Source of the DNA: an uncultured Nitrososphaerota archaeon
GTDB lineage: Archaea > Thermoproteota > Methanomethylicia > Methanomethylicales > Methanomethylicaceae
NCBI GenBank assembly: GCA_964617245.1
Contig: CAZTWF010000106.1
Location: forward strand, 25,811 to 89,810
Direction of reading: 5' to 3'
DNA: 64,000 bases
Shown here: in pieces, positions 1 through 64,000 of the stretch
Position numbering within the stretch: the stretch's first letter is position 1
Layout: each line of letters opens with the position of its first letter
The notes under the pieces: generated by a model
What the model was told of the DNA's origin: nothing
The model's database searches: none
Seen by the model: the letters and a program-made list of their open reading frames with translations, nothing else
Program-made: the position numbers and the translations under genes

Positions 1-1916
1 TCAACAGCAATATGAAATTGATATTTCTCCATTGCATCATCTACAATAACTATAGTATTTCTTAATTTTGCTAGAATCCATTTATCTATATCATTAAGTT
101 TAGTAATATCAATTTCTTTTTTAGCATCTCTTATAAATTGACTAGCAAATCTAACTGATGACCATATTTTTTGTAAAAAAGATTTTCCATGTTTTACAGG
201 TTCCCATTTAAATGGAAAATCAGAACCTAATGTAAGAGATAATAATGCCTGTCTTAGAGCATCTGCTCCATATTTCTCTATACCTTCTTCTGGCATTATT
301 ACATTACCCTTTGATTTTGACATTCTTGTTCCATCAGGTCCTAGTATATGACCATTTATAACTACATTTTTAAATGGACCTTTTTCTGTTATTATTTTAC
401 ATCTCAATATTGTATAATATAACCAAGTTCTAATAATATCATGACCTTGTTGTCTTAAGTCCACAGGATATGTTCTATTAAAAAATGTCTTATCTTCAAA
501 AAATTTAGTAATGATTAGTGGTGTAATACTAGAGTCTACCCAACAATCACATACATCAGAAGTTCCTGAGATATTTTTACTTCCACATTTTGGACAAAAA
601 TCAATAGGTGGCTTATCTTTTGTTGTATCTACTGGAAGTTGTTCTTTTTTTGGTGGAATTATAAATCCACAATTTTCACAATACCAAAATGGTATAGGTG
701 TTCCAAATATTCTTTGTCTAGATATTACCCAATCCCATTCTATATTATTAATCCATTCTATTAATCTTTGTTTCATATATTTTGGAATCCAATTCATCTT
801 TTCCTCTTCTTCAATCATCATTTCTTTAAAATCTTTAGATTTAATAAACCACTGATCTTTTATAATAAATTCAATTGGAGTCATACAATCTGATCTTTCA
901 ATATGAACTAAGACATTATGAAGAATCTCCTCTTCTTTAGTTATAAGTCCTAATCTCTTTAAATCTTCTACAATTTCTTTTCTTGCTTCTATAATACTCA
1001 TACCTGAATATTTACCAGAATTTATGATCTTTCCTTCTTCATTTATTGCTGTGATAATAGGAAGACTATATCTTTGTTGCCATCTTATATCTTGTTCATC
1101 TCCATAAGTACAGATCATTACAATACCTGTTCCAAAATTAGGATCTACATCATCATCCTCTAAGACTTTTACTTTATTTCCAAATATTGGAACTTCAACT
1201 TCTTTATTGATCAAACTTTTATATCTTTCATCATTTGGATTTATTGCAATTGCTACACATGCACTTAATAATTCAGGTCTTGTTGTAGCAATTTCTATAA
1301 ATTCATTATTAGTAATTTTGAATTTTATATAGTATAATTTACCTCTTTTTTGTATATATCCAACTTCAGCTTGTGAAAGAGCAGTTCCACATTTACTACA
1401 CCAATGAACTGGAAATTTCTTTCTATAGATTAATCCTTTTTCATACATTATTAATAATGTATATTGAACAGCTTTCCAATACTCTTTATCCATTGTTTTA
1501 TATTCAAATTGTTCCCAATCAGGCCTATATCCTATTCTTATCATTGCTTTCTTCATACTTTTAATCATATTATTTGTCCATTCTACACATTTACTTCTAA
1601 ATAATTCTCTATTTTCCTTTGGTATTCCTAATTTATATTGAACTTTAAGTTCTGTTGGAAGTCCTTGAGAATCCCATCCTTGAGGTAAAAGAACATCAAA
1701 TCCCTTCATTCTTTTATATCTTGCTATAGTATCATTTAATATACACCAATAAGCATGACCCATATGAAGTTCTCCAGATGTAAAAGGAGGAGGAGTATCT
1801 ATTACAAATACAGGTTTTCCATTATTTTTAAATTTGAAAACAGGATAATATTCTTTACTTAACCATATTTTTTGCCATTTTTCTTCAATATCTTTTGGAG
1901 AGTATACTTTTTCCAA
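1..1916 (-). CDS. valS: valyl-tRNA synthetase, N-terminal ~640 aa (3' part lies beyond window start)
   Basis: Reverse-complement translation gives a continuous ORF starting LEKVYSPKDIEEKWQKIW with class I motifs HMGHA and KMSKS; TTG start preceded by GGAGG; no stop before window edge. Confidence 0.85.
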   Translation of the reverse strand, partial: MEKVYSPKDIEEKWQKIWLSKEYYPVFKFKNNGKPVFVIDTPPPFTSGELHMGHAYWCILNDTIARYKRMKGFDVLLPQGWDSQGLPTELKVQYKLGIPKENRELFRSKCVEWTNNMIKSMKKAMIRIGYRPDWEQFEYKTMDKEYWKAVQYTLLIMYEKGLIYRKKFPVHWCSKCGTALSQAEVGYIQKRGKLYYIKFKITNNEFIEIATTRPELLSACVAIAINPNDERYKSLINKEVEVPIFGNKVKVLEDDDVDPNFGTGIVMICTYGDEQDIRWQQRYSLPIITAINEEGKIINSGKYSGMSIIEARKEIVEDLKRLGLITKEEEILHNVLVHIERSDCMTPIEFIIKDQWFIKSKDFKEMMIEEEEKMNWIPKYMKQRLIEWINNIEWDWVISRQRIFGTPIPFWYCENCGFIIPPKKEQLPVDTTKDKPPIDFCPKCGSKNISGTSDVCDCWVDSSITPLIITKFFEDKTFFNRTYPVDLRQQGHDIIRTWLYYTILRCKIITEKGPFKNVVINGHILGPDGTRMSKSKGNVIMPEEGIEKYGADALRQALLSLTLGSDFPFKWEPVKHGKSFLQKIWSSVRFASQFIRDAKKEIDITKLNDIDKWILAKLRNTIVIVDDAMEKYQFHIAV

Positions 1917-1947
1917 AAATTGTCCTCCTTAATGTTAAACTATTCTC

Positions 1948-2304
1948 TTATTTTTTAATCATTTCTCTTTCATCTATTGCTTTAATTGCTTTTAGTGCAA
2001 ATTCAGCTTCCATTCTATCTATTTCTTCTTCAAAATGTCTTACACCATTACGTTGAATTTCTTTTAGAACTTCTCTTATTTCTTTACCCCATCTTTTTTC
2101 AATATCTCTTATTTTTGCTATAAAGTAACTTTTAGAAAATCCCATGGTTTCTTCTACACATGGTGGAGCTTCAATATTTAAAATTTTACAAACCTCTATT
2201 AAAGCTAAACATATTGACGGATCTCTTTCAGCTGGACATCTATCTTCACAATAACTTTTAGCATATTTAATTATTCTTCTGAGGTCTGTCTCATCTATTT
2301 CCAT
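1948..2304 (-). CDS. hypothetical small Cys-containing protein
   Basis: 118-aa ORF with several Cys (CEDRCP, PPC); GGTGA upstream of ATG; no recognisable family. Confidence 0.4.
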   Translation of the reverse strand: MEIDETDLRRIIKYAKSYCEDRCPAERDPSICLALIEVCKILNIEAPPCVEETMGFSKSYFIAKIRDIEKRWGKEIREVLKEIQRNGVRHFEEEIDRMEAEFALKAIKAIDEREMIKK

Positions 2305-2535
2305 ATAAATTCACCTCTTTGGCCTCTGACTGTTCTTTTCTGCATCCTTTACTCTGCGAACTCGGCAAACTCATCATTGGCCATAAACAAAATACACAGA
2401 GGATAGAAATAAATTTTTTTAGTTAAATTTATTTTTTAATATATGGTGGGATCATGGGAGGAAGACAAAGAACTACTATACTAGAATCAATAAGTAAAGA
2501 AGAAAGAGGAGAGAAAAAAGAAAAGAAGAAATAGT

Positions 2536-3357
2536 ATGTCTTTAAAAAGAAATTATAATTTAACAATATGTATTCCTTCTTCTATAGTTTCTTTAGTTGA
2601 TACTCTTATTGAGAAAACCATACTTATTGGACAAATTGCTAGGACTATTTCCATCTACAGAGTAAACAGAATTTTAATTTATATGGATTCAGAAAAAAAG
2701 GATCTATTTTTCATAAAAGAATTATTAGAATATTTAGAAACTCCACAATATCTTAGAAAATATTTATTTCCTATAAGTAAAAATCTTAGATATGCTGGTT
2801 ATTTACCACCATTAAGAACACCACATCATCCAACAATAGACTCTGATATTGAATATAGAGAAGGTTTTGTAATAGAGAGTAATGAGAGAGGATCTATTGT
2901 AGATATAGGATTCAAGGAACCAATAACTTGTCCATATCCTCTTATACGTAATAAAAGAATTTCTTTAAAGAAAGAAAAGGAAACATGGATTCCAGTAAAA
3001 AAAGAAGAGATTCCATATTATTGGGGATATGAGGTAATTATAGATCTAAAGGGTTTACATAATCACTTAGTCAAATATAATTATGATTATATTATAGCAA
3101 CTTCTAGATATGGAAAACCAATAAATATAGTATTTAATGAAATTAAAAAAATGCTTCAACCTGGTAAAAATATAGCAATTCTATTTGGTTCTCCACGAGA
3201 AGGATTACATAATATTTTCCTTAAATATTCATTAAATCTTGAAGATTATTGTGATATTATAGTTAATATGGTTCCAAATCAAGGAACACAAACTATAAGA
3301 ACAGAAGAAGCTTTAATGATTTCATTAGCTATTTTGTCCTTTATTGATGAGATCTAA
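2536..3357 (+). CDS. putative SPOUT-class RNA methyltransferase (DUF171/COG2106-like)
   Basis: 273 aa; C-terminal ILFGSPREGL resembles SPOUT SAM-binding motif; conserved position upstream of rpl3 in archaea. Confidence 0.55.
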   Translation: MSLKRNYNLTICIPSSIVSLVDTLIEKTILIGQIARTISIYRVNRILIYMDSEKKDLFFIKELLEYLETPQYLRKYLFPISKNLRYAGYLPPLRTPHHPTIDSDIEYREGFVIESNERGSIVDIGFKEPITCPYPLIRNKRISLKKEKETWIPVKKEEIPYYWGYEVIIDLKGLHNHLVKYNYDYIIATSRYGKPINIVFNEIKKMLQPGKNIAILFGSPREGLHNIFLKYSLNLEDYCDIIVNMVPNQGTQTIRTEEALMISLAILSFIDEI

Positions 3358-3520
3358 AATATTTTTTAATTTTATCTTGTTATAAACAATATTTTCAAAA
3401 TCTATAGGTTTAAATATATAAATATTACAAGCTATAAAACTAATAAGATAAAATTTCTAATGGATAGAAATATATTTTAGTTTGTTAGCTTAGCGAATTA
3501 TAGCTAGAAGGGAAGATAAA
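3358..3520 (+). promoter_or_regulatory. AT-rich intergenic region upstream of ribosomal protein cluster; probable promoter (TATA-like TTTAAATATATAAATA)
   Basis: 163-nt non-coding gap before L3 with TATA-like runs; no experimental support. Confidence 0.3.
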
Positions 3521-4531
3521 ATGGGTCATAGGAAAAAGAAAGCTCCAAGAAGAGGCTCATTAATGTATTATCCTAGAGTAAGAGCTAGACGTATAACTGG
3601 TAGAATAAGGACTTGGCCAAAGATAACTGGTCCTCCACGTTTATTAGGTTTTGCTGGTTATAAAGTTGGAACAACTCATGTAGTTTTAATTGAAAATAGA
3701 CCTAAAAGTCCACTTTATGGAAAAGAAGTCATAAAAGAAGTAACTATTGTAGAAGTTCCTCCTATATTTGTATATGGTATTAGAGCTTATATTAAGACTA
3801 TAAAGGGATTAAAGACATTAACTGAGGTTTTACATACTTCACTTCCAAAATATGCTGAACGTATAATAACTATTCCAAAGAAGAAAGATTTTTCAGAAAA
3901 TATACGAAAAATAGAGGAAAATTTAGATAAAATCACTGAAATAAGAATTTTAGCATTAACTCAACCACATAAAAGTGGTTTAAGAAAGAAAACTCCTGAA
4001 GTGCTAGAAATAGCAATTGGAGGAAATGATATAAAGGCTATATATAATTATGCAAAAAATCTATTAGGTAAAGAAGTTAAAGCAAAGGAATTCTTTTCTG
4101 AGGGATTATTAGTAGATGTTATTGCTGTAACAAAAGGTAAGGGATTTGTTGGTGTAGTAAAAAGATTTGGTGTAAAGATTCTTCCAAAATGGCATAAACA
4201 TAGAAAAGGACATAGAGTTGTAGGTGCAATAAGTCCTGGTCATCCATCTATGGTATTTACTGTTCCACGTCCTGGAAAAATGGGTTTCCATCAAAGAACT
4301 GAATATAATAAACTTGTTCTTAAGATTGGAGAAAATCCATCAGAAGTTAATGTAGCAGGTGGATATTTACATTATGGATTAGTAAGAGGAGATTATATAG
4401 TAATAGCTGGAACAATTCCAGGTCCTCCAAAAAGATTAATAAGATTTAGATTAGCAATAAGAGCAAAAGAAAAACAATTACCACCTCCAAAAATTACAGC
4501 TATAAGCCTATCATCAAAACAAGGGGTGTAA
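3521..4531 (+). CDS. rpl3: 50S ribosomal protein L3
   Basis: MGHRKKKAPRRGSL N-terminus and overall similarity to archaeal L3; first gene of conserved cluster. Confidence 0.95.
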   Translation: MGHRKKKAPRRGSLMYYPRVRARRITGRIRTWPKITGPPRLLGFAGYKVGTTHVVLIENRPKSPLYGKEVIKEVTIVEVPPIFVYGIRAYIKTIKGLKTLTEVLHTSLPKYAERIITIPKKKDFSENIRKIEENLDKITEIRILALTQPHKSGLRKKTPEVLEIAIGGNDIKAIYNYAKNLLGKEVKAKEFFSEGLLVDVIAVTKGKGFVGVVKRFGVKILPKWHKHRKGHRVVGAISPGHPSMVFTVPRPGKMGFHQRTEYNKLVLKIGENPSEVNVAGGYLHYGLVRGDYIVIAGTIPGPPKRLIRFRLAIRAKEKQLPPPKITAISLSSKQGV

Positions 4532-4534
4532 AAA

Positions 4535-5305
4535 TTGTCAGTTGTTCCAATTTATTCTATAGATGGAAGTATTAAAGGAGAAATAAAATTACCTAGTATA
4601 TTTTTTGAAGATATTAGACCTGATTTAATAAGAAGAGCTGTTATTTCATCTATTACTGCAAGAATACAACCAAAGGGAAGAGATCCAATGGCTGGAAAAA
4701 GAACTACTGCAGAAAGTTTAGGAGTAGGATTTGATTTATCAAGAGTTCCACGTATAAAAGGAAGTATTCGTGCAGCTTTTGCTCCTTGTGTTGTAAAAGG
4801 AAGATTAGCTTTTCCACCAAAAACTGAAAAAATAATTCATGAAAAAATAAATAAAAAAGAAAGAAAACTTGCTCTAAGATCTGCTATTGCAGCTACTGCT
4901 ATTAGAGAATGGGTAATAAAGAGAGGTCATATAATTAAAGATGGTCTCTCTCTTCCAATAGTTGTCTCAGATGAAATTAAGAATATTAAGAAAGCAAAAG
5001 AATTTAGAGAATTTTTAATGAAATTATCCTTATGGGATGATGTTATTAGAGCAAAAGAGGGAATAAGAGAACGAGCTGGAAAGGGTAAACGAAGAGGAAG
5101 ACGATGGAAAAAACCAAAGAGTATATTATTAGTAACTGATGAATTAAATACACCATTAAGATTAGCTGCAAGAAATTTTTCAGGCTTAGATTATTCTGAT
5201 ATTCATTCTTTAAATGTAGAAATTTTAGCACCTGGAGGTCATCCTGGTAGACTTACTATTTGGACTGAATCTGCTATAAAAAAACTTGAGGAGGTATTTG
5301 CTTAA
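4535..5305 (+). CDS. rpl4: 50S ribosomal protein L4 (L1e)
   Basis: Position after L3; archaeal L4 features. Confidence 0.9.
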   Translation: MSVVPIYSIDGSIKGEIKLPSIFFEDIRPDLIRRAVISSITARIQPKGRDPMAGKRTTAESLGVGFDLSRVPRIKGSIRAAFAPCVVKGRLAFPPKTEKIIHEKINKKERKLALRSAIAATAIREWVIKRGHIIKDGLSLPIVVSDEIKNIKKAKEFREFLMKLSLWDDVIRAKEGIRERAGKGKRRGRRWKKPKSILLVTDELNTPLRLAARNFSGLDYSDIHSLNVEILAPGGHPGRLTIWTESAIKKLEEVFA

Positions 5306-5566
5306 ATGGATCCTTATGAAATAATCATAAGACCTGTATCTACAGAGTCTGCTCTTGAAAGAATAGAAAAAGAAAATAAATTAACATTTATTGTGAATCT
5401 CAAAGCAAATAAAAAAATGATAAAAGATGCTTTTGAGAAATTATATAATGTAAAAATAGAAAAAGTGAATACACTTATTACATCATCAGGTGAAAAGAAA
5501 GCAATAATAAAACTTAAAAAGGAGTATAGTGCTGCAGAATTAGCAACAAAATTAGGTTTATTGTAG
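5306..5566 (+). CDS. rpl23: 50S ribosomal protein L23
   Basis: 86 aa, conserved cluster position, L23 similarity. Confidence 0.9.
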
Positions 5567-5575
5567 GTGATAAAT

Positions 5576-6286
5576 ATGGGAAAACGTTTATTGGTTCAAA
5601 GAAGAGGTCGTGGAACTTCTATATTTAAATCACCATCATGGAAACGTATTGGAGAAGTTCATTATCCTCCTATGACAGATTCTCCTACTGAATTTATTGT
5701 AAAAGATATAGTTCATGATCCAGGTAGAGGTGCACCATTAGCTATAATTAAAGATAATAAAGGCACAGAGGCTATTATAGTTGCACCTGAGGGTTTATTT
5801 GTAGGACAAAAAATCTCTATTGGTCCTACATCTTCAATTAATGTAGGAAATATTTTACCACTTAGAGATATACCTGATGGTACTCAAGTTTTTAATATTG
5901 AAGGAAGACCAGGTGATGGTGGAAAATTTGTTAGAACAGCTGGAAGTTATGCTACTATTATTTCACACTCTGGTAATAATGTATTAGTTCAATTACCATC
6001 TGGAAAAGTTAAATCTTTTAATGAATTATGTAGAGCTACAATAGGTATTGTAGCAGCTGGAGGTATAATAGAGAAACCATTATTAAAGGCTGGAGCAAAA
6101 TATTATAAATGTAAAGCAAAATCAATTAAATATCCTACTGTGAGAGGAAAAGCTATGAATCCATGTTCACATCCTCATGGTGGTGGCTCTCATCCAAAGG
6201 GTGGTACTCCTGTTGGTAGAACTGCTCCACCAGGACAAAAAGTAGGTATTATTGCACCTAAAAGAACTGGTAGGAAAAAGAGGTGA
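5576..6286 (+). CDS. rpl2: 50S ribosomal protein L2
   Basis: [13 protein letters not shown] start, GGGSHPKGG motif; ORF track start 5567 is GTG, ATG at 5576 preferred. Confidence 0.93.
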
Positions 6287-6290
6287 TAAT

Positions 6291-6686
6291 ATGTCTAGAG
6301 AATTTACATATAGAGGTTATAATTTATCACAATTACTCAATATGCCAATGGATGAATTTATTAAACTTCTTCCAAGTAGACAAAGAAGATCTTTAATGAG
6401 AGGTTTAACACCAGAACAAAAGAAATTAATTAAGAAAATAAGAAAAGTAAAAGCATTAGGAAAAAAAGTTGCTATAAGAACTCATTGTAGAGATATGATA
6501 ATATTACCAGAAATGGTAGGATTAACTATATGTGTTCATAATGGAAAGGAATTTGTTCCTGTAGAAATAATTCCAGAAATGATTGGTCATTATCTTGGAG
6601 AATTTGCTATTACTACTGCTAGAGTTATACATGGAGCTCCAGGACTTAAAGCAACAAGAAGCTCTATGTTTGTTCCACTAAAGTAA
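6291..6686 (+). CDS. rps19: 30S ribosomal protein S19
   Basis: [10 protein letters not shown]..., AGGTGA SD; ORF track start 6252 lies inside L2. Confidence 0.9.
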
Positions 6687-6779
6687 TTATTTTTATTATA
6701 TGGAAGAATATTGAGATTATTTAAAAAACTTTTTATATTTCTCACAATTCTTTAGCTTGTAATATGTGGAAGTGGTTTA

Positions 6780-7256
6780 ATGCCTGAGTGGGGTTACTCT
6801 ATTCAAAATTATGATCCTGAAAGAATGGCAAAAGCTAGTGGTAGAGATCTTCATATTTCAACTAAAGAAGCTGTAGAAATATGTAATGTCATAAGAAATA
6901 TGAAATTAGATGAAGCTATTGAGTATTTAAAAAGAGTAATAGAGAAGAAAGAAGTCATACCGTATAGACGTTATAGAAAACAATTACCTCATCGTTCAGG
7001 TATTGGTGAAAGATTTGGTATTCCTACAGGTAGATATCCTATTAAAGCATGTAAAGCAATTTTAAAAGTTCTAGAAAATGCTAAAGTAAATGCTGAAAAT
7101 AAAGGTTTAAATATTGAAAATTTGAGAATTTGTCATGCAGCTGCACATAAAGGATTGAGGATAAGAAGTTATTTTCCAAGAGCATTTGGAAGAGTTGATC
7201 CTATTCGCCATCCATTAACACATGTAGAAATTGTTGTTGAAGAGGTGGGCAAATGA
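6780..7256 (+). CDS. rpl22: 50S ribosomal protein L22
   Basis: Similarity to archaeal L22 (ERMAKASGRDLHISTK). Confidence 0.9.
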   Translation: MPEWGYSIQNYDPERMAKASGRDLHISTKEAVEICNVIRNMKLDEAIEYLKRVIEKKEVIPYRRYRKQLPHRSGIGERFGIPTGRYPIKACKAILKVLENAKVNAENKGLNIENLRICHAAAHKGLRIRSYFPRAFGRVDPIRHPLTHVEIVVEEVGK

Positions 7257-7891
7257 GTATAGCTAAATATTTTATAAATAAAGCAATAAAAAATGCTTTA
7301 ATTGATGATTATTTACAAAAGGAACTTAGAAGAGCAGGATATGCTGGTGTAGATTTTCAAAGAACCCCATTAGGTAATAGAGTTATAATATATGCAGAGA
7401 GACCAGGCTTAGTAATAGGAAGACAAGGAGCTACAATTAGAGAATTAGCTCACATATTAGAAATGAAATTTGGACTAGAAAATCCACAAATAGCAGTAGT
7501 TCCAGTTCAAAATCCTGAACTTAATGCTAAAATTATGGCTAATAGAATTGCCATGGCTCTTGAAAGAGGAATTCATTTTAGAAGAGCTGCATTTGTAGCA
7601 TTAAGACAAATAATGGAAGCTGGGGCACGTGGTGCTGAAATAGTTATAAGAGGTAAGTTAGTAAGTGAAAGAGCTAGATATGAGAAATTTAGAGCTGGAG
7701 TTATTCTTAAAGCAGGAGAACCAAGTATGTATGCTGTTGATAAGGCTGTAACTCATGTTTTATTAAAGCCTGGTGTTTATGGTATAAAAGTTAAAATATT
7801 TTTACCAGTCCCTACTGTTGATGATATATCAATAGTAAGAGGTGAAGAAGTTGGCAATACTCAGAGTAAAGGAGATCAGGAGCATGAGTAA
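7253..7891 (+). CDS. rps3: 30S ribosomal protein S3
   Basis: KH-domain S3 signature; ATGA overlap with L22. Confidence 0.93.
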   Translation: MSIAKYFINKAIKNALIDDYLQKELRRAGYAGVDFQRTPLGNRVIIYAERPGLVIGRQGATIRELAHILEMKFGLENPQIAVVPVQNPELNAKIMANRIAMALERGIHFRRAAFVALRQIMEAGARGAEIVIRGKLVSERARYEKFRAGVILKAGEPSMYAVDKAVTHVLLKPGVYGIKVKIFLPVPTVDDISIVRGEEVGNTQSKGDQEHE

Positions 7892-8063
7892 AGAAGAAAG
7901 ATTAAAGAAGCTCTCTGAATTAAAAGCAGAGTTAATTAAGCTTAGAACTCTTCAGGCTATTGGTGGATCTTTAGAAAATCCTTCAAGAATAAAACTAATT
8001 AGAAAGACTATTGCAAGAATTTTAACTATAAATAGAGAAGAAGAATTGAAGAAGGGAGGATAA
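7884..8063 (+). CDS. rpl29: 50S ribosomal protein L29
   Basis: MSKEERLKKLSELKAEL...; overlaps S3 stop. Confidence 0.85.
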   Translation: MSKEERLKKLSELKAELIKLRTLQAIGGSLENPSRIKLIRKTIARILTINREEELKKGG

Positions 8064-8359
8064 TGAAGATTTCTCCAGATAATATTATTTATCATGATCT
8101 TATAGGACTTAAAGTAGAGATTATTAGTTCTACTGATCCTACTCAAATAGGAATATGTGGAACTGTAATTGATGAAACTAAAAATATGTTAATAATATTA
8201 AAAGAAGATGGGAAAATTAAAAAAATTCCAAAAAAGAATTGTAATTTTAAATTCTATATTCCTCAAGTTGTAATTGTTAATGGAAAAGATATAGCATATG
8301 ATCCTGCAGAGAGATTAAAGAGAATTCAGAGGAGGAGAGTTTATGTTTCAAAGTACTGA
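8063..8359 (+). CDS. rnp1: RNase P protein component 1 (Rpp29/Pop4)
   Basis: [16 protein letters not shown] matches Rpp29 Sm-like motif; conserved position between L29 and S17. Confidence 0.8.
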
Positions 8360-8684
8360 AAAACCTAAAGTTTCTTGTTCTGATAAAAAATGCCCATTTC
8401 ATGGTAATATATCAATTAGAGGCAAAATATTAACTGGAAAAGTAGTAAGTGATAGAATGCAAAGAACAGTCGTAGTACAAGTAGATTACTTAAAATATTA
8501 TCCTAAATATAAAAGATATGCAAGATGTAGATCAAAAATTCATGCTCATAATTCTCCATGTATTGCAGCAAAAAAAGGAGATATTGTCAAAATAGCAGAA
8601 TGTCGCCCATTAAGTAAGACTGTATCATTTGTAGTTATAGAGAAAATTGGTGAAGGAGCATGGCAAAAAGAGGAAAAGGTTTAG
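8343..8684 (+). CDS. rps17: 30S ribosomal protein S17
   Basis: CPFHG..., S17 OB-fold signature. Confidence 0.9.
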
Positions 8685-9088
8685 CTGGAGGAATTACATA
8701 TCGTCCAGGAGTAAGTCCTGGATTACCAATTGGAGCATATCTTAATTGTGCAGATAATAGTGGAGCTAAGATATTACAAATTATTGGTATTCCAAAATTA
8801 AAAGGAAGATTAAGACGTCTTGTTTCAGCAGGAGTTGGTGATAAAGTTATAGTTACAGTTAAAGAAGGAAAACCTGAAGTTAGACATCAAATCTTACATG
8901 CTGTTATAATAAGACAAAGAAAACCCTATAGAAGAATGGATGGAACATGGATTCAATTTGAAGATAATGCTGCTGTAATAGTTACTGAAGATGGTGAATG
9001 TAAAGGAACTGAAATAAGAGGACCTGTTGCAAAAGAAGCTGCTGAAAGATGGCCAAGAGTAGCAGGTTTAGCTTCTATAATTGTTTGA
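8660..9088 (+). CDS. rpl14: 50S ribosomal protein L14
   Basis: L14 similarity ([10 protein letters not shown]). Confidence 0.93.
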
Positions 9089-9099
9089 GGTGAATTAAA

Positions 9100-9450
9100 G
9101 TGAGTAAACTTGTTATTCCACATCATAAAAGAATTAAAATGATGAAAGCTCCATTATCTAAAGAATTAAGAGAAAAATATGGTATTAGAAATGCTATTGT
9201 TAGAAAAGGAGATACTGTATTAGTTATGAGAGGAGATTATAAAGGACATGAAGGAAAAGTATTATCTGTTGATCCTTCAAAAATGAGAATTACAATTGAA
9301 GGTATAAATATTAAAAAAGCAGATGGATCTCTTCGTCCTGTATATATTCATCCATCTAAGGTTATGATAACAAAATTAGATCTAACTGATAAAAAAAGAA
9401 AAGAAAAAATTGAAAAACTTGAAAAGATGGAAAAAGGTGAAATGAATTGA
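9100..9450 (+). CDS. rpl24: 50S ribosomal protein L24 (KOW)
   Basis: KOW motif, cluster position. Confidence 0.88.
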   Translation: MSKLVIPHHKRIKMMKAPLSKELREKYGIRNAIVRKGDTVLVMRGDYKGHEGKVLSVDPSKMRITIEGINIKKADGSLRPVYIHPSKVMITKLDLTDKKRKEKIEKLEKMEKGEMN

Positions 9451-10181
9451 AAAAACATTTAAAAACATACCCTTCACCACGTTTTTGGCATATAAAAATA
9501 AAAGAAAGTGAATTTACTATAAGACCTTCTCCAGGACCACATCCATTAAGATTTTGTATTCCACTAGGAATAATTGTAAGAGATATTCTAAAATATGCTC
9601 TTACACTCTCTGAAGCAAAGAAAATACTTTCTGAAAGGAAGATTATGGTTGATGGAAAGATTAGAACAGATTATAAATTTCCAGTAGGATTAATGGATGT
9701 AATCCATGTAATTCCATCAGATGAATATTTTAGAGTCCTTCCACATCCAGTAAAGATCTTAACTTTATTTAGAATTCCTCCTGAAGAAGCCTCATATAAG
9801 CTTGTTAGAATTATTGGAAAGCGAACTGTTAAGAGAGGGCATATTCAATTAAACTTTCATGATGGTCGCTGTCATGTTATAAAACTCGAGGATCCTTTTA
9901 ATCATAATATTTCATATAAAATTTATGATAGTATGAAGATAAGCTTACCTGAAGCAGAAATTATTGACTATATCTCACTTAATAAAGACTCTATTGTATC
10001 TATTATTGGTGGAAGTAACATAGGTAAATATGGAAAAGTTTTAGAACCTCCAAAAACTAGAAGTCCAGAACAACTAGTAAAAGTAGCTTTTGATAGTACT
10101 GAGAAAGATATTATTCTTAAATACATATTCCCAATAGGAAAAGAAAGTCCATCAATAAAAATTGATGGAGAAGTGCTTTAA
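9447..10181 (+). CDS. rps4e: 30S ribosomal protein S4e
   Basis: S4e similarity, cluster position. Confidence 0.9.
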   Translation: MKKHLKTYPSPRFWHIKIKESEFTIRPSPGPHPLRFCIPLGIIVRDILKYALTLSEAKKILSERKIMVDGKIRTDYKFPVGLMDVIHVIPSDEYFRVLPHPVKILTLFRIPPEEASYKLVRIIGKRTVKRGHIQLNFHDGRCHVIKLEDPFNHNISYKIYDSMKISLPEAEIIDYISLNKDSIVSIIGGSNIGKYGKVLEPPKTRSPEQLVKVAFDSTEKDIILKYIFPIGKESPSIKIDGEVL

Positions 10182-10182
10182 T

Positions 10183-10713
10183 ATGTCAGATAAACAAGAA
10201 AATCCAATGAGAAAAATAAAAATTGGTAAAGTAGTAGTTAATATAGGCTTAGGTGAAGGAGGAGAGAAATTAGAAAAAGCTATGAAAGTTTTAGAAGAAC
10301 TTACAGGACAAAAACCTTGTCCAACAAGAGCTAAAAGGACTATAAGAGATTTTGGTATAAGAAAAGGAGAAAATATTGGTTGTAAAGTTACATTAAGAGG
10401 TAAGAAAATCGAAGATTTTCTAAGAAGAGCTTTAGAAGCAAAGAAAAATACTCTTCCAGAATCTTGTTTTGATAATTATGGAAATGTCTCTTTTGGTATT
10501 CATGAACATATAAGTATTCCAGGAACAAAATATGACCCATCACTTGGTATATTTGGAATGAATATATGTGTTGTATTAGAAAGACCTGGTTATAGAGTTG
10601 CTTTAAGAAAATATAAAAAATCAGAAATTGGTAAAAAACATAGGGTTTCTAAAGAAGAAGCTATTTCATATTTTACTGAAAAACTTAATGTAAATGTTGT
10701 AAGAGGGAGATAG
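10183..10713 (+). CDS. rpl5: 50S ribosomal protein L5
   Basis: L5 similarity (KIGKVVVNIGLGEGGE). Confidence 0.92.
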   Translation: MSDKQENPMRKIKIGKVVVNIGLGEGGEKLEKAMKVLEELTGQKPCPTRAKRTIRDFGIRKGENIGCKVTLRGKKIEDFLRRALEAKKNTLPESCFDNYGNVSFGIHEHISIPGTKYDPSLGIFGMNICVVLERPGYRVALRKYKKSEIGKKHRVSKEEAISYFTEKLNVNVVRGR

Positions 10714-10716
10714 TAA

Positions 10717-10866
10717 ATGAGTAAAGAAAGTGATAAGAAAGAAGTTAGAGTATGTAGACGTTGTGGATCAAAAGGAGGAGCACTTGTAAGAAAATATGGA
10801 TTACAAGTATGTCGTCAATGTTTTAGAGAAATTGCCAGAGCTTTAGGTTTTAAAAAATATATGTAG
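10717..10866 (+). CDS. rps14: 30S ribosomal protein S14 (type Z, zinc-binding)
   Basis: 49-aa [43 protein letters not shown] with CxxC...CxxC; below ORF-track size cutoff. Confidence 0.88.
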
Positions 10867-10875
10867 GTGATTAAA

Positions 10876-11262
10876 ATGCATGATCCAATAGCATCAGCTC
10901 TTACAACAATTATGAATAATGAAGAAAGAGGAAAGAAAGAATGTATTGTTACACCAGCTCCAAAACTATTAGCTAATGTTCTTCGTGTTCTTCAAAAGCA
11001 TGGTTATATTGGTGAATTTGAATATATTGATGATGGAAGATTTGGAAAATTTAGAATTCAATTATTAGGAAAAATAAATAAATGTGGTGTTGTAAAGCCA
11101 AGATTTTCAGTTTCATATAGAGAAATAGAAGAATGGGTGAAAAAATATCTTCCTAGTAAGGATATAGGAATATTAATAATAACAACTCCAAAAGGATTAC
11201 TCACTCATAAAGAAGCTATAGAGAATAGAATAGGTGGTCAACTTTTAGCATATGTATATTAG
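10876..11262 (+). CDS. rps8: 30S ribosomal protein S8
   Basis: [20 protein letters not shown]; AGGTGA SD 5 nt upstream. Confidence 0.9.
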
Positions 11263-11272
11263 GTGATATTAC

Positions 11273-11794
11273 ATGGCTGAAGAATCAATAGCCATTCCTA
11301 ATGATATTGAAGTTTCACTAAATGGTAGTATAATTACTATGTCTGGTCCTAAAGGTACTCTAACAAAGGATTTTTCACATACAGGTGTAAAAATAACTAA
11401 AACAGAAGATAAAATAATAGTAAGAATGGAAGGTAAAGGAAGAAAACCAAAAACTATGGTTAGTACAGTATCAGCACATATAAGAAATATGATAAAAGGT
11501 GTTAAAGAAGGTCATGTTTATAAGATGAAGATAGTTTATGCTCATTTTCCAATAAATATTAAAATTATTGGAAATGAAATATATATAGAAAACTTTATGG
11601 GTGAAAGATCAAAAAGAATTGCTAAAATTATTGGAGATACTAAAGTAAAAGTGAGTGGTGATGAAATTATTATAGAGGGAATAGATAAGGAAGCAGTAGG
11701 TCAAACTGCAGCAAATATTCATTTAGTTACTCATATAAAAGATAGAGATCCAAGAGTATTTCAAGATGGTATATATATTGTAGAGAAGAGATGA
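11273..11794 (+). CDS. rpl6: 50S ribosomal protein L6
   Basis: L6 similarity and position. Confidence 0.9.
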   Translation: MAEESIAIPNDIEVSLNGSIITMSGPKGTLTKDFSHTGVKITKTEDKIIVRMEGKGRKPKTMVSTVSAHIRNMIKGVKEGHVYKMKIVYAHFPINIKIIGNEIYIENFMGERSKRIAKIIGDTKVKVSGDEIIIEGIDKEAVGQTAANIHLVTHIKDRDPRVFQDGIYIVEKR

Positions 11795-12219
11795 TGATTA
11801 TGAAGTTGAATAATAAAATATCAAAAGCTTTAGAATTGAGAGAAGAGATTAATAGAAAAAGACCTGATTTTATTAGACAAGATGCTCATAGATTTAAACG
11901 ATTAGGTGAAAAATGGAGAGCACCAAGAGGTCCAAGATCAAAATTACGTTTAAAGAAAAAAGGAAAATCTGCTATAGTTGAATCAGGATATAGAGGACCT
12001 TGTTTAGTTAGAGGTTTTCATCCATGTGGTGGTAAAGAGGTAATAGTTCATAATTTAAAAGAATTAGAAGGTTTAGATCCATCAATTCATGTTGTTAGAA
12101 TAGCAGCTAATGTTGGAAAAAAGAAGAGATTAGAAATTATTAAGAAAGCTCTTTCTCTTAATTTGAATATTGTAAATATCAGATCAGAGGAAAAGAAGCT
12201 ATTACAAGGTGGTAGTTAA
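11791..12219 (+). CDS. rpl32e: 50S ribosomal protein L32e
   Basis: L32e similarity and position. Confidence 0.88.
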   Translation: MMIMKLNNKISKALELREEINRKRPDFIRQDAHRFKRLGEKWRAPRGPRSKLRLKKKGKSAIVESGYRGPCLVRGFHPCGGKEVIVHNLKELEGLDPSIHVVRIAANVGKKKRLEIIKKALSLNLNIVNIRSEEKKLLQGGS

Positions 12220-12653
12220 TGAACTTAAAGGTTCAAAAAAAGATTGCTGCAAAGATTTTAGGTATTGGAATAAATAGAGTTTGGATAGATCCTGATAAAT
12301 TAGATGAAGTAAGTAGTGCAATCACAAGAGAAGAAATTAGAAAATTAATTGAAAAAGATATAATAAAAGCAAAACCAGAAAAAGGAACAAGTCGTGGAAG
12401 AGCTAGAAAAATACATAAACAAAAAAGAAAAGGATTGAGAAAAGGTCCTGGAAGTAGAAAAGGAGCTGTTAAAGTAGATGATTGGGTTGATAGAGTTAGA
12501 TCTATGAGACGCTTTTTAAGATTATTGAAAAAAAGAAAAATAATTACACAAAAAGTATATCGTATGCTTTATATGAAAGTAAAAGGAGGAGTATTTCACG
12601 ATAAAAGACAACTAAAAGCTTATATAGAAGAACATAATCTTGCAAGGAGATAA
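12219..12653 (+). CDS. rpl19e: 50S ribosomal protein L19e
   Basis: L19e similarity (MNLKVQKKIAAKILG). Confidence 0.9.
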   Translation: MNLKVQKKIAAKILGIGINRVWIDPDKLDEVSSAITREEIRKLIEKDIIKAKPEKGTSRGRARKIHKQKRKGLRKGPGSRKGAVKVDDWVDRVRSMRRFLRLLKKRKIITQKVYRMLYMKVKGGVFHDKRQLKAYIEEHNLARR

Positions 12654-12655
12654 AT

Positions 12656-13246
12656 ATGGCACATGGTCCAACTTATAAAGTACCATTTAGAAGAAGAAGA
12701 GAAGGAAAAACTGATTATAGAGTTAGAAAGAAGTTAGTAATGAGTAAAAAGCCAAGATTAGTTATAAGAAAATCATTAAAACATTTACATCTTCAATTAA
12801 TTGAAGTAAAAGTTAATGGAGATATAGTTTTAGCACAAGCTAATACAAAAGAGTTATCCAAATATGGATGGAAGGGAGGAACTGGTAATCTTCCTGCTGC
12901 TTATTTAGCAGGTTTATTACTTGGAAAAAGAGCTCTAAGTAAGGGTATTAAAAATGCTATATTAGATTTAGGAAGATATTCTATAACAAAGGGTAGTAGA
13001 CTATTTGCTGCTCTTAAAGGAGCATTAGATGCAGGAATGGATATTCCTCATAATGAAGAAATTTTACCTGATGAAGAGCATATAAAAGGAGTTCATATTG
13101 CAAAATATGCAATGCTTTTACAAAAAGAAAATCCTTCTAAATACCAAGCTCATTTCTCTAATTATATTAAGATGAATTTACCACCTGAGAAAATTGTAGA
13201 ACATTTTGAAGAAATAAAGAATAAAATAATTGAGGAGGTAGCATAA
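12656..13246 (+). CDS. rpl18: 50S ribosomal protein L18 (L5e)
   Basis: L18 similarity and position. Confidence 0.9.
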   Translation: MAHGPTYKVPFRRRREGKTDYRVRKKLVMSKKPRLVIRKSLKHLHLQLIEVKVNGDIVLAQANTKELSKYGWKGGTGNLPAAYLAGLLLGKRALSKGIKNAILDLGRYSITKGSRLFAALKGALDAGMDIPHNEEILPDEEHIKGVHIAKYAMLLQKENPSKYQAHFSNYIKMNLPPEKIVEHFEEIKNKIIEEVA

Positions 13247-13247
13247 T

Positions 13248-13853
13248 ATGACATATCAACAAGGACTATGGACTCCAAGAACAACTCTTGGAAAACTTGT
13301 ATTAGAGGGAAAAATCACAAGCTTAAAAGAAATTTTTGAACGAAACATACCAATAAAAGAACCTGAGATTGTTGATATTCTACTACCTGAAATAAAACAT
13401 GAAATACTTGATGTTAATATAGTTCAAAAACAAACAGATGCTGGTGAAATTACAAGATTTAAAATAGGTGTTGTGATTGGAAATTCTGATGGCTATATAG
13501 GTATTGGAACTGGAAAATCAAAACAAATGAGATTTGCTATAGATAAAGCAATTGCAGATGCTAAGTTAAATATAATCCCTGTAAAACGAGGTTGTGGACA
13601 CTGGAGATGCCCATGTGGCACATCTCATAGTGTACCATTTACTGTAAGTGGTAAGAAAGGAAGTGTTCGTGTTACTATATATCCTGCTCCTAAGGGTGTA
13701 GGTATAATAGCAGGAGAAATTCCTAAAAAGATATTAAGTTTTGCTGGAATAAAAGATGCTTGGGTAGTATCAAGAGGCGAGACAAGAACTACAATGAATT
13801 TTGCCTTAGCAACTTATGAGGCTTTGAGAAATACATATAAATTTAAAATATAA
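13248..13853 (+). CDS. rps5: 30S ribosomal protein S5
   Basis: S5 similarity (dsRBD, GHWRCPCG). Confidence 0.92.
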   Translation: MTYQQGLWTPRTTLGKLVLEGKITSLKEIFERNIPIKEPEIVDILLPEIKHEILDVNIVQKQTDAGEITRFKIGVVIGNSDGYIGIGTGKSKQMRFAIDKAIADAKLNIIPVKRGCGHWRCPCGTSHSVPFTVSGKKGSVRVTIYPAPKGVGIIAGEIPKKILSFAGIKDAWVVSRGETRTTMNFALATYEALRNTYKFKI

Positions 13854-13865
13854 TGAGGTGAGTTT

Positions 13866-14315
13866 ATGTATTTAGCTATACGTATAAGAGGAAGAGTTGG
13901 TATTCATCCTGATATAGAGGAAACACTTAAACGACTTAATCTTCATAGGAAATTTAATGCTAGCTTATTACCAGAAACACCATCAATAATTGGAATGTTA
14001 AAAAAAGTATCTGATTATATTACTTGGGGTGAAATTACTAAGGAAAATTTAATATTATTATTAAAGAAAAGAGGAAGACTTAAAGGAGACAAAAGAATAA
14101 CTGAAGAAAATTTAAATTTATTAAAAGCTTCTAATTTTGAAGAACTTGCAGAGCTTATATTAAAAGGAAATTTTCCATCATTACTTAAAAAAACATTTAG
14201 ACTTACTCCACCAAGTGGTGGATTTAAAGGTAGTACAAAAAAACATGTAAATGAGGGAGGAGAATTAGGATATAGGGGAATAGCAATAAATGACCTCCTC
14301 CTAAAAATGATATGA
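13866..14315 (+). CDS. rpl30: 50S ribosomal protein L30 (L7e)
   Basis: MYLAIRIRG... L30 similarity. Confidence 0.88.
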   Translation: MYLAIRIRGRVGIHPDIEETLKRLNLHRKFNASLLPETPSIIGMLKKVSDYITWGEITKENLILLLKKRGRLKGDKRITEENLNLLKASNFEELAELILKGNFPSLLKKTFRLTPPSGGFKGSTKKHVNEGGELGYRGIAINDLLLKMI

Positions 14316-14343
14316 TAAATCATATCAAATTGGAGGGATAATA

Positions 14344-14769
14344 ATGGTAGTAAGAAGAGAAAAGAAAGTTAGAAAACAACGTGGATCAAGAACATATGGC
14401 TGGGGTACTGTAGGCCAGCATAGAAAATCTGGAACAAGAGGAGGATTTGGAAATGCAGGTTTACATAAACATAAATGGTCTTGGACTGTAAAATATGGAA
14501 AAGATCATTTTGGAAAATATGGTTTTGTAAATCCAACATCAAAAATTATTAGATGGATAAATATAGGCTCATTAGTTTCATTAATTAAAGGAAAAGAATT
14601 AGAAAAAGATGAAAAAGGAAGAATTATCATAGACCTAAATAAAATGGGGTATGATAAACTTTTAGGTAGTGGAAAAATTGATATTCCATTATTAGTTAAA
14701 GTAAAACAAGCCTCTGAGATCGCAAAAGAGAAAATCATTAGTAAGGGTGGCGAAGTCATAATTACTTAG
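14344..14769 (+). CDS. rpl15: 50S ribosomal protein L15
   Basis: L15 similarity. Confidence 0.88.
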   Translation: MVVRREKKVRKQRGSRTYGWGTVGQHRKSGTRGGFGNAGLHKHKWSWTVKYGKDHFGKYGFVNPTSKIIRWINIGSLVSLIKGKELEKDEKGRIIIDLNKMGYDKLLGSGKIDIPLLVKVKQASEIAKEKIISKGGEVIIT

Positions 14770-14782
14770 GGTCGTATAAATT

Positions 14783-16207
14783 ATGACCCGTTTCTTAGAC
14801 TTAATAGAACCTGTTCTGAGATTTATTCCCGAGGTTCCTAAACCTCAGCGTAAACTAGATTTAAAATATAGATTATTATGGACTGGATTAGTTTTAGCTT
14901 TATATCTAATAATGTGTGAAATTCCACTTTATGGAATTCCTATACGTACAGGTGAATATGAACAATTTTTAATCTACAGAATAATTTTTGCATCTAAAAA
15001 AGGCTCTTTAATGGATCTTGGTATTGGCCCAATAGTTACTGCTGGTTTGATCATGCAAATTCTTGCAGGCTCAAAACTAATAAATGTTGATCTTAGTAAA
15101 CCAAGAGATAGAGCTCTATTTACTGGCACTCAAAAATTTTTAGCAATAATAATGACAATATTTGAAGCTACTGCATTTCTAATAGGTGGTAGTTATGGAA
15201 GATTAGACCTATTACTCTCTGTTTTTGTAATTACCCAATTGACTATAGTTGGTATTCTTGTGATTTTATTAGATGAATTAATTCAAAAAGGATGGGGAAT
15301 AGGAAGTGGTGTTAGTTTATTTATTCTTGCAGGCGTCTCACAACAAATATTATGGTTATCATTTTCACCAATAGGACCTGTAGCTGATGGAAAATCATTA
15401 GGTGCAATAGTAGCATTCTTCCAAACAATAATTAGTGGAGAAGAAATTCTTAAAGTATTTTTAAGATATCCATATCCTGATATGGTTGGATTTATTACTA
15501 TGATAATAATATTATTAATTGCAGTATACTTAGAGGGAATGAAAATTGAAATTCCTATAGCTCATCCAAAATATGGTGGATTACGTGCAAAAATACCCTT
15601 AAAATTTATGTACGTTTCTAATATTCCTATAATATTGACTTCTGCTTTATTTGCTAACTTTTATATGTTTGGACAATTAATCTGGCAAAACTTCAATTTT
15701 TTAAATAATAATCCATGGGTTAATTGGTTTGTGATGTTCAACTCTACAACCACTGGTTTACAACCATTACCTGGTTGTTTTGTTTATTATATTACATCTC
15801 CAAGAAGTTTAATTAATGTTATACACGATCCTTTACATGCTGTAATATATGTAATAATACTTGTATTTTTCTCTACTATATTTGCAAAGATCTGGGTTGA
15901 AGTATCTGGTATGAGTGCTCAAGCACAAGCTCAACAACTTGTAAGTGCAGGACTACAAATACCAGGATTTAGAAGATCTCCAGTAGTAATTGAGCAAATG
16001 TTAAATCGATATATTCCTCCTCTTACTATTATGAGTGGAATAATGATTGGTTTATTAGCTGGAATTGCTGATATGCTTGGTGCGATAGGTACTGGAATTG
16101 GTATATTATTATCAGTGGGTATAGTGTATCAATATTATCAATTCCTTGCTAGAGAACATATTGAGGAAATATATCCTGGTATAAGTAAAGTATTAGGAAG
16201 AGAGTAG
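14783..16207 (+). CDS. secY: preprotein translocase subunit SecY
   Basis: 474 aa, 10 TM, SecY N-terminus and position after L15. Confidence 0.95.
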   Translation: MTRFLDLIEPVLRFIPEVPKPQRKLDLKYRLLWTGLVLALYLIMCEIPLYGIPIRTGEYEQFLIYRIIFASKKGSLMDLGIGPIVTAGLIMQILAGSKLINVDLSKPRDRALFTGTQKFLAIIMTIFEATAFLIGGSYGRLDLLLSVFVITQLTIVGILVILLDELIQKGWGIGSGVSLFILAGVSQQILWLSFSPIGPVADGKSLGAIVAFFQTIISGEEILKVFLRYPYPDMVGFITMIIILLIAVYLEGMKIEIPIAHPKYGGLRAKIPLKFMYVSNIPIILTSALFANFYMFGQLIWQNFNFLNNNPWVNWFVMFNSTTTGLQPLPGCFVYYITSPRSLINVIHDPLHAVIYVIILVFFSTIFAKIWVEVSGMSAQAQAQQLVSAGLQIPGFRRSPVVIEQMLNRYIPPLTIMSGIMIGLLAGIADMLGAIGTGIGILLSVGIVYQYYQFLAREHIEEIYPGISKVLGRE

Positions 16208-16214
16208 ATATATT

Positions 16215-16796
16215 ATGAAGAAAGGAAAACTTATAATAGTAATAGGCGTACCTGGGGTAGGCAAGACTACTGTAATAAATTCAGCTTTAGAATATTGTAA
16301 AGAAAATAAAATTGAAGTAAAGTATATTAACTATGGAGATTTAATGTTTGAAGAAGCTAAAAAAATAGTTAATAATAGAGATGAAATAAGAAAACTTCCT
16401 ATAGAGAAACAAAAATTACTTCAATTAAATGCAGCTAATAGAATAGTAGAAATTACTAAAGAAAAGAATGTATTACTAGATACTCATATGTTTATAAGAA
16501 CAGAAAATGGATATATGTCAGGAATTCCTATATGGGTTGCTGAAAAATTAATGCCTGACTCTATAGTTTTAATAGAAGCAAGTCCAGAGGAAATTTCAAA
16601 GCGTAGAAAAAAAGATTCAAGTATAAGAATTAGAGAAGAAGATACACCTGAGAAAATAAATGAACATCAATTAATGGGAAGAGCTGGTGCTGCTTCTTTG
16701 GCAATACTTACAGGTTGTACTATTTTAATTCTTGAGAATAAAGAAGGATATTATAAAGAAGTAGGTAAGACAATAGCCTCATTATTTATGAGGTGA
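16215..16796 (+). CDS. adkA: adenylate kinase, archaeal type
   Basis: P-loop GVPGVGKTT, archaeal AdkA similarity, position after secY. Confidence 0.88.
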   Translation: MKKGKLIIVIGVPGVGKTTVINSALEYCKENKIEVKYINYGDLMFEEAKKIVNNRDEIRKLPIEKQKLLQLNAANRIVEITKEKNVLLDTHMFIRTENGYMSGIPIWVAEKLMPDSIVLIEASPEEISKRRKKDSSIRIREEDTPEKINEHQLMGRAGAASLAILTGCTILILENKEGYYKEVGKTIASLFMR

Positions 16797-16800
16797 AAAA

Positions 16801-17331
16801 ATGGTTTTAGAATCTTTATTAGAATTTTATGATTCTATTGTTACTACTCTTTCATTTATATTAGGTCCTGCAAAGGATTTTCCACTTTCATCTTTAACCA
16901 TCTTATTAATATCTATTATGATGCTCTTAATTTCTTCAACTATAACTCGTAAATTTACTGATGTAGAGAAAACAAGAAGAATTATGACACAAGTAAGAGA
17001 ATGGCAAAGTGCTTATATGAAGGCTGTTAGAGAAAAAGATAATAAACAAATTGAAAAATTAAAAAAGAAAGAAGTTACTATTAAAAAACTTCAAGCTGAA
17101 ATGATGAGAGAACAATTCAAACCATTACCATTTACTTTAATTCCATTTATGATTATTTTCTATCTATTCCTAGGTGTATTTGGTTATAATCAAGTAATAG
17201 TAGCTAAATCACCAATAACAATACCTTTCCTAGGTAATGAATTTACATTTTGGATTTGGTATCTTATTACAACTTTTGCATTTTCACCATTAATTCAAAG
17301 ATTATTTAATTTACCTTCAGTACAAGATTAG
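16801..17331 (+). CDS. DUF106 membrane protein (archaeal YidC/Oxa1/EMC3-like)
   Basis: 3 TM + coiled coil; conserved position between adk and cmk. Confidence 0.7.
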   Translation: MVLESLLEFYDSIVTTLSFILGPAKDFPLSSLTILLISIMMLLISSTITRKFTDVEKTRRIMTQVREWQSAYMKAVREKDNKQIEKLKKKEVTIKKLQAEMMREQFKPLPFTLIPFMIIFYLFLGVFGYNQVIVAKSPITIPFLGNEFTFWIWYLITTFAFSPLIQRLFNLPSVQD

Positions 17332-17341
17332 GTGTTTTATA

Positions 17342-17896
17342 TTGAAGATAAAGAATTTAATTATAACAATAGGTGGTCCACCAGGATCTGGCAAATCTTA
17401 TTGTGCAACTCAATTAGCTAGTATTTATAAAATTCCACATTATTCTATTGGTAAAATATTTAGAGATATGGCTCGAGAACGTAATATGACAATTGAGGAA
17501 TTTTCAAAATTAGCTGAAAAAGATTATACAATAGATATAGAATTAGATAAAAGAACTATGGAATTAGCAAAAAGTGGTGGATGTATTATAGAAGGAAGAT
17601 TAGTCTCCTTTTTCTTGAGATCTTTTCCAAATATACTAAGTTTTTATCTTACAGCATCATTTGAAGAAAGAGTAAAAAGAATTGCTTTAAGAGAAGGTAT
17701 TAGTATTGAAGAAGCTGAAAAAAAGACTAGAATAAGAGAAGAAAGTGAAAAAATGAGATATAAAGTAATTTATAATATTGATGTAGATGATTTGTCAGTT
17801 TATGATTTTGTAATAAATACATCAAAATGGAATAAAGAAAAAATAGTTCTCTTATTAAAACAGATAATAGATTTATATTTAGGGGAAGACGATTGA
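17342..17896 (+). CDS. cmk: cytidylate kinase, archaeal type
   Basis: P-loop GGPPGSGKS; similarity to archaeal Cmk. Confidence 0.85.
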   Translation: MKIKNLIITIGGPPGSGKSYCATQLASIYKIPHYSIGKIFRDMARERNMTIEEFSKLAEKDYTIDIELDKRTMELAKSGGCIIEGRLVSFFLRSFPNILSFYLTASFEERVKRIALREGISIEEAEKKTRIREESEKMRYKVIYNIDVDDLSVYDFVINTSKWNKEKIVLLLKQIIDLYLGEDD

Positions 17897-18855
17897 GTGG
17901 AGAACTTTTAATAAAAGATGAAGAGAAAACAAATCCAAATTTTGGATGGAAACCTAGAGAACGTCCTATAAAAGAATATATTGAAACAGGTGTAATAAAT
18001 CTAGATAAACCTCCAGGTCCTACTAGTCATGAAGTAGTAGCTTGGGTTAAACGTATGCTCTCTATAGATAGAGCAGGTCATGGTGGCACTCTTGATCCTA
18101 AAGTAACTGGAGTTTTACCAATAACACTAGGAAGAGCAACACGACTTATTTCATTTATTATGAAATCAGGAAAAGAATATGTTACTATTGTAGAATTACA
18201 TGAAGATATTAGTGAAGAAAGATTAAGAGAGGTTATTAGTGAATTTATTGGTCCAATTTATCAAATACCTCCTATAAGATCTTCTGTGAAAAGAGCTTTA
18301 AGAATTAGAACTATAAACTCAATAAAAATTTTAGAAAAAATTGGAAAATTTGTTTTAATGAGAGTAGATTGTGAAGCTGGTACTTATATAAGAAAACTCT
18401 GTCATGATATAGGTGAAGTTCTTGGTTGTGGGGCTCATATGAAGGAACTTCGTAGAGTAAGAGCTGGACCATTTAGAGAAGAAACCTCTATTACTCTTTA
18501 TACCCTTCTAGATGCTATAACATTATGGAAGGAATATAATAATGAAAGTCTAATAAGAAAAGTTATTATACCAATTGAAGAAGCTATTATAGATTTTCCT
18601 AAGATATATGTAAGAGATTCTGCTATTGATGCTCTATGTCATGGTGCAAATTTAGCAGCACCTGGTGTATTACGTTTAAGTAAAGGAATAAAGCCAGGAG
18701 ATATTGTTTGTGTTATGAGCTTAAAAGATGAACTTGTAGGAATTGGAAAAGCTTTAAAATCTAGTGAAGAAATTTTAGAATTAGAACATGGTATTATTGT
18801 AGATATGGAAAGAATAATAATGGAACCAGGTTTATATCCAAAAGGTTGGGAATAA
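17893..18855 (+). CDS. cbf5: tRNA/rRNA pseudouridine synthase Cbf5 (H/ACA RNP catalytic subunit)
   Basis: TruB motif GHGGTLDP, C-terminal PUA domain; uninterrupted ORF (no intron). Confidence 0.92.
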   Translation: MSGELLIKDEEKTNPNFGWKPRERPIKEYIETGVINLDKPPGPTSHEVVAWVKRMLSIDRAGHGGTLDPKVTGVLPITLGRATRLISFIMKSGKEYVTIVELHEDISEERLREVISEFIGPIYQIPPIRSSVKRALRIRTINSIKILEKIGKFVLMRVDCEAGTYIRKLCHDIGEVLGCGAHMKELRRVRAGPFREETSITLYTLLDAITLWKEYNNESLIRKVIIPIEEAIIDFPKIYVRDSAIDALCHGANLAAPGVLRLSKGIKPGDIVCVMSLKDELVGIGKALKSSEEILELEHGIIVDMERIIMEPGLYPKGWE

Positions 18856-19460
18856 TGAATACTATTCATTATTTTACAAAACAACCTACTAAACATAAAT
18901 ATAAAATTAGTTTCGAATTAGCAGGTACTACTATCAATTTATTAAGTAGTAATGGAGTATTCTCTAAAAAACATATTGATACTGGTACAAAAGTCTTAAT
19001 TGAAAGCATAGTAGAAAAAATTTCAATTCATGAAAATGCAGAAATTTTAGATTTAGGATGTGGATATGGTATTATAGGAATTACAATTGCTAAATTAAAT
19101 CCAAAAGCTAAAGTAACAATGGTTGATATAAATCCATTAGCCATAAAACTTACTAATGAAAATATTAAATTAAATCTAGTAGAAAATGCTATAGTCATAA
19201 GAAGTCATTTATATTCTCAGCTTGAAAATAAAAAATTTGATTTTATTATCTCAAATCCTCCTCTAGCTGCTGGTTATAAAGTAATCTTTCCTTTAATAGA
19301 AGGAGCTAAAGATCATCTTAAAGAAAGAGGACGAATTATCATAGTTTTAAGAAAAGGAATAAATACTATTCCAAAAAAGATGAAAGATGTTTTTGGAAAT
19401 GTAGAACTATTATATAAAAGAGCAGGATATAGAGTATTTCAATCAATTAAAACTTCATAA
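18846..19460 (+). CDS. class I SAM-dependent methyltransferase (small-domain, NPPL motif; RsmC/METTL5-like)
   Basis: LDLGCGYGIIG SAM motif I and ISNPPL motif IV. Confidence 0.7.
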   Translation: MGIMNTIHYFTKQPTKHKYKISFELAGTTINLLSSNGVFSKKHIDTGTKVLIESIVEKISIHENAEILDLGCGYGIIGITIAKLNPKAKVTMVDINPLAIKLTNENIKLNLVENAIVIRSHLYSQLENKKFDFIISNPPLAAGYKVIFPLIEGAKDHLKERGRIIIVLRKGINTIPKKMKDVFGNVELLYKRAGYRVFQSIKTS

Positions 19461-19565
19461 AAGTAAATATAAATAATATTATTCAAATCATTTATAATTA
19501 TTATAATTATTTATAGAAAAAAATAATAAATTCTGTAACTTAATCGATAATGAGAATTATCCCCA

Positions 19566-19677
19566 GCCGAGGTCTCCTAGTCTGGTAGGGAGCAGAAAAT
19601 AGCTTAAGCCTGGAGAGATTCCCTGTTAGCCTGTGCCCATTATGGGCTCGGGGGTTCAAATCCCCCCCTCGGCGCCA
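19566..19677 (+). tRNA. tRNA-Ser (anticodon GGA) with two predicted 12-nt introns (19596-19607 at 29/30; 19616-19627 at 37/38)
   Basis: Acceptor GCCGAGG/CCTCGGC, D-arm TCC-TAGTCTGGTAG-GGA, T-arm GGGGG-TTCAAAT-CCCCC, long variable arm TGCCCATTATGGGCTC, discriminator G + CCA; spliced anticodon arm CAGGC-CUGGAGA-GCCUG; close to M. jannaschii tRNA-Ser architecture. Confidence 0.75.
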
Positions 19678-19762
19678 TTTATAGCAGAAAGCTTAATATT
19701 GCGCAATTCTTAAATATTTTTAATTTCTGGTTTTTAATCTTGCTATAGTGGGTAGATAGAAA

Positions 19763-20236
19763 TTGAGTACTTCATATAGACACGTAATAAGAATATTGGA
19801 TACAGATTTAAAAGGAGATGAAAAGTTAGCTTACGCTCTAGCTAGACTTAGGGGTATTGGTATAAATACCTCATATGCAGTTTTAAAAATTTGTAATATA
19901 GATCCAGAAATACGAGTAGGATATTTACAAGATAGTGATATAAAGAAAATTGAAGAAATTCTATCAAACTTACCATCATATTTACCTTCATATATGCTAA
20001 ATAGAAGAAAAGATTTACTAACAGGAAAAGACCTACATCTTCTTGGCTCAGATTTAGTACTTTCAATGAAAATGGACATAGATTTAATGAAAAAGATAAA
20101 ATGTTGGAAAGGAATTCGTCATGCACTTGGCTTAAAAGTACGTGGACAATGCACTAGAACTACTGGTAGATTTGGAACAACTGTTGGAGTTGTAAGAAAA
20201 TCTGTACAACAACAAAAGAAAGAAAAAGAAAAATAA
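19763..20236 (+). CDS. rps13: 30S ribosomal protein S13
   Basis: S13 similarity; TTG start. Confidence 0.88.
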   Translation: MSTSYRHVIRILDTDLKGDEKLAYALARLRGIGINTSYAVLKICNIDPEIRVGYLQDSDIKKIEEILSNLPSYLPSYMLNRRKDLLTGKDLHLLGSDLVLSMKMDIDLMKKIKCWKGIRHALGLKVRGQCTRTTGRFGTTVGVVRKSVQQQKKEKEK

Positions 20237-20245
20237 GGTGATAAA

Positions 20246-20734
20246 ATGGGAGATCCAAAGAAATGTAGAAGAAAATGGGAAGGTCCTCGTCATCCATGGA
20301 GAAAAGATGTATTAGAAAAAGAACTTATTTTATTAGGAAAATATGGATTAAGAAATAAGCGAGAATTATGGATTGCTAATTCAATACTCAGAGATATAAG
20401 AAGAAGAGCAATTGCAATATTAGGATTAGAAAAAAGTGAAAGAGAAAAAGAAGAAGAAATTTTGATAAATAGACTCTATAATATGGGAATAGTTGAAGAA
20501 AATGCTACACTTGATGATGTACTAGGTCTTACTATTGAAGATATATTAAAGAGACGATTACAATCAATTCTTGTTTCTCTAAATATTGCAAAAACACCAT
20601 ATCAAGCAAGACAACTTATTGTTCATGGTCATGTGTATATAGGTAGTAGACGTGTAACTATTCCAGGATATTTAGTAAGTAGGAAGGAAGAATCTATGAT
20701 AAAATGTTTATTACCAATTGAAAAGGTGACATAA
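20246..20734 (+). CDS. rps4: 30S ribosomal protein S4
   Basis: [18 protein letters not shown] archaeal S4 N-terminus. Confidence 0.92.
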
Positions 20735-20735
20735 T

Positions 20736-21134
20736 ATGTCTTATTCTAAAAATTTGAGATGGGGCGTAGCTCATATTTATAGCTCATTTAATAATACTAT
20801 TGTACATATAACAGATATAACAGGTGCTGAGACTATTTCTATTCAATCTGGAGGTAGAATTGTTAAAGCAGATAGAGATAAACCTTCTCCATATGCTGCT
20901 ATGATGGCTGCAACTAGAGCAGCTCAGGAAGCTATGGAAAAAGGTATAAATGCAGTTCATATAAGAGTTAGAGCTCCAGGTGGTCATAAAAGTAAAACAC
21001 CAGGTCCTGGAGCTCAAGCTGCTATAAGAGCTCTTGCCAGAACAGGTCTTATTATTGGTAGAATTGAAGATGTTACTCCTACACCTCATGATACAACAAG
21101 AAGACCTGGAGGAAGAAGAGGCAGAAGAGTATAG
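20736..21134 (+). CDS. rps11: 30S ribosomal protein S11
   Basis: S11 similarity. Confidence 0.92.
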
Positions 21135-21145
21135 TGGGGATTATC

Positions 21146-21970
21146 ATGGAATTAGAATTTTCTAGTGACACTCAGCTACATCTAATATTTAAAGGAGCAG
21201 ATCTTGCATTTGTTAATGCTATTAGACGTATAATAATGGCAGATTTATTAATTCCTGCTATCGATAGGATCTACATTTTTGAAAATACGAGTATATTACA
21301 TGATGAAATATTAGCACATAGACTGAGTATGATTCCATTAAAAGGAGGAGAAGACTTAGTACCTCCTGATAAATGTAATTGTGGAGGAAAAGGTTGTTCA
21401 CAATGTGAAGTTATTCTTTCACTTGAAGTAGAAGCAAATGAGAATTTTACAACAGTATATTCTGGTAAATTAAAATCAGAAGGTTATGTATATCCAGTAA
21501 GTGATAATATCCCTATTGTTAAACTAAATGCAGGACAAAAAATTTCATTAGAGGCACATGCACGTTTAGGCAAAGGGAGAGATCATGCAAAATGGCAACC
21601 AGTCTCAGTTTGTGTTATTAAGTATCAACCTGTTATATTAATTAATGAAAAATGTGATCTTTGTGGTATATGTGTAGAACGTTGTCCTGAGAAAATACTT
21701 GAAGTAAAAGATAATAAACTCATTATAACATCTATTTGGAAATGTTCTTTATGTAAGATATGTGAAGAAGTATGTCCCAACTCAGCTATAAATGTAAGCT
21801 ATAATGATAATATATTACGACTCACAATAGAGAGTATTGGATCAAGATCAAATGAAGAACTCTTACTAATGGCATGTGAATACTTAATTAATAAGTGTAA
21901 GGAACTGAAAGAATCAATCAACTCTACTATAGAGGTTATGAATTATGGTAAAGAGAACATTACCAACTAA
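21146..21970 (+). CDS. rpoD: DNA-directed RNA polymerase subunit D (Rpo3) with two 4Fe-4S ferredoxin-like Cys motifs
   Basis: CDLCGICVERCP and CSLCKICEEVCP motifs; position after S11; ORF track GTG 21134, ATG 21146 preferred. Confidence 0.88.
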   Translation: MELEFSSDTQLHLIFKGADLAFVNAIRRIIMADLLIPAIDRIYIFENTSILHDEILAHRLSMIPLKGGEDLVPPDKCNCGGKGCSQCEVILSLEVEANENFTTVYSGKLKSEGYVYPVSDNIPIVKLNAGQKISLEAHARLGKGRDHAKWQPVSVCVIKYQPVILINEKCDLCGICVERCPEKILEVKDNKLIITSIWKCSLCKICEEVCPNSAINVSYNDNILRLTIESIGSRSNEELLLMACEYLINKCKELKESINSTIEVMNYGKENITN

Positions 21971-22310
21971 TCCTAGAATAAGAAGATTGATAAGACTATT
22001 AAGAAAAACATCAAGTAAGTATGATACGAAAATATGGAAGGCAATTGCTGAAGCTTTATGTATTCCTAGTAGAAAAAGAATTATTATAAATTTAAGTAAA
22101 ATAAATAGACTAGCAAAAGAAGGAGAATGTATAGTAATAGCAGGTAAGGTTCTAGGTTTTGGTAATCTTTCTAAAAAAGTTGATATTGCTGCATTATCAT
22201 TTAGCAAAACTGCAAAATCTAAGATAACTCAATCTGGTGGTAGAGCTTTATATCTAGAAGAGTTAATTTCTATAAATCCTAAGGGAAAAAATGTAAGAAT
22301 TTTGAGGTGA
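21945..22310 (+). CDS. rpl18e: 50S ribosomal protein L18e
   Basis: L18e similarity and position. Confidence 0.85.
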   Translation: MVKRTLPTNPRIRRLIRLLRKTSSKYDTKIWKAIAEALCIPSRKRIIINLSKINRLAKEGECIVIAGKVLGFGNLSKKVDIAALSFSKTAKSKITQSGGRALYLEELISINPKGKNVRILR

Positions 22311-22316
22311 TAATAA

Positions 22317-22754
22317 TTGTCAGAAATAATTTATATTGATGGTACAGATTTAAGATTAGGAAGAATGGCAAGTAAAATTGCCAAGCTTTTAATTAATGGA
22401 AATAAGGTTGTTGTGGTAAATGCTGAAAAGGTTGTTATATCTGGAAGGAGACAATCTATTATTAATGATTATAAAAGATGGTTGAGTATAAGAACTCTTA
22501 AGAATCCAGAAAAAGTTGGTCCAAAAAGACATAGATCTCCAGATAAAATTGTATACTATACTATAAGAGGAATGCTTCCAAAAAAACCATTAGGATTAAA
22601 GGCTTTAAAGAGATTGAAAGTATACATAGGCGTTCCTGATGAGCTAAAATCCATGAATTTTACTCAAATTGATGATGCTCATGTAAAATATCTTCGTGGT
22701 CCTTATGTTAGATTGGAAGAAATATCAAGAAGCTTAGGATGGGATGTTAAATGA
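22317..22754 (+). CDS. rpl13: 50S ribosomal protein L13
   Basis: L13 similarity; TTG start. Confidence 0.88.
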   Translation: MSEIIYIDGTDLRLGRMASKIAKLLINGNKVVVVNAEKVVISGRRQSIINDYKRWLSIRTLKNPEKVGPKRHRSPDKIVYYTIRGMLPKKPLGLKALKRLKVYIGVPDELKSMNFTQIDDAHVKYLRGPYVRLEEISRSLGWDVK

Positions 22755-23155
22755 GTGAAAAAATAGTTATGGTAAGTGGAAAAAGAAAGACAGCAATAGC
22801 TAGAGGTATTGGTTATCCAGGAAGTGGAAGAATTTTAATAAATGGAGTACCTTTAGAAATATATGAGCCAAGAATAGCAAGGATGAAAATTATGGAACCC
22901 TTATTGGTTGTAGGAAATGATTTAACTTCAAAATTAGATATTGAAGTAAATGTAAAAGGCGGAGGATTCATGGGACAAGCAGAAGCTGTAAGACAAGTGA
23001 TTGCAAAAATACTTAGTGAATTTGGTGGAGAGGCTATTAAGAAAAAGCTTATAGAATATGATCGAAGAATGCTTATAAGTGATCCAAGAAGAACTGAACC
23101 AAAAAAATTTGGTGGATATAGTGCAAGAAGAAAGAAACAAAAGTCTTATAGGTGA
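22751..23155 (+). CDS. rps9: 30S ribosomal protein S9
   Basis: S9 similarity, C-terminal ...KKQKSYR. Confidence 0.9.
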
Positions 23156-23160
23156 AATAT

Positions 23161-23394
23161 ATGATTATTCCAGTAAGATGTTTTTCATGTGGAAAATTAA
23201 TTGGAGATAAATGGGAGGAATATAAGAAGGCAGTTAGTAGTGGTAAAGATCCAGCAAAGGTTCTTGATGCATTAGGAATTACAAGATATTGTTGTAGAAG
23301 AATGTTTCTTTCACATTTGGAATTAATAGATGAAATATTGGAATATCATGCTTATAGACAAGGAAAGATAAAAGATAAAATAAAAAATAAATAA
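23161..23394 (+). CDS. rpoN: DNA-directed RNA polymerase subunit N (Rpo10)
   Basis: [12 protein letters not shown] zinc motif typical of RpoN. Confidence 0.88.
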
Positions 23395-23427
23395 AGCTAT
23401 AGGAAGTTTTCATCATGGTGTTGTAAA

Positions 23428-24081
23428 ATGACAAGTATGGAATCTGTTGAACTTCTAGTTCCTATTGAAATTTATCTAGCAGCTGGTGTACATATAGGAA
23501 CTCATGTTAAAACTAATGATATGCGTCCATTTATATTTAGAACAAGACCAGATGGTCTACACATATTAGATGTTAGAAAAATTGATGAGAGAATAAGAAT
23601 AGCCTCAAAATTTATATCAAAATTTAAAGGTGAAAAAGTTTTAGCTGTTTCAGCAAGACAATATGGATTTAAACCTGTAGAAAAATTTGCATCAATAATA
23701 GGTGGAAAAGCAATTACAGGTAGATTCATACCTGGAACATTTACAAATCCCAAGCTCTCAACCTATATTGAACCACATGTACTAATTGTTACAGATCCAC
23801 GTGCAGATTGGCAAGCAATATTAGAAGCATCAAAAGTAGGCATACCAGTTATTGCTCTTTGTGATACAGATAATAGATGTCAATTAGTTGATCTTATAAT
23901 TCCAGTAAACAATAAGGGAAGAAAATCATTAGCTCTTGTATATTGGCTTTTAGCAAGACAAGTATTAAGAGAACGAGGAGAAATTACACCTACTGCAGAA
24001 TTACCTGTAACTATGGAGGATTTTGAATCCAAAGTACTTGTAAGTGAAGAAGAATATGGAGGATATGAAGTTGAAGAATAG
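23428..24081 (+). CDS. rps2: 30S ribosomal protein S2
   Basis: S2 similarity. Confidence 0.9.
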
Positions 24082-24916
24082 AAATCCATGTGTTGCAGGA
24101 GTTTTTTATAATGGAGAAAAAGAACTTTTAAAAAAACAAATATCTTGGTGTTTTTTACATAAAGTTGGTCCTAGAATCTTACCTAGTGGTATAGTAAAAA
24201 ATGAAAGAGAAGTTATTTCTTTAATTTCACCACATGCAGGATATATATATTCTGGACCAGTAGCAGCTCATGGATATTATTATATATCAAGAGAACCAAT
24301 ACCAGAAGTAGTTGTAATTATTGGTCCAAATCATACAGGTATTGGTGCAGGTATAGCTATCTGGTGTGAAGGCGAATGGATTACTCCTTTAGGAAAAGTT
24401 GAAGTAGATTCAGAACTTGCTAATATGTTGATAAGAGAGGGAGTAGCAGAAAAAGATGAAACTGCACATATATATGAACATTCAATAGAAGTTCAAATAC
24501 CATTTCTTCAATTTATATATCAAAATAAATTTAAGATATTGCCTATATGTATGCTTCTTCAAGATTATGAAACTTCTTATGAATTGGGAAAAACTTTAGC
24601 AAAATTATTAATTAATAGATCAGCTTTAATGATTGCAAGTACTGATTTTTCACATTATGTATCTTATAATGAAGCCTATAAAAAAGACTCTTTAGCAATA
24701 GAATATATAACAAAAATGGATGCAAAATCACTTGAAAAAATTATTATAAAAGAAAATATAAGTATGTGTGGTCCAGGACCAGTAATGACCATATTAGAAG
24801 CATCAAAAAATCTTGGAGCAAGAGAATGTAAACGTTTATGTTATGCTACATCTGGAGATACTTCAGGTCCAAGAGATGAAGTTGTAGGATATGGCTCTTT
24901 AGTTATAATTAAGTGA
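24065..24916 (+). CDS. Memo1-like protein (AmmeMemoRadiSam system protein B family)
   Basis: [32 protein letters not shown] motifs characteristic of Memo family. Confidence 0.75.
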
Positions 24917-25725
24917 TATTAATGAATAAAATTAAATTAAGAATACCCTTCTCCTTACCTATTCTTGGAGAATCCTTTGTAGATATAAATAATCCAGTAG
25001 TACTTTCAACAATAAATTTTTTTACTGATGTGGAAGTCCTTTTTAAAAAATCATCTGAAATTCAATTACCTCTTTCTGACTCATCAATTAAAAGACTAAT
25101 AATAAATTATTTAAAAAAGAAAGAGATATTTTTGGAAATTAATGTTAATCCAACTAGTGATTTTTTTGTTTTAACTTCTTTATTTTATTTAATAGGAATA
25201 GAAGAAATTGAAAATGATATTTCTTTTTTTATTAATAAATTAAAAAATTCTGCCTTAATTACTCTTTTTAGAGTACTTACATCACTATCTGGTGGATTTA
25301 CAATATGTAGAAAAAATGAAGGAATTATTTCTATTGATGGAAATATTGATGCTTCTCTTCTTATCAATTTAAAGAATAAGAAGAAATCTCCTCTTAGATT
25401 AATAAAAAAATTTGAAAATAATTTTCCAGAACTTTATAATCCTTTAATACATACTATAGGACATATTGCTATAGAAGGTGGAAAAGCTATTAGAGATGGA
25501 ATGACAAAAAGACTTGGTGATTTAATGAATATAGAATCTATTTTATTATGTATATTTAATTTAATAAAACCAAAATCATTACCATTAATTAAAAATTCCT
25601 ATGGTGTAAAAATAATTGCATCAGGTGATATAACTGGGAGTATAATATTAATACCGAAAAGATTATCATATAAGGATTATCAAAGTTTTGATTTTATTGA
25701 TATAGGAGTGAGAGAAATTGAATAG
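24913..25725 (+). CDS. GHMP-kinase-like protein at the mevalonate kinase locus (divergent/degenerate)
   Basis: N-terminal PILGESFV (GHMP motif 1-like) and C-terminal GVKIIASGDITGSIIL (motif 3-like) but no canonical PxGSGLGSSAA motif 2; only 270 aa; synteny rps2-memo-[mvk]-ipk-idi-idsA. Confidence 0.45.
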   Translation: MILMNKIKLRIPFSLPILGESFVDINNPVVLSTINFFTDVEVLFKKSSEIQLPLSDSSIKRLIINYLKKKEIFLEINVNPTSDFFVLTSLFYLIGIEEIENDISFFINKLKNSALITLFRVLTSLSGGFTICRKNEGIISIDGNIDASLLINLKNKKKSPLRLIKKFENNFPELYNPLIHTIGHIAIEGGKAIRDGMTKRLGDLMNIESILLCIFNLIKPKSLPLIKNSYGVKIIASGDITGSIILIPKRLSYKDYQSFDFIDIGVREIE

Positions 25726-26482
25726 TATTGATTTTGTAATAAAGCTTGGAGGAAGTGCTATAACAATTAAGCAATCTCCACTTACTGCAAATATAAAAGT
25801 AATTGAAAATATTGCCTTTGAACTTTCTAATATTAAAAAACTTCCATCTATTATTATAGTCTATGGTGGAGGATCTTTTGGACATTTTATTGCAAATAAA
25901 TATATTCATAATAATAAAATAATCTCAAATATAGGAGTAGCTGAAATACATTCTGCTATGTTAACTCTTACAGAGATTATTACTTCATATTTTATTAAAT
26001 ATAAAGTTCCTATTTTTCCTATCAATTCCTCAAGTTGTTTTATTCTTTCTGATAATGAATTACAATCTTTTATTAAACCAATTGAATATTCACTAAATAA
26101 TAATTTAATACCTATTATTGGTGGAGATGTGGTATTGAGCAAAGAAGATGTAAAGATTTTATCAGGAGATAGAATAGCCTCTTTTCTTGCAAAAAAATTT
26201 AATGCAAAAATTTTAGCTTTTGGTACTAATGTAGATGGTATAATATTAGATGGTAAAATTTTACCTAAAATAAAATTAAATGATATAGAAAATATTATTC
26301 CAAAAATAAAAATTAATCAAGTTGATGTTACAGGAGGAATGATAAATAAATTATTAGAAATAAAAGATTATATATCCACTGGAGGGAGAAAAGCTATAAT
26401 ATTTAATATAACTCGTTTTGGAATGCTTACTAGATTATTATCAGGAGAAGAAAATATAGGCACAGAGGTTGATAAAGATTGA
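25718..26482 (+). CDS. ipk: isopentenyl phosphate kinase
   Basis: Amino-acid-kinase fold, KLGGSAIT N-terminus, YGGGSFGH motif. Confidence 0.85.
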   Translation: MNSIDFVIKLGGSAITIKQSPLTANIKVIENIAFELSNIKKLPSIIIVYGGGSFGHFIANKYIHNNKIISNIGVAEIHSAMLTLTEIITSYFIKYKVPIFPINSSSCFILSDNELQSFIKPIEYSLNNNLIPIIGGDVVLSKEDVKILSGDRIASFLAKKFNAKILAFGTNVDGIILDGKILPKIKLNDIENIIPKIKINQVDVTGGMINKLLEIKDYISTGGRKAIIFNITRFGMLTRLLSGEENIGTEVDKD

Positions 26483-27570
26483 TATTTAATAGAAAATATT
26501 CTCATTTATTTATATGTAAAAATTATGATGTTTCATTTAGAAAAGGGCCTCATTTTGATGATATAGAATTAATACATTGTGCTTTACCAGAACTTAATTT
26601 AGAAGAAATTGATACTTCTACATCATTTCTTGGAAAAAAAATTTCAGCTCCAATATTAATATCAGCAATGACAGGAGGAAATCCAGAAGCAAAAAAGATA
26701 AATGAAAATCTTGCTAAAGCAGCTGATAAAATTGGTATTGGAATATGTGTTGGAAGTCAAAGAATTGCTATTGAAAATCCTCAACTTCAAGATACTTTTA
26801 CTATTGTAAGAGAAGTATCTAATGATATAATTGTTATTGCTAATATAGGAGGTGCTCAACTTTTACAAAAGAACTTTATAGAATATGCTGAAAAAGCAAT
26901 TTCTATGTTAAATGCTGATGCTTTAGCTATACATCTTAATCCATTACAAGAATTAATCCAACCTGGTGGTGATACAAGATTTAAAGGAATACTTAACGTC
27001 ATTAGTGATCTATCTAAATATATTAAGGTCCCAATTATTATTAAAGAAGTTGGTTGTGGTATTTCTAAAGAAGTAGCAGAAAAAATAATCAATTCTGGTA
27101 TATATGCTATAGATATTGCAGGAGCAGGAGGTACAAGTTGGGCTGCTGTAGAATATTATCATGCTATACAGACAGGAGAATTAGATAAATCTAAAATTGC
27201 TGAAACACTTTGGGACTGGGGCATTCCTACTGCTATGAGTATTTGTGAAGTTGTTTCACTAGAACCTAAAATAACTATAATTGCTTCTGGTGGAATAAGA
27301 AATGGTCTTCATATAGCAAAATCTATAGCTCTTGGAGCAGATTTAGTAGGTATTGCTAGACCATTATTATCATGTGCCTTATCTAGTAGTGAAATGGTAA
27401 TAGAGTATTTACAGAATTTAATTAATGAACTCAAAGTTATACTTTTGTTAACAGGATGTAAAAATATTAGACAATTAAAATCAGTACCAATTGTTATAAA
27501 AGGAGAATTACTTAATTGGATCACTCAAAGGAATTTAAAGGTGAGAGGATTTGATAGAGGAAAAACTTAA
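26479..27570 (+). CDS. fni: type 2 isopentenyl-diphosphate delta-isomerase (FMN-dependent)
   Basis: TIM-barrel IDI2 motifs (MTGGN, AGAGGTSWAAVE). Confidence 0.88.
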   Translation: MIFNRKYSHLFICKNYDVSFRKGPHFDDIELIHCALPELNLEEIDTSTSFLGKKISAPILISAMTGGNPEAKKINENLAKAADKIGIGICVGSQRIAIENPQLQDTFTIVREVSNDIIVIANIGGAQLLQKNFIEYAEKAISMLNADALAIHLNPLQELIQPGGDTRFKGILNVISDLSKYIKVPIIIKEVGCGISKEVAEKIINSGIYAIDIAGAGGTSWAAVEYYHAIQTGELDKSKIAETLWDWGIPTAMSICEVVSLEPKITIIASGGIRNGLHIAKSIALGADLVGIARPLLSCALSSSEMVIEYLQNLINELKVILLLTGCKNIRQLKSVPIVIKGELLNWITQRNLKVRGFDRGKT

Positions 27571-28516
27571 AAAAATTTCATCATTATTAGACCCATTAAT
27601 AAAGGAATATATTAATGGATCTGATATACTTTACAAGGCAGCATTACATCTTCCAAGCCATGGAGGTAAAAGATTACGACCATTTCTTGTAATAAAATCT
27701 TGTGAAATAGTTGGTGGAGATATTAATTATGTTATTCCTGCAGCTATTGCTATAGAGTTATTACATAACTTTACACTTATTCATGATGATATTATGGATA
27801 ATGATCTATTAAGAAGAGGTGTACCTACAGTTCATACAATATGGGGCATTCCAATGGGCATACTTGCAGGTGATTTATTATTTGCTAAGGCCTTCTATAT
27901 ACTTCTATCTATGAAAGGAGATTATGAAAAATTAATAAAAGCAGCTGAAATTATGGCAAGGACTACTATAATAATATCAGAAGGTCAAAGTATGGATATG
28001 TCCTTTGAAAAAAGAAATAATGTTTCAGAAGAAGAGTATATGACTATGATATATAAAAAAACTGGAGCTTTATTTGAAGCAAGTGCAAAAATTGGTGCCA
28101 TATTAGGTGGAGGAGATGAAAAAACAATAGAATATCTAGGAAATTATGGTAAAAACTTAGGAATAGGTTTTCAAATATTTGATGATTATTTAGGACTTTT
28201 CTCAAAAGAAGAAATTCTTGGAAAACCAATTGGAAGTGATATAAGAGAAGGAAAGAAAACACTTTTTGTTATAAAATTATTAAATTCTTCATCAAGAGAT
28301 AAAATAGTTAATATTTTAGGTAAGAAAGATATCTCTAATGAAGATATTATTTCAATAATTCATCATATAAAAAATGAGAAAATAGATGAATATGTATTAA
28401 ATAAAGCAAAACTTCATATAGATTTAGCAATTTCTTCATTATCTATACTTCCAGATTCAGAAGCAAAAAATGATCTTATTGAATTAGCAAAATATGCAAT
28501 CTCTAGAATAAAATAG
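27551..28516 (+). CDS. idsA: geranylgeranyl diphosphate synthase (polyprenyl synthetase)
   Basis: FARM LIHDDIMDND and SARM FQIFDDYLG motifs. Confidence 0.88.
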   Translation: MIEEKLKKISSLLDPLIKEYINGSDILYKAALHLPSHGGKRLRPFLVIKSCEIVGGDINYVIPAAIAIELLHNFTLIHDDIMDNDLLRRGVPTVHTIWGIPMGILAGDLLFAKAFYILLSMKGDYEKLIKAAEIMARTTIIISEGQSMDMSFEKRNNVSEEEYMTMIYKKTGALFEASAKIGAILGGGDEKTIEYLGNYGKNLGIGFQIFDDYLGLFSKEEILGKPIGSDIREGKKTLFVIKLLNSSSRDKIVNILGKKDISNEDIISIIHHIKNEKIDEYVLNKAKLHIDLAISSLSILPDSEAKNDLIELAKYAISRIK

Positions 28517-28526
28517 TGATTATAAT

Positions 28527-30233
28527 ATGATTTCTGATGAAATACTTTTATTAATAAAAAAACATGTTATAATGAATGCTATAAAGTATGGTGGTAAAGC
28601 TGAATTTAAAGCAGTAATAGGTAAAATTCTATCTGAAAAACCAGAATTAAAGTCAATGATACAAGAAGTTTCAAAAATTACACAATCTATAATCTCAGAA
28701 ATCAATTCTATGAGTTTATTAGAACAACAAAATTTAGCAAAATCTCTTGGTATAAATATAATAAAGGAAAAACCAAAAAAAGAAGAACATGTCCTTCCTT
28801 CCCTTCCTAATGCTAATAAATATGAAATTATACGAGTGAGATTTGCACCAAATCCTGATTTTGCTATACATTTAGGTAATGCAAGAGCAGCAATACTCAA
28901 TGATGAATATGCAAAAATCTATCATGGTATTTATATATTAAGATTTGAAGACACATCTCCTTCAGTTAAACCACCTATGCTTGAAGCTTATGATGCAATT
29001 CGTGAAGATTTAAAATGGCTTGGAGTAAATTGGCATGAGGAATATATACAATCTGAGAGATTGCCTATATATTATGAGTATGCTGAGAAATTATTAGAGA
29101 TTGGTGGAGCATATATTTGTACATGTCCATCAGAGGAATTTCGAAAATTAGTTAATTCTAGTAAGCCATGTCCTTGTAGAGATCTGCCTATAGAAAAACA
29201 ACTTAAAAGATGGGAAGGTATGATAGATGGATCTATTAAGAAGGGAGAAGCTGTAATGAGAATAAAAACTGATTTAAATCATCCAAATCCAGCTATTAGA
29301 GAATGGCCTGCTATGCGTATAGATACGAAACCTCATCCTCTTCAAGGACAGAAATATAGAGTATGGCCTCTTTATAATTTTGCATGTGGAATTGACGATC
29401 ATTTAATGGAAATTACTCATATTTTACGTGGAAAAGAACATGAAATTAATACACAACGTCAAATTTATTTATACAAATATTTTAAATGGAAATATCCTGA
29501 AGTAATACATTATGGAAGATTAAAAATAGAAGGTACTATATTGAGTAAATCAAAAATGCGCCAGGGAATAGAAATGGGCTTATTTAAAGATTGGAGTGAT
29601 CCAAGATTAGGAACAATTGCTGCTTTAAGAAAAAGAGGATTTCTTCCAGAAACTATTCGAAGATTAATTCTTGAAGTAGGAGTTAAACCATCTGAAGCTA
29701 CTATTAGTTGGGATAATATTGAAGCAATAAATAGAAAATTACTAGATCCTATCACTAAAAGATTTGTTTTTATTCCAGAACCTAGTAAATTAGAAATTAA
29801 GGATTTAACAAAAGAATTTGAGGCAAGAATACCATTACATCCAGATCGTCCTGAATTAGGTAATATAATTTATAAAGTAGGGCCTTCGAATAATATTATA
29901 TTTGTTCCATTAAGAGATATATCTAACATAAAACTAGGATCTATATTTCGTCTTATGAATTTATTCAATGTAAAATTATTATCTTCATCAATCTGTATAT
30001 ATGTAGGTGAAAGTATTGAAGAAATAAGAAAAATTAATGCACCAATAATCCAATGGTTGCCTTATGGTACTGAATTATCTGTAGTAATGCATGATGGAAG
30101 TATTATAAATGGTATAGTTGATAAAAATATTTTAAATGAAAATTTACCAAATATATTTCAATTCTATAGATTTGGTTTTGTTAAGATATATAGAGAAGAT
30201 AATAAATTAAAAGGTTATTATACACACGATTAG
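28527..30233 (+). CDS. gltX: glutamyl-tRNA synthetase, archaeal type
   Basis: HLGN (HIGH) and LSKSKM (KMSKS) motifs; N-terminal GatB/YqeY-like helical domain typical of archaeal GluRS. Confidence 0.9.
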   Translation: MISDEILLLIKKHVIMNAIKYGGKAEFKAVIGKILSEKPELKSMIQEVSKITQSIISEINSMSLLEQQNLAKSLGINIIKEKPKKEEHVLPSLPNANKYEIIRVRFAPNPDFAIHLGNARAAILNDEYAKIYHGIYILRFEDTSPSVKPPMLEAYDAIREDLKWLGVNWHEEYIQSERLPIYYEYAEKLLEIGGAYICTCPSEEFRKLVNSSKPCPCRDLPIEKQLKRWEGMIDGSIKKGEAVMRIKTDLNHPNPAIREWPAMRIDTKPHPLQGQKYRVWPLYNFACGIDDHLMEITHILRGKEHEINTQRQIYLYKYFKWKYPEVIHYGRLKIEGTILSKSKMRQGIEMGLFKDWSDPRLGTIAALRKRGFLPETIRRLILEVGVKPSEATISWDNIEAINRKLLDPITKRFVFIPEPSKLEIKDLTKEFEARIPLHPDRPELGNIIYKVGPSNNIIFVPLRDISNIKLGSIFRLMNLFNVKLLSSSICIYVGESIEEIRKINAPIIQWLPYGTELSVVMHDGSIINGIVDKNILNENLPNIFQFYRFGFVKIYREDNKLKGYYTHD

Positions 30234-30308
30234 ACCAAAAAACTCATAAACCCCTTTGTTTTTGTTTTTTCTACTAATAAAAATGAACAATGAGAGGTCG
30301 AGGGATAA

Positions 30309-30803
30309 ATGTCTAAAACTCCTATATATGTAAGATTTAATGTACCTCCAGAATTAATGGAGCGTACATATGAGTGTGTAAGATTAGCAGCAGAATCTGG
30401 AAAGATAAAAAAAGGAGTAAATGAATCTACAAAGGCAGTAGAAAGAGGACTTGCAAAATTTCTTGTCATAGCTCAGGATGTAGATCCACAAGAAATTGTA
30501 GCACATTTACCTTTACTTGCTGAAGAGAAAAAAGTTCCCTATTCTTATGTAGACTCAAAAGTAAAACTTGGTCAATGTGCAGGAATTGAAGTAGCAGCCT
30601 CATCAGTAGTAGTTATTGATCCTGGTAAAGCCAAACCATTAATGGATGAAATTATAACAAAAGTTAATGAAATAAGAAAAGGTATAACAGCTGAAGTAGT
30701 AAAACCAGCACAAGAAGTAAAAGAAACAAAGCCAAAAGAAGAAGTAAAACCACAAGAAGAAAAGCCAAAGAAGAAAAAATCAGAAGGGTCACAGAAAAAA
30801 TAA
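30309..30803 (+). CDS. rpl7ae: 50S ribosomal protein L7Ae with ~40-aa Lys/Glu-rich C-terminal extension
   Basis: Core matches L7Ae ([40 protein letters not shown]); tail [33 protein letters not shown]. Confidence 0.9.
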
Positions 30804-30840
30804 AAAGAAATTATAGACTAAAACTTAAATGTGATAAAAT

Positions 30841-31059
30841 ATGAGTAGTGAGATAACTGAAGCCTATCCTGCAGAAGTTATTCAAATAATAGGAAGAACA
30901 GGAGTTACTGGTGAAGTTATACAAGTAAGAGTAAGAGTATTAGAAGGAAAAGATAAAGGAAGAATACTTACAAGAAATGTAAAAGGTCCTGTAAGAATAG
31001 GAGATATACTAATGTTAAAAGAAACAGAAAGAGAAGCCAAGAAACTAGTGCCAAGATAA
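30841..31059 (+). CDS. rps28e: 30S ribosomal protein S28e
   Basis: S28e similarity. Confidence 0.9.
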
Positions 31060-31072
31060 ATTGGTGAATAAT

Positions 31073-31252
31073 ATGGTAAGAATATTTAAGTGTTCTTTTT
31101 GTAATAAGGAAATTGAACCAGGTACAGGAATGATTTATGTTAGGAATAATGGCACACTTCTTCGTTTTTGTTCAAGTAAATGTAGAAAAAATATGCTTAA
31201 ACTCAGAAGAGAATCTAGAGATTTTAAATGGACCTCTGGGGAAGCTAAATGA
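31073..31252 (+). CDS. rpl24e: 50S ribosomal protein L24e
   Basis: CSFC...FCSSKC zinc motif; ATG 31073 preferred over TTG 31061. Confidence 0.85.
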
Positions 31253-31692
31253 TAGAGAGAACTTTTGTAATGATAAAACCAGATGCTGTAGTTCGAGGTA
31301 TTATTGGAGAAGTTATCTCTAGAATTGAAAGAAAAGGTTTAAAAATTGTAGGAATGCGAATGATACATTTATCCAAAGAAGAAGCAGAGGAACTTTATTC
31401 TATTCATAAAGATAAACCATTCTTTAGTGAATTGATTAACTTTATAACTTCTGCACCTGTTGTAGTAATGGCTGTAGAAGGAGAAAGTGCAATTTCTGTT
31501 ATGCGTAAGATTATTGGCTCAACAGATTCAAAAGAAGCTTCTCCAGGTACAATAAGAGGGGATTTCTCTTGTTCAAAAAGTATGAATATTATTCATGCAT
31601 CAGATTCCTTAGAAAGTGCAAAAAGAGAACTCTCTATATTTTTTAAAGATTTCCTAAAATATTCACGTGTTGATGAAAATTTTGTTTTTTAA
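31249..31692 (+). CDS. ndk: nucleoside diphosphate kinase
   Basis: [10 protein letters not shown]..., NIIHASD active-site His. Confidence 0.92.
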
Positions 31693-31810
31693 TTTTATAA
31701 TAAGTCTACTGAAAGTTTATTACTTAAATTATAAAAGTAGCTTTTAGTGCAAGATTGACAAGAGAAATGTATAAACTTTTCTCCTTCTCTTATATCATAG
31801 GGGGTAAAAA

Positions 31811-33611
31811 ATGCCATTAAGACAACCTATTGTTACAGTATTAGGTCATGTTGATGTTGGAAAAACTCTCTTGTTAGATAAAATAAGAGGAACAGCTGTT
31901 ATGACAAGAGAAATTGGGGCCATGACTGCTTAAAAAGCAGTGGCAGACCCAACATATTGGTGCTAGTTTCCTACCTATGAGTGTAATTGTAAATTATTGT
32001 AGAGCTATTATAAAGAATTTTGAAAGTAAACTTCAAATTCCTGGTTTATTAGTAATTGATACACCTGGTCATGAAGTATTTTCAAATTTAAGATTTAGAG
32101 GAGGAGCAGTTTCTGATATTGCTATTCTTGTTATTGATGTATTAAAAGGTGTTGAAAAACAAACAGAAGAATGTATTGAAATACTTAGATCAAAGAAAAC
32201 ACCTTTTGTAGTTGCAGCAAATAAAATAGATAGAATAGATGGATGGAAACCAAATCCAAATAAACCATTTATTGAGTCATATAAAATGCAAGAATCTTAT
32301 GTAAGATCAAGACTAGATGAATTAATTTATAAAATTATTGGTGAATTATCAAGATTTGGTTTTTCTTCTGATAGATATGATAGAGTAAAAGATTTCACAA
32401 GAACTATTGCCATAGTTCCAACAAGTGCTATTACAGGTGAAGGTATTCCAGAACTTCTTGCTATTCTTTGTGGTTTAGCACAACAATATCTAAAAAGTCG
32501 TTTAACAATTACAGAAGGACCTGGAAAAGGTGTTATACTTGAGAAAAAAGAAGAAGCTGGACTTGGTACAACAATAGATGTTATTTTATATGATGGTATC
32601 ATAAAAAAAGGTGATACTATTATTGTTGGTGGAATTGAAGGTCCAATCATAACAAAAGTAAGAGCTCTTTTACTTCCAAAGCCTTTAGATGAAATGAGAG
32701 ATCCAGAAGATAAGTTCCTTCTTGTTGATAAAGTAGTAGCTGCTGCTGGTGTAAAAATTGTTGCAACTAATCTTGAAAAAGCCATAGGAGGAGCTCCTAT
32801 AATTGTAGTTAGTGATGAACAATCTATTGACTCTATTAAAAATAAAATTAAAGAAGAAATTGAAGAAATAAGATTCACATCAGATATAGATGGTGTTATT
32901 GTAAAAGCAGATACGTTAGGCTCATTAGAAGCTCTTATTAGATTTCTTAAGAATTCAGGCATACCTATTAGAATCTCTGATATTGGACCAGTTAGTAAAA
33001 AAGACATTATAGAGGCTACTATTGTAAAAAGGAAAAAACCAGAACTTGGTGCAGTATTGGGATTCAATATAGAAGTTACTCAAGAAGCAGAAATAGAAAG
33101 TAAAAGTAGAAATATTCCTATATTCGTTAGTAATGTAATATATCATGTTGTTGATAACTTTAAGGCTTGGTATTCAAAAATAGTAGAAGAGTTACAAACA
33201 AAAGAATTTAGTAAGATTATTCTTCCTGGAGCTATAAAAGTTCTTCCTGGATATGTATTTAGAAGAAGTGATCCTCCTATATTTGGTATTGAGGTTTTAA
33301 TTGGAACTATTAAGCCAGGTTATTCATTAATGAAGGAAAATGGTGAAATTATAGGAGAAATTATGCAAATACAAGAACATGGAAATAATCTAAATGAAGC
33401 AAAGAAAGGTGCTAAAGTAGCAATTTCAGTAAGAGGTAATTTTACAGTAGGTAGACAAGTTAAAGAAGGAGATATACTTTATGTTTATGTAAGTGATAAT
33501 GATATATTTCTATTAAAAGAAAAATTTAGAGATAAATTATCTCAAGAAGAATTAGAATTACTTGATAAAATACTAAAAATGCAATTAAGTGGTGAGATTA
33601 TTAAAATTTAG
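31811..33611 (+). CDS. infB: translation initiation factor aIF5B (IF2 homolog), interrupted by a 22-nt BHB intron (31925-31946); mature product ~592 aa
   Basis: Exon 1 (frame 2) gives [38 protein letters not shown] then hits UAA; exon 2 (frame 0) continues [10 protein letters not shown]...IDTPGHE...; splicing at the BHB bulges gives REIGAMTQHIGA, matching canonical REAGGITQHIGA spacing. Confidence 0.85.
31925..31946 (+). other. predicted BHB-type (tRNA-splicing-endonuclease) intron within infB mRNA
   Basis: Helix 31914-18/31948-52 (5 bp); bulge 31945-47; helix 31919-22/31941-44 (4 bp); bulge 31923-25; helix 31926-30/31936-40 (5 bp); loop 31931-35; contains in-frame TAA; length is 1 mod 3 as required to join the frames. 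Confidence 0.75.
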
Positions 33612-33671
33612 TACTACGAAAGAATTATAAGCAGTATTTTAATTGATTTTAAAACTGAAATGGTGGTGTAA

Positions 33672-34049
33672 TTGGTAGAATTTAAATTAGTGATATCTAA
33701 TCCAGAAGATGGTACATCAAAAACAGTAGTAGTTAAAGACGAACTTGCTCATGTTTTTATTGGACTAAAAATAGGCGATTTCGTTGATGGAGCACTATTT
33801 GGTTATCCCAATAAGAAACTTATTATAACTGGTGGAAGTGATAAAAGTGGTATTCCTATGCGTCCTGATGTACAGGGTGGAGGAAAGAAATATGTACTAC
33901 TTGCTGGCCCCCCTGGCTATCATCCTAAAAGAAAAGGAGAAAGAAGGAAGAAACTGGTAAGAGGAAATACAATAACAGAAGACATTGTACAAATAAACTT
34001 AGTTATAAAGGAGGAGAAGAATGAGCGAGAACAAACAGCCAGAGTGTAA
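33672..34049 (+). CDS. rps6e: 30S ribosomal protein S6e
   Basis: [10 protein letters not shown]..., [16 protein letters not shown] motif. Confidence 0.88.
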
Positions 34050-35253
34050 TATTGGTCTTACAGGTCATGTAGATCATGGAAAAACTACTCTTGTAGCTGC
34101 ATTAAGTGGTATATGGGCAGCTCGTCATAGTGAAGAACTGAAAAGAGGTATAACTATAAAATTAGGTTATGCTGATACTACCTTTAGAAAATGTCCTGAA
34201 TGTCCTCCTCCTGAATGTTATACTACAAAGGAAATTTGTCCAATACATAATGTTAAGACAATTTTTCTAAGAAAGATATCCTTTGTAGATGCACCAGGTC
34301 ATGAAAGCCTCATGGCTACAATGCTATCAGGTGCAGCATTAATGGATGGTGCAATACTAGTAATTGCTGCTAATGAAGAATGTCCTCAACCACAAACCAG
34401 AGAACATCTTGTGGCTTTAGAAATAACAGGAATTAAAGATATTGTAATCGTTCAGAATAAAATAGATGCTGTAGATAAACAAAAAGCCTTAGAAAATTAT
34501 AAACAAATTCTTTCATTTATAAAAGGAACAATTGCAGAAAATGCTCCTATTATTCCTGTATCTGCTTTATATGGGACCAATATAGATTATCTTATTCAAA
34601 CATTAGAAGAAAAAATAAAGACACCTTATAGAGATCCAACAAAACCTGCTAGAATATATATAGCAAGATCTTTTGATGTGAATAAGCCTGGTACTTTTCC
34701 AAAGGATTTGAAAGGAGGTGTGATTGGAGGTTCTCTTGTACAAGGAAGATTAAGAATTGGTGATGAATTAGAAATACGTCCTGGTATGAAAATAGAACAA
34801 GGAGGAAAAACATACTATGAGCCAATATATACATATGTTGCTAGTTTAATGGCTGGTGGACAAATATTCAAAGAAGTAGGTCCTGGAGGTCTAGTAGGTA
34901 TTGGTACCTATTTAGATCCTTCTATTACAAAAGCAGATAGTCTTGTTGGTAATATTGCAGGAAAACCTGGCACATTACCACCAGTCCAAAATGAAATAAC
35001 TATAGAATATTTCCTACTAGAACGTGCTGTTGGTACAAAAGATTTACAAAAAGTTGAACAAATAAAAGTGAGAGAAAACTTAATGTTAGTAATAGGACCT
35101 GCAGTAACTTTAGGAGTAGTTACTTCAATTCGTAAAAATGTAGCTCAGTTATTACTTAAACGTCCTTTATGTGCTGAACCTGGAATGCGTATTGCTATAA
35201 GTAGACTTATTTCTAATAGATGGAGACTTATTGGATATGGTTTCATACAATAA
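34021..35253 (+). CDS. eif2g: translation initiation factor aIF2 gamma subunit
   Basis: [10 protein letters not shown], zinc knuckle CxxC...CxxC, EF-Tu-like domains. Confidence 0.93.
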
Positions 35254-35623
35254 ACCAGTTTTACTTGATACAAATATTATAATTTATGCTGTTTCTGAAC
35301 CTTTTGATTTAATATCTCAAATAAAAGAAATTGGATTTAATGATATAGTCATCATAGAGAGTATTATAAAAGAACTTAAAAGATTATCTACTAAAGGTAA
35401 TAATAAGGAAAGAAAATTTGCTAAACTTGCATTAGATCTTTGTAAAAAATTTAGAATAGAAAAAGATCCACCAATTACTGGAAGTATTGATGATAAAATT
35501 ATATATGTTGCAAAAAATAAAGGCTATATTATTGCAACTTCAGATGTTTTATTAAGAGGGAGATTAAAAGAATTAGGTCTTACAACAATATATCTAAAAG
35601 ATAAAAGACTTCAATTAGATTAA
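35231..35623 (+). CDS. PIN-domain protein
   Basis: LLDTNIII... N-terminal PIN motif with conserved Asp; conserved position between eIF2gamma and rpoE. Confidence 0.65.
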
Positions 35624-35691
35624 AATTATTAAGTATTAAATTTATATAGTATATTTTTATTGTTTACTATAAGTTAATTTGGTGATAAATA

Positions 35692-36282
35692 ATGTTTAAA
35701 CTTTTACAAGTTAATGATGTAGTTAGAATACCACCAGATAAATTTGATAGCCCTTTAGAAGCTGTAGCAACTGAAGTATTAAGAGCCACATATGAAGGGA
35801 CTGTATCCCGTGAACTTGGTATTATAATTGCAGTTCTAAATGTAAAAGTTTCAGATATTGGAAAAATTTTACCTGGTAATGGTGGTATTTATCATAAAGT
35901 ATCCTTTGATCTTCTTGTATTTATGCCTGTTATTCAAGAAGTTATTGAAGGAGAAGTAGTTGATGTAACAGATTTTGGTGTTTTTGTTAGAATTGGGCCT
36001 ATCGATGGTTTAATTCATATTTCTCAAATTATAGATGATTTTATAACATATGATGAAAAACGTGGTGCATTAATGGGCAAAGAAACACATCGTATATTAG
36101 AAAAAGGGATGATAGTAAGAGCTAGAATAATAACTGTAAGTCTAAGTACAGGTCCATCTCGTAGTAGTAAAATAGGTCTTACTATGCGTCAACCATTTCT
36201 TGGTGCAATTTCTTGGATAGAAGAAGATATTAATAAATCTATAAAAGAAGTTAAAAAAGAGGTTAAAAAAGAAGGTAAGTAA
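35692..36282 (+). CDS. rpoE: DNA-directed RNA polymerase subunit E prime (Rpo7), S1 domain
   Basis: Rpo7 similarity, S1 domain, conserved neighborhood. Confidence 0.85.
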   Translation: MFKLLQVNDVVRIPPDKFDSPLEAVATEVLRATYEGTVSRELGIIIAVLNVKVSDIGKILPGNGGIYHKVSFDLLVFMPVIQEVIEGEVVDVTDFGVFVRIGPIDGLIHISQIIDDFITYDEKRGALMGKETHRILEKGMIVRARIITVSLSTGPSRSSKIGLTMRQPFLGAISWIEEDINKSIKEVKKEVKKEGK

Positions 36283-36284
36283 TA

Positions 36285-36494
36285 ATGAAGAAAGATAAAC
36301 CTTCTTCAATTAAATTTGTATGTAGAAAATGTAAGTATATATTAGGTGAAGATGAAACAAAATGTCCAATATGTGGTGGAAGTGATTTAACTGAAGATTG
36401 GGAAGGTTTAATAATAATACTTGATACTTCTTCTGCTTTAGCTGAAGTAATAAATGCTAAAAGACCAGGAAGATATGCTATAAAAGTACGCTAA
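36285..36494 (+). CDS. spt4: transcription elongation factor Spt4 (RpoE double prime)
   Basis: CRKCKY...CPICG zinc ribbon, 69 aa, follows rpoE. Confidence 0.85.
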   Translation: MKKDKPSSIKFVCRKCKYILGEDETKCPICGGSDLTEDWEGLIIILDTSSALAEVINAKRPGRYAIKVR

Positions 36495-36505
36495 GAGGAT
36501 TGTAA

Positions 36506-37015
36506 TTGGGGCTTTTAAGACTTCCTGAAGAACTTCGTTCAGAATTATCAAAACCTCTTGGTTTTTTACTTGAGAATACTATTGATAATAATGTAATATA
36601 TGTTTTAAATTTAATTAAAGAGAAAAATCCTCCTAAGGTTATAATTGTTGGTGATTATGTACTTTCAGCATTTATTAAGTATAATTATATTCCAGATATT
36701 GGAATATTTGATAAGAAAAGTAAAAGATCACCTTTTCAATTAAGTATTAATCCTGACATATGTATAAAGAATCCAGCAGGTCATTTATCAGATGAAGCTA
36801 TAGATATTATAAAAAGTGCATTAAATTCTCAAAAAAAATTAATGATATATGTTGAGGGAGAGGAAGATTTGTTAGCATTACCAGCTATTATATTCTCACC
36901 AATTAATTCATTTATAATCTATGGTTTAATGGATAGAGGAATGGTTATTGTAATAAATGATGAAGAGAAAAAAATAAAATTATATGAAATTCTTAAAAGA
37001 TTTGAAAGAGTTTAA
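36506..37015 (+). CDS. DUF359 protein, putative GTP-dependent dephospho-CoA kinase
   Basis: DUF359 motifs (IVGDYV, VEGEEDLLALPA); conserved position after spt4. Confidence 0.65.
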   Translation: MGLLRLPEELRSELSKPLGFLLENTIDNNVIYVLNLIKEKNPPKVIIVGDYVLSAFIKYNYIPDIGIFDKKSKRSPFQLSINPDICIKNPAGHLSDEAIDIIKSALNSQKKLMIYVEGEEDLLALPAIIFSPINSFIIYGLMDRGMVIVINDEEKKIKLYEILKRFERV

Positions 37016-37022
37016 AAAGAAT

Positions 37023-38276
37023 TTAAATCCAGCCTCTTGTTTTCATTGCATCAACTACTCTACTTATTGCACAAATATATGCTGCCATTCTCATATCTAC
37101 ATTGTAGTTACAATAAGTTTCATAAACTCTATTAAAAGCTTTTACTAGTAATTTATCAAGTTTATCAAATACTTCTTCCTTACTCCAATAATATCCTTGT
37201 AGATTCTGAACCCATTCAAAGTATGATACACTAACACCTCCAGCATTTGCTAATATATCTGGTACTACCATGCTCCCTTTCTTATGAAGTATATCATCAG
37301 CCTCAGGTGTTGTAGGTCCATTTGCACCTTCTAATATTAATTTTGCTTTTATTCTATCAGCATTTTTCTCAGTTATTTGATTTTCAAGTGCTGCTGGAAT
37401 AAGTATATCACATTCTTTCTCTAATAATTCTTCATTACTTACTACTTCAGCTCCAGGATAATTAATAACACTTCCAGTTTTTTTCTTAAATTCTAAAACA
37501 GCATCAGCTGAAAAACCATCTTTATTGTAAATTCCTCCTCTTGAATCACTTATTCCAATAATTTTACAACCTAATTTTTCCATGAAATATGCAGAATAAT
37601 AGCCTACATTTCCAAATCCTTGTACTATTACTTTTGCATTTTTTAAATCAATATTTAATTTCTTTGCAGCTTCTCTTCCTACTATAGCAACACCAAGTCC
37701 AGTGGCTTCTGTCCTTCCTTCTGATCCACCTATATTTACAGGTTTACCTGTAATTACACCTGGAACATTATATCCTTTCCATTTACTATATTCATCCATG
37801 AACCATGCCATTTCTCTACTTGAAGTATTTACATCTCCTGCAGGAATGTCTATTTCTGGTCCTACAATTCTTGATATTGCATAAAAGTAACCTCTTGATA
37901 ATCTTTCTATTTCACCAATACTCATTTCTTTTGGATTACAAATAACTCCTCCTTTTCCTCCTCCATATGGCAATCCTACTACTGAACACTTCCATGTCAT
38001 CCACATTGACAATGCAATTACTTCTTCCATTGTGACATTTGGATGATATCGTATACCTCCTTTAAATGGCCCTAAAGCATCATTATGTTGAGATCTAAAA
38101 CCTCTAAATACTTTTATGGTACCATTATCCATTCTTACAGGAATATATACACATAGAACTCTTTTTGGATATTTGAGAATTTCATGTGCATTTGGGTCTA
38201 AGTTCATTATTTTTGCACATTTATTTAATTGTTCTAAAGCCATTTCATATGGATTTCTTTCGTACATAGTCTTCAC
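37023..38276 (-). CDS. gdhA: glutamate dehydrogenase
   Basis: 417 aa; GGGKGG and NAD(P)-binding GFGNVG motifs. Confidence 0.93.
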   Translation of the reverse strand: MKTMYERNPYEMALEQLNKCAKIMNLDPNAHEILKYPKRVLCVYIPVRMDNGTIKVFRGFRSQHNDALGPFKGGIRYHPNVTMEEVIALSMWMTWKCSVVGLPYGGGKGGVICNPKEMSIGEIERLSRGYFYAISRIVGPEIDIPAGDVNTSSREMAWFMDEYSKWKGYNVPGVITGKPVNIGGSEGRTEATGLGVAIVGREAAKKLNIDLKNAKVIVQGFGNVGYYSAYFMEKLGCKIIGISDSRGGIYNKDGFSADAVLEFKKKTGSVINYPGAEVVSNEELLEKECDILIPAALENQITEKNADRIKAKLILEGANGPTTPEADDILHKKGSMVVPDILANAGGVSVSYFEWVQNLQGYYWSKEEVFDKLDKLLVKAFNRVYETYCNYNVDMRMAAYICAISRVVDAMKTRGWI

Positions 38277-38457
38277 TAGTTCAAAATGTTTTATTAAACT
38301 TACTAATATTCTTTTCCTTATTTAAATTAAGATTTTTTATAAAAGCTATTTATTTTATTAAAAAATTTAAAAATATTAAGAAATTCTTAATGGAAGTTAG
38401 ATTATCAACTACCGATAAGCTAAAAAAGGTGCTTTTTCTCTACTTTCTTGATCTAAT

Positions 38458-38775
38458 ATGTCTTCAGAGGGAATACAAATCTCTATAATTGATGATAAAT
38501 ATAACTCTGTTATGCAACGAAGAGAACTTAAGGTAGAGATAGTTTCAAAGAGTACTCCAAGTAGAGATTCATTAAGAAAAATTCTAGCAGATTTCTTTAA
38601 AGTTCCAGTAGAATGTCTTTTTGTAATAAATTGTATTACATCATTTGGAACAAATACTTCAATATGTAGAGTTCATATCTATAATGATGCAGAATATGGA
38701 AAAAAGATAGAACCAAAATACATACAATTAAGAAATTTACCAAGAGAAGAACGTAAAAAATTAATGAGTAAGTAG
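38458..38775 (+). CDS. rps24e: 30S ribosomal protein S24e
   Basis: S24e similarity (TPSR..., KIEPKY). Confidence 0.85.
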   Translation: MSSEGIQISIIDDKYNSVMQRRELKVEIVSKSTPSRDSLRKILADFFKVPVECLFVINCITSFGTNTSICRVHIYNDAEYGKKIEPKYIQLRNLPREERKKLMSK

Positions 38776-38783
38776 GTGAATTT

Positions 38784-38954
38784 ATGGCAAAGAAAACAAA
38801 ACCACATGAACTTTATGAATATGATTATTCTAAAGGTACAATAAAACCAAAAAATAAGATATGTTCAAGATGTGGAAAATTTATGGCAAAACATACAAAA
38901 CCAGTTCCAAGATGGGCTTGTGGATATTGTGGATACACAATATTTATACATTAA
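38784..38954 (+). CDS. rps27ae: 30S ribosomal protein S27ae (zinc ribbon)
   Basis: 56-aa ORF MAKKTKPHELYEYDYSKGTIKPKNKICSRCGKFMAKH...CGYCGYT; below ORF-track cutoff. Confidence 0.85.
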   Translation: MAKKTKPHELYEYDYSKGTIKPKNKICSRCGKFMAKHTKPVPRWACGYCGYTIFIH

Positions 38955-38964
38955 GGTATAATCT

Positions 38965-39957
38965 ATGAAAGTTTACATAATGGGTATAGAATCTACAGCT
39001 CATACTTTTGGTTGTAGCATTGTAACATCTAATGGAGAAATATTATCAAATGTAAAATCTGAATATGTCCCTCCTTCTGGAGGAATACATCCAAGAGAAG
39101 CTAGTCAACATCATTCTCAAAAAGCATTATCTGTAATAAAAAAAGCTTTAGAAGAAGCAAAAATTTCTATTTATGATATAGATGGAGTAGCTATATCCTT
39201 AGGTCCAGGATTAGGTCCATGTCTTAGAACTGGTGCTACAATTGCAAGAGCTATTGCATTATTAATAAATAAACCATTAATTCCTGTAAATCATTGTGTA
39301 GCTCATATAGAAATAGGAAGATTGGTTACTAAAGAAGAAGATCCTTTAGTAGTATATGTTTCTGGTGGAAATACTATAATTTCAGCTTTTTCAGATGGTA
39401 GATATAGAGTATTTGGAGAGACTTTAGATATTGCCTTAGGAAATTGTCTTGATGTATTTGCTAGATACTTAGGATTATCTCATCCTGGTGTTCCAAAACT
39501 TGAAGCTTTAGCAGATAAAGGAAAGAATTTTATTTTCCTACCATATATAGTAAAAGGACAAGATGTTTCTTATTCTGGTTTATTAACAACAGCAATAAAA
39601 TATATTGGAAAATATGATCCATGTGATTTAAGTATGAGTTTATTAGAAACAGCTTATGGTATGTTAGCAGAAGTAACAGAAAGAGCTTTAGCTCATACAG
39701 AAAAAACCTCTTTACTTCTTACAGGAGGAGTTGCAAGAAGTTTACGTTTACAAAGAATTTTAAAATCTGTTTGTGAAGAACATTCAGCAAGATTTCATGT
39801 AGTTCCTCCTGAACTTGCTGGAGATAATGCTGCTATGATTGCTTGGACAGGATATTTAGCATATAAAGAAAATATTACCATACCAATAGAATCAAGTTTT
39901 ATAAAACAGAGATGGCGACTTGATGAGGTTGAAATTCCATGGAGAATGAAATATTAA
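38965..39957 (+). CDS. kae1: tRNA N6-adenosine threonylcarbamoyltransferase Kae1 (KEOPS)
   Basis: Kae1/TsaD ASKH-fold signature; followed by bud32. Confidence 0.92.
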   Translation: MKVYIMGIESTAHTFGCSIVTSNGEILSNVKSEYVPPSGGIHPREASQHHSQKALSVIKKALEEAKISIYDIDGVAISLGPGLGPCLRTGATIARAIALLINKPLIPVNHCVAHIEIGRLVTKEEDPLVVYVSGGNTIISAFSDGRYRVFGETLDIALGNCLDVFARYLGLSHPGVPKLEALADKGKNFIFLPYIVKGQDVSYSGLLTTAIKYIGKYDPCDLSMSLLETAYGMLAEVTERALAHTEKTSLLLTGGVARSLRLQRILKSVCEEHSARFHVVPPELAGDNAAMIAWTGYLAYKENITIPIESSFIKQRWRLDEVEIPWRMKY

Positions 39958-40586
39958 TAAAAAAAGGAGCTGAAGCTGAACTTTATAAAAGTATATGGAT
40001 GAATAGAGAGGTAGTAATAAAACGAAGAAAAAGTAAAACTTATCGAAATCCTGATTTAGATAGATATATTCGTGTACATAGAACAAGTTTAGAAGCTAGA
40101 CTCCTTTCAGATGCAAGAAAACTTGGTATTCCTACTCCAATTATATATGATGTTGATTTAAATAACACTCAAATAATTATGAGTTTTATTAAAGGTCCAC
40201 AATTAAAGAATTTAATTCCAAAAATGAGTAAAGAATGTATGAGGAAAATATTTATAGAAATAGGAAGATTAGTTGGTTTATTACATAAAGGTGGAATTGT
40301 TCATGGTGATTTAACAACTTCAAATATGTTAATACAAAATGATATGATTTTCTTTATAGATTTTGGATTAGGAGGTTATACAAAGGATATTGAAGCAAGA
40401 GGTGTAGATATCCATTTGATGCGAAGAGCTATTGAAAGTTTATATTATGAATTTTCAGAATTTGCATATGAAAGTTTTATTATTGGATATAAAGAAATAA
40501 TGTTAGATGAAGCAAATGATATATTAAAAAGAGTAATTGAAATAAGAAAAAGAGGAAGATATGTAGAAGGTGATAGGCATAAGTGA
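39939..40586 (+). CDS. bud32: KEOPS complex kinase/ATPase Bud32
   Basis: Small RIO-like kinase with HGDLTTSNM catalytic loop; adjacent to kae1. Confidence 0.88.
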   Translation: MENEILIKKGAEAELYKSIWMNREVVIKRRKSKTYRNPDLDRYIRVHRTSLEARLLSDARKLGIPTPIIYDVDLNNTQIIMSFIKGPQLKNLIPKMSKECMRKIFIEIGRLVGLLHKGGIVHGDLTTSNMLIQNDMIFFIDFGLGGYTKDIEARGVDIHLMRRAIESLYYEFSEFAYESFIIGYKEIMLDEANDILKRVIEIRKRGRYVEGDRHK

Positions 40587-41151
40587 AATATATTTTATAA
40601 CAAGTAATGATCATAAAGTAAAAGAAGCAAATCGAATTTTATCACAATTTAACATCCATTTAAAAAAATTAAATATAAAAAAACTAGAAATACAATCTAA
40701 TTCTCTTGAGAAAATTGTAAAATATTCATTATTATATGCTATAAAAAAGCTAAATAATGAATTAATTATTGAAGATTCAGGTCTTTTTATAAAGAAGCTT
40801 AATGGTTTTCCAGGACCTTTTTCTTCTTATGTTTATAAAAGACTAAGATGTAATGGAATATTAAAATTAATGCAAGATATATCAGATAGAAGAGCATTAT
40901 TCAAATGTGTTGTTGGTTATTGTTCTCCTAATACTAAACCAGTAATCTTTCATGGTATTTGTTATGGAAATATATCATATGAAATACGAGGCTCTCATGG
41001 ATTTGGTTTTGATCCGATTTTCATTCCTGATAATTCTAATGGACTTACATTTTCTGAATTATTACCTGAAGAAAAAGATAAATTCTCTCATCGTGGAATT
41101 GCATTTAGAAAATTTGGGGAATGGTATATAAATAATATTGCTAAACCTTAA
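40570..41151 (+). CDS. non-canonical purine NTP pyrophosphatase (Ham1/RdgB/ITPase)
   Basis: Ham1 motifs (SNDHKVKE, FGFDPIF, SHR). Confidence 0.85.
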   Translation: MIGISEIYFITSNDHKVKEANRILSQFNIHLKKLNIKKLEIQSNSLEKIVKYSLLYAIKKLNNELIIEDSGLFIKKLNGFPGPFSSYVYKRLRCNGILKLMQDISDRRALFKCVVGYCSPNTKPVIFHGICYGNISYEIRGSHGFGFDPIFIPDNSNGLTFSELLPEEKDKFSHRGIAFRKFGEWYINNIAKP

Positions 41152-41194
41152 ATAACAGTTTATCTCTTTATCGCTTACATATAGGTGAGAGTAT

Positions 41195-41641
41195 TTGAAG
41201 AAAAGTAAAAGAAAAGGTAAATCACATTCAACCAGACCTATAACAACTATTTCCAAATGGGTAAAATATACTCCAGAAGAGATAGAATCTTTAGTAGTTG
41301 AACTTGCAAAAAAGGGAATACCTCCTTCTCAGATTGGTATTATTCTTAGGGATCAATATGGTATACCCTTAGTTAGGCAAATAACTGGTAAGCGGATCTG
41401 TGAAATACTAGAAGAAAGAAAATTATTACCTACCATACCAGAAGATTTACATAACTTAATAAAACGTGCTAGTAGAGCTAGAAGACATTTAGAAGAACAT
41501 CCAAAAGATATGAGCTCTAAAAGAGGTCTACAGCTCATAGAGTCTAAAATAAATAGACTTGCCAAATACTATATATCTATAGGCAGATTACCTTCTGATT
41601 GGAAATATGTACCAGAGAAAGTATCTATATTATCAAAATAA
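41195..41641 (+). CDS. rps15: 30S ribosomal protein S15 (S13e)
   Basis: S15/S13e similarity; TTG start. Confidence 0.85.
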
Positions 41642-41667
41642 GAAATTAGCAAACTAAAGGGGATATT

Positions 41668-43104
41668 TTGTCAGAGACTACATTACTTAATAAAATAAGT
41701 TCTGTTGTAGAGAATATTAAAAAAATACCTAAAGAAGAAAAGATATTAATTATATCTCATTATGATGCAGATGGTATTTCTTCAGGAAGTATAATTTTCC
41801 AATTATTATTTGATTTAGGATTTTTACCTCATATAAGAATAGTAACACAATTAGATCATGAAATTATAAATGAAATAAAATCTTTGAATTATGAATATAT
41901 AATATTTAGTGATATGGGGAGTGGTCAGAAATCTCTTATAAGTTCTATTGAAAGAAAAAGTATTTTTATTATAGATCATCATCAGCCAGAATCCTCTGAA
42001 TTAGAAAATGAGATAAATCCACATTATTTTGGATTTGATGGAGCAAAAGATATCTCATCTTCTGGTTTAGCATATCTTTTAGCTAAGGAAATTGATGATA
42101 AAAATATTTATTTATCACAAATTGCAATTGTTGGAGCTCTTGGAGATCTTCAAGATAGAGGAGAAAAAAACTCACTTATTGGTCTTAATGAGAAGATCTC
42201 TCAAGATGCAGAAAAAATGAACTTATTAAAGAAAAAATTAGGTTTAAGATTACATGGTTTTGAATCTAGACCAATTATACAATGTTTAGCAAATACTATA
42301 GAGCCCTATTTGCCTGGCTTAACTGGTAATGAAGGAGCTTGTCTTAAGTTTATTAAAAATCTTGGTATAGAACCAAAAAGACCAGATGGTAATTGGAAAA
42401 CATTATCTGATTTATCAAATGAAGAAATTAAATTATTAGTAAGTGGATTAATAAAATATTTAATTTCTCTTGGTTTTTCAAGTAAGGAAGCAGAAAAAAT
42501 CATAGGGACAGTTTATATATTTCCTAATGAACCGATCGATTCTCCTTTATATGATGCAAGAGAGTTTTCTTCATCTATAAATGCATGTGGTCGTATGAAT
42601 AGGTATAGTCTTGGTATTGCTATTTGCTTAGGTGATAGAAATAATGCATTAGATGAACTTAAGCAAGTTCTTCAGAATTATAAGCAAAAATTATCATATT
42701 ATATAAATTGGCTATTTTCTAGTAATAACTCTATAAAGATATTATCATATGTACAAGCAATTTTTGGAGGAGATATTGTAGATGAAAAAATGATAGCTCC
42801 TCTGATTTCTATGTTATATGGTAGTAAACCATTTTCATTAGAGAAACCAATTATAGGTTTTTCTAAATCTAAAAATTTTGTTAAGGTTTCTGCAAGAGCT
42901 ACAATAGATTTAGTAAATAAAGGTATAAACCTTGGTATTTTAATCAGAGAAGCAGCTAAAAAATGTAATGGTATAGGAGGAGGGCATAATATTGCAGCAG
43001 GCGCACAAATTCCTATAGGAAAAGAAGAAGAATTTCTTGAATATCTTAATAAATTAATAAAAGAATCTCAGGTGATTAAAACTGAAGTTAGAACTACAAA
43101 TTAA
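41668..43104 (+). CDS. DHH/DHHA1 phosphoesterase, RecJ-like (GAN/Cdc45 homolog)
   Basis: HYDADG and DHH motifs, C-terminal GGGHNIAAGAQI DHHA1 motif. Confidence 0.8.
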   Translation: MSETTLLNKISSVVENIKKIPKEEKILIISHYDADGISSGSIIFQLLFDLGFLPHIRIVTQLDHEIINEIKSLNYEYIIFSDMGSGQKSLISSIERKSIFIIDHHQPESSELENEINPHYFGFDGAKDISSSGLAYLLAKEIDDKNIYLSQIAIVGALGDLQDRGEKNSLIGLNEKISQDAEKMNLLKKKLGLRLHGFESRPIIQCLANTIEPYLPGLTGNEGACLKFIKNLGIEPKRPDGNWKTLSDLSNEEIKLLVSGLIKYLISLGFSSKEAEKIIGTVYIFPNEPIDSPLYDAREFSSSINACGRMNRYSLGIAICLGDRNNALDELKQVLQNYKQKLSYYINWLFSSNNSIKILSYVQAIFGGDIVDEKMIAPLISMLYGSKPFSLEKPIIGFSKSKNFVKVSARATIDLVNKGINLGILIREAAKKCNGIGGGHNIAAGAQIPIGKEEEFLEYLNKLIKESQVIKTEVRTTN

Positions 43105-43336
43105 AATTCCATGTGAAAATGAAAAAATAGCAAAAATAATAGAAAAATCAATAACACCAGATAATTATGAAACTCCTATTAATACTAATATACAAGTAAG
43201 TATAGAAAATTCTTTTCTATCAATAAAAATTTTCTCTACTGATGATATTCCATCATTTTTGAGAACTATAGATGATTTATTAATATGTATTTATTTAACA
43301 GAAAAAATTTTAAAAGAGTTCCCCCCAACTACTTAA
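43076..43336 (+). CDS. Pcc1-like protein (second Pcc1 paralog, possibly Pcc2), ORF lacks a canonical start codon
   Basis: +1-frame ORF overlapping RecJ stop: IKIPCENEKIAKIIEKSITPDNYETPINTNIQVSIENSFLSIKIFSTDDIPSFLRTIDDLLICIYLTEKILKEF aligns with Pcc1 fold; no in-frame ATG/GTG, and the only in-frame TTG is near the C-terminus. Confidence 0.4.
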   Translation, partial: LKLKLELQIKIPCENEKIAKIIEKSITPDNYETPINTNIQVSIENSFLSIKIFSTDDIPSFLRTIDDLLICIYLTEKILKEFPPTT

Positions 43337-43379
43337 AGCTTATATTAGGGTTTTATATTTTGTAATGAGGGAAGAATAA

Positions 43380-43997
43380 ATGTCCTCTAAACAACCTACA
43401 ACAAAACTAAAAGAAAAATGGCGACAAAAGAAATGGTACACTATCATTGCACCATCTTCATTTGGAAACCTTGAAATAGGAAGAACTATTTCAGACTCTC
43501 CACAAAAACTTATTGGTAGAATAGTTGAAACTACTCTTTATGATATAACTGAATCAATTTCTCAACTTTATATTAAATTATATTTTAAAATAATAAAAGT
43601 TGAAGGTGATAAAGCTTATACAATGTTTTATGGTCATGATTTTGCTAGAGATTATTTAAGAAGTCTTGTAAGAAGAGGAACAACACGTATAGATGGTATA
43701 TTTGATATCACTTCAAAAGATGGATATAAAATGCGAATTAGTATAATTGCAATTACTGCAGCAAGAGCAAAAACATCACAAGCACATGCTATAAGAAAAA
43801 TAATGGAGGATATTGTTACAAAGAAGGATGGACAATTACTTTATGATGAGCTTGCTCAACAATTAGTATTAGGTAAAATAGCTTCAGAGATCTATAATGA
43901 GGCTAAGAAAATATATCCATTGAGGAAATTAGAAGTTAGAAAAAGTAAATTATTAGAAGCACCACAAGTATTGGTAACAACACAAGCAACAACTTAA
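43380..43997 (+). CDS. rps3ae: 30S ribosomal protein S3Ae (S1e)
   Basis: KKWYTIIAPSSF signature of S3Ae. Confidence 0.88.
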   Translation: MSSKQPTTKLKEKWRQKKWYTIIAPSSFGNLEIGRTISDSPQKLIGRIVETTLYDITESISQLYIKLYFKIIKVEGDKAYTMFYGHDFARDYLRSLVRRGTTRIDGIFDITSKDGYKMRISIIAITAARAKTSQAHAIRKIMEDIVTKKDGQLLYDELAQQLVLGKIASEIYNEAKKIYPLRKLEVRKSKLLEAPQVLVTTQATT

Positions 43998-44036
43998 TAA
44001 TTAAAAATAAATTATCAATTTTAAATATTTAATTTT

Positions 44037-45356
44037 ATGAAAGAAATTATAAGTTCTTCTGGAATTAGAGGATTAGCTATAAGTGAGATATCTCCTGAAT
44101 TTTGTATGAAAATTGGTTTAGCAATATCTAATATTAAAAAAGGTGAATATGTAATTGGTCATGATGTTCGTTTAACTTCTTATTTACTAGCTAATAGTTT
44201 AGTTAATGGAATCTGTGCAGGAGGCTCTAATTCTATATTTATTGGTCTAGCTCCTACTCCTGCAATTGCATTTTATGCCAGGGATTATACAGGTGGTATT
44301 GCTATAACAGCTAGTCATAATCCTCCTGAATATAATGGATTAAAAATATTTAATAAAGATGGAATTCCTGTTACCTCATCTTTTTATAAAAATCTTCTTG
44401 AAATTCCTATAAATTATTCTAATTGGGATTCATTAGGAAATGTTAAGAATTTTCACGGTATATATGAATATATAGAATTTCTTATTTCTCAAATAAATAC
44501 AAAAAGAAAATGGAGAATTGGATTAGATCCAGGAAATGGAACTACATCATTAACTGCTCCATTAATATTTCATAATGTAGGTCATGAAGTTAAGACAATA
44601 AATATTAATTTAGATGGTAGATTTCCTGGAAGAGGTGCTGAACCAAATGAATGTTCTTCAAAATTATTATCTGATCTTATTAGAAAACATTCTTTAGATA
44701 TTGGATTTGCATATGATGGTGATGGTGATAGAGTTTTAATAATTGATGAAAATGGTAATGTTATTCCTCAAGATATTGCTTTAGCTCATATAGCTAAATT
44801 TATTGCTTCTAATTCAAATAAACCAATAATTGTAAATGTAGATACATCATCAATTGTAGACTATATTATAAATTCTATTGGAGGAAAAGTCTATAGATCA
44901 AAAGTTGGTGATCCATATATTGTAGAAGAAATAATTAAAAAAGATGCATGTTTTGGAGGAGAACCTTGTGGTGCTTGGATATTTCCAAATATAATAAAAT
45001 GTCCAGATGGTGTTCTATCATCAATTATATTTTTAAATTTTCTAGATTATGAAGAAATAAAACCTTCAGAACTTTTAAATAATCTTCCTAATTTCTTTAT
45101 AGAAAGAAAAAATATACCATGTAAGGACAAAATTACCACTATGAAAAGAATAATAAATGAAATTCCTAAATTATATCCTGATGCTAATATTTCATATATT
45201 GATGGTATTAGAATTTCATGGGATGATTTTACATGGATTTTAATAAGACCTTCTGGAACTGAGCCATTGATAAGAATAACTATAGAATCAATGTTTAAAG
45301 ATAAAGTAAAAAATCTTATTTCTTCAATTACAGAGTTTATAATTAAAGGTGACTAA
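44037..45356 (+). CDS. phosphoglucomutase/phosphomannomutase family protein
   Basis: Active-site GIAITASHNPPEYNG, Mg-binding DGDGDR. Confidence 0.88.
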   Translation: MKEIISSSGIRGLAISEISPEFCMKIGLAISNIKKGEYVIGHDVRLTSYLLANSLVNGICAGGSNSIFIGLAPTPAIAFYARDYTGGIAITASHNPPEYNGLKIFNKDGIPVTSSFYKNLLEIPINYSNWDSLGNVKNFHGIYEYIEFLISQINTKRKWRIGLDPGNGTTSLTAPLIFHNVGHEVKTININLDGRFPGRGAEPNECSSKLLSDLIRKHSLDIGFAYDGDGDRVLIIDENGNVIPQDIALAHIAKFIASNSNKPIIVNVDTSSIVDYIINSIGGKVYRSKVGDPYIVEEIIKKDACFGGEPCGAWIFPNIIKCPDGVLSSIIFLNFLDYEEIKPSELLNNLPNFFIERKNIPCKDKITTMKRIINEIPKLYPDANISYIDGIRISWDDFTWILIRPSGTEPLIRITIESMFKDKVKNLISSITEFIIKGD

Positions 45357-45360
45357 AATA

Positions 45361-46631
45361 CGAAAGCCATAATTCTTGCTGCTGGTAAAGGTACAAGATT
45401 AGATCCATTTACAATAAGTAGACCAAAACATTTAATTCCTATTGCTGGAGCTCCATTAATTGAACATATAATAAATGCACTTAAAGAAAATGGTATTAAT
45501 GAAATAATAATTGTTATAAACTATATGGGCGAATTAATAAAATCATATTTAGGTGATGGTTCAAAATTTTCAGTAAAAATAAATTATGTAGAACAAAAGA
45601 CATTAGAAGGAACAGCTCATGCTCTTTATTCATGTAAAGATTTAATTAATAATGAATCATTTATAGTTGTATATGGTGATATTATTTTTCATCCTTCTGT
45701 TATTTCTAATTTAATATCATCTTACAATGAAAAATATCTTGGCGTTATATTAGGAGTTTATGTGAAGAATGTTAAAGATTTTGGATTATTAATTACTAAT
45801 GGAGAATTTTTAACTAAAATAGAAGAAAAACCAGAGATTAATGAATTAGGAATTATTAATGGTGGAATGTATATATTTAAGCCTGAAATATTTAAATTTA
45901 TAGAAAAAACTGAAAAATCTATTCGTGGAGAAATAGAATTAACATCATCAATAAATATAGCAATAAAGGAAAATGAAAAATTTCTTGTAGTGAGATCAGA
46001 AGAAGATAAATGGGTTGATGTAGGAAAACCTTGGGATATATTAGATGCTAATAAACTTCTTATGGATTTAAAAATTAATAAAAAAATTATTCATGGTTAT
46101 GTAGAAGATGGCGTTCATATAAATGGTAATGTAGTAATTGAAAAAGATGCTAAAATTCTTTCTGGAACTTATATTGAAGGTCCTGTTTGGATTTCTTCTG
46201 GATGTAAAGTAGGTCCAAATTGTTATATTCGTTCATATACTTATTTATGTAAAAATGTAAGAATAGGAAATGCTTGTGAAATTAAGAATAGTATAATTAT
46301 GGAAGATACTCATATTAGTCATCTTTCTTATATTGGAGATAGTGTAATAGGAGCAAAATGTAATATTGGAGCAGGAACAATAATTGCAAATTTAAAATTT
46401 AATGAAAGTACTATAAAAGTAACAATAAAAGGAGAGAAAATTGATAGTGGAAAAAGAAAACTTGGAGCATTTATTGGTGATAATGTTAAGACTGGGATAA
46501 ATGTTAGTATAAATCCAGGTATAAAAATTGGACCAAATTGTTGGATTGCACCTAATACATTTGTTTATAAAAATGTACCAAGAAATTCTTTTTTAACTCA
46601 AAAATTTGAAGTAGAATTAAAAGAAAAATGA
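45361..46631 (+). CDS. bifunctional sugar-1-phosphate nucleotidyltransferase/acetyltransferase (ST0452/GlmU-like); N-terminus begins at ACG (no ATG); first ATG at 45525
   Basis: In-frame translation from 45363 gives KAIILAAGKGTRLDPFT (NTP-binding G-rich loop); left-handed beta-helix hexapeptide repeats at C-terminus; strong similarity to Sulfolobus tokodaii ST0452. Confidence 0.7.
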
Positions 46632-48175
46632 TAATAGAAAAAAATACAATAATAAAAGATCATCGTAAAGTAAAATTAAAATTTGCACTAGTATATCCTA
46701 ACATATATAATGTGGGAATGAGTAATCTTGCCATTCGTTTACTTTATGAAGTTATTAATAATAGAGAAGATATTGTTTGTGAACGTTTCTTTTTTTCAGG
46801 ATATAGAACAAAACCAGTAAGTATTGAATCTAGATTACCTTTAAATTATTTTGATGTAATAGGAGTTTCTTTTCAACATGAAATGGATTATATTCGTTTT
46901 TTAGATATGCTTTCATCATCATCAATACCATTAGAAACTGATAAGCGTAATTTTCCTATTATTATTGCAGGAGGACCTGCAATATCTTCAAATCCAATAC
47001 CATTAGCTAAATTTATTGATTTCTTTGTTATTGGTGAAGTAGAACCGATTATTGATATATTATTAGATTCTTTAGTAAATAGAAATTTAAAAGAAGTATA
47101 TACATCTATACCTGGATTATATAAGCCAGGAAAATTAACAGAAAGAATATATGTAAAAGATTTAGATTTTGCTCCTCATGCAATAAGACAGGTTATTTCA
47201 AATTTAAAAGACACATTTACTTCATCATTTTTACTTGAAGTAAGTAGAGGTTGTAAAATTGGTTGTAGATTTTGTCTTGAATATTTTTTATATTTTCCAA
47301 AAAGAGAAAGATCTCTAAAGAATATAATTAATATTATTGAAGATGGATTATTATTAACTCAAACTAATAAATTGGTTATTATTAGTTCTGCATTTCTTGA
47401 TCATTCTCAGATAAAAGATATTCTTCTATTTCTTAATGAAAAGAAAATTAATTTTTCAGTACCATCTATAAGAATAGCAGAAATAGATGATGAACTTATT
47501 AAATTAATTGCTTCCAGTGGACAGCATACATTAACAATAGCACCTGAATCTCATTGTGAACATTTAAGAAATATAATTAATAAGAAATTTGATAATGATC
47601 TATTCTTTGATATAATAAAAAAAGCAAAAGAAGCTGGTATAAAAAATCTTAAGTTATATTTTATGTTGGGTATTCCTGGTGAAAAAACTGAAGATTTTAA
47701 TGATTTAGATATTTTCCTATCAAGAATAATTTCATTAGGTTTTTCTCCATCATCAATTCATATATCAATAAATCCATTAATTCCAAAAGCTAATACACCA
47801 TTTCAATGGTTACCATTAATATCAAAAGAAGATTATAAAAATCGTCTTATTATTTTTTATAAAAAGGCAAGAGCTTTAGGAATAAAAAGAATTGAATCAT
47901 TAGACTATAGATGGTGTGCTATTCAAGCATATCTTTCTACTGCTGGACAAGAAGCATCAGAATTACTAAAACTATTATTAGAAGATATTAAAGCTGGAGG
48001 TAGTGGTGATTTAGGATCTTGGCGAAGAGTATTAAAACATTATAAAAAACATCCAGAAGATATATATAAGCCTAGATCTATTGAAGAACCATTACCATGG
48101 GAAGAAATAAAAGGAGCATTTCCTATATCTATATTGAAAAAAGATTTTACAAAAGTAATGGGAGATATTAAATGA
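46628..48175 (+). CDS. radical SAM protein with N-terminal B12-binding-like domain
   Basis: CKIGCRFC (Cx3Cx2C) radical SAM motif at ~aa 200; 515 aa. Confidence 0.65.
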   Translation: MIIEKNTIIKDHRKVKLKFALVYPNIYNVGMSNLAIRLLYEVINNREDIVCERFFFSGYRTKPVSIESRLPLNYFDVIGVSFQHEMDYIRFLDMLSSSSIPLETDKRNFPIIIAGGPAISSNPIPLAKFIDFFVIGEVEPIIDILLDSLVNRNLKEVYTSIPGLYKPGKLTERIYVKDLDFAPHAIRQVISNLKDTFTSSFLLEVSRGCKIGCRFCLEYFLYFPKRERSLKNIINIIEDGLLLTQTNKLVIISSAFLDHSQIKDILLFLNEKKINFSVPSIRIAEIDDELIKLIASSGQHTLTIAPESHCEHLRNIINKKFDNDLFFDIIKKAKEAGIKNLKLYFMLGIPGEKTEDFNDLDIFLSRIISLGFSPSSIHISINPLIPKANTPFQWLPLISKEDYKNRLIIFYKKARALGIKRIESLDYRWCAIQAYLSTAGQEASELLKLLLEDIKAGGSGDLGSWRRVLKHYKKHPEDIYKPRSIEEPLPWEEIKGAFPISILKKDFTKVMGDIK

Positions 48176-48471
48176 GAATTTCGAAAGAAGAATTCAAGAA
48201 ACTATTTCCTAATATTGCAAAAGAATTAGAAGAAAATAATGGTATTACTTTAAAAGTAGATAAAAGCAGAGGCTATAATCCAACAGTCATAGACTTTATA
48301 AAAAGATGCGAAAAAGATGAAGAAGCTCTTGAAATTATAGATTTTCTTGAAAAACGTAAAGAAATAAGTGAAGAATATGCAGAAAGTTTAAGAAAAAGAA
48401 TAAAAGAAAAAGGTGTAAGATCTTTTGGTAAAAAAAGAGAACCAGGATACTACTTTAGAGCTTTTAAATAA
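48172..48471 (+). CDS. hypothetical protein
   Basis: 99-aa charged ORF, ATGA overlap with upstream gene; no family recognised. Confidence 0.4.
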   Translation: MRISKEEFKKLFPNIAKELEENNGITLKVDKSRGYNPTVIDFIKRCEKDEEALEIIDFLEKRKEISEEYAESLRKRIKEKGVRSFGKKREPGYYFRAFK

Positions 48472-48484
48472 ATTTAATTTTCAT

Positions 48485-49684
48485 TTATTTAGCTGAAACT
48501 ATCTTAATTATATCTCCATTTTTCAAGATATAATTTCCTCCAATTCTTTGTCCTGTTTTAACATTTATTGCATATAAGAAATTATTTCCTAAATCAGTAT
48601 GAATTTTATATGCAAGATCTACAACTGTAGCTCCTTCTTGTAATATGAAGACATCTGGTAATACATTTCCTTTACTATCTGAAAGCTTTACTACATCTTC
48701 TACAGGAAATACTGCTATCATTTTTAATTCTTTCTTATAAATACTTTCTAAAGCTTCTTGTACTCCTGTACTACCCCAACTCTTTAAAATTCCTTCAACT
48801 CTACTAAGTGCTTCCTTTTGTTTTTCATTTAATTCATTATACTTTAAAATTTTAAAATATGAATCTCCAGGCATATATTCTATTAATCCTTTTTTTGCTG
48901 CTAATCTTAATAAAAGTTCAGCTTCAGCAGAACAGGGAATAATAGTATAATCTTTAAATTCAGATTTTATTCTATTGATATTATCTTCTGCTTTTGGCAA
49001 ATCTATCTTATTAGCTGCAATTACCATAGGCTTGGCTATTTTTCTTAATATCTTTACAAATTCTATTATTTCTTCATCAGTCCATTTATCTATGCTTTTA
49101 TTAAATTCATCTCTTGATTTTAATGTCATGATAATATGTTTTTTACTAATCATAAGGCCAGATAATCTATCATAAATTACTGTAACAATATCTTCTTTCT
49201 GTTGTAAAACTCTTTTTACTATTTTATTCCAATCTTTTTTTAATATTTGAAATAACCACATTATAATTTCATATTCTATAAATTTTATATCTTCTACAGG
49301 ATCTCCTTTTCCTATTTCACAAGGATTTCCATTTATATCTGTTGATCCAGAAGCATCTACAATATGAATAAATCCATCAACTTGTCTTAGATCATCTAAA
49401 AATTTATTTCCAAGACCCCTTCCTTTATGTGCTTCTGGAACAAGTCCTGCTACATCTACAATTTCTACAGGGACCCATCTTATACCATTAATACACTTAG
49501 AATTTCTTGGATTATCTTTTACTCCTAATTCTTTACACACACAAGGAAATCTTATACTAGTTATTCCCTTATTTGGTTCAATTGTTGTGAATGGAATATT
49601 ACTTATCTTTACAGGTATTAAAGTAACAGCTGAAAAAAATGTTGATTTTCCAACATTTGTTTTTCCAATTATTCCTACAATCAT
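48485..49684 (-). CDS. GTP-binding protein, YchF/OLA1-like with C-terminal TGS domain
   Basis: G1 GKTNVGKST, G2 PFTTIEPN, G3 DVAGLV; TGS-like C-terminus. Confidence 0.75.
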   Translation of the reverse strand: MIVGIIGKTNVGKSTFFSAVTLIPVKISNIPFTTIEPNKGITSIRFPCVCKELGVKDNPRNSKCINGIRWVPVEIVDVAGLVPEAHKGRGLGNKFLDDLRQVDGFIHIVDASGSTDINGNPCEIGKGDPVEDIKFIEYEIIMWLFQILKKDWNKIVKRVLQQKEDIVTVIYDRLSGLMISKKHIIMTLKSRDEFNKSIDKWTDEEIIEFVKILRKIAKPMVIAANKIDLPKAEDNINRIKSEFKDYTIIPCSAEAELLLRLAAKKGLIEYMPGDSYFKILKYNELNEKQKEALSRVEGILKSWGSTGVQEALESIYKKELKMIAVFPVEDVVKLSDSKGNVLPDVFILQEGATVVDLAYKIHTDLGNNFLYAINVKTGQRIGGNYILKNGDIIKIVSAK

Positions 49685-49765
49685 AACTAGTCTTATTATA
49701 ACTTAAAATATTAAAGAGAAAAACTTTTTTATGTAATAAAATATTGCATTTTTGGGATATTAAAA

Positions 49766-50703
49766 TGAAAGTATTAATTGCTGATGATATTGATAAAGAA
49801 TGTATAATTAGACTTAGAAATGCTGGTTTTGAAGTAGATGATCTTCCAAATATTTCAAAAGAAGAATTAATAAAAATAATTCATAATTATGATATATTAA
49901 TTGTAAGAGGGAGAACAAAAGTAACAAAAGAAGTTATAGAAGCAGCAAAAAGACTTAAATTCATTGGAAGAGTTGGTGTTGGATTAGATAATATTGATGT
50001 TAAGACTGCTGAAGAAAAAGGTATAAAAGTAATTAATACTCCTGAAATGTCTACTATTGCAGTAGCAGAACTTACAATTTCACTAATTTTAAATTTAATT
50101 CGTGGAACATATAGAGCTATAGAATCTATGAAAAAAGGATTATGGGAGAAAAAGAATTTATATGGTTATGAATTATTTGGTAAAACTCTAGGAATTATTG
50201 GTTTTGGAAGAATAGGTAGAGCAGTAGCTGAAAGAGCAAAAGCATTTAATATGAAAATAATTGTATATGATATAATAGATTATGATCTAATAAGAGAAGA
50301 AATAGAAAAACTTAATGCTATTTATGTATCATCACTTGAAGAATTATTAATGAATTCTGATATAATTACAATTCATGTACCTTTAACACCACAAACAAAA
50401 TATATGATAAATTCTAAAACAATTTCTCTTATGCGTAATGGTGTTTATATAATTAATACTTCAAGAGGAGAAATTATTAATACTAAGGATTTACTTAATG
50501 CTATTAAAACTGGAAAAGTTGCTGGAGTAGCTCTTGATGTATTTGAAAATGAACCTCCAAAAGAAGATTGGGAAAAAGAATTAATATCTCTACCTAATGT
50601 AATTACTACTCCTCATATAGGTGCACAAACATATGAAGCTCAAATTAAAGGTGCAATCTTAATGGCCGAAAATATTATTAAACTCTTTAAATCGTCTAAC
50701 TAG
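49766..50703 (+). CDS. D-isomer-specific 2-hydroxyacid dehydrogenase (D-3-phosphoglycerate dehydrogenase-like)
   Basis: NAD-binding GIIGFGRIGRAVA, catalytic His region HIGAQT. Confidence 0.8.
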
Positions 50704-50712
50704 GGGATAAAA

Positions 50713-51264
50713 ATGTATAGATATCTTGCAGAAATGTGGCGTCATCCTAATGAAGGTATACTTAAATCTATAAGAATGATGAGATTAGTTAAATGGAGAA
50801 GAGAGCCAACAGTTGTTAAAATAGAACATCCTACACGTATAAATAAAGCAAGAGCTCTTGGCTATAAAGCTAAACAAGGTATTATTGTAGCAAGAGTAAG
50901 AGTTAGAAGAGGTTTTATGAATGTAAGTAGACCAAGAACTGGTAGACGTCCAAAACGTATGGGAATGATTCATCCATCAAAAAAGAACTTACAATGGATT
51001 GCTGAGGAACGTGCTGCTAGAAAATTTCCAAATATGGAAGTATTAGGAAGTTATTGGGTAGCTTCTGATGGAAGATTTTCATGGTATGAAGTAATACTTG
51101 TTGATCCACATCATCCTGCTATAATTTCAGATAAAGACTTATCATGGATTACAAAACAAAGAGGAAGAGTATTTAGAGGTCTTACTCCTGCAGGACGTAA
51201 GAGTAGAGGTTTACGTAATAGAGGAAAAAGTGCAGAAAAACTTAGACCAAGTAGAGAATATTAA
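50713..51264 (+). CDS. rpl15e: 50S ribosomal protein L15e
   Basis: [12 protein letters not shown]... L15e signature. Confidence 0.9.
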
Positions 51265-51692
51265 TGTTAAATATGAAGGAGTATAAAATTTATTCTATAT
51301 CTTTAAGCACAATAGTACATGCAACTGAAGATAAAGAGAAAGTAAAATCTGCTATATTTAATATAATACCTAGGAATTTAGTAAATAAATTCACTATAAA
51401 TGAAGTAAATGTAAAAGGTCATTATGGTAATCCCATTACAATATTAAATCTAGAAATAAATAATCCTGATATTGCAAATGAAATATTTGAATTTATAATA
51501 AAATCAATTTCAAAAGAAGAACTCACTCTTATAAAAAATAATCCATCATTATATTGTGATGATAGATCTATATTTTTGAGAATAGATAAACAATATGCTT
51601 ATCTTGGAACAATCAAACTTTCATTTCTTGATGATGTTATAAAAATTAAGATAAATGTATTAAACCCTCTAGTTCTATTAAGTAAGTTATGA
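51264..51692 (+). CDS. conserved archaeal protein of the exosome superoperon (COG1325/DUF54-like, predicted RNA-binding)
   Basis: 142 aa; position between rpl15e and rnp2 typical for COG1325. Confidence 0.45.
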   Translation: MLNMKEYKIYSISLSTIVHATEDKEKVKSAIFNIIPRNLVNKFTINEVNVKGHYGNPITILNLEINNPDIANEIFEFIIKSISKEELTLIKNNPSLYCDDRSIFLRIDKQYAYLGTIKLSFLDDVIKIKINVLNPLVLLSKL

Positions 51693-52027
51693 AAATATTT
51701 AGATCAAGATATATTCTATTTAAAGTTTCAGGAAATCCTTATGATCATGAAATAATATTTCATGTTAAAGCTATTTTACTACCTCATGAAATAAAGATTG
51801 TATTTAAAAAATTACCCTTTGTTATCATAAGGATAGATCATAAATCATGGGAAGTTTTCAAAAGATTGTATGGCCCAAAAATTACTATAACTTCAAAAAA
51901 ATTTACTATAACTTCTATTATTACCTCTGGAACTATAAAAAAATTAAAGGAAAAAATAAAAACTTGTTCTATTATTATTGAAATGGGGATGAGGAAGCCG
52001 TCCCAGTCACCAGAAAACTTATGTTGA
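51689..52027 (+). CDS. rnp2: RNase P protein component 2 (Pop5/Rpp14)
   Basis: ITSGTIKKLKEK matches Pop5 conserved motif; RRM-like fold; superoperon position. Confidence 0.75.
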   Translation: MKIFRSRYILFKVSGNPYDHEIIFHVKAILLPHEIKIVFKKLPFVIIRIDHKSWEVFKRLYGPKITITSKKFTITSIITSGTIKKLKEKIKTCSIIIEMGMRKPSQSPENLC

Positions 52028-52263
52028 AAAGTATCCAACTGACCCAATTAATTGAGAATTTTTAATCATCGGATTATTATTAATTATTTCTTATAATATG
52101 CTTGAAGAAATGGATTACTTATTATAAAATAGTGAGATTTCCAATTGTAAAATTTGACTATTTTTCTAAGTAAAATTTATATTCTATCTTTTCCATTTTC
52201 AAATAATTTAAAAATATTTGTCCTTTACTATTTTACACATTAAAAAAAAGGAGGTAAAATATA

Positions 52264-53670
52264 TTGAATGAAAAAGGAAGAGAGCTAATTAGAATGATAA
52301 ATAGAGAATGTATAGACTATCCTGACTATCAAATTTTAGATTCACCAGAACCTAAGCTTTACAAGGAGATATTTCCATTTTCAAATCCTCCAAAAATTCT
52401 ATGGGATGGAGTAATAGTACCTCAGGATATTCCTGGGGAATTATGGATTACAGATACTTCATTTAGAGATGGACAACAAGCTAGAGCACCATATACAGTA
52501 GATCAAATAGTTACATTATATAAGTATTTACACAAGATAGGCGGACCAAAGGGAAAAATACTAATGAGTGAATGTTTTCTTTATACAAAACGTGATAAAG
52601 AAGCAGTTAGTAAACTTTTAGAACTTAATTATCCATATCCTGTTGTAAGTGGATGGATTAGAGCTAGTAAAGAAGATCTTAAACATGCAAAAGAGGCTAA
52701 GGTTAAAGAAGTTGGAATGTTAGCATCAATTTCAGACTATCACATATTTTATAAATTTAAAGGTTTAAGTCGATCTCAGGTAATATCCAAATATCTTGAA
52801 GTAATAGAAGAAGGTCTTAAATCTGGTATAGTTATGCGAGCACATATTGAAGATTGTACAAGAGCTGATATACTAGGAGTTGTTGTCCCTTTTGTAAAAT
52901 CTCTTATGCGTTTATCAGAGAAATATAGATTACCAGTAAAAGTGAGAATTCCTGATACCTTAGGTTTAGGCCTTCCATGGCCTCAAGCAGCATTACCAAG
53001 AAGTATACCAAAAATTGTATGGATACTTCATAATATTTGTGATGTACCTTCAGAATGGCTTGAATTTCATGGTCATAATGATTTTCATATGGGTGTTGCA
53101 AATGCTACTGCTGCATGGTTATATGGAGCAGCTCTAAATAATACTACTTTATTTGGTATAGGAGAAAGAGCTGGAAATGTACCATTAGAGGCTATGGTCT
53201 TTATTTATGCTTCTATAAAAGGAGATCTTGATGGTATTGATACACTTGCTATAACAGAAGTAGCAGAATATTATAGAAAAGTAATTGGCTATGAAATTCC
53301 ACAATATTATCCAATAGTTGGTAGTAATTTTACAGTAACAAGAGCTGGTATTCATGCAGATGGCACACTTAAAAATATTGAAATGTATCTACCATTCGAT
53401 ACTGAAAAATTATTAGGAGTTTCTCCTACTGTTTCTATAACTCCATATTCTGGAACTGCTGGTATTGCTTTTTGGATCAATCATTACTTTAAATTAAAGA
53501 ATAATGAAAAAATAGAAAAAGATGATCCAAGGGTATTAAAAATATATAATGAAGTATTAAAGAGATTTGAAGAAGAAAATGCATTAGTAATTTCTGATGA
53601 AGAAATGCTTTCATTAGTTAAAAAGTATATTCCTACATTATTTGAAAGAAAAACTAAAGATATAACATAA
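52264..53670 (+). CDS. DRE-TIM metallolyase family enzyme (LeuA/HMG-CoA-lyase-like)
   Basis: TDTSFRDGQQ substrate-binding motif and HGHNDFHMGVANATAA metal-binding HxH motif. Confidence 0.65.
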   Translation: MNEKGRELIRMINRECIDYPDYQILDSPEPKLYKEIFPFSNPPKILWDGVIVPQDIPGELWITDTSFRDGQQARAPYTVDQIVTLYKYLHKIGGPKGKILMSECFLYTKRDKEAVSKLLELNYPYPVVSGWIRASKEDLKHAKEAKVKEVGMLASISDYHIFYKFKGLSRSQVISKYLEVIEEGLKSGIVMRAHIEDCTRADILGVVVPFVKSLMRLSEKYRLPVKVRIPDTLGLGLPWPQAALPRSIPKIVWILHNICDVPSEWLEFHGHNDFHMGVANATAAWLYGAALNNTTLFGIGERAGNVPLEAMVFIYASIKGDLDGIDTLAITEVAEYYRKVIGYEIPQYYPIVGSNFTVTRAGIHADGTLKNIEMYLPFDTEKLLGVSPTVSITPYSGTAGIAFWINHYFKLKNNEKIEKDDPRVLKIYNEVLKRFEEENALVISDEEMLSLVKKYIPTLFERKTKDIT

Positions 53671-53744
53671 TTTTTATATTTAAAAGATACAAGTAAATAT
53701 ATATTTTTAAAGATAATATTGTATTAGGTATATGGTGAAAAAGT

Positions 53745-54470
53745 ATGTTCACACCTCCAGGTCTAGGTTACGATAGAGCGATAACTATATTTTCACCAGA
53801 TGGTCGTTTATTTCAAGTAGAATATGCTTTAGAAGCTGTAAGAAGAGGATGGACTGCATTAGGTATAAGATGTTTAGATGGTGTTGTACTTGCAGTAGAA
53901 AAAAGAAAAATAAGTCCATTAATTGATCCATCTTCAATGGAAAAGATTTTGAAAATAGATGAGCATGTTGGAGCAACTTTTGCAGGTTTATCTTCAGATG
54001 CAAGAATATTAATTGATCAAGCAAGACAAGAAGCTCAAATCAATCGTATACTCTATGATGATATTATTGATATAGAAGTATTAACTAAAAGAGTTAGTAG
54101 TATAAAGCAACTTTATACTCAACATGCTGGAGTAAGACCATTTGGAGTATCTTTATTAATTGCAGGTGTAGATAAAGTTGGTCCAAGATTATTTATGACA
54201 GAACCAAGTGGTGCATACGCTGGTTACTTTGCTGTTGCTATTGGTGCAGGTGCTCAAACTGTAACTGAATTCTTTGAGAAAAATTATAATGAAAAAATAA
54301 CTTTATCATCAGCTATAAATCTTGCTCTAAAAGCATTAGCAATGGTTATAGAAGGTGGATTAGAACCTACAAGAGTAGAAATAGCAATAGCAAGTAAGAC
54401 TACAGGAAAATTTGAAATTCTTCCTATGGAAGTCATATCTAAATATATAGATGAAGTTAAGGCGAAATAA
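53745..54470 (+). CDS. psmA: proteasome alpha subunit
   Basis: YDRAITIFSPDGRLFQVEYA N-terminal signature. Confidence 0.93.
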   Translation: MFTPPGLGYDRAITIFSPDGRLFQVEYALEAVRRGWTALGIRCLDGVVLAVEKRKISPLIDPSSMEKILKIDEHVGATFAGLSSDARILIDQARQEAQINRILYDDIIDIEVLTKRVSSIKQLYTQHAGVRPFGVSLLIAGVDKVGPRLFMTEPSGAYAGYFAVAIGAGAQTVTEFFEKNYNEKITLSSAINLALKALAMVIEGGLEPTRVEIAIASKTTGKFEILPMEVISKYIDEVKAK

Positions 54471-55166
54471 ATGCCTAAAGAAAAAGTAATTGCTAGACTT
54501 ATAATTAATAAAGAACATTTTGAAATACTAGTAGATCCTGAATTAGCATGGTTACTTAAAAATGGAAAAGATGTAGATTTAAAAGAATTACTTATAAGTG
54601 ATATTATATATAAAGATGCTAAAAAAGGTGAAAAAGCTTCTGAAACATCAATAATTAAAAACTTTGGTACTACAGATCTAAAAACTATTGTTACCACAAT
54701 AATTAAAAAAGGAGAACTTCAACTTACAACAGAACAACGTCGTCAAATGATAGAAAATAAGAAAAAACAAATAATTGCATTTATTACTCGTAATTGTATA
54801 GATCCACATACTGGCTTACCACATCCTCCTACTAGAATAGAAAATGCTATGGAGAATATTAGAATTAGCATAGATCCTTTTAAACCTGTTGAACAACAAG
54901 CAAATGATGTTATAAAAGCACTCAGGACAATACTTCCATTAAAAATAAGTCAAGTTACTCTTTCTATTCATGCAAAAAAAGAATATGCAAGTAAAGTAAA
55001 AGATTATATATCTAAAACAGGAGAACTTTCAAAATCAGAATGGCTATCTGATGGCTCTTGGAGAGGAGAAGTCACTATTCCTGCTGGTATTCAACAAACT
55101 GTAATTGATCGTCTTAATGAAATATCAAGAGGAGATATTATAGTAAATATAATAAGAAGAACATGA
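54471..55166 (+). CDS. SBDS-family ribosome maturation protein (Sdo1)
   Basis: SBDS N-terminal FYSH domain similarity; superoperon position. Confidence 0.8.
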   Translation: MPKEKVIARLIINKEHFEILVDPELAWLLKNGKDVDLKELLISDIIYKDAKKGEKASETSIIKNFGTTDLKTIVTTIIKKGELQLTTEQRRQMIENKKKQIIAFITRNCIDPHTGLPHPPTRIENAMENIRISIDPFKPVEQQANDVIKALRTILPLKISQVTLSIHAKKEYASKVKDYISKTGELSKSEWLSDGSWRGEVTIPAGIQQTVIDRLNEISRGDIIVNIIRRT

Positions 55167-55178
55167 GGTGTTATTGAT

Positions 55179-55889
55179 TTGATTTACTTTTCTCAAAGAC
55201 AAATAGTTATACCTGGTTATATGTTAGCTGAAGGAAATTATGAAGTTGGTAAGAATGTATACAAAGAAGGAAATAGATTTTATGCAACAGTTATTGGTTT
55301 AGCTGAATTAAGAGATAAGATCGTAAATGTTATACCATTAAGAGGTTGTTATATACCTTCTGTTGGAGATATACTAATTGGTAAAGTGATTGATATTACA
55401 ACTACAGCATGGATAGTAGATATAAGATCTCCTTGGAATGCTATTCTTTTTGCAAAAGATTTTCTTTCTAAACCTCTTAATATCATGAAAGAAGATATTA
55501 GAAACTATCTAGATGTAGGAGAGCTAATAATTGCTAAAGTTACTTCTTTTGATCGTACAAAGAATCCTACACTTACAACAAAGGAACATGGACTTGGAAA
55601 AATTGAAAGAGGTACTGTTATTGAAGTAGATCCAACAAGAGTTCCAAGAATAATTGGGAAAAAAGGCTCTATGATAAATATGCTTAAAAAAGAAACAGGT
55701 TGTCAAATTCATGTTGGTCAAAATGGTCGAGTATGGATTTCTGGAAGGAATAGAGAGGATGAAATTTTAGTAGTTGAAGCGATAAAAAAAATAGAAAGTG
55801 AAGCACATACTACAGGATTGACAGATAGAGTTTATGATCTTATAAGCAAAAGGAGGGTATTAAATGGAAAGGAAAAAACTAATATCTGA
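55179..55889 (+). CDS. rrp4: exosome RNA-binding subunit Rrp4 (S1 + KH)
   Basis: S1 and KH ([11 protein letters not shown]) domains. Confidence 0.88.
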
Positions 55890-56589
55890 TGATGGGAGAA
55901 GATTGGATGGAAGAAAATTTGATGAAATTAGGCCAATAAAATTTAAAATTGGTATTCTTAAAAATGCAGATGGTTCTGCATATATAGAATTGGGGAAAAC
56001 AAAAGTTATTGTGGGTGTTTATGGTCCAAGAGAATTACATCCAAAACATCTTGCTGTTCCTGATAGATGTATAATACAAGCTCGTTATCATATGGCACCA
56101 TTTTCTGTTAAAGAAAGAAAATCTCCAGCTCCTTCAAGAAGAGAAATAGAACTTTCAAAAGTAATACGTGAAGCTCTAGAACCAGCAATATTTGTAGAAT
56201 TATTTCCTAGAACAACAATTGATATCTTTGCTGAAGTAATTCAGGCTGATGGAAGTACTAGATGTGCAGCTATTTCTGCAGCTTCTTTAGCTCTTGCTGA
56301 TGCTGGAATACCTATGAGAGACCTAGTTGCTAGTGTTGCAGTTGCAAAAGTTGATAATCAAATAGTCCTAGATGTTATGGATGAAGAAGATAAATATGGC
56401 TCCTCAGATATGCCTATTGCTATGATGCCATCTAAAAATGTAATAACATTATTGCAAATGGATGGAATGCTAACTAGTGAAGAATTTAAAAAATCTTTAG
56501 AACTTGCAAAAAAAGGATGTATGGAAGTATATAAGAAACAAAAAGAAGCCTTAGAATCATATTTTAAAAATGTTAAGGAGGAAAAATAA
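55864..56589 (+). CDS. rrp41: exosome catalytic subunit Rrp41 (RNase PH)
   Basis: RNase PH fold, DGR...R motif. Confidence 0.9.
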
Positions 56590-57404
56590 TGACAACAAGT
56601 CCTATTCCTTATTTAAAGAAGAAACAAATTTATGAACTTGCTGAAAGTGGAAAAAGAATTGATGGTCGTGGATTAGTAGATCTTAGAAGAATTGAAATTA
56701 ATACAAATATCTTAGATAAAGCTGAAGGTTCTGCTAGTGTTAAACTAGGTGATACATATGTAATTGTAGGTATTAAATTTGAAGTCAGTGAGCCTTTTCC
56801 TGATATACCAAATGAAGGTGTATTGTCTGTAAATGCAGAATTTTTACCTTTAGCATCTCCATCTTTTGAAGCTGGACCACCTGATGAAAATGCAATAGAA
56901 TTAGCAAGAATTGTAGATAGAGCATTAAGAGGAGGTAAAGCAATTAATACACAAAAACTATGCTTAATACCTGGTAAAAAAGTATGGACAGTATGGGTTG
57001 ATATATTTATTTTTGATCATTGTGGAAATCTTATAGATGCCTCAGCTTTAGCTTCTTTATGTGCACTTATAACAGCTAAAGTTCCAAAAACAGAAATCAT
57101 TGGAAATGAAGTAAAAATATTAGATGAATATGAACCATTACCAATAAATTCTTTACCAATTATTATAACCTTAGCAAAGATTGGTGATAAACTACTTGTT
57201 GATCCCTCACTTGAAGAAGAAGAAGTTATGGATTGTAGAATAAGTATAGCTTTTGTTGAAGGAGAGGATAATCAAGAATATGTTTGTGCTATACAAAAAG
57301 GTGGAAAAGGTACATTTACTTATGAAGAAATTCTAAGAGCTATTGATATCGCTAAAGTTAAAAGCCAGGAAGTAAGAAAAATTATTCCTTGTGGTGGTAG
57401 ATAA
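56589..57404 (+). CDS. rrp42: exosome subunit Rrp42
   Basis: RNase PH-like, follows rrp41. Confidence 0.88.
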   Translation: MTTSPIPYLKKKQIYELAESGKRIDGRGLVDLRRIEINTNILDKAEGSASVKLGDTYVIVGIKFEVSEPFPDIPNEGVLSVNAEFLPLASPSFEAGPPDENAIELARIVDRALRGGKAINTQKLCLIPGKKVWTVWVDIFIFDHCGNLIDASALASLCALITAKVPKTEIIGNEVKILDEYEPLPINSLPIIITLAKIGDKLLVDPSLEEEEVMDCRISIAFVEGEDNQEYVCAIQKGGKGTFTYEEILRAIDIAKVKSQEVRKIIPCGGR

Positions 57405-57670
57405 TGGGTAAGATCACAGGTCCTGTAGGTTGTTATGGTCCAAGATATGGCTCTACTATAAGAAAGCGTATATTAGCAATAAAATTAAAAGTAAAAGGTC
57501 AAAAATGTCCTAAATGTTATTCCATAGATACACTAAGAAGAGAAGCTGCAGGAATATGGATATGTAAATCATGTGGAATTAAATTTGCAGGAGGAGCTTA
57601 CATAGCTCAAACCATAATGGGCAAGACTTTACTACCTGAGGAACTCAAAAGTATAAAAGAAAGAAAATAG
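57404..57670 (+). CDS. rpl37ae: 50S ribosomal protein L37ae
   Basis: CPKC...CKSCG zinc ribbon, GPRYGSTIRK. Confidence 0.88.
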   Translation: MGKITGPVGCYGPRYGSTIRKRILAIKLKVKGQKCPKCYSIDTLRREAAGIWICKSCGIKFAGGAYIAQTIMGKTLLPEELKSIKERK

Positions 57671-57676
57671 ATTAAT

Positions 57677-58219
57677 ATGTATATTCTTTTAACAACATCT
57701 TTAAGACCTAATCCTCGTATTAGAAATTTTTGTAAAGATCTAGCCTCAACTTCTTTGTTATTTTATTATCATACACGTGGAAAAATGAATATACTCTCAC
57801 TTTTTAATTATGCTTCTTCAATTAAAGCAAATAGAATCTGGATTGTATATTCTAGACATGGAAATCCTGGAATGATTAACTTTTTTAATGTAGATAGAAA
57901 TGAAAAAATTGGTGCAATTTTTATAAAAGGAGTAGCATTAAAGAGAGAATTAGGTACTTTATATTCAAAATCAACAAAAAATAACTCAATTAAATTAGTT
58001 CTTAAAAATGAAGAACTAAAAGAATTATGTGAGCTCATTAAATTAGCAATTTCTTCTGAAGAAATCTCTAATGAAAATATTACAAGAATTGAAATAAATA
58101 AAAATAAAGAAGGTTTTGCAGAAATTCAATTTATTGATAATAAAACAGATCTATTTTGTGGTCCAAAAATAATATTAAAAGGATATATAAAAGAAGATAA
58201 AGTTAAATTTTTTAAGTAA
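57677..58219 (+). CDS. Brix-domain ribosome biogenesis protein
   Basis: Brix/Imp4 fold similarity; conserved superoperon position. Confidence 0.7.
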   Translation: MYILLTTSLRPNPRIRNFCKDLASTSLLFYYHTRGKMNILSLFNYASSIKANRIWIVYSRHGNPGMINFFNVDRNEKIGAIFIKGVALKRELGTLYSKSTKNNSIKLVLKNEELKELCELIKLAISSEEISNENITRIEINKNKEGFAEIQFIDNKTDLFCGPKIILKGYIKEDKVKFFK

Positions 58220-58224
58220 TAATT

Positions 58225-58491
58225 ATGGAATTTCCAATAAAATCAAAACTTATAATAAATATTGATGATCCAATTGTAGCTAATAATATTTATAAAATTC
58301 TTATTCCTGAGGTTAAAACTACAAAATCTTCAAAAATATCAATAATAAAAATCAATGATAATAGTATACATCTATATATAGAAACAAAAACTATTCCTAG
58401 TTTAAGAGCTATACTTAATTCTTATTTAAGATGGATAAACTCATGTTTAGAAATATTCTCCTGGAAAGAAAAATATCTCCAAAACAAATAA
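58225..58491 (+). CDS. pcc1: KEOPS subunit Pcc1
   Basis: LRAILNSYLRWINSCLEI matches Pcc1 C-terminal helix consensus. Confidence 0.7.
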   Translation: MEFPIKSKLIINIDDPIVANNIYKILIPEVKTTKSSKISIIKINDNSIHLYIETKTIPSLRAILNSYLRWINSCLEIFSWKEKYLQNK

Positions 58492-58532
58492 AAGTAGAAT
58501 TGCTAAATAATCTATGAAAAGAGTGGTATAGT

Positions 58533-58892
58533 ATGTCAAAACAAATTCCTCCTCAATTACAACATCAAATACTACGTTTACAAGAACAACAAGAACAATA
58601 TAAGGCACTTTTACTTCGTAAACAACAATTTGAAGTTGAATTAAGAGAAGTAGAAAGAGCAATTCAGGAATGTTCTAAACTATCTGATGATGCTTTAATA
58701 TATCAATCAGTTGGTAATTTACTTTTTAAAACTGAAAAAAGTAAAGTAATGAGTGAACTTAATGAAAAAAAAGAAGAACTTGAATTAAGAATAAAAACTA
58801 TAGAAAAACAAGAACAACGCTTAAGACAACAACTTGAAGAACTTAGGAGAACTATACAAGCTAGTTTATCTGGAATACCACCTAGCTCATAA
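58533..58892 (+). CDS. pfdB: prefoldin beta subunit
   Basis: Coiled-coil, Q/E-rich, prefoldin beta architecture. Confidence 0.8.
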   Translation: MSKQIPPQLQHQILRLQEQQEQYKALLLRKQQFEVELREVERAIQECSKLSDDALIYQSVGNLLFKTEKSKVMSELNEKKEELELRIKTIEKQEQRLRQQLEELRRTIQASLSGIPPSS

Positions 58893-58906
58893 GCATATTA
58901 TTAACC

Positions 58907-59188
58907 ATGTCAAATGAAATTACTAATGTATCAAATGAAATTATTAAAGAGGCATGTAAAATTGGAGAAAAAGAAGCTTATAAGTACATTACTCTACATA
59001 TAAATCCAAAACTAATAACTTCATTTGATATTTCTGTAATTTATGAAAATAATCAATTTACTATTGATATTTATATTAATACAATAATAAAAATAGATTT
59101 AGAAAAACTATTAGATGAAGCAATTGATGCTGCATTAATTGCAATTGATAACTTTATAAGAGGTAAAATACTATGTCAGAATTATTAA
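58907..59188 (+). CDS. hypothetical protein
   Basis: 93-aa ORF between pfdB and DHH phosphoesterase. Confidence 0.4.
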   Translation: MSNEITNVSNEIIKEACKIGEKEAYKYITLHINPKLITSFDISVIYENNQFTIDIYINTIIKIDLEKLLDEAIDAALIAIDNFIRGKILCQNY

Positions 59189-60165
59189 AAATACTTGATC
59201 CCTTTAGAAATATAACAATTGTATGTCATCCTAATGCTGATATTGATAGTTTGGGATCTGCTTATGCAATATATAATTTTATTAAAAATTTTCTTAGTAA
59301 TAAAAATATAACAATTTATACTCCTGAATCAATAAGTTCTTCTTCTATTCCATTTATAGATTATCTTAATATAATGACTCATTTTGAGTTTTCATCACCT
59401 GATATATTCATACTTATAGATACTTCATCCTTAGATCAAATACCATTAGTTAAATCATATATAGAAGAAAGATCAATTCCCTACATTATTATTGATCATC
59501 ATGTTCCTGATGAACAAACTATTAGTAAGGCTATATTTTCTATTGTAAGAGAAGCTACATCTACATGTGAAATAATTTATGAAACTATAAAAGATTATAT
59601 CTCAGATAAGAAAATACTAGAAGCTTTATTAGCTGGTATTATTTATGATTCAAGACGTTTTCTTATAAATCCTAAAAAATCTATTTCACTTGCTTATGAA
59701 TTAATAAATAAAGGTGTAGATATAGAAAAGATACTTCAACTTTTATCTTTAGAACAGAATTTCTCTGAAAAAATGGCAAAGATTAAGGGATGTTCTAGAA
59801 TGAGAATATTTAAAGCCTCTTCTTGGATAATTGCCTTTACACATGTAAGTGCATTTGAAGCATCAGTTGCTCGTACTCTTATTGATATTGGAGCAGATTT
59901 AGCCTTTGTAATAAATGAATCTGAAAAAAGATTAACAGGAAGAGTTAGAGAGATATTTTATAATCAAACAGGACTTAATCTAGTTACTGATATAATAAGA
60001 CCATTAATTAAAAAATTCTCAGGTCAAGGAGGAGGTCATCCTACAGCTGCAAGTATGAATCTTAATATACTTACTGAAGATTTAATATCTGAAGTATTAG
60101 AATTAGTTGCAAATAAATTAAAAATACAAAAACATTTAATATGTGAAATTAATACTAAAAAATGA
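59173..60165 (+). CDS. DHH/DHHA1 family phosphoesterase (NrnA-like nanoRNase/pAp phosphatase)
   Basis: HPNADIDS, DHH and GGGH motifs. Confidence 0.8.
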   Translation: MSELLKILDPFRNITIVCHPNADIDSLGSAYAIYNFIKNFLSNKNITIYTPESISSSSIPFIDYLNIMTHFEFSSPDIFILIDTSSLDQIPLVKSYIEERSIPYIIIDHHVPDEQTISKAIFSIVREATSTCEIIYETIKDYISDKKILEALLAGIIYDSRRFLINPKKSISLAYELINKGVDIEKILQLLSLEQNFSEKMAKIKGCSRMRIFKASSWIIAFTHVSAFEASVARTLIDIGADLAFVINESEKRLTGRVREIFYNQTGLNLVTDIIRPLIKKFSGQGGGHPTAASMNLNILTEDLISEVLELVANKLKIQKHLICEINTKK

Positions 60166-61016
60166 TTGATTTTTTCATGGGGATGATGAGAATGGGAATT
60201 ATAGAAGTTCGTAATCTTACATTTAAATATGCTAATTCTGATAAACCTAGCTTATATAATATTAATCTTTCAATTGATAAAGGAGAATTCTTATTAATAA
60301 CAGGTCCAACAGGTTGTGGAAAGACAACATTATGTAAGTGTTTAAATGGATTAATTCCAAATTCATATAATGGTGATTTTAATGGAGAGGTTATTATAGA
60401 TGGTTTATCTACTAAAGAACATCCAGTACATGAAATAGCACAACATGTTGGTTTAGTCTTTCAAGATCCAGAAAATGAGTTATTTTGTACATCTGTTGAA
60501 AAAGAAATTGCATTTGGACCAGAAAATCTTGGACTATCCAGAGAGGAAATAAGAAGAAGAGTTGAAGAAGCTATGGCAATGGTTGGAATTTCTCATTTAA
60601 GAGAAAGATCACCATATGAACTTTCTGGTGGTGAACAACAAAAGGTAGCTATAGCAGCTCTTCTTGCTATGAAGCCAAAGATACTTGTACTTGATGAGCC
60701 CACATCTAATTTAGATCCATTTAGTGCATATTCTATATTAAATCTATTATTTAATTTAAAGAAGGAATATGAAATGACAATAATACTAATAGAACATAGA
60801 TTAGATATGGTAGCAAAAATAGTAGATAGATGTGTAATAATGAATGAAGGTAGAATTATTGCTATAGGCCCTCCTGAGGAAGTACTATATTCTGATATAG
60901 TTGAGTCAATAGGTATTGGCATTCCAAAAATTGTAAAGCTTGTAAAAACATTGGGATTGTCTTCACGTCCTTTATCTTCTAATGTATTAGCAGATATATT
61001 AAAGGTGAAAAAATGA
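60162..61016 (+). CDS. ecfA: ECF transporter ATP-binding protein EcfA
   Basis: Walker A GPTGCGKTT, signature LSGGEQQ, Walker B LVLDEPT. Confidence 0.88.
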   Translation: MIDFFMGMMRMGIIEVRNLTFKYANSDKPSLYNINLSIDKGEFLLITGPTGCGKTTLCKCLNGLIPNSYNGDFNGEVIIDGLSTKEHPVHEIAQHVGLVFQDPENELFCTSVEKEIAFGPENLGLSREEIRRRVEEAMAMVGISHLRERSPYELSGGEQQKVAIAALLAMKPKILVLDEPTSNLDPFSAYSILNLLFNLKKEYEMTIILIEHRLDMVAKIVDRCVIMNEGRIIAIGPPEEVLYSDIVESIGIGIPKIVKLVKTLGLSSRPLSSNVLADILKVKK

Positions 61017-61825
61017 TAGAATTTCATAATGTATTTTTCTCATATCAACCAGGTAAAGACATTCTAAAAAATATAAATTTAAAAGTAAATAAAGGAGAAT
61101 TATTAGCAATATTAGGACCAAATGGTGCAGGAAAAACCACACTCATAAAACATATAAATGGTCTTTTAAAACCACAAAGAGGATATGTTGAGGTTCTTGG
61201 TATGAATACAAAGGAGACAACAGTTGCAGTATTAGCTAGACATGTTGGATTTGTATTTCAAAATCCTGATCATCAATTATTTGCAGAAACTGTTGAAAAG
61301 GAAATAATGTTTGCTTTAATTAATTTTAATTTTCCAGAAAATGAAATAAAAGAAAGAGTAGAAAAAATTCTTCATGAATTAGATCTCATAGAATATAGAA
61401 ATAGATCTCCTTTTATGTTAAGTGGTGGTGAAAGAAAAAGAGTAGCTCTTGCATCAGTTTTATGTTATGATCCATCAATTTTAATACTTGATGAACCTAC
61501 TATTGGTCAGGATTATCGTCAAAAACTCAATCTAATTAATCTTATTAATAAATTAAATAAAGAAGGAAAAACAGTAATTATTGTAACTCATGATATAGAA
61601 TTTGTTGCTGATTTTATTCCCAGATGCATAATAATGTCAGATGGAAGAATAGTTGCTGATGGTCCAACAGAAGAAGTGTTAACAAATAGTAAATTACTAT
61701 TAGAAAATTCTCTTTTACCTCCTCAATTAGTAGAGATTTCATTAGCTCTTAATATAAGTCCTCCTACTATAAATTTTGAAAAATTAGTTTCATTTATTAG
61801 AAAAATTATTGAAAGTGAAGAATAA
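61013..61825 (+). CDS. ecfA2: ECF transporter ATP-binding protein EcfA'
   Basis: Walker A GPNGAGKTT, LSGGERKR, ILDEPT. Confidence 0.88.
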   Translation: MIEFHNVFFSYQPGKDILKNINLKVNKGELLAILGPNGAGKTTLIKHINGLLKPQRGYVEVLGMNTKETTVAVLARHVGFVFQNPDHQLFAETVEKEIMFALINFNFPENEIKERVEKILHELDLIEYRNRSPFMLSGGERKRVALASVLCYDPSILILDEPTIGQDYRQKLNLINLINKLNKEGKTVIIVTHDIEFVADFIPRCIIMSDGRIVADGPTEEVLTNSKLLLENSLLPPQLVEISLALNISPPTINFEKLVSFIRKIIESEE

Positions 61826-62598
61826 TGAAGGTCTTTTATTTTGAATATAAACGAGAAAGCTCAATAATTCATAAACTAGATCCTAGAGCAAAATTAGTTT
61901 ACTTAATATTATTCACAATATTGACTGTATATTTTACAAATCCAATAATTCTATTTTTAATATTTCTTTCCTCTTTACCTATGGCAATATTAGGTAAAAT
62001 AGTAAAAAAATGGATTATTTCTATAAAAGGATCTTTATTCTTTATTGTTTTTATATTTATATTTAATTTTATTGGAATTTTCTGGACAACAGGTAATATC
62101 ATAGATACAATCATAATTTCAATAGCAATGGCAATAAGATTTGTTTCTCTAATTTCTATTTTCTCTATTTTCTTTCTTTCAACATCTCCAGAAGATCTAA
62201 TGCAATCTATGATTAAACTAAAATTACCCTATGAATATGTTCTTACATTTAATATGGCAATGCGTTTTGTTCCTACCTTAGCTAGAGAAGCTCAAACTAT
62301 AATAGATGCTCAAAAATCTAGAGGCTTAGAATTTGAAAAAGGGAATATTTTTCAAAAAGTAAAGAAATACATTCCTATTCTTATACCTTTAATAATTTCT
62401 TCTTTAAGAAGAGCAGAAATTATTGCTGATGCTATGGAATCAAGAGCTTTTGGTGCTTCTAAAACTCGTTCTTTTCTTTATACAATAACTATGAGCAAAA
62501 TAGATTTTATTTTTATAATAATTTGTATTATTATTTTTACTTTATTCATTCTTATCTTTAAAGATATTCTCTTACATACAATAGGTTTAAATTCCTAA
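61825..62598 (+). CDS. ecfT: ECF transporter transmembrane component EcfT (CbiQ family)
   Basis: Multi-TM protein following two EcfA genes; CbiQ-like. Confidence 0.8.
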   Translation: MKVFYFEYKRESSIIHKLDPRAKLVYLILFTILTVYFTNPIILFLIFLSSLPMAILGKIVKKWIISIKGSLFFIVFIFIFNFIGIFWTTGNIIDTIIISIAMAIRFVSLISIFSIFFLSTSPEDLMQSMIKLKLPYEYVLTFNMAMRFVPTLAREAQTIIDAQKSRGLEFEKGNIFQKVKKYIPILIPLIISSLRRAEIIADAMESRAFGASKTRSFLYTITMSKIDFIFIIICIIIFTLFILIFKDILLHTIGLNS

Positions 62599-62617
62599 AA
62601 AAATATAGAAAGTTCGT

Positions 62618-63241
62618 ATGTCTAATATAAATAGTATTAAAGAAAATTCATTAAGACAACTTATGAAAGAAATAAGTCAATTTGTTTATAAAGCATCAGA
62701 TATGATTAATGATTCTGAAGTCAATACACTTATTAATATTCTTTTGGATGCTTTACAAAATAATAAAAAAATTCTTATTGTTGGTGTAGGAAGATCTGGA
62801 CTTGCAGGAAAAGCTTTTGCTATGCGTTTAATGCATCTTGGATTTAATGTTTATGTACTTGGTGATACTATAACACCTGCAGTTTATGAAGGAGATGTAG
62901 TTATTGCTATATCAGGCTCAGGAACTACTAGACTTATTATAACTGCAGCTTCTGCAGCAAAAGAAGTACATGCAAAGGTTATAGCTATTACATCACATAA
63001 AGATTCTCCATTAGCAAAAATAGCAGATTATGTAGTTATTGTTCCTGGAAGAACAAAAATTGCTACAGAAAGTGATTATACTATAAGACAAATTCTAGGA
63101 GAACATGAACCATTAGTTCCATTAGGTACATTATTTGAAATTACATTAAATGTATTTTTTGATAGTTTAGTTGCAGAATTAATGCAAAGACTTGGAAAAA
63201 CAGAACAAGATCTTAAAAAGCGTCATGCTACAATAGAATAA
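62618..63241 (+). CDS. SIS-domain sugar phosphate isomerase (6-phospho-3-hexuloisomerase-like)
   Basis: SIS motif VGVGRSGLAGKAFAMRL and ISGSGTT. Confidence 0.75.
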   Translation: MSNINSIKENSLRQLMKEISQFVYKASDMINDSEVNTLINILLDALQNNKKILIVGVGRSGLAGKAFAMRLMHLGFNVYVLGDTITPAVYEGDVVIAISGSGTTRLIITAASAAKEVHAKVIAITSHKDSPLAKIADYVVIVPGRTKIATESDYTIRQILGEHEPLVPLGTLFEITLNVFFDSLVAELMQRLGKTEQDLKKRHATIE

Positions 63242-63294
63242 TATGCAAAAATTTAAAAAATACCTAAGTATTCGCATTTTACGGGGCGTTAAAC

Positions 63295-64000
63295 TTGCCA
63301 AAATATAGACAGGTTGAAGAAATTGTAAAATTAATGAAGAATAAAGAACTTATTAGAAATATAGGTACTTTAGCTCATGTAGATCATGGTAAAACTACAT
63401 TATCTGATAGTTTATTAGCTGGAGCAGGTATTATATCACAAAAAGTAGCAGCTCAAGTATTGGCACTAGATTATGTTGAAATAGAACAGTTAAGACAAAT
63501 GACTGTTAAAGCTGCAAATATTAGTTTATTACATGAATGGAATGGAAGAAGCTATGTAATAAATCTTGTTGATACACCAGGACATGTAGACTTCACAGGA
63601 CATGTAACTCGTTCTTTAAGAGTTATGGATGGAGGTATATGTGTGGTAGATAGTGTTGAAGGTGTAATGACACAAACTGAAACTGTAATAAGACAAAGTA
63701 TGGAGGAACGTGTTAGACCATTACTTTATATAAATAAAATAGATCGTCTCATAAAGGAATTGCGTCTTACTCCACAAGAAATACAAGATCGTCTTATGAA
63801 GATTATTAAGGAGTTTAATGCATTAATTGAAACTTATGCAGATCCAGAATTTAGAGATAAATGGAAGGTAAATCCAAGTAAAGGACAAGTAGCTTTTGGA
63901 TCTGCATTACATAAATGGGGCTTTACATTACCAATAATTCAATCAAAAGGATTGAAGTTTTCAGATATTATTGATGCATATAATAGAAATGATCTAGAAT
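63295..64000 (+). CDS. fusA: elongation factor 2 (aEF-2), N-terminal part; continues beyond window
   Basis: TTG start; [21 protein letters not shown]1 motif, DTPGHVDF G3. Confidence 0.92.

Follow-up and report, generated by a model that had tools for sequence, protein, structure and literature searches.

The window analysed here, a 64-kb stretch of DNA, belongs to Candidatus Methanomethylicota (Verstraetearchaeota, TACK) and has a G+C content of 28.9%. Its sole G+C-rich island, located at 19566–19677 on the forward strand, was also the only candidate for a T arm with an acceptor stem when both strands were scanned, and the window holds no other tRNA-like element. No tRNA was detected anywhere in the 64-kb window by ARAGORN with default settings, or by Rfam at the gathering threshold. 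This raises the question of whether the island is a tRNA gene and, if so, which tRNA it encodes and which segments have to be removed from its transcript. The analysis described below indicates it to be, very probably, a tRNA-Ser(GGA) gene of a Methanomethylicota archaeon with two 12-nt introns that are spliced out by EndA and a ligase.

The locus contains all the parts of a class II tRNA-Ser

Inspection of the sequence, together with splicing in silico, showed 19566–19677 (+) to encode a class II tRNA-Ser(GGA) with an encoded CCA end and two 12-nt introns. In the 5′ to 3′ direction, the locus reads GCCGAGG-UC-UCCU-AGUCUGGUA-GGGA-G, a stretch of 41 nt, U-GCCCA-UUA-UGGGC-UC, GGGGG-UUCAAAU-CCCCC, CCUCGGC, G and CCA. 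The acceptor stem is formed by GCCGAGG (19566–19572) and CCTCGGC (19667–19673), and is followed by G73 (19674) and the encoded CCA (19675–19677; a CCA is encoded in 57 of the 64 related loci described below). The T arm reads GGGGG-TTCAAAT-CCCCC in the gene, and the variable region of 16 nt contains a 5-bp GCCCA/UGGGC hairpin. G73 is the discriminator base of tRNA-Ser in archaea, and fits serine rather than leucine. The long variable arm and G73 make up the same architecture as that of an intron-less gene, L031, present at the syntenic position in a korarchaeal genome. An earlier reading of the window, made from the sequence only, had stated that the parts outside the anticodon region match an archaeal tRNA-Ser; the acceptor, D, T and variable arms, G73 and the CCA end were indeed all present.

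The segment from G26 to the variable arm spans 41 nt, versus the 17 nt needed for an anticodon arm, which bears out the excess of about 24 nt that the sequence-only reading had reported between the D and variable arms. Excision of 19596–19607 (AAAATAGCTTAA) and 19616–19627 (AGATTCCCTGTT), as proposed in that reading, generates the anticodon arm CAGGC-CUGGAGA-GCCUG, the predicted mature read across this arm being CAGGCCUGGAGAGCCUG. The resulting 88-mer was called by ARAGORN as a tRNA-Ser(GGA) with a perfect cloverleaf. The taking out of just one of the two segments gave no good tRNA; the class II cloverleaf was obtained once both had been removed, and could not be formed by the unspliced sequence. 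In the anticodon loop (C32 U33 G34 G35 A36 G37 A38) the serine anticodon is flanked by U33 and by a purine at position 37.

The gene is therefore divided into three exons. The 5′ exon (19566–19595, nt 1–29) comprises GCCGAGG, U8 C9, the D arm UCCU-AGUCUGGUA-GGGA, G26 and C27 A28 G29, and is identical in the related loci L001–L010. Intron 1 (19596–19607) interrupts the 5′ strand of the anticodon stem at position 29/30. The middle exon (19608–19615, nt 30–37) consists of G30 C31 C32 U33 G34 G35 A36 G37, with the GGA anticodon at 19612–19614, and is followed by intron 2 (19616–19627) at the canonical position 37/38. The 3′ exon (19628–19674, nt 38–73) contains A38, GCCUG, the variable arm, the T arm, CCUCGGC and G73. 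All these features are on the forward strand.

The tRNA gene is located between a methyltransferase gene (18846–19460) and the S13-S4-S11-rpoD-L18e-L13-S9-rpoN-S2 cluster, downstream of secY-adk-cmk-cbf5. The cbf5 gene showed no interruption in the window. A check of codon usage, suggested in the sequence-only reading, was performed on the 87 ORFs of the window; the serine codons found were UCU (443), UCC (33), UCA (407), UCG (3), AGU (304) and AGC (30). UCU and UCC, presumably the codons decoded by tRNA-Ser(GGA), add up to 476 of the 1220 serine codons (39%).

Detection of the gene depends on its introns

The failure of default ARAGORN and of Rfam to find the gene is a limit of these tools, not evidence against it. 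A permissive Rfam search of the region 19450–19800, using an E-value threshold, recovered T-arm fragments only, which were assigned to tmRNA, mascRNA and Tymo_tRNA-like families. None of 66 homologues was called by ARAGORN under default settings when unspliced, while 58 of the 66 were called as tRNA-Ser(GGA) after splicing in silico; those without this call contained a third intron, in the D loop at position 15/16. With the Rfam tRNA model, L031 (no intron) scored 56.9 bits and L057, a locus with the canonical intron only, scored 44.6 bits; no detection by this model was obtained for genes bearing intron 1. When introns were allowed (ARAGORN options -i/-ps), a tRNA-Arg with a 1722-nt intron was also proposed at 38081–39892 on the reverse strand; it was regarded as spurious.

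Related loci have introns at the same two junctions

A scan with the S13 protein, using one genome per species, provided 38 loci, the closest of which were from Candidatus Methanomethylicota MAGs (87–94% protein identity). At the DNA level the window was 93% identical to MAG WYZ-LMO11 (L002), 89% identical to Bin S31 (L001) and about 75% identical to SKYB85 (L010). The tRNA gene was found upstream of S13 in L001–L005, L007, L008 and L010; its location just upstream of the S13 cluster is thus conserved. In addition, metagenome contigs were scanned with the pattern TCTGGTAGGGAGCAG, 0–30 nt, GCCTGGAG, 0–30 nt, AGCCTGTG, which identified 56 further loci. The middle exon and both flanking sequences were prescribed by this pattern; that they do not vary among the 56 loci is thus by construction and not independent evidence. 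The middle exon was, however, identical as well in L001–L010, L031 and L032, which were found independently.

Across 64 related loci, insertions were present at exactly the two junctions, with lengths of 12–29 nt for intron 1 and 11–28 nt for intron 2. The parsed loci contained 54 distinct intron pairs, and in an alignment of the genes (A1) variation was confined to G29/G30 and G37/A38. Several loci lacked one of the introns. Intron 2 was absent in L010, L055 and L078, the first two of which are syntenic with S13; in L010, GCCTGGAG is joined directly to AGCCTG, so that GCCTGGAGAGCCTG is contiguous. Intron 1 was absent in seven metagenome loci (L046, L054, L057, L061, L062, L070 and L080), where GAGCAG is immediately followed by GCCTGGAG. 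These seven loci are not adjacent to S13, and therefore come from more distant lineages. Neither intron was present in the syntenic korarchaeal gene L031 (Methanodesulfokora), and nine loci had a third intron at 15/16. Excision of the two segments restores a tRNA, and presence/absence polymorphism occurs at exactly the predicted junctions.

The locus might instead be a decaying pseudogene, that is, a former tRNA-Ser with two disabling insertions that is no longer processed. Its lack of recognition by standard tools would agree with this, as would the weakness of the splice motifs in thermodynamic predictions (see below). The relatives argue for the contrary. The exons of the syntenic L010 match the mature tRNA predicted for the window without a single difference (88/88), even though the genomes are only about 75% identical; compared to L002 and L001, the exons of the window differ by one or two changes in the variable loop, while the introns diverge (one in L001 is 11 nt long). 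In an alignment of 13 representative sequences, all 25 pairs of the mature cloverleaf were formed in every sequence (325 of 325 cells paired, versus 39–64% when the strands were slid), and every stem has been kept by compensatory changes, which were observed for five pairs. The intron strand that pairs with the exon was conserved in 44 of 45 variants, and the syntenic position has been retained. Further, a pseudogene would be the sole tRNA-like element of the window, one that would otherwise serve 39% of the serine codons there. A pseudogene is consequently very improbable. What the comparisons demonstrate is the gene with its junctions, together with purifying selection acting on its exons and the conservation of those intron strands that base-pair with exon sequence.

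Only one splicing solution fits both the product and the motif

Among the findings that would overturn its proposal, the sequence-only reading had named a single-intron structure scoring better than the two-intron tRNA-Ser(GGA). The one single-intron model obtained, clearly worse, was a tRNA-Leu(AAG) whose anticodon loop would contain a 14-nt intron, the sole call made by ARAGORN on the unspliced locus when introns were allowed (-i). In this model, the anticodon stem contains two A-C mismatches and the variable region, 26 nt long, is unstructured, while the locus has G73 and a neat 5-bp variable hairpin, features shared with the syntenic tRNA-Ser gene of L031, which has no intron. The length variation and the absence of insertions seen in the relatives fall at 29/30 and 37/38, not at the junction of the Leu(AAG) model, and the identities assigned by ARAGORN -i to the homologues were inconsistent (Pro, Val, Thr, His and others). 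The contiguity of GCCTGGAGAGCCTG in L010 contradicts the model as well, and a tRNA-Leu(AAG) is considered extremely unlikely.

To return to the two-intron tRNA-Ser(GGA), all removals of one or two segments that leave 17 nt were enumerated, which gave 1356 distinct products. An arm with five Watson-Crick pairs plus Y32, U33 and R37 was found in two of them, CAGGC-CUGGAGA-GCCUG (Ser) and CAGAG-CUUAAGC-CUCUG (Leu UAA). Since two of the 1356 products have such an arm, this property is by itself suggestive, not unique. The solutions were then also inspected for a BHB register, defined as a central helix with at least three of four pairs between exon nt −6 to −3 and intron nt n−5 to n−2, plus two outer pairs; the Ser solution was the sole one to pass. 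When the 41-nt region was shuffled (n = 3000), 43 shuffles yielded some acceptable arm, and none of the 3000 combined such an arm with both introns in BHB register. The other product, a tRNA-Leu(UAA) obtained by excising 5 nt and 19 nt, can hardly be credited: it shares the arm properties, but its segments have no BHB-like context, its 5-nt intron is below the range of 11–129 nt reported for archaea (PMC4090602), and its arm is impossible in relatives lacking intron 1 or intron 2. As a leucine tRNA, it would also be at odds with G73.

For the tRNA-Ser(GGA) solution, three placements of intron 2 (37/38, 38/39 and 39/40) lead to one and the same product. Its assignment to 37/38 in the sequence-only reading is upheld by the BHB register, which only this position passes; the product alone allows the other two as well. 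The assignment thus rests on the motif, not on the product.

Both introns lie in relaxed splice motifs

According to the published rule, archaeal splice sites are defined by a 4-bp helix located between two 3-nt bulges, relaxed forms (hBH, HBh′ and bulge-helix-loop) being accepted in some lineages (PMC4090602; PMC6379350). The motif for intron 1 extends over 19586–19612 (+). Its outer helix pairs U20 A21 G22 G23 (19586–19589) with C31 C32 U33 G34 (19609–19612), and its central 4-bp helix pairs G24 A25 G26 C27 (19590–19593) with intron nt 7–10, GCUU (19602–19605). The 3′ bulge (19606–19608) is composed of the last two A residues of the intron and G30. The 5′ site lies within an 8-nt terminal loop (19594–19601) and in the window there is no inner helix, which makes this motif a bulge-helix-loop (BHL). 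Its formation requires the D stem to be open. In 44 of 45 distinct variants the central helix has 4/4 bp, the remainder of the intron being free to vary; 43 of the 45 have GCUY-AA as their 3′ end, and longer versions of intron 1 contain an inner hairpin of variable sequence. In alignment A1, the eight pairs of this motif were 100% paired, as compared to 14–59% when slid.

The motif for intron 2 spans 19608–19630 (+), with 89% of cells paired in the alignment. G30 C31 (19608–19609) pair with G39 C40 (19629–19630) in the outer helix, and C32 U33 G34 G35 (19610–19613) with intron nt 7–10, CCUG (19622–19625), in the central helix, which has three of four pairs, the mismatch being U33-U. In relatives containing CUAG in place of CCUG, all four pairs form. 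The 5′ and 3′ bulges are located at 19614–19616 and 19626–19628, respectively, and the inner helix consists of a single G-C pair.

The bulges are those given in the sequence-only reading, A28 G29 A(i1)/A A G30 for intron 1 and A36 G37 A(i1)/U U A38 for intron 2. The same reading described both contexts as relaxed BHB/BHL motifs cut after nt 2 of a 3-nt bulge; this geometry was recovered, with the amendment that a loop, not a closed bulge, contains the 5′ site of intron 1. Neither intron of the window has the strict hBHBh′ form (two 3-nt bulges and a 4-bp helix), since intron 1 has its 5′ site in the 8-nt loop, and the central helix of intron 2 has 3/4 bp with a 1-bp inner helix. Both have the relaxed form (hBH, HBh′, BHL), intron 1 with a central helix of 4/4 and outer pairs 2/2 (4 bp in full), and intron 2 with 3/4 and 2/2. 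On the exon side, the motif helices do not vary, so that no compensatory change is available in their favor; their support accordingly comes from register and conservation.

A similarity to an intron in infB (aIF5B) had also been pointed out, and it held up. The infB gene contains a 22-nt insert (31925–31946) in a canonical hBHBh′ motif, the removal of which joins ..EIGAM to TQHIGA.. in frame. This intron was read in the window, as the DNA retrieved from related loci did not extend over infB. This predicted mRNA intron would show that the splicing machinery acts widely in the genome.

The whole tRNA precursor had a minimum free energy (MFE) of −44.1 kcal/mol (z = −1.74), in a fold in which intron 2 pairs with the 3′ strand of the D arm. 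By eye, this pairing looks specific to introns of the CCUG type. Neither splice motif appeared in the MFE folds of the precursor or of the splicing intermediates. The conformer containing the intron 1 motif had −36.6 kcal/mol, and the conformers with intron 2 motifs −33 to −35 kcal/mol, that is, they were 7–10 kcal/mol weaker than the MFE fold. Since the MFE folds lack the splice motifs, energy was not used as evidence, and register and conservation were relied upon instead. The energies as modeled do not decide the order of splicing.

Proposed processing of the tRNA-Ser(GGA) precursor

From the sequences compared we infer that both introns are spliced. The transcript would be a precursor that contains the two 12-nt introns and measures about 112 nt, not counting the leader and trailer. 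EndA would excise each intron by cutting after the second nucleotide of each of the 3-nt bulges that flank the 4-bp helix, and an RtcB-type ligase would join the halves, yielding the 85-nt body of the tRNA together with its encoded CCA. Intron 1 would be presented to the enzyme as a bulge-helix-loop, with exon G24–C27 paired to intron GCUU and the 5′ site in the 8-nt loop, and intron 2 in the usual anticodon-loop motif, with C32–G35 paired to intron CCUG. The two introns are probably removed one after the other, because both motifs use nt 31–34, each in a different way, and that of intron 1 needs an open D stem, so that the two could not coexist. A similar situation was described by the authors of tRNAscan-SE 2.0 for closely spaced introns, one of which is removed before the motif of the next can form (PMC8450103).

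By analogy, the enzyme would be an (αβ)2 EndA containing the L1/CSL loop, a type reportedly conserved across all of TACK (PMC5829648). Relaxed motifs are cut efficiently only by (αβ)2 and ε2 EndA (PMC6379350). A regular-expression search for an EndA-like catalytic motif found none in the window or in 747 kb of DNA from related loci. A more specific proposal is that the order is obligatory, the intron 2 motif and then the cloverleaf forming only after intron 1 is out, with the 12-nt, loop-only intron at 29/30 being the smallest substrate still recognized by the Methanomethylicota endonuclease and the enzyme being unusually permissive. This is a speculative and rather doubtful extension. If true, the permissiveness of the enzyme would also be reflected in the infB mRNA intron, and the presence or absence of introns at 15/16, 29/30 and 37/38 would be a natural series for their gain, shrinkage and precise loss.

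Relation to known archaeal introns

Two or three introns per tRNA gene have been described mainly in Thermoproteales, other Crenarchaeota and Thaumarchaeota (PMC4090602; PMC4033280; PMC8450103). Position 29/30 and lengths of 11–129 nt have been published (PMC4090602), as have median intron lengths of 12–25 nt (PMC4090602; PMC4033280; PMC8450103). The present gene agrees throughout with this published description of multi-intron genes, departing just from the strict hBHBh′ definition. The novelty implied in the sequence-only reading is therefore lower than it seemed, as 29/30 introns, introns down to 11 nt, and genes with two or three introns were already on record (PMC4090602; PMC8450103). That reading also took multiple tRNA introns to be a hallmark of lineages such as Thermoproteales; the type of gene is as published, but the lineage here is Candidatus Methanomethylicota.

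Among the known cases, tRNA-Pro(UGG) of Pyrobaculum islandicum has introns at 25/26, 37/38 and 56/57 (Sugahara et al. 2007/2008, as cited in PMC4090602 and PMC8450103). As far as these two articles describe the multi-intron tRNAs of Thermoproteales, the present gene resembles them in having several short, protein-spliced introns of which a single one is canonical, in having its splice sites in BHB or relaxed hBH/HBh′ motifs, in being invisible to simple tRNA finders, and in having introns so close that one must go before the motif of the next forms. It differs in its lineage, in that the size of both introns approaches the lower limit (12 nt, or 11 nt in L001), and in that intron 1 in the clade of the window is entirely devoid of an inner helix. 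The split tRNA-Ala(CGC/UGC) of Caldivirga maquilingensis is also interrupted at 29/30, in a BHB-type motif (PMC4090602), whereas here the interruption is a cis intron of 12–29 nt found clade-wide in tRNA-Ser(GGA).

In Aeropyrum pernix, introns of pre-tRNA-Thr, located at both standard and non-standard positions, are cut by an (αβ)2 EndA by means of a Crenarchaea-specific loop (Hirata et al. 2011, PMC3241643; PMC6379350). The likeness lies in the relaxed substrates, in the TACK ancestry and, presumably, in the class of enzyme; the difference is that the motif at 29/30 is here a BHL with an 8-nt loop, known from its sequence. The BHB intron of the archaeal cbf5 pre-mRNA (Yokobori et al. 2009, PMC2738675) depends on the same splicing machinery, and a pre-mRNA intron, in infB, is present here too. 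The substrate considered here is, however, a tRNA, and the cbf5 gene of the window is uninterrupted.

No paper on tRNA introns in Verstraetearchaeota or Methanomethylicia was found in the literature searched, although such a paper may exist elsewhere. The novelty lies in the lineage: with this gene, the range of multi-intron tRNAs that have non-canonical introns comes to include a methanogen-related TACK group. The understanding of archaeal tRNA splicing is unchanged by this. In practical terms, since both ARAGORN and the Rfam tRNA model miss the gene, tRNA-Ser(GGA) would seem to be missing from Methanomethylicota MAGs unless these are annotated in an intron-aware archaeal mode. Two further points of interest are that both introns are close to the minimal size and that their presence and absence form a natural series. 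Many independent assemblies together provide a comparative series in which one exon sequence occurs with zero, one, two or three introns; along it, as judged from the aligned sequences, intron 1 would shrink from 29 to 12 nt via loss of its inner helix, and intron 2 has apparently been lost precisely in one close relative.

Protein-coding genes cbf5 and infB in the window

The gene cbf5 is the classic host of bulge-helix-bulge (BHB) introns in the mRNAs of Crenarchaeota. In the window, cbf5 (17893–18855, + strand) showed no interruption and forms one continuous 320-aa ORF. The gene coding for aIF5B (infB; 31812–33611, + strand) has its reading frame broken by a 22-nt insert (ACTGCTTAAAAAGCAGTGGCAG) at positions 31925–31946. 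This insert is housed in a canonical hBHBh' motif, the strict form of the BHB (GGG-GCCA-[UGA]-CUGCUU-AAA-AAGCAG-UGGC-[AGA]-CCC), and an in-silico cut past nucleotide 2 of both bulges generates an AUG|ACC CAA junction and restores the protein frame. Because cbf5 offers a documented precedent for BHB introns in protein-coding genes of archaea (PMC2738675), the infB intron merits a separate evaluation.

A tRNA-Arg(CCU) call

ARAGORN, run with lowered thresholds, called a tRNA-Arg(CCU) at 38081–39892 of the window (− strand), interrupted by an intron of 1722 nt. The span of this call takes in two ordinary + strand ORFs (38458–38775 and, overlapping its end, 38965–39957), and a search of the window for T-arm/acceptor candidates found none in 38081–39892; the call is therefore probably spurious.

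Folding of the tRNA-Ser(GGA) precursor and long versions of intron 2

In the minimum free energy fold of the unspliced tRNA-Ser(GGA) transcript, window positions 19582–19592, corresponding to the D-loop and the 3′ strand of the D-stem (CUGGUAGGGAG), pair with positions 19619–19629, which comprise intron 2 sequence together with A38 and G39 (UUCCCUGUUAG). The predicted helix has 11 pairs, four of them G-U, and could represent a competing conformer of the precursor. Judged by eye, it is less strong in relatives with CUAG-type introns.

Among the related loci compared, those within L039–L092 that have a 21–28 nt intron 2 (e.g. L040, 9441–9579) do not adjoin the S13 ribosomal protein gene. In nearly all of these long versions, a GACUAG/GACUGG block is conserved roughly 10 nt upstream of the 3′-end; it is complementary to the D-loop sequence CUAGUC and also to C32–G35. 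They also share a conserved ACAG directly 5′ of the 3′ bulge, leaving only three of the four central-helix pairs.

A third intron in related loci and the origin of the 29/30 intron

The tRNA-Ser(GGA) of nine related metagenome loci (L063, at 9507–9658, L067, L089, L078, L083, L091, L093, L074 and L081) contains a third intron, located in the D-loop at position 15/16 and 14–28 nt long in the loci measured (L091 left out). Its 3′-end, GGGGAA or GGGAAA, resembles the 3′ strand of the D-stem and pairs with U10–U13; this pairing segment is followed by an AA bulge, as in intron 1.

Serine tRNA genes found near S13 in other TACK lineages either lack introns, as in the Korarchaeota member Methanodesulfokora (L031, 3670–3754), or have the canonical 37/38 intron only, as in a tRNA-Ser(GGA) on the opposite strand (L032, 4591–4690, − strand) and a tRNA-Ser(UGA) (L036, 2844–2940). 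From this comparison of sequences, the 29/30 intron thus looks to have been acquired within Methanomethylicia-related lineages.

Follow-up and report, generated by a model that had tools for sequence, protein, structure and literature searches.

The gene for aIF5B, the archaeal IF2/eIF5B and a universal translation initiation factor, is very probably split by a 22-nt bulge-helix-bulge (BHB) intron, which would be excised as an EndA/RtcB substrate. The first-pass annotation had proposed such an intron, and our comparative sequence analysis sustains it: the geometry of the motif, its covariation, intron lengths in all classes mod 3, the restored reading frame, and precise losses in related lineages all argue for splicing. 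The DNA analyzed, hereafter the window, is 64,000 nt long and comes from a Methanomethylicales-type archaeon; the exons, intron, and BHB elements of aIF5B described below lie on its forward strand (+).

Gene layout and reading frame

As had been described, aIF5B is encoded in two frames, of which the first ends at a stop in positions 31931 to 31933. Exon 1 (31811 to 31924, 38 codons) opens with the ATG at 31811, contains the G1/P-loop, and ends in ...REIGAM. A Shine-Dalgarno-like GGGGGT (31800 to 31805), read from the sequence 5 nt before the start codon and presumably functional, supports the start at 31811. Left unspliced, the frame reaches the in-frame TAA at 31931 to 31933, which stops translation after 40 codons. 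Exon 2 (31947 to 33611; 554 codons plus the stop) is supported by its open reading frame (ORF) and by colinear alignment. Removal of the predicted intron (31925 to 31946), which joins 31811 to 31924 with 31947 to 33611, brings the two parts back into one frame and re-forms the conserved motif, yielding an ORF of 592 amino acids that ends at 33611 and reads ...REIGAM|TQHIGAS..., so that the GAM|TQHIGA junction and the protein of about 592 residues expected by the first-pass annotation are recovered. The junction falls between codons 38 and 39 of the coding sequence (CDS), directly before the conserved switch-I threonine, and the G1-to-G2 spacing of the gene is 103 nt with the insert versus 81 nt expected.

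The spliced 592-residue product aligns with the Aeropyrum pernix aIF5B structure 5fg3 without a gap over residues 3 to 583 (E = 7e-194) and is also colinear with the solved aIF5B structure 1g7r. Coverage of the GTP_EFTU profile is 5 to 185 for the spliced product versus 67 to 185 for the truncated ORF, and exon 1 gives 5 to 66. Across 32 distinct homologous sequences, exon 1 has a pN/pS of 0.14, indicative of strong purifying selection, while the first ten codons of exon 2 (31947 to 31976), which lie 5' of any start codon in frame, show a pN of 0.06 and a pS of 0.71. These values indicate that both exons are translated.

Structure of the BHB motif

The positions 31914 to 31952 can be folded into an hBHBh' motif with a geometry of 5 bp, 3 nt, 4 bp, 3 nt, and 6 bp. 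The outer helix is exonic on both sides, its 5' strand TTGGG (31914 to 31918) pairing with CCCAA (31948 to 31952), and 98.7% of its cells are paired over 30 sequences. The central 4-bp helix is formed by the exonic strand GCCA (31919 to 31922) and the intronic strand TGGC (31941 to 31944); it is paired in 100% of cells in the same 30 sequences, with G-C or G-U as its first pair and TGGC or TGGT as its 3' strand in every lineage. The 5' bulge TGA (31923 to 31925) has an invariant, exonic TG and a variable, intronic third base (A, T, or G; 30 sequences), whereas the 3' bulge AGA (31945 to 31947) has A, G, T, or C in the middle and an invariant third A, which is the first base of the Thr codon. 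Between them, the intron folds back on itself in the stem-loop CTGCTT AAA AAGCAG (31926 to 31940), where compensatory changes affect all six pairs.

The helices and bulges are as the first-pass annotation had drawn them, with two amendments. The inner helix, drawn there as 5 bp closed by a loop of 5 nt (CTGCT at 31926 to 31930 with AGCAG at 31936 to 31940), can be extended by the pair 31931-31935 to 6 bp with a 3-nt loop, and in the minimum free energy fold (-15.9 kcal/mol), with which the canonical register (-15.7) is isoenergetic, the 5' bulge is displaced by one base to AUG in place of UGA. We do not rely on the fold energy of the single sequence, since it is only modestly below that of shuffled sequences (z = -2.2, with 6 of 200 shuffles as good) and is thus weak evidence. 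A motif scan gave nine loose 4/4/4 BHB motifs in the window, but only one strict motif (at least 5, 4, and at least 5 Watson-Crick pairs), against 0.125 expected per 64-kb strand, and this sole strict motif coincides with the frame break of a universal gene. Likewise, with filters off, a covariance model of the BHB motif matches the window only at the aIF5B site (51.8 bits, E about 8e-13). The same model (R1) gave one match per intron-bearing locus, which does not suggest a dispersed or mobile element, but it includes exon sequence and is thus site-specific by construction.

Conservation across Methanomethylicales and Nezhaarchaeales

The comparison with infB of related genomes that the first-pass annotation had suggested places the interruption at the same BHB site in 37 loci: an insert is found at the identical codon boundary of aIF5B in 37 of 161 sources, belonging to the Methanomethylicales and Nezhaarchaeales. 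Among the carriers are the complete genomes CP130488.1 and CP186953.1 of the cultured methanogens Methanosuratincola petrocarbonis LWZ-6 and M. verstraetei LCB70, in which the 27-nt intron is computed to lie around 134914 to 134940 (+) and 550818 to 550844 (-), respectively. The splice junction predicted in Methanosuratincola, with the 27 nt removed, is ...GGGGCCATG|ACCCAGCAC..., exon 2 starting with ACCCAG... after ...GGGGCCATG. Canonical excision would give an intact aIF5B of 587 to 593 residues in every intron-bearing lineage.

The same 3-4-3 register is kept in 30/30 distinct homologs, with all central-helix cells paired; the inner helix varies from 5 to 10 bp, and over its first 6 bp 93.9% of cells are paired. 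Pairing in the unmodified alignment (A4) reaches 97.1% of cells, compared to 83.3 ± 1.1% in shuffles, and 57 cells are changed on both sides compared to 15.9 ± 3.2 (none of 500 shuffles reached 57), although the mutual relatedness of the sequences makes this shuffle control overstate their independence. Free of that weakness are the slide control, in which displaced registers pair in only 28 to 44% of cells, and the count of distinct pair types, up to five per pair. All six inner-helix pairs show changes on both sides, in this alignment as in an anchored version of it. Within the bulges, exonic bases are invariant and intronic bases variable, as expected for cuts between the second and third bases.

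Insert lengths are 22, 25, 27, 29, 30, 31, and 33 nt, so that 0, 1, and 2 mod 3 are all represented. This bears on programmed frameshifting or translational bypassing across the 22 nt, of the kind known from phage T4 gene 60. Such an event might be suspected in the window, where an insert of 1 mod 3 is closely followed by a stop, a stem-loop is present, and the Thr codons ACT (31925 to 31927) and ACC (31947 to 31949) could serve as take-off and landing sites. Yet the homologous inserts keep no fixed frame relation, the codon after the ATG is not conserved (ACT, ACC, TCT, TCC, GCT, or ATG), and the stop ranges from codon 4 to codon 13, whereas conservation is seen in the covarying 3-4-3 BHB geometry, for which bypassing has no need. 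We therefore regard this explanation as extremely unlikely.

An in-frame stop occurs in each of the 30 distinct introns; for the 22 introns that are 0 mod 3 and all carry one, composition-matched shuffles would lead to expect 27%. If such stops were read through or recoded, for example, as pyrrolysine at TAG in methylotrophic methanogens, the in-frame inserts would encode a switch I loop of 9 to 11 residues. That 22 of the 30 inserts are 0 mod 3, eight of these having TAG as the sole stop, would suit this idea, which is nevertheless next to impossible to uphold: the remaining in-frame inserts use TAA or TGA, two have two stops, eight inserts including that of the window shift the frame, and it is the RNA pairing, not the insert peptide, that is conserved. 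An intein or another in-frame protein insertion was rejected on similar grounds, given the in-frame stops in all inserts and their unconserved translations.

In a single genome, a short insert bearing a stop has the look of a disrupted gene, and public gene calls for this aIF5B are all truncated, as would be seen if the gene were a pseudogene or the insert a sequencing or assembly artifact. This is highly improbable in view of the 22- to 33-nt inserts in 37 independent assemblies, two closed genomes among them, which also dispose of the artifact that the first-pass annotation had named as a way for its proposal to fail. Moreover, both exons are under the strong purifying selection reported above, no lineage has a broken downstream ORF, and aIF5B is universal in archaea, with no second copy among the matches for the intron-bearing lineages.

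In genes with the intron, and only in these, the helix-forming exon codons are frozen at their synonymous sites. The sequence there is GGG GCC ATG|ACC at 36/36 intron-bearing loci, while the same Gly codon in 108 intronless loci is GGA (49), GGC (28), GGT (22), or GGG (8). In the gene tree, intron-bearing genes form one clade in which intronless genes are nested, and these nested genes have exactly the predicted ATG|ACC junction. The tree and junctions presented here show that the intron arose once and was later lost precisely in several lineages.

The nested genes also speak to the possibility that the locus makes two polypeptides, a 40-residue P-loop peptide and a 544-residue remainder, or a truncated protein from an internal Met, the RNA structure then serving some other purpose such as termination, protein binding, or translational coupling. 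An ATG is available at 31977 and was chosen by gene callers. In the window, however, the ten codons between the stop and this ATG (31947 to 31976) contain no ATG, GTG, or TTG; across lineages they are 27/28 identical as protein, with synonymous change saturated. Furthermore, gene callers place the internal start at various positions between residues 42 and 67, the truncated product would be without G1 and G2, and the nested intronless lineages fuse both parts exactly at the predicted junction. We thus consider separate or truncated products very unlikely and retain the spliced mRNA as the reading of the locus.

Other candidates in the window

Other split genes in the window were sought by pairing a loose BHB scan with a test for ORF fusion, which returned 35 matches, none of them convincing. 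Nearly all bridge adjacent genes via weak AT-rich helices, and one 22-nt match (24337/24359) lies inside an intact gene. The cbf5 gene of the window is a single ORF of 320 residues (17893 to 18855) with the DKCLD, TruB_N, TruB_C_2, and PUA domains, that is, all Cbf5 domains, in agreement with the earlier statement that it is free of introns; membership of the window intron in the cbf5 intron family was rejected, as it lies in aIF5B and not in the cbf5 codon for the catalytic residue. Group I and group II introns have a ribozyme core of hundreds of nucleotides that covariance models recognize. A self-splicing intron of either group was rejected for an insert of 22 to 33 nt, and Rfam at the gathering threshold gave no match in the window, nor any rRNA-like context. 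Apparent aIF5B inserts of about 870 to 970 nt, intein-like in appearance, in three related loci (L026, L109, and L083) proved to be tblastn alignments that join the neighboring aIF2-gamma gene.

Proposed splicing mechanism

In the pre-mRNA, the exon bases 31914 to 31922 and 31948 to 31952 would pair with one another and with the intron bases 31941 to 31944, the intron forming its own stem-loop. The resulting canonical hBHBh' would be a substrate of the archaeal RNA-splicing endonuclease EndA, which cuts BHB motifs between bases 2 and 3 of each bulge. The cuts are thus predicted after 31924 (31924/31925) and after 31946 (31946/31947), positions that follow from this rule and are supported by which bulge bases vary. 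The RNA ligase RtcB would then join the exons, and the mature mRNA, ...GCC ATG|ACC CAA..., would be translated into the complete 592-residue GTPase; unspliced mRNA, whose translation stops at the TAA of the intron loop, would give only the 40-residue peptide.

The participation of EndA and RtcB, as well as splicing in vivo, is what we infer from the motif. Both enzymes are universal in archaea; their genes are not encoded within the window. No tRNA gene was detected, either in the window with ARAGORN or across 38 related loci, and hence no intron-bearing tRNA that would indicate that the splicing machinery is used there. A profile of 26 spliced N termini was searched against 5.8 billion proteins, and none of the 240 returned and compared locally was a junction-spanning protein more than 85% identical to any intron-bearing lineage, an absence that says little because the collection is mostly DNA derived. 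The intron lies 114 nt from the start codon, and coupled transcription-translation could in principle let ribosomes arrive before splicing.

Implications and possible regulatory role

The aIF5B intron would be the second known case of an endonuclease-spliced intron in archaeal protein-coding sequence. Its novelty with respect to cbf5, the sole case known for more than 20 years, lies in the host gene, a universal translation factor, in the different lineage, and in a textbook BHB motif. The occurrence in two cultured methanogens with closed genomes makes the prediction directly testable. All public aIF5B gene calls of the clade are truncated by 41 to 66 residues and lack the P-loop, so that a universal marker gene is systematically misannotated, which affects annotation, marker-based phylogeny, and completeness estimates; archaeal gene finders need a BHB-aware step. 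With its single gain, several exact losses, and synonymous sites that are frozen, the intron offers a clean natural experiment on the ways in which a messenger can tolerate and maintain an intron of the tRNA type.

Since a stop codon is present in every intron, one may ask whether quality control or regulation is involved. Speculatively, the intron might be a checkpoint through which aIF5B synthesis depends on active tRNA-splicing endonuclease and ligase, coupling translation initiation to tRNA and rRNA maturation as an archaeal counterpart of HAC1/XBP1, with the in-frame stop as a fail-safe against a dominant-negative switch I insert. We think this unlikely, yet leave it open in light of the class-wide retention of the intron, the frozen synonymous sites, and the stop in every intron, in-frame ones included. 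The repeated precise losses in nested lineages mark the intron as dispensable and weigh against an essential regulatory role.

Comparison with known systems

The cbf5 pre-mRNA intron of Crenarchaeota (Aeropyrum, Sulfolobus) was reportedly described by Watanabe in 2002 and Yoshinari in 2006. The family was surveyed by Yokobori in 2009, and its patchy occurrence within one clade was read as a gain followed by precise secondary losses (PMC2738675). The literature agrees with the first-pass annotation that BHB introns of archaeal protein genes are essentially those of cbf5, the 46-nt BHB intron of Haloferax volcanii HVO_1309 reported by Schwarz in 2020 lying in the 5' untranslated region (PMC7714728; PMC10485636), and a 2023 review deems further protein-gene introns probably still to be found (PMC10485636). 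No report of an aIF5B/IF-2 intron or of a protein-gene intron in Methanomethylicia was found in the full-text literature available without subscription.

Like the cbf5 intron, that of aIF5B is a short CDS intron with BHB-type bounds and predicted removal by the tRNA-splicing endonuclease and a ligase, and it is patchy in one clade, with a gain and then precise losses. Both sit beside a catalytically essential residue, which would make splicing obligatory. The aIF5B intron differs in its host gene and lineage (Methanomethylicales/Nezhaarchaeales), as well as in its motif, a canonical hBHBh' of strict 3-4-3 geometry, that of cbf5 having been described as a relaxed form linked to the (alpha-beta)2 endonuclease (PMC10485636); splicing has been shown experimentally for cbf5 and is inferred for aIF5B. 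With HVO_1309 it shares an mRNA carrying a BHB motif and a short intron as a (here predicted) substrate of the splicing endonuclease, but the HVO_1309 intron lies in an untranslated leader and breaks no frame, while that of aIF5B splits CDS codons 38 and 39 and contains a stop.

In eukaryotes, HAC1/XBP1 offers a parallel in mechanism: excision of a short intron from an mRNA by protein enzymes independent of the spliceosome, at paired stem-loop sites, with a change of frame and joining by tRNA ligase or RtcB. There, the nuclease is IRE1 and the splicing a regulated stress switch, whereas EndA is predicted here and the recognition motif is another, so that the likeness is one of mechanism only and not of membership. 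An identical recognition structure is found in the canonical BHB introns of archaeal tRNAs and rRNAs, with two 3-nt bulges, a 4-bp helix, flanking helices, a length of tens of nucleotides, and, presumably, the same enzymes and the same bulge positions for cleavage. In contrast to these, the aIF5B intron has no tRNA- or rRNA-like context according to ARAGORN and Rfam, and it resides in an mRNA, so that codons (V-G-A-M and T-Q), frozen at their synonymous sites, make up the exonic half of its motif.

A bulge-helix-bulge motif at the aIF5B frame break

The aIF5B (infB) coding sequence starts at 31811, with a Shine-Dalgarno-like GGGGGT graded as good five bases upstream, and proceeds to ...REIGAMTA before a TAA stop at 31931-31933; the remainder of the protein is encoded in a different frame, whose first ATG is at 31977. 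The first-pass annotation had placed a 22-nt intron here, within a bulge-helix-bulge (BHB) structure at 31914-31952, and its listing of the motif matches the sequence exactly, with an outer helix TTGGG/CCCAA, a central helix GCCA/TGGC, bulges TGA (5′) and AGA (3′), and an inner hairpin CTGCTT-AAA-AAGCAG. As it had also claimed, removal of 31925-31946 restores aIF5B as a 592-aa ORF reading ...REIGAM|TQHIGAS....

Thermodynamic folding returns the same structure, except that the 5′ bulge is shifted by one base (−15.9 kcal/mol); at −15.7 kcal/mol, the canonical register is isoenergetic with it. U31941 has two possible partners: A31922, which gives the canonical 4-bp central helix with UGA as the bulge, and A31925, which gives a 3-bp helix with AUG as the bulge. 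These registers lie 0.2 kcal/mol apart, and the canonical one alone is possible in lineages with U at the third bulge base. The fold z-score against shuffles is only −2.2, and nine loose BHB-like motifs occur in the window. The strict motif (at least 5, 4, and at least 5 Watson-Crick pairs) was found once, exactly at the aIF5B frame break, against 0.125 expected per 64-kb strand. Support beyond chance from this single sequence is modest, and it is the comparative evidence that is decisive.

Same-site inserts with a conserved structure in related genomes

The nearest relatives of the spliced protein belong to the Methanomethylicaceae ("Verstraetearchaeota"), and gene calls for relatives down to about 61% identity are mostly only 525 to 564 aa long. 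We compared 160 loci from species-representative genomes and metagenomes by the DNA distance between the G1 (GHVDxGKT) and G2 (TQHIG) motifs, which is 81 nt in 108 loci and 103 to 114 nt in 36, a 37th insert-bearing locus being cut by a contig end. The additional sequence, of 22, 25, 27, 29, 30, 31, or 33 nt, is invariably located between ...GGG GCC ATG and ACC CAR.... Among the carriers are Methanosuratincola petrocarbonis LWZ-6 and M. verstraetei LCB70, both with complete genomes, as well as Methanomethylicus species and two Nezhaarchaeales MAGs; since the same-site insert recurs across all of these, it can be neither an assembly error nor the mark of a pseudogene confined to one strain.

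This comparison with infB of related genomes, proposed as a check in the first-pass annotation, bears out the BHB structure, as one register (TTGGG / GCCA / TG-N / variable hairpin / TGG-Y / A-N-A / CCCAR) fits all 30 distinct inserts. Pairs were counted on their unmodified MAFFT alignment, with gaps confined to the apical loop, and also on a loop-trimmed version. Standard pairs occupy 97.1% of the cells of the unmodified alignment, versus 83.3 ± 1.1% with shuffled partners, and slid registers pair only 28 to 44%. Changes on both sides affect 57 cells, versus 15.9 ± 3.2 in shuffles (reached by 0 of 500), a figure that is not a probability given that the sequences are related; neither the slide control nor the variety of pair types requires independent sequences. 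Compensatory changes occur in all six inner-helix pairs, which show as many as five pair types each. A covariance model derived from all 30 sequences and run with filters off matched nothing in the window except the aIF5B site (51.8 bits), and each intron-bearing locus gave a single match. BHB substrates are cleaved between the second and third bulge bases. In the 5′ bulge the two bases left in the exon (TG) are invariant, as is the exonic last base (A) in the 3′ bulge, and the bulge bases predicted to leave with the intron are variable, as would be expected of such cleavage.

Reading frames, predicted spliced product, and selection

Insert lengths fall into all three classes modulo 3, and each of the 30 distinct introns contains a stop in the exon 1 frame (31931-31933 in the window). 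Among in-frame inserts, 22 of 22 carry one, versus 27% of composition-matched shuffles, as though a fail-safe stop in unspliced mRNA were under selection. Translation through the insert by read-through or pyrrolysine recoding is ruled out as a general answer, because all three stop codons (TAA, TAG, and TGA) are used, at no fewer than eight different positions, and 8 inserts, the window's among them, shift the frame. Frameshifting and gene-60-type bypassing likewise fail, since the two ORFs stand in no fixed frame relation and the codon that comes after ATG at the junction varies.

In every lineage, excision at the canonical sites leaves an intact aIF5B of 587 to 593 aa. The window product aligns residue for residue with the Aeropyrum pernix aIF5B structure 5fg3 (over residues 3-583; E = 7e-194) and with another solved aIF5B, 1g7r, in both cases gapless at the junction. 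Its GTP_EFTU match spans profile positions 5-185, versus only 67-185 for the database-style truncated ORF, which therefore lacks the P-loop and switch I. No junction-spanning product from an intron-bearing lineage was found among 5.8 billion proteins, a mostly DNA-derived collection.

Exon 1 (31811-31924; 32 distinct sequences) has a pS of 0.74 and a pN of 0.11 (ratio 0.14), and the first ten codons of exon 2 (31947-33611) have a pS of 0.71 and a pN of 0.06. In the window these ten codons follow a TGA and precede the first ATG, and no codon in that interval could serve as a start, so that they can be translated only when joined to exon 1. Their constraint rules out both synthesis of two polypeptides, for want of a start, and a truncated protein, which would begin downstream of them; to judge from this pattern, both exons are translated as one protein. 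In 36 of 36 intron-bearing loci, GGG GCC ATG|ACC are the codons from which the outer and central helices are built, without variation even at third positions. The 108 intronless loci have GGA (49), GGC (28), GGT (22), or GGG (8) at this Gly codon and ACA (35), ACC (31), ACT (21), or ACG (19) at the Thr codon; freezing of synonymous sites is thus confined to genes that need the RNA structure.

Probable gain and losses

Neighbor-joining analysis of the (spliced) proteins groups all intron-bearing genes into a single clade, of Methanomethylicales and Nezhaarchaeales-like sequences, within which intronless genes are nested (loci or proteins L008/P0015, L082, L010/P0035, and P0037). All of these nested genes have the exact predicted ATG|ACC junction (near locus position 3100 or 1600 in L008, L010, and L082). 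L082, the closest relative of intron-bearing L090, still reads GGG GCC, and the formerly frozen sites have drifted in L008 (GGA) and L010 (GGT GCA). The nested genes appear to represent recent and older precise losses, and the simplest reading is one ancient gain followed by at least three or four exact losses. Such losses at the predicted junction are indirect evidence that the spliced RNA exists.

Gene context and annotation

The window, an archaeal chromosome stretch of 28.9% GC, contains a large ribosomal-protein/SecY/adenylate kinase/cbf5 cluster and the conserved run L7Ae, S28e, L24e, NDK, aIF5B, S6e, and aIF2-gamma. Among these densely packed information-processing genes, we detected no tRNA gene in the 64 kb (nor in related loci) and no Rfam family at the gathering threshold across 1-64000. 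Convincing ORFs are almost absent from the first ~2.5 kb, where 511-855 is of low complexity. EndA and RtcB genes were not seen within the window. cbf5, the one gene known in other archaea to carry a coding-sequence BHB intron, is intron-free here, as previously noted: 17893-18855 (+ strand) is a single 320-aa ORF with DKCLD, TruB_N, TruB_C_2, and PUA domains. A loose scan for BHB motifs with ORF fusion revealed no other credible split gene in the window and many gene-boundary false positives, because neighboring ORFs overlap (S6e, 33672-34049, and aIF2-gamma, 34021-35253, by 29 nt as listed; others by a few bases).

Among the aIF5B proteins from public gene calls (P0001-P0063; 31977-33611 in the window), those from intron-bearing Methanomethylicales and Nezhaarchaeales all start at residue 42 to 67, without the P-loop, a clade-wide truncated misannotation of a universal gene. 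Two calls (P0008 and P0043) extend upstream into the intron ("WQ" before TQHIGA). Apparent inteins of 870 to 970 extra bases at three loci (L026, 3001-5612; L109, 1501-4112; L083, 31-2641) are tblastn artifacts without any insertion, as the search had joined the G domain of the neighboring aIF2-gamma gene.

Comparison with known archaeal mRNA introns

Taken together, the comparative sequence evidence supports the first-pass interpretation, and a genuine BHB intron is very probably removed from the aIF5B pre-mRNA. EndA, the archaeal splicing endonuclease, and the RNA ligase RtcB presumably do the splicing, given that the motif is identical to the known substrate and that both enzymes are known to be universally present in Archaea. 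Openly searchable reviews and primary papers describe two archaeal mRNAs as substrates of the splicing endonuclease and consider further ones likely: cbf5 of Crenarchaeota, and HVO_1309 of Haloferax, with a 46-nt intron (PMC10485636, PMC7714728, PMC2738675). We found no report of an intron in aIF5B/IF-2, or of protein-gene introns in Methanomethylicia, in the openly searchable literature, subscription-only papers aside. Among BHB introns in coding sequences, that of aIF5B would be the second, with no earlier example from a translation factor or from this class. Cultured strains belong to the deep clade over which it is conserved, which makes this intron directly testable. It lies in the coding sequence, unlike that of HVO_1309, which lies in the 5′ untranslated region, and is canonical, whereas the BHB interrupting the cbf5 coding sequence is relaxed. 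With cbf5 it would share a gain followed by exact losses, a pattern proposed for that gene, whose intron was suggested to be lost by way of a copied spliced mRNA (PMC2738675).

Follow-up and report, generated by a model that had tools for sequence, protein, structure and literature searches.

The 64,000-nt stretch of archaeal DNA analyzed here (the window; G+C content, 28.9%) contains a co-directional gene cluster, kae1-bud32-ham1-S15-recJ/GAN-pcc2-S3Ae, in which the frame assigned to pcc2 has no canonical start codon (Table 1). This frame opens directly 3' of a TGA at positions 43073 to 43075 and lies in the +1 frame relative to recJ/GAN, with a 29-nt overlap with the 3' end of that gene. A census of its in-frame codons found no ATG, no GTG, a sole TTG that comes late (codon 62, position 43259), a sole CTG at codon 3 (position 43082), and many ATT and ATA codons. 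An earlier reading made from the sequence alone (the sequence-only reading) had described the open frame running to a TAA over the end of recJ/GAN, without ATG or GTG and with one late TTG, and the coordinates and the census agree with it. The kae1 and bud32 genes noted in that reading likewise lie 2.5 to 4 kb upstream on the same strand, with Pfam support. From base composition alone, we estimated the stop probability at ~8% per random codon and the chance of an 86-codon open frame at ~1e-3; given the homology and conservation described below, the frame is judged to be well beyond chance.

Table 1. Features of the pcc2 locus and of the canonical pcc1 gene in the window
Feature	Position	Strand	Remarks
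kae1 (TsaD family), KEOPS catalytic subunit	38965..39957	+	Pfam TsaD, 270 bits
bud32 (RIO-type small kinase), KEOPS subunit	39939..40586	+	Pfam RIO1, Pkinase
Ribosomal protein S15 gene	41195..41641	+	Pfam S13_N, S15; upstream member of the neighbourhood
recJ/GAN (Cdc45-like DHH nuclease), 478 aa	41668..43104	+	NCBIfam RecJ_archaeal, 481.5 bits; Pfam DHH, DHH_CID, DHHA1
Shine-Dalgarno-like AGGTGAT	43070..43076	+	In recJ 3' end, 6 nt before CTG
Frame without canonical start	43076-43336	+	86 sense codons; ended by TAA at 43334-36
Open codons TTA AAA before CTG	43076..43081	+	Probably untranslated in pcc2 frame; stop in L004 and L164
CTG, proposed near-cognate initiation codon	43082..43084	+	Column of relatives' start codon
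recJ/pcc2 overlap, 23 nt	43082..43104	+	pcc2 in +1 frame
Proposed pcc2 CDS	43082..43336	+	CTG start, 84 codons, TAA stop; Pfam/NCBIfam Pcc1 matches, PaPcc2 alignment, AF2 model, dN/dS
Ribosomal protein S3Ae gene	43380..43997	+	Pfam Ribosomal_S3Ae, 247 bits; downstream member of the neighbourhood
Canonical pcc1	58225..58491	+	ATG start; NSYLRW box 2; Pcc1 profiles; presumed heterodimer partner

Predicted identity of the product as Pcc2

The profile check proposed in the sequence-only reading bears out membership in the Pcc1 family. Both Pfam Pcc1 (PF09341; 28.0 bits; E = 2.9e-6; cut-off, 20.9) and NCBIfam NF011470, "KEOPS complex subunit Pcc1" (43.1 bits; E = 4.9e-11; cut-off, 27), matched the 43076-43336 open reading frame (ORF) above their curated cut-offs. 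As a single sequence, the ORF matched both solved Pcc2 and solved Pcc1 with E values of 0.011 to 0.046. The alignment to archaeal Pcc2, also proposed in that reading, spanned the full length of the ORF with Pyrococcus abyssi Pcc2 (PaPcc2; 7a66/7a67), at an identity of only about 22%. A profile built from 47 RecJ-adjacent orthologues matched PaPcc2 (7a66/7a67_B) at 5e-18 and 68 bits, versus 19.9 bits for PaPcc1 (7a67_A) and 25.5 bits for PfPcc1 (3enc). The AlphaFold (AF2) model of the product (pLDDT, 86.2) has a beta-alpha-beta-beta-alpha order (E3-10, H14-24, E35-42, E45-52, H56-79) with a three-stranded antiparallel sheet; its first Foldseek match was Pcc2 (7a66; TM, 0.79), and each of the best 19 PDB matches was a Pcc1, Pcc2, or LAGE3 chain (TM, 0.72 to 0.85). 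Between beta1 and beta2, the model has a single helix (residues 14 to 24) and then a loop (residues 25 to 34); this is its lowest-confidence part, with mean pLDDTs of 71 and 81 for the 10-residue blocks 21-30 and 31-40.

The residues of box 2 separate the two types. Pcc2 carries D/E72-D/E73 there and Pcc1 carries N72-S/T73 (Daugeron et al. 2023, PMC9889334). The 43082 ORF has an acidic DD pair, SFLRTIDDLLICI ("LRTIDDLL"), at the position at which Pcc1 has NS, and DD or DE is present in most displayed rows of the alignment of the 47 orthologues. The canonical pcc1 gene of the window, recognized in the sequence-only reading and borne out by the PF09341 and NF011470 profiles and by PDB matches, has the box 2 sequence "LRAILNSYLRW"; its product matched Pcc1 chains alone in the PDB, and a BLASTP comparison of it with the 43082 ORF found zero similarity.

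Gene order points the same way. A Pcc2 ORF lay directly 3' of recJ in 129 fetched loci, and the frame is syntenic with pcc2 across Archaea. In Thermococcus kodakarensis, TK1253 is Pcc2 and TK1252 is GAN (PMC9889334), and an archaeal neighbourhood of S15, RecJ/GAN (arCOG00427), Pcc1, and S3 was described by Makarova, Koonin and Kelman in 2012 (PMC3307487). Together, the DD box 2, the profile and fold matches to solved Pcc2, the presence of a canonical Pcc1, and the RecJ/GAN neighbourhood uphold the suggestion in the sequence-only reading that this may be the Pcc2 paralog; by sequence comparison and structure prediction, the frame is assigned to pcc2, which encodes the fifth subunit of archaeal KEOPS, a complex that modifies tRNA, and is of the Pcc2 rather than the Pcc1 type. 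The gene itself is thus already known, as Pcc2 within a published neighbourhood.

Conservation of the frame and of the recJ-pcc2 junction

The dN/dS values of the window pcc2 versus that of L003 and that of L004 were 0.20 to 0.48, and the frame was intact across three lineages at dS values of up to 0.49. Over CTG pairs, dN/dS was 0.15 to 0.48, and over ATG/TTG pairs it was 0.11 to 0.52. Judged by these ratios, pcc2 is under purifying selection. Between the window and L004, codons 4 to 6 differ by three changes. By our own reading, each of them is silent in the pcc2 frame and alters the residue encoded in the recJ tail; though the sites are few, this suggests that codons 4 to 6 are translated in the pcc2 frame.

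The junction itself recurs in 15 other contigs, drawn from JGI metagenome samples as well as NCBI assemblies; it is identical in 13 of them and takes a second variant in 2, with AGGTGA-N6-CTG present in all 15. Because these contigs carry one of two such junctions, sequencing error does not account for the missing start, and the resequencing proposed in the sequence-only reading is unnecessary. A start-loss pseudogene or an assembly error would explain the missing canonical start and the IMG calls, which give nothing or a 46-aa fragment, but is scarcely credible against these contigs, an intact frame in three lineages with dN/dS values like those of canonical-start lineages, and a retained Shine-Dalgarno (SD) site; purifying selection likewise disposes of the earlier option that the gene had lost its start and was dead.

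A CTG at the start codon column of relatives

Orthologues were reached via recJ because in most close relatives pcc2 lacks annotation or is truncated, and the closest relatives were fetched by exact-protein look-ups; a single-sequence protein search found one homologue (P0001), and a metagenome scan gave, among the matches listed, mostly Bathyarchaeia-like loci and not the closest relatives. At the alignment column of CTG 43082, species representatives have ATG (16), TTG (6), GTG (1), or CTG (6), and by this alignment the column is taken as the start codon column of the orthologues. CTG is kept there in L001 to L004 and in L163 and L164. The contigs L163 and L171 to L180 come from hot-spring samples. 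Among the 54 species representatives, 6 overlap recJ and have no canonical start nearby, and all 6 have CTG at the aligned column; these CTG species form two clades, with ATG/TTG lineages between them. The one exception is L023, in which the column reads ATC, a spacer of 189 nt follows recJ, and an ATG lies upstream. In L020, L024, L025, and L029, an in-frame upstream canonical start is absent though the frame is open for 45 to 123 codons.

The sequence immediately 5' of the CTG narrows the choice of start. In L004, which reads TGA TAA AAC CTG, a stop lies two codons 5' of the CTG and leaves the frame open for just one codon before it. The same TAA occupies the first of the two preceding codons in L164, and TTA 43076 as a start was rejected on this account. 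TTG stands at the column in the sister lineages L005 and L165, the latter with an identical 23-nt recJ overlap, and these two lineages make a single T>C transition from TTG the most likely origin of the CTG. Overlaps of pcc2 with recJ of 4, 11, 17, 23, or 29 nt occur in nearly all lineages. In Methanosuratincola, ATG, TTG, and CTG interchange freely at an NTGA overlap, and the CTG lineages there have pcc2 in the other relative frame with respect to recJ; the CTG variant includes the complete genome of "Candidatus Methanosuratincola petrocarbonis" LWZ-6, with CTG at a CTGA overlap with recJ, whereas M. verstraetei LCB70 has TTG. In NTGA-overlap lineages, the TG is set by the recJ stop, and the first base is the wobble position of the final Leu codon of recJ and is free to vary. 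A C at this base could therefore mean that start codon identity is hardly relevant or that expression is impaired.

An SD-like element precedes the CTG. Of the window's 89 GGTGA sites, 21 (24%) have, 4 to 6 nt further on, a canonical start opening at least 60 codons; the same test on permuted 5-mers gave 3.4%, so that GGTGA is enriched about 7-fold, and GGTGA with a start 4 to 6 nt later is the ribosome-binding arrangement of this genome. Most relatives, read by eye, have a G-rich SD-like motif before the start (GGTG-, AGGGGG-, or GAGGGAG-type). AGGTGAT is presumably complementary to the archaeal 16S 3' end; because the Rfam scan of the window found no rRNA (neither it nor the tRNA scan gave any match), the anti-SD sequence of the 16S rRNA is unreadable from the window. 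Both AGGTGA and CTG lie within the recJ coding sequence, and their conservation between the window and L004 is, taken alone, weakly significant (~0.09 by our own estimate at 24% local divergence). The 64,000 nt contained no other SD-plus-CTG start, and the feature is therefore gene specific and not genome wide.

Proposed initiation at CUG and alternative explanations

Four options for translating the frame had been offered in the sequence-only reading (a +1 shift, reinitiation, a non-standard start, or a lost start), and the best supported of these is the non-standard start, at CTG 43082, 6 nt past AGGTGA and at the ATG/TTG/GTG column of relatives. On this comparative evidence we consider it probable (roughly 0.65) that initiation occurs at CUG 43082 under the guidance of the ribosome-binding site, is probably coupled with translation of recJ, and yields an 84-aa Pcc2. 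Ribosomes, either newly recruited or just finishing recJ, would bind the SD sequence AGGUGAU within the 3' end of recJ, and initiator Met-tRNA would pair with CUG with a first-position mismatch. The 84-residue, Met-initiated product (M/LKLELQIKIPCENEK...LRTIDDLLICIYLTEKILKEFPPTT), from which expected peptides include MKLELQIK and KLELQIKIPYENEK, would then pair through its N-terminal beta1 with the Pcc1 encoded at 58225-58491, beta1 being the dimer interface in Pcc1 and Pcc2 (PMC9889334). Such pairing would give a five-subunit KEOPS that forms no dimers, like the P. abyssi five-subunit complex with Pcc2 (PMC9889334). In this arrangement, pcc2 is a gene of its own in the co-directional cluster.

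It is also conceivable, if unlikely, that codon identity is nearly irrelevant and that pcc2 is expressed by termination-reinitiation, with the SD sequence holding ribosomes that finish recJ until they restart at CTG or a neighboring non-canonical codon and with little de novo initiation. The overlap with recJ in nearly all lineages and the free ATG/TTG/CTG interchange in Methanosuratincola are what would be expected of such a mechanism, and coupling at overlapping pairs has been shown in Haloferax and Escherichia coli (PMC6728339). However, published coupling involves 1- and 4-nt overlaps or very short gaps, and in the window clade the CTG precedes the recJ stop by 20 nt, which would require the ribosome to move backwards. 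Reinitiation coupled to recJ, one of the options of the sequence-only reading, may contribute. Reinitiation and de novo initiation at CUG most likely use the same start codon.

A programmed +1 frameshift in the recJ tail at A-AAA-A (43077-43081), which would produce a RecJ/GAN-Pcc2 fusion, appears very unlikely. Besides the absence of an in-frame canonical start and the position of pcc2 in the +1 frame of recJ, it has in its favor that, in the window and in L001 to L003, a +1 slip would let AAA re-pair perfectly with AAA and that AGGTGA lies 2 nt before A-AAA-A, a geometry resembling that of prfB. Yet A-AAA-A is confined to the window and the L001 to L003 lineage; L004 and L164 have A-AAA-C, with imperfect re-pairing and a shift window only one codon wide, and the A-site codon, ACT (or CCT), is an ordinary sense codon, neither a stop nor rare, so that the conserved slippery site with a slow or stop A-site codon seen in prfB is lacking. 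Folding of the 43040-43140 RNA gave a z of 0.8 versus shuffled controls, with no stimulatory structure or SD-masking hairpin evident. Moreover, the Methanosuratincola CTG lineages are in the other frame, have no slippery site, and still have CTG, and all other relatives encode pcc2 separately, with a start and an SD site of its own. A shift at AAT TAA A, the site named in the sequence-only reading, found no support and was rejected; tRNA-Asn re-pairs poorly on AUU, and the upstream codons 4 to 6 appear constrained in the pcc2 frame, with only synonymous changes there (three changes, few sites).

It is highly improbable that a downstream non-canonical codon (ATT 43100 or 43106 or ATA 43127) is used instead and gives an N-terminally shortened protein. 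Translation table 11 allows ATT and ATA, several of which are in frame, and NCBI gene calls used ATC in a relative; however, these codons are at least 24 nt from AGGTGA with no SD sequence in range, and starting at them would remove part or all of beta1 (model residues 3 to 10), the Pcc1/Pcc2 dimer interface (PMC9889334), and would leave outside the protein the codons 4 to 6, in which the three changes are synonymous only.

Annotation and significance

The missing canonical start leads gene finders to miss or shorten pcc2. NCBI annotates P0001 from the CTG at the start column and starts L168 and L170, two fetched annotated assemblies of a CTGA-overlap sequence, at ATC and not CTG; in all, NCBI uses three different starts, IMG gives a 46-aa fragment or no call, and Logan gives no call. 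These failures agree with the remark of Daugeron et al. that automated annotation passes over some pcc2 genes (PMC9889334), and they would skew surveys that score Pcc2 as present or absent. On the comparative evidence, CUG is a possible natural start of a conserved archaeal core gene, fixed in one Methanomethylicia clade and alternating with UUG and AUG in Methanosuratincola. The CTG-bearing "Ca. Methanosuratincola petrocarbonis" LWZ-6, which we take to be cultured, makes the prediction of a CUG start directly testable.

Comparison with known systems

The order and strand of S15 (41195), recJ (41668), pcc (43082), and S3Ae (43380) are like those of the published neighbourhood (PMC3307487), in which the small gene is named Pcc1; it is the same gene as the paralogue now called Pcc2. 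Beyond that neighbourhood, kae1, bud32, and ham1 lie immediately upstream here, on the same strand. With Pcc2 of P. abyssi (7A66, 7A67) and TK1253, the ORF shares the DD box 2, the predicted fold, the recJ/GAN adjacency, and a separate Pcc1. Between beta1 and beta2, Pcc2 has helices alpha1 and alpha1', set perpendicular to each other (PMC9889334). The ORF model shows the short alpha1' of PaPcc2 as the lower-confidence loop, and, unlike pcc2 of P. abyssi and T. kodakarensis, the gene here has no ATG, GTG, or TTG start. The overlapping pairs with coupled translation described by Huber et al. in 2019 (PMC6728339) are likewise co-directional with the SD sequence in the upstream gene, and relatives have the 4-nt overlap as NTGA; the 23-nt overlap of the window clade is longer than those tested, and coupling here is inferred.

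The prfB gene (RF2) uses an SD-stimulated +1 programmed frameshift. The window clade has in common with it an SD-like element 2 to 3 nt 5' of a +1-re-pairing codon and a startless downstream ORF, but here the A-site codon is neither a stop nor slow, the slippery sequence is not kept in L004, and the orthologues are independent genes. It is most improbable that AGGTGA and A-AAA-A drive a prfB-like fusion of the replisome nuclease RecJ/GAN, a Cdc45 homologue, to the KEOPS subunit Pcc2, which, if true, would physically tie DNA replication or repair to KEOPS.

Near-cognate starts other than AUG (CUG, AUU, and similar codons) are allowed in translation table 11 and are rare in bacteria. The proposed start shares with near-cognate initiation in prokaryotes an NUG codon behind a good SD sequence, at the position of the AUG, UUG, or GUG of orthologues. 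The novelty lies in the manner of the start. Archaeal start codons are usually given as AUG, GUG, and UUG only, as in a 2020 review of archaeal initiation that never mentions CUG (PMC7531240), and we found no report of archaeal CUG initiation in the literature searched. In contrast to the three codons of such reviews, the candidate CUG start here belongs to a conserved core gene, is kept in one clade, and appears again in another.

Identification of the reading frame downstream of recJ

The sequence-only reading had described an 86-codon Pcc1-like frame without a start codon that overlaps the end of a RecJ-like gene. Indeed, the frame contained 86 sense codons, was preceded by TGA (43073-43075) and closed by TAA (43334-43336), and shared 29 nt with recJ/GAN in the +1 frame. 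As also claimed, an in-frame census found no ATG, no GTG, and a single TTG at codon 62 (43259); one CTG was present, at codon 3 (43082). Profile searches confirmed the family (PF09341, 28.0 bits against a cut-off of 20.9; NF011470, 43.1 bits against 27), and canonical pcc1, kae1, and bud32 were where they had been placed, all on the same strand.

Box 2 distinguishes Pcc2 from Pcc1, with N72-S/T73 in Pcc1 and an acidic pair in Pcc2 (Daugeron et al., PMC9889334). It read LRTIDDLL in the frame downstream of recJ versus LRAILNSYLRW in the 58225 ORF. A profile (A2) built from 47 ORFs located after recJ in related genomes matched the Pyrococcus abyssi Pcc2 structures 7A66 and 7A67_B with 68 bits (E = 5e-18), versus 19.9 bits for PaPcc1 and 25.5 bits for PfPcc1. 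Pcc1 chains were the only matches of the 58225 ORF in the PDB, and BLASTP detected no similarity between the 43082 and 58225 ORFs. The AlphaFold2 model of the ORF (pLDDT 86.2; order beta-alpha-beta-beta-alpha) had Pcc2 7A66 as its top PDB match (TM 0.79). The locus corresponds to the published archaeal neighbourhood S15-RecJ/GAN-'Pcc1'-S3 (PMC3307487); in Thermococcus kodakarensis, GAN is TK1252 and Pcc2 is TK1253 (Pcc2 assignment from PMC9889334). Together, box 2, the A2 scores, the model match, and the neighbourhood indicate that the ORF is pcc2 at its usual place, the paralogue that had been raised as a possibility.

In the mechanically derived ORF list, ham1, S15, and recJ, which follow one another upstream of pcc2, are all given non-ATG starts. 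A second DHH/DHHA1 phosphoesterase gene lies about 700 nt 3' of canonical pcc1, so that both Pcc paralogues are near a DHH-family gene.

Features of the window around pcc2 and canonical pcc1
Feature	Coordinates	Strand	Remarks
kae1	38965-39957	+	
bud32	39939-40586	+	
ham1	start 40570	+	GTG start
S15	start 41195	+	TTG start; GGTGA 6 nt before TTG
recJ/GAN	41668-43104	+	TTG start; 478 aa; NCBIfam RecJ_archaeal, 481.5 bits
pcc2, open frame	43076-43336	+	
Ribosomal protein L37Ae	57404-57670		
180-aa ORF	57677-58219	+	Between L37Ae and pcc1; no Pfam match at E <= 0.1
Canonical pcc1	58225-58491	+	
Prefoldin beta	58533-58892		Between pcc1 and the phosphoesterase
DUF3194 protein	58907-59188		Between pcc1 and the phosphoesterase
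DHH/DHHA1 phosphoesterase	59173-60165	+	Pfam DHH, 72.9 bits

Start codons of pcc2 in related genomes

The recJ loci fetched came from 80 species representatives, 80 metagenome contigs (among the matches listed), and exact-protein look-ups; in these, a trimmed HMM located a Pcc2 ORF immediately 3' of recJ in at least 129 loci. Architecture was alike in the closest relatives, "Ca. Methanomethylicota" MAGs with RecJ identities of 94% and 86 to 87%. Among species representatives, the column aligned with CTG 43082 holds the orthologues' start codon (ATG in 16, TTG in 6, GTG in 1). A canonical start was absent within -8 to +4 codons of this column in seven representatives, six of which had CTG exactly there: L003 and L004 of the window clade and the Methanosuratincola-like loci L020, L024, L025, and L029, among which is the complete genome of "Ca. 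M. petrocarbonis" LWZ-6, a cultured organism. On the RecJ tree, many ATG and TTG lineages lie between the two CTG groups, and CTG, TTG, and ATG interchange inside Methanosuratincola. Since the sister lineages of the window clade (L005 and L165, the latter with the 23-nt recJ overlap that pcc2 has in the window when counted from the CTG) have TTG at the column, the simplest history would be a single TTG-to-CTG transition in the window clade.

The seventh representative, L023 ("Ca. Methanomethylicaceae" GD_Cm_T35_P0_bin.15; 4411-4917), had ATC at the column and a layout unlike the other six: pcc2 is in recJ's own frame, opening right after the recJ TGA, with a 189-nt spacer and an in-frame ATG 19 codons upstream. 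This unusual layout may represent an N-terminal extension or stop-codon readthrough. Metagenome contig Ga0116104_1000029 (L137:3368-3380) has ATC, within AGGAGA CCA AGC ATC GAA GCC GAA, where Bathyarchaeia-like relatives start with TTG or ATG, possibly another noncanonical start. Bathyarchaeia-like metagenome loci among the matches listed (L092-L162) show a strong bias to weak start codons, mostly TTG two codons past the anchor column; overlap with recJ is typically 17 nt, at times 29 or 35.

Databases differ in their treatment of the gene. The NCBI annotation of one homologue (P0001) begins at CTG. For the window's closest relatives (L163:3029-3169; L164:2937-3215; L171-L180), IMG has either a 46-aa C-terminal fragment (P0154, on 17 contigs) or no gene between recJ and S3Ae. 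On identical "Ca. M. petrocarbonis" DNA, NCBI annotates 104 aa from ATC 2916 (L168) or 82 aa from ATC 2982 (L170), neither using CTG 2964, which aligns with the relatives' start codons; in Logan, the gene is not called. These discrepancies agree with the report that automated annotation misses some pcc2 genes (PMC9889334).

Site of initiation

CTG 43082 is most likely where pcc2 translation would begin. It lies 6 nt past AGGTGA and is the only Shine-Dalgarno (SD)-plus-CTG case in the window, where 24% of GGTGA sites, versus 3.4% for permuted 5-mers, are followed 4 to 6 nt on by a canonical start opening at least 60 codons. In most relatives read by eye, the start comes after a G-rich motif. 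Between the window and L004, ORF codons 4 to 6 differ only synonymously (AAG>AAA, TTA>CTA, CTA>TTA), whereas in the recJ frame the same substitutions are not silent, the tail reading VIKTEVRTTN in the window and VIKPETRITN in L004; thus, judging by only three substitutions, constraint appears to fall on the pcc2 frame from just past the CTG.

Other positions are unlikely. TTA 43076 cannot be a shared start because the frame of L004 and L164 does not open until one codon ahead of CTG (TGA TAA AAC CTG). Starts at ATT 43100, ATT 43106, or ATA 43127 have no SD site and would truncate beta1 (model residues 3 to 10), the dimer interface of Pcc1 and Pcc2 (PMC9889334). In the CTG loci of Methanosuratincola, no canonical start lies upstream in frame, though the frame is open for 45 to 123 codons.

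Of the options in the sequence-only reading, a nonstandard start is thus best supported: SD-guided initiation at CUG 43082, whether de novo or by reinitiation, would yield an 84-aa Pcc2, with a probability of about 0.65. Coupling to the translation of recJ is probable, since the two genes overlap in almost all lineages (by 4, 11, 17, 23, or 29 nt); such coupling has been demonstrated at overlapping gene pairs in an archaeon (PMC6728339). In NTGA lineages, the start codon's first base doubles as the wobble position of the final Leu codon of recJ, and the drift of this base between A, T, G, and C suggests that start-codon stringency is relaxed.

A +1 frameshift from recJ into pcc2 has a low probability; in the window lineage, A-AAA-A sits 2 nt past the SD site, as in prfB. 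However, this site is imperfect in L004, no stimulatory RNA structure was found at the junction (z = 0.8), the two genes of the other CTG clade stand in a different relative frame and lack a slippery site, and every remaining orthologue is a gene of its own. The shift site first proposed, AAT TAA A, did not hold up, lying downstream of codons apparently already constrained in the pcc2 frame. That the gene had lost its start and died is unlikely, since dN/dS in the window clade (0.20 to 0.48; dS up to 0.49) and in Methanosuratincola CTG-CTG pairs (0.15 to 0.28) is unrelaxed relative to ATG-ATG and TTG-TTG pairs (0.11 to 0.52). Assembly error was excluded because the junction CAGGTGATTAAAACTGAAG recurs in 13 further contigs, drawn from NCBI assemblies and JGI metagenomes, and a variant, CAGGTGATAAAACCTGAAA, in 2 more.

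Comparison with known systems

The pcc2 gene and its neighbourhood were known; the putative noncanonical start, indicated by comparative evidence, is new. A 2020 review of archaeal initiation gives only AUG, GUG, and UUG as start codons and never mentions CUG (PMC7531240), and we found no case of archaeal CUG initiation in the literature. Compared with prfB, the window junction is without a slow A-site codon; what it shares with prfB, in the window lineage, is a codon that could re-pair in the +1 frame just past an SD site.
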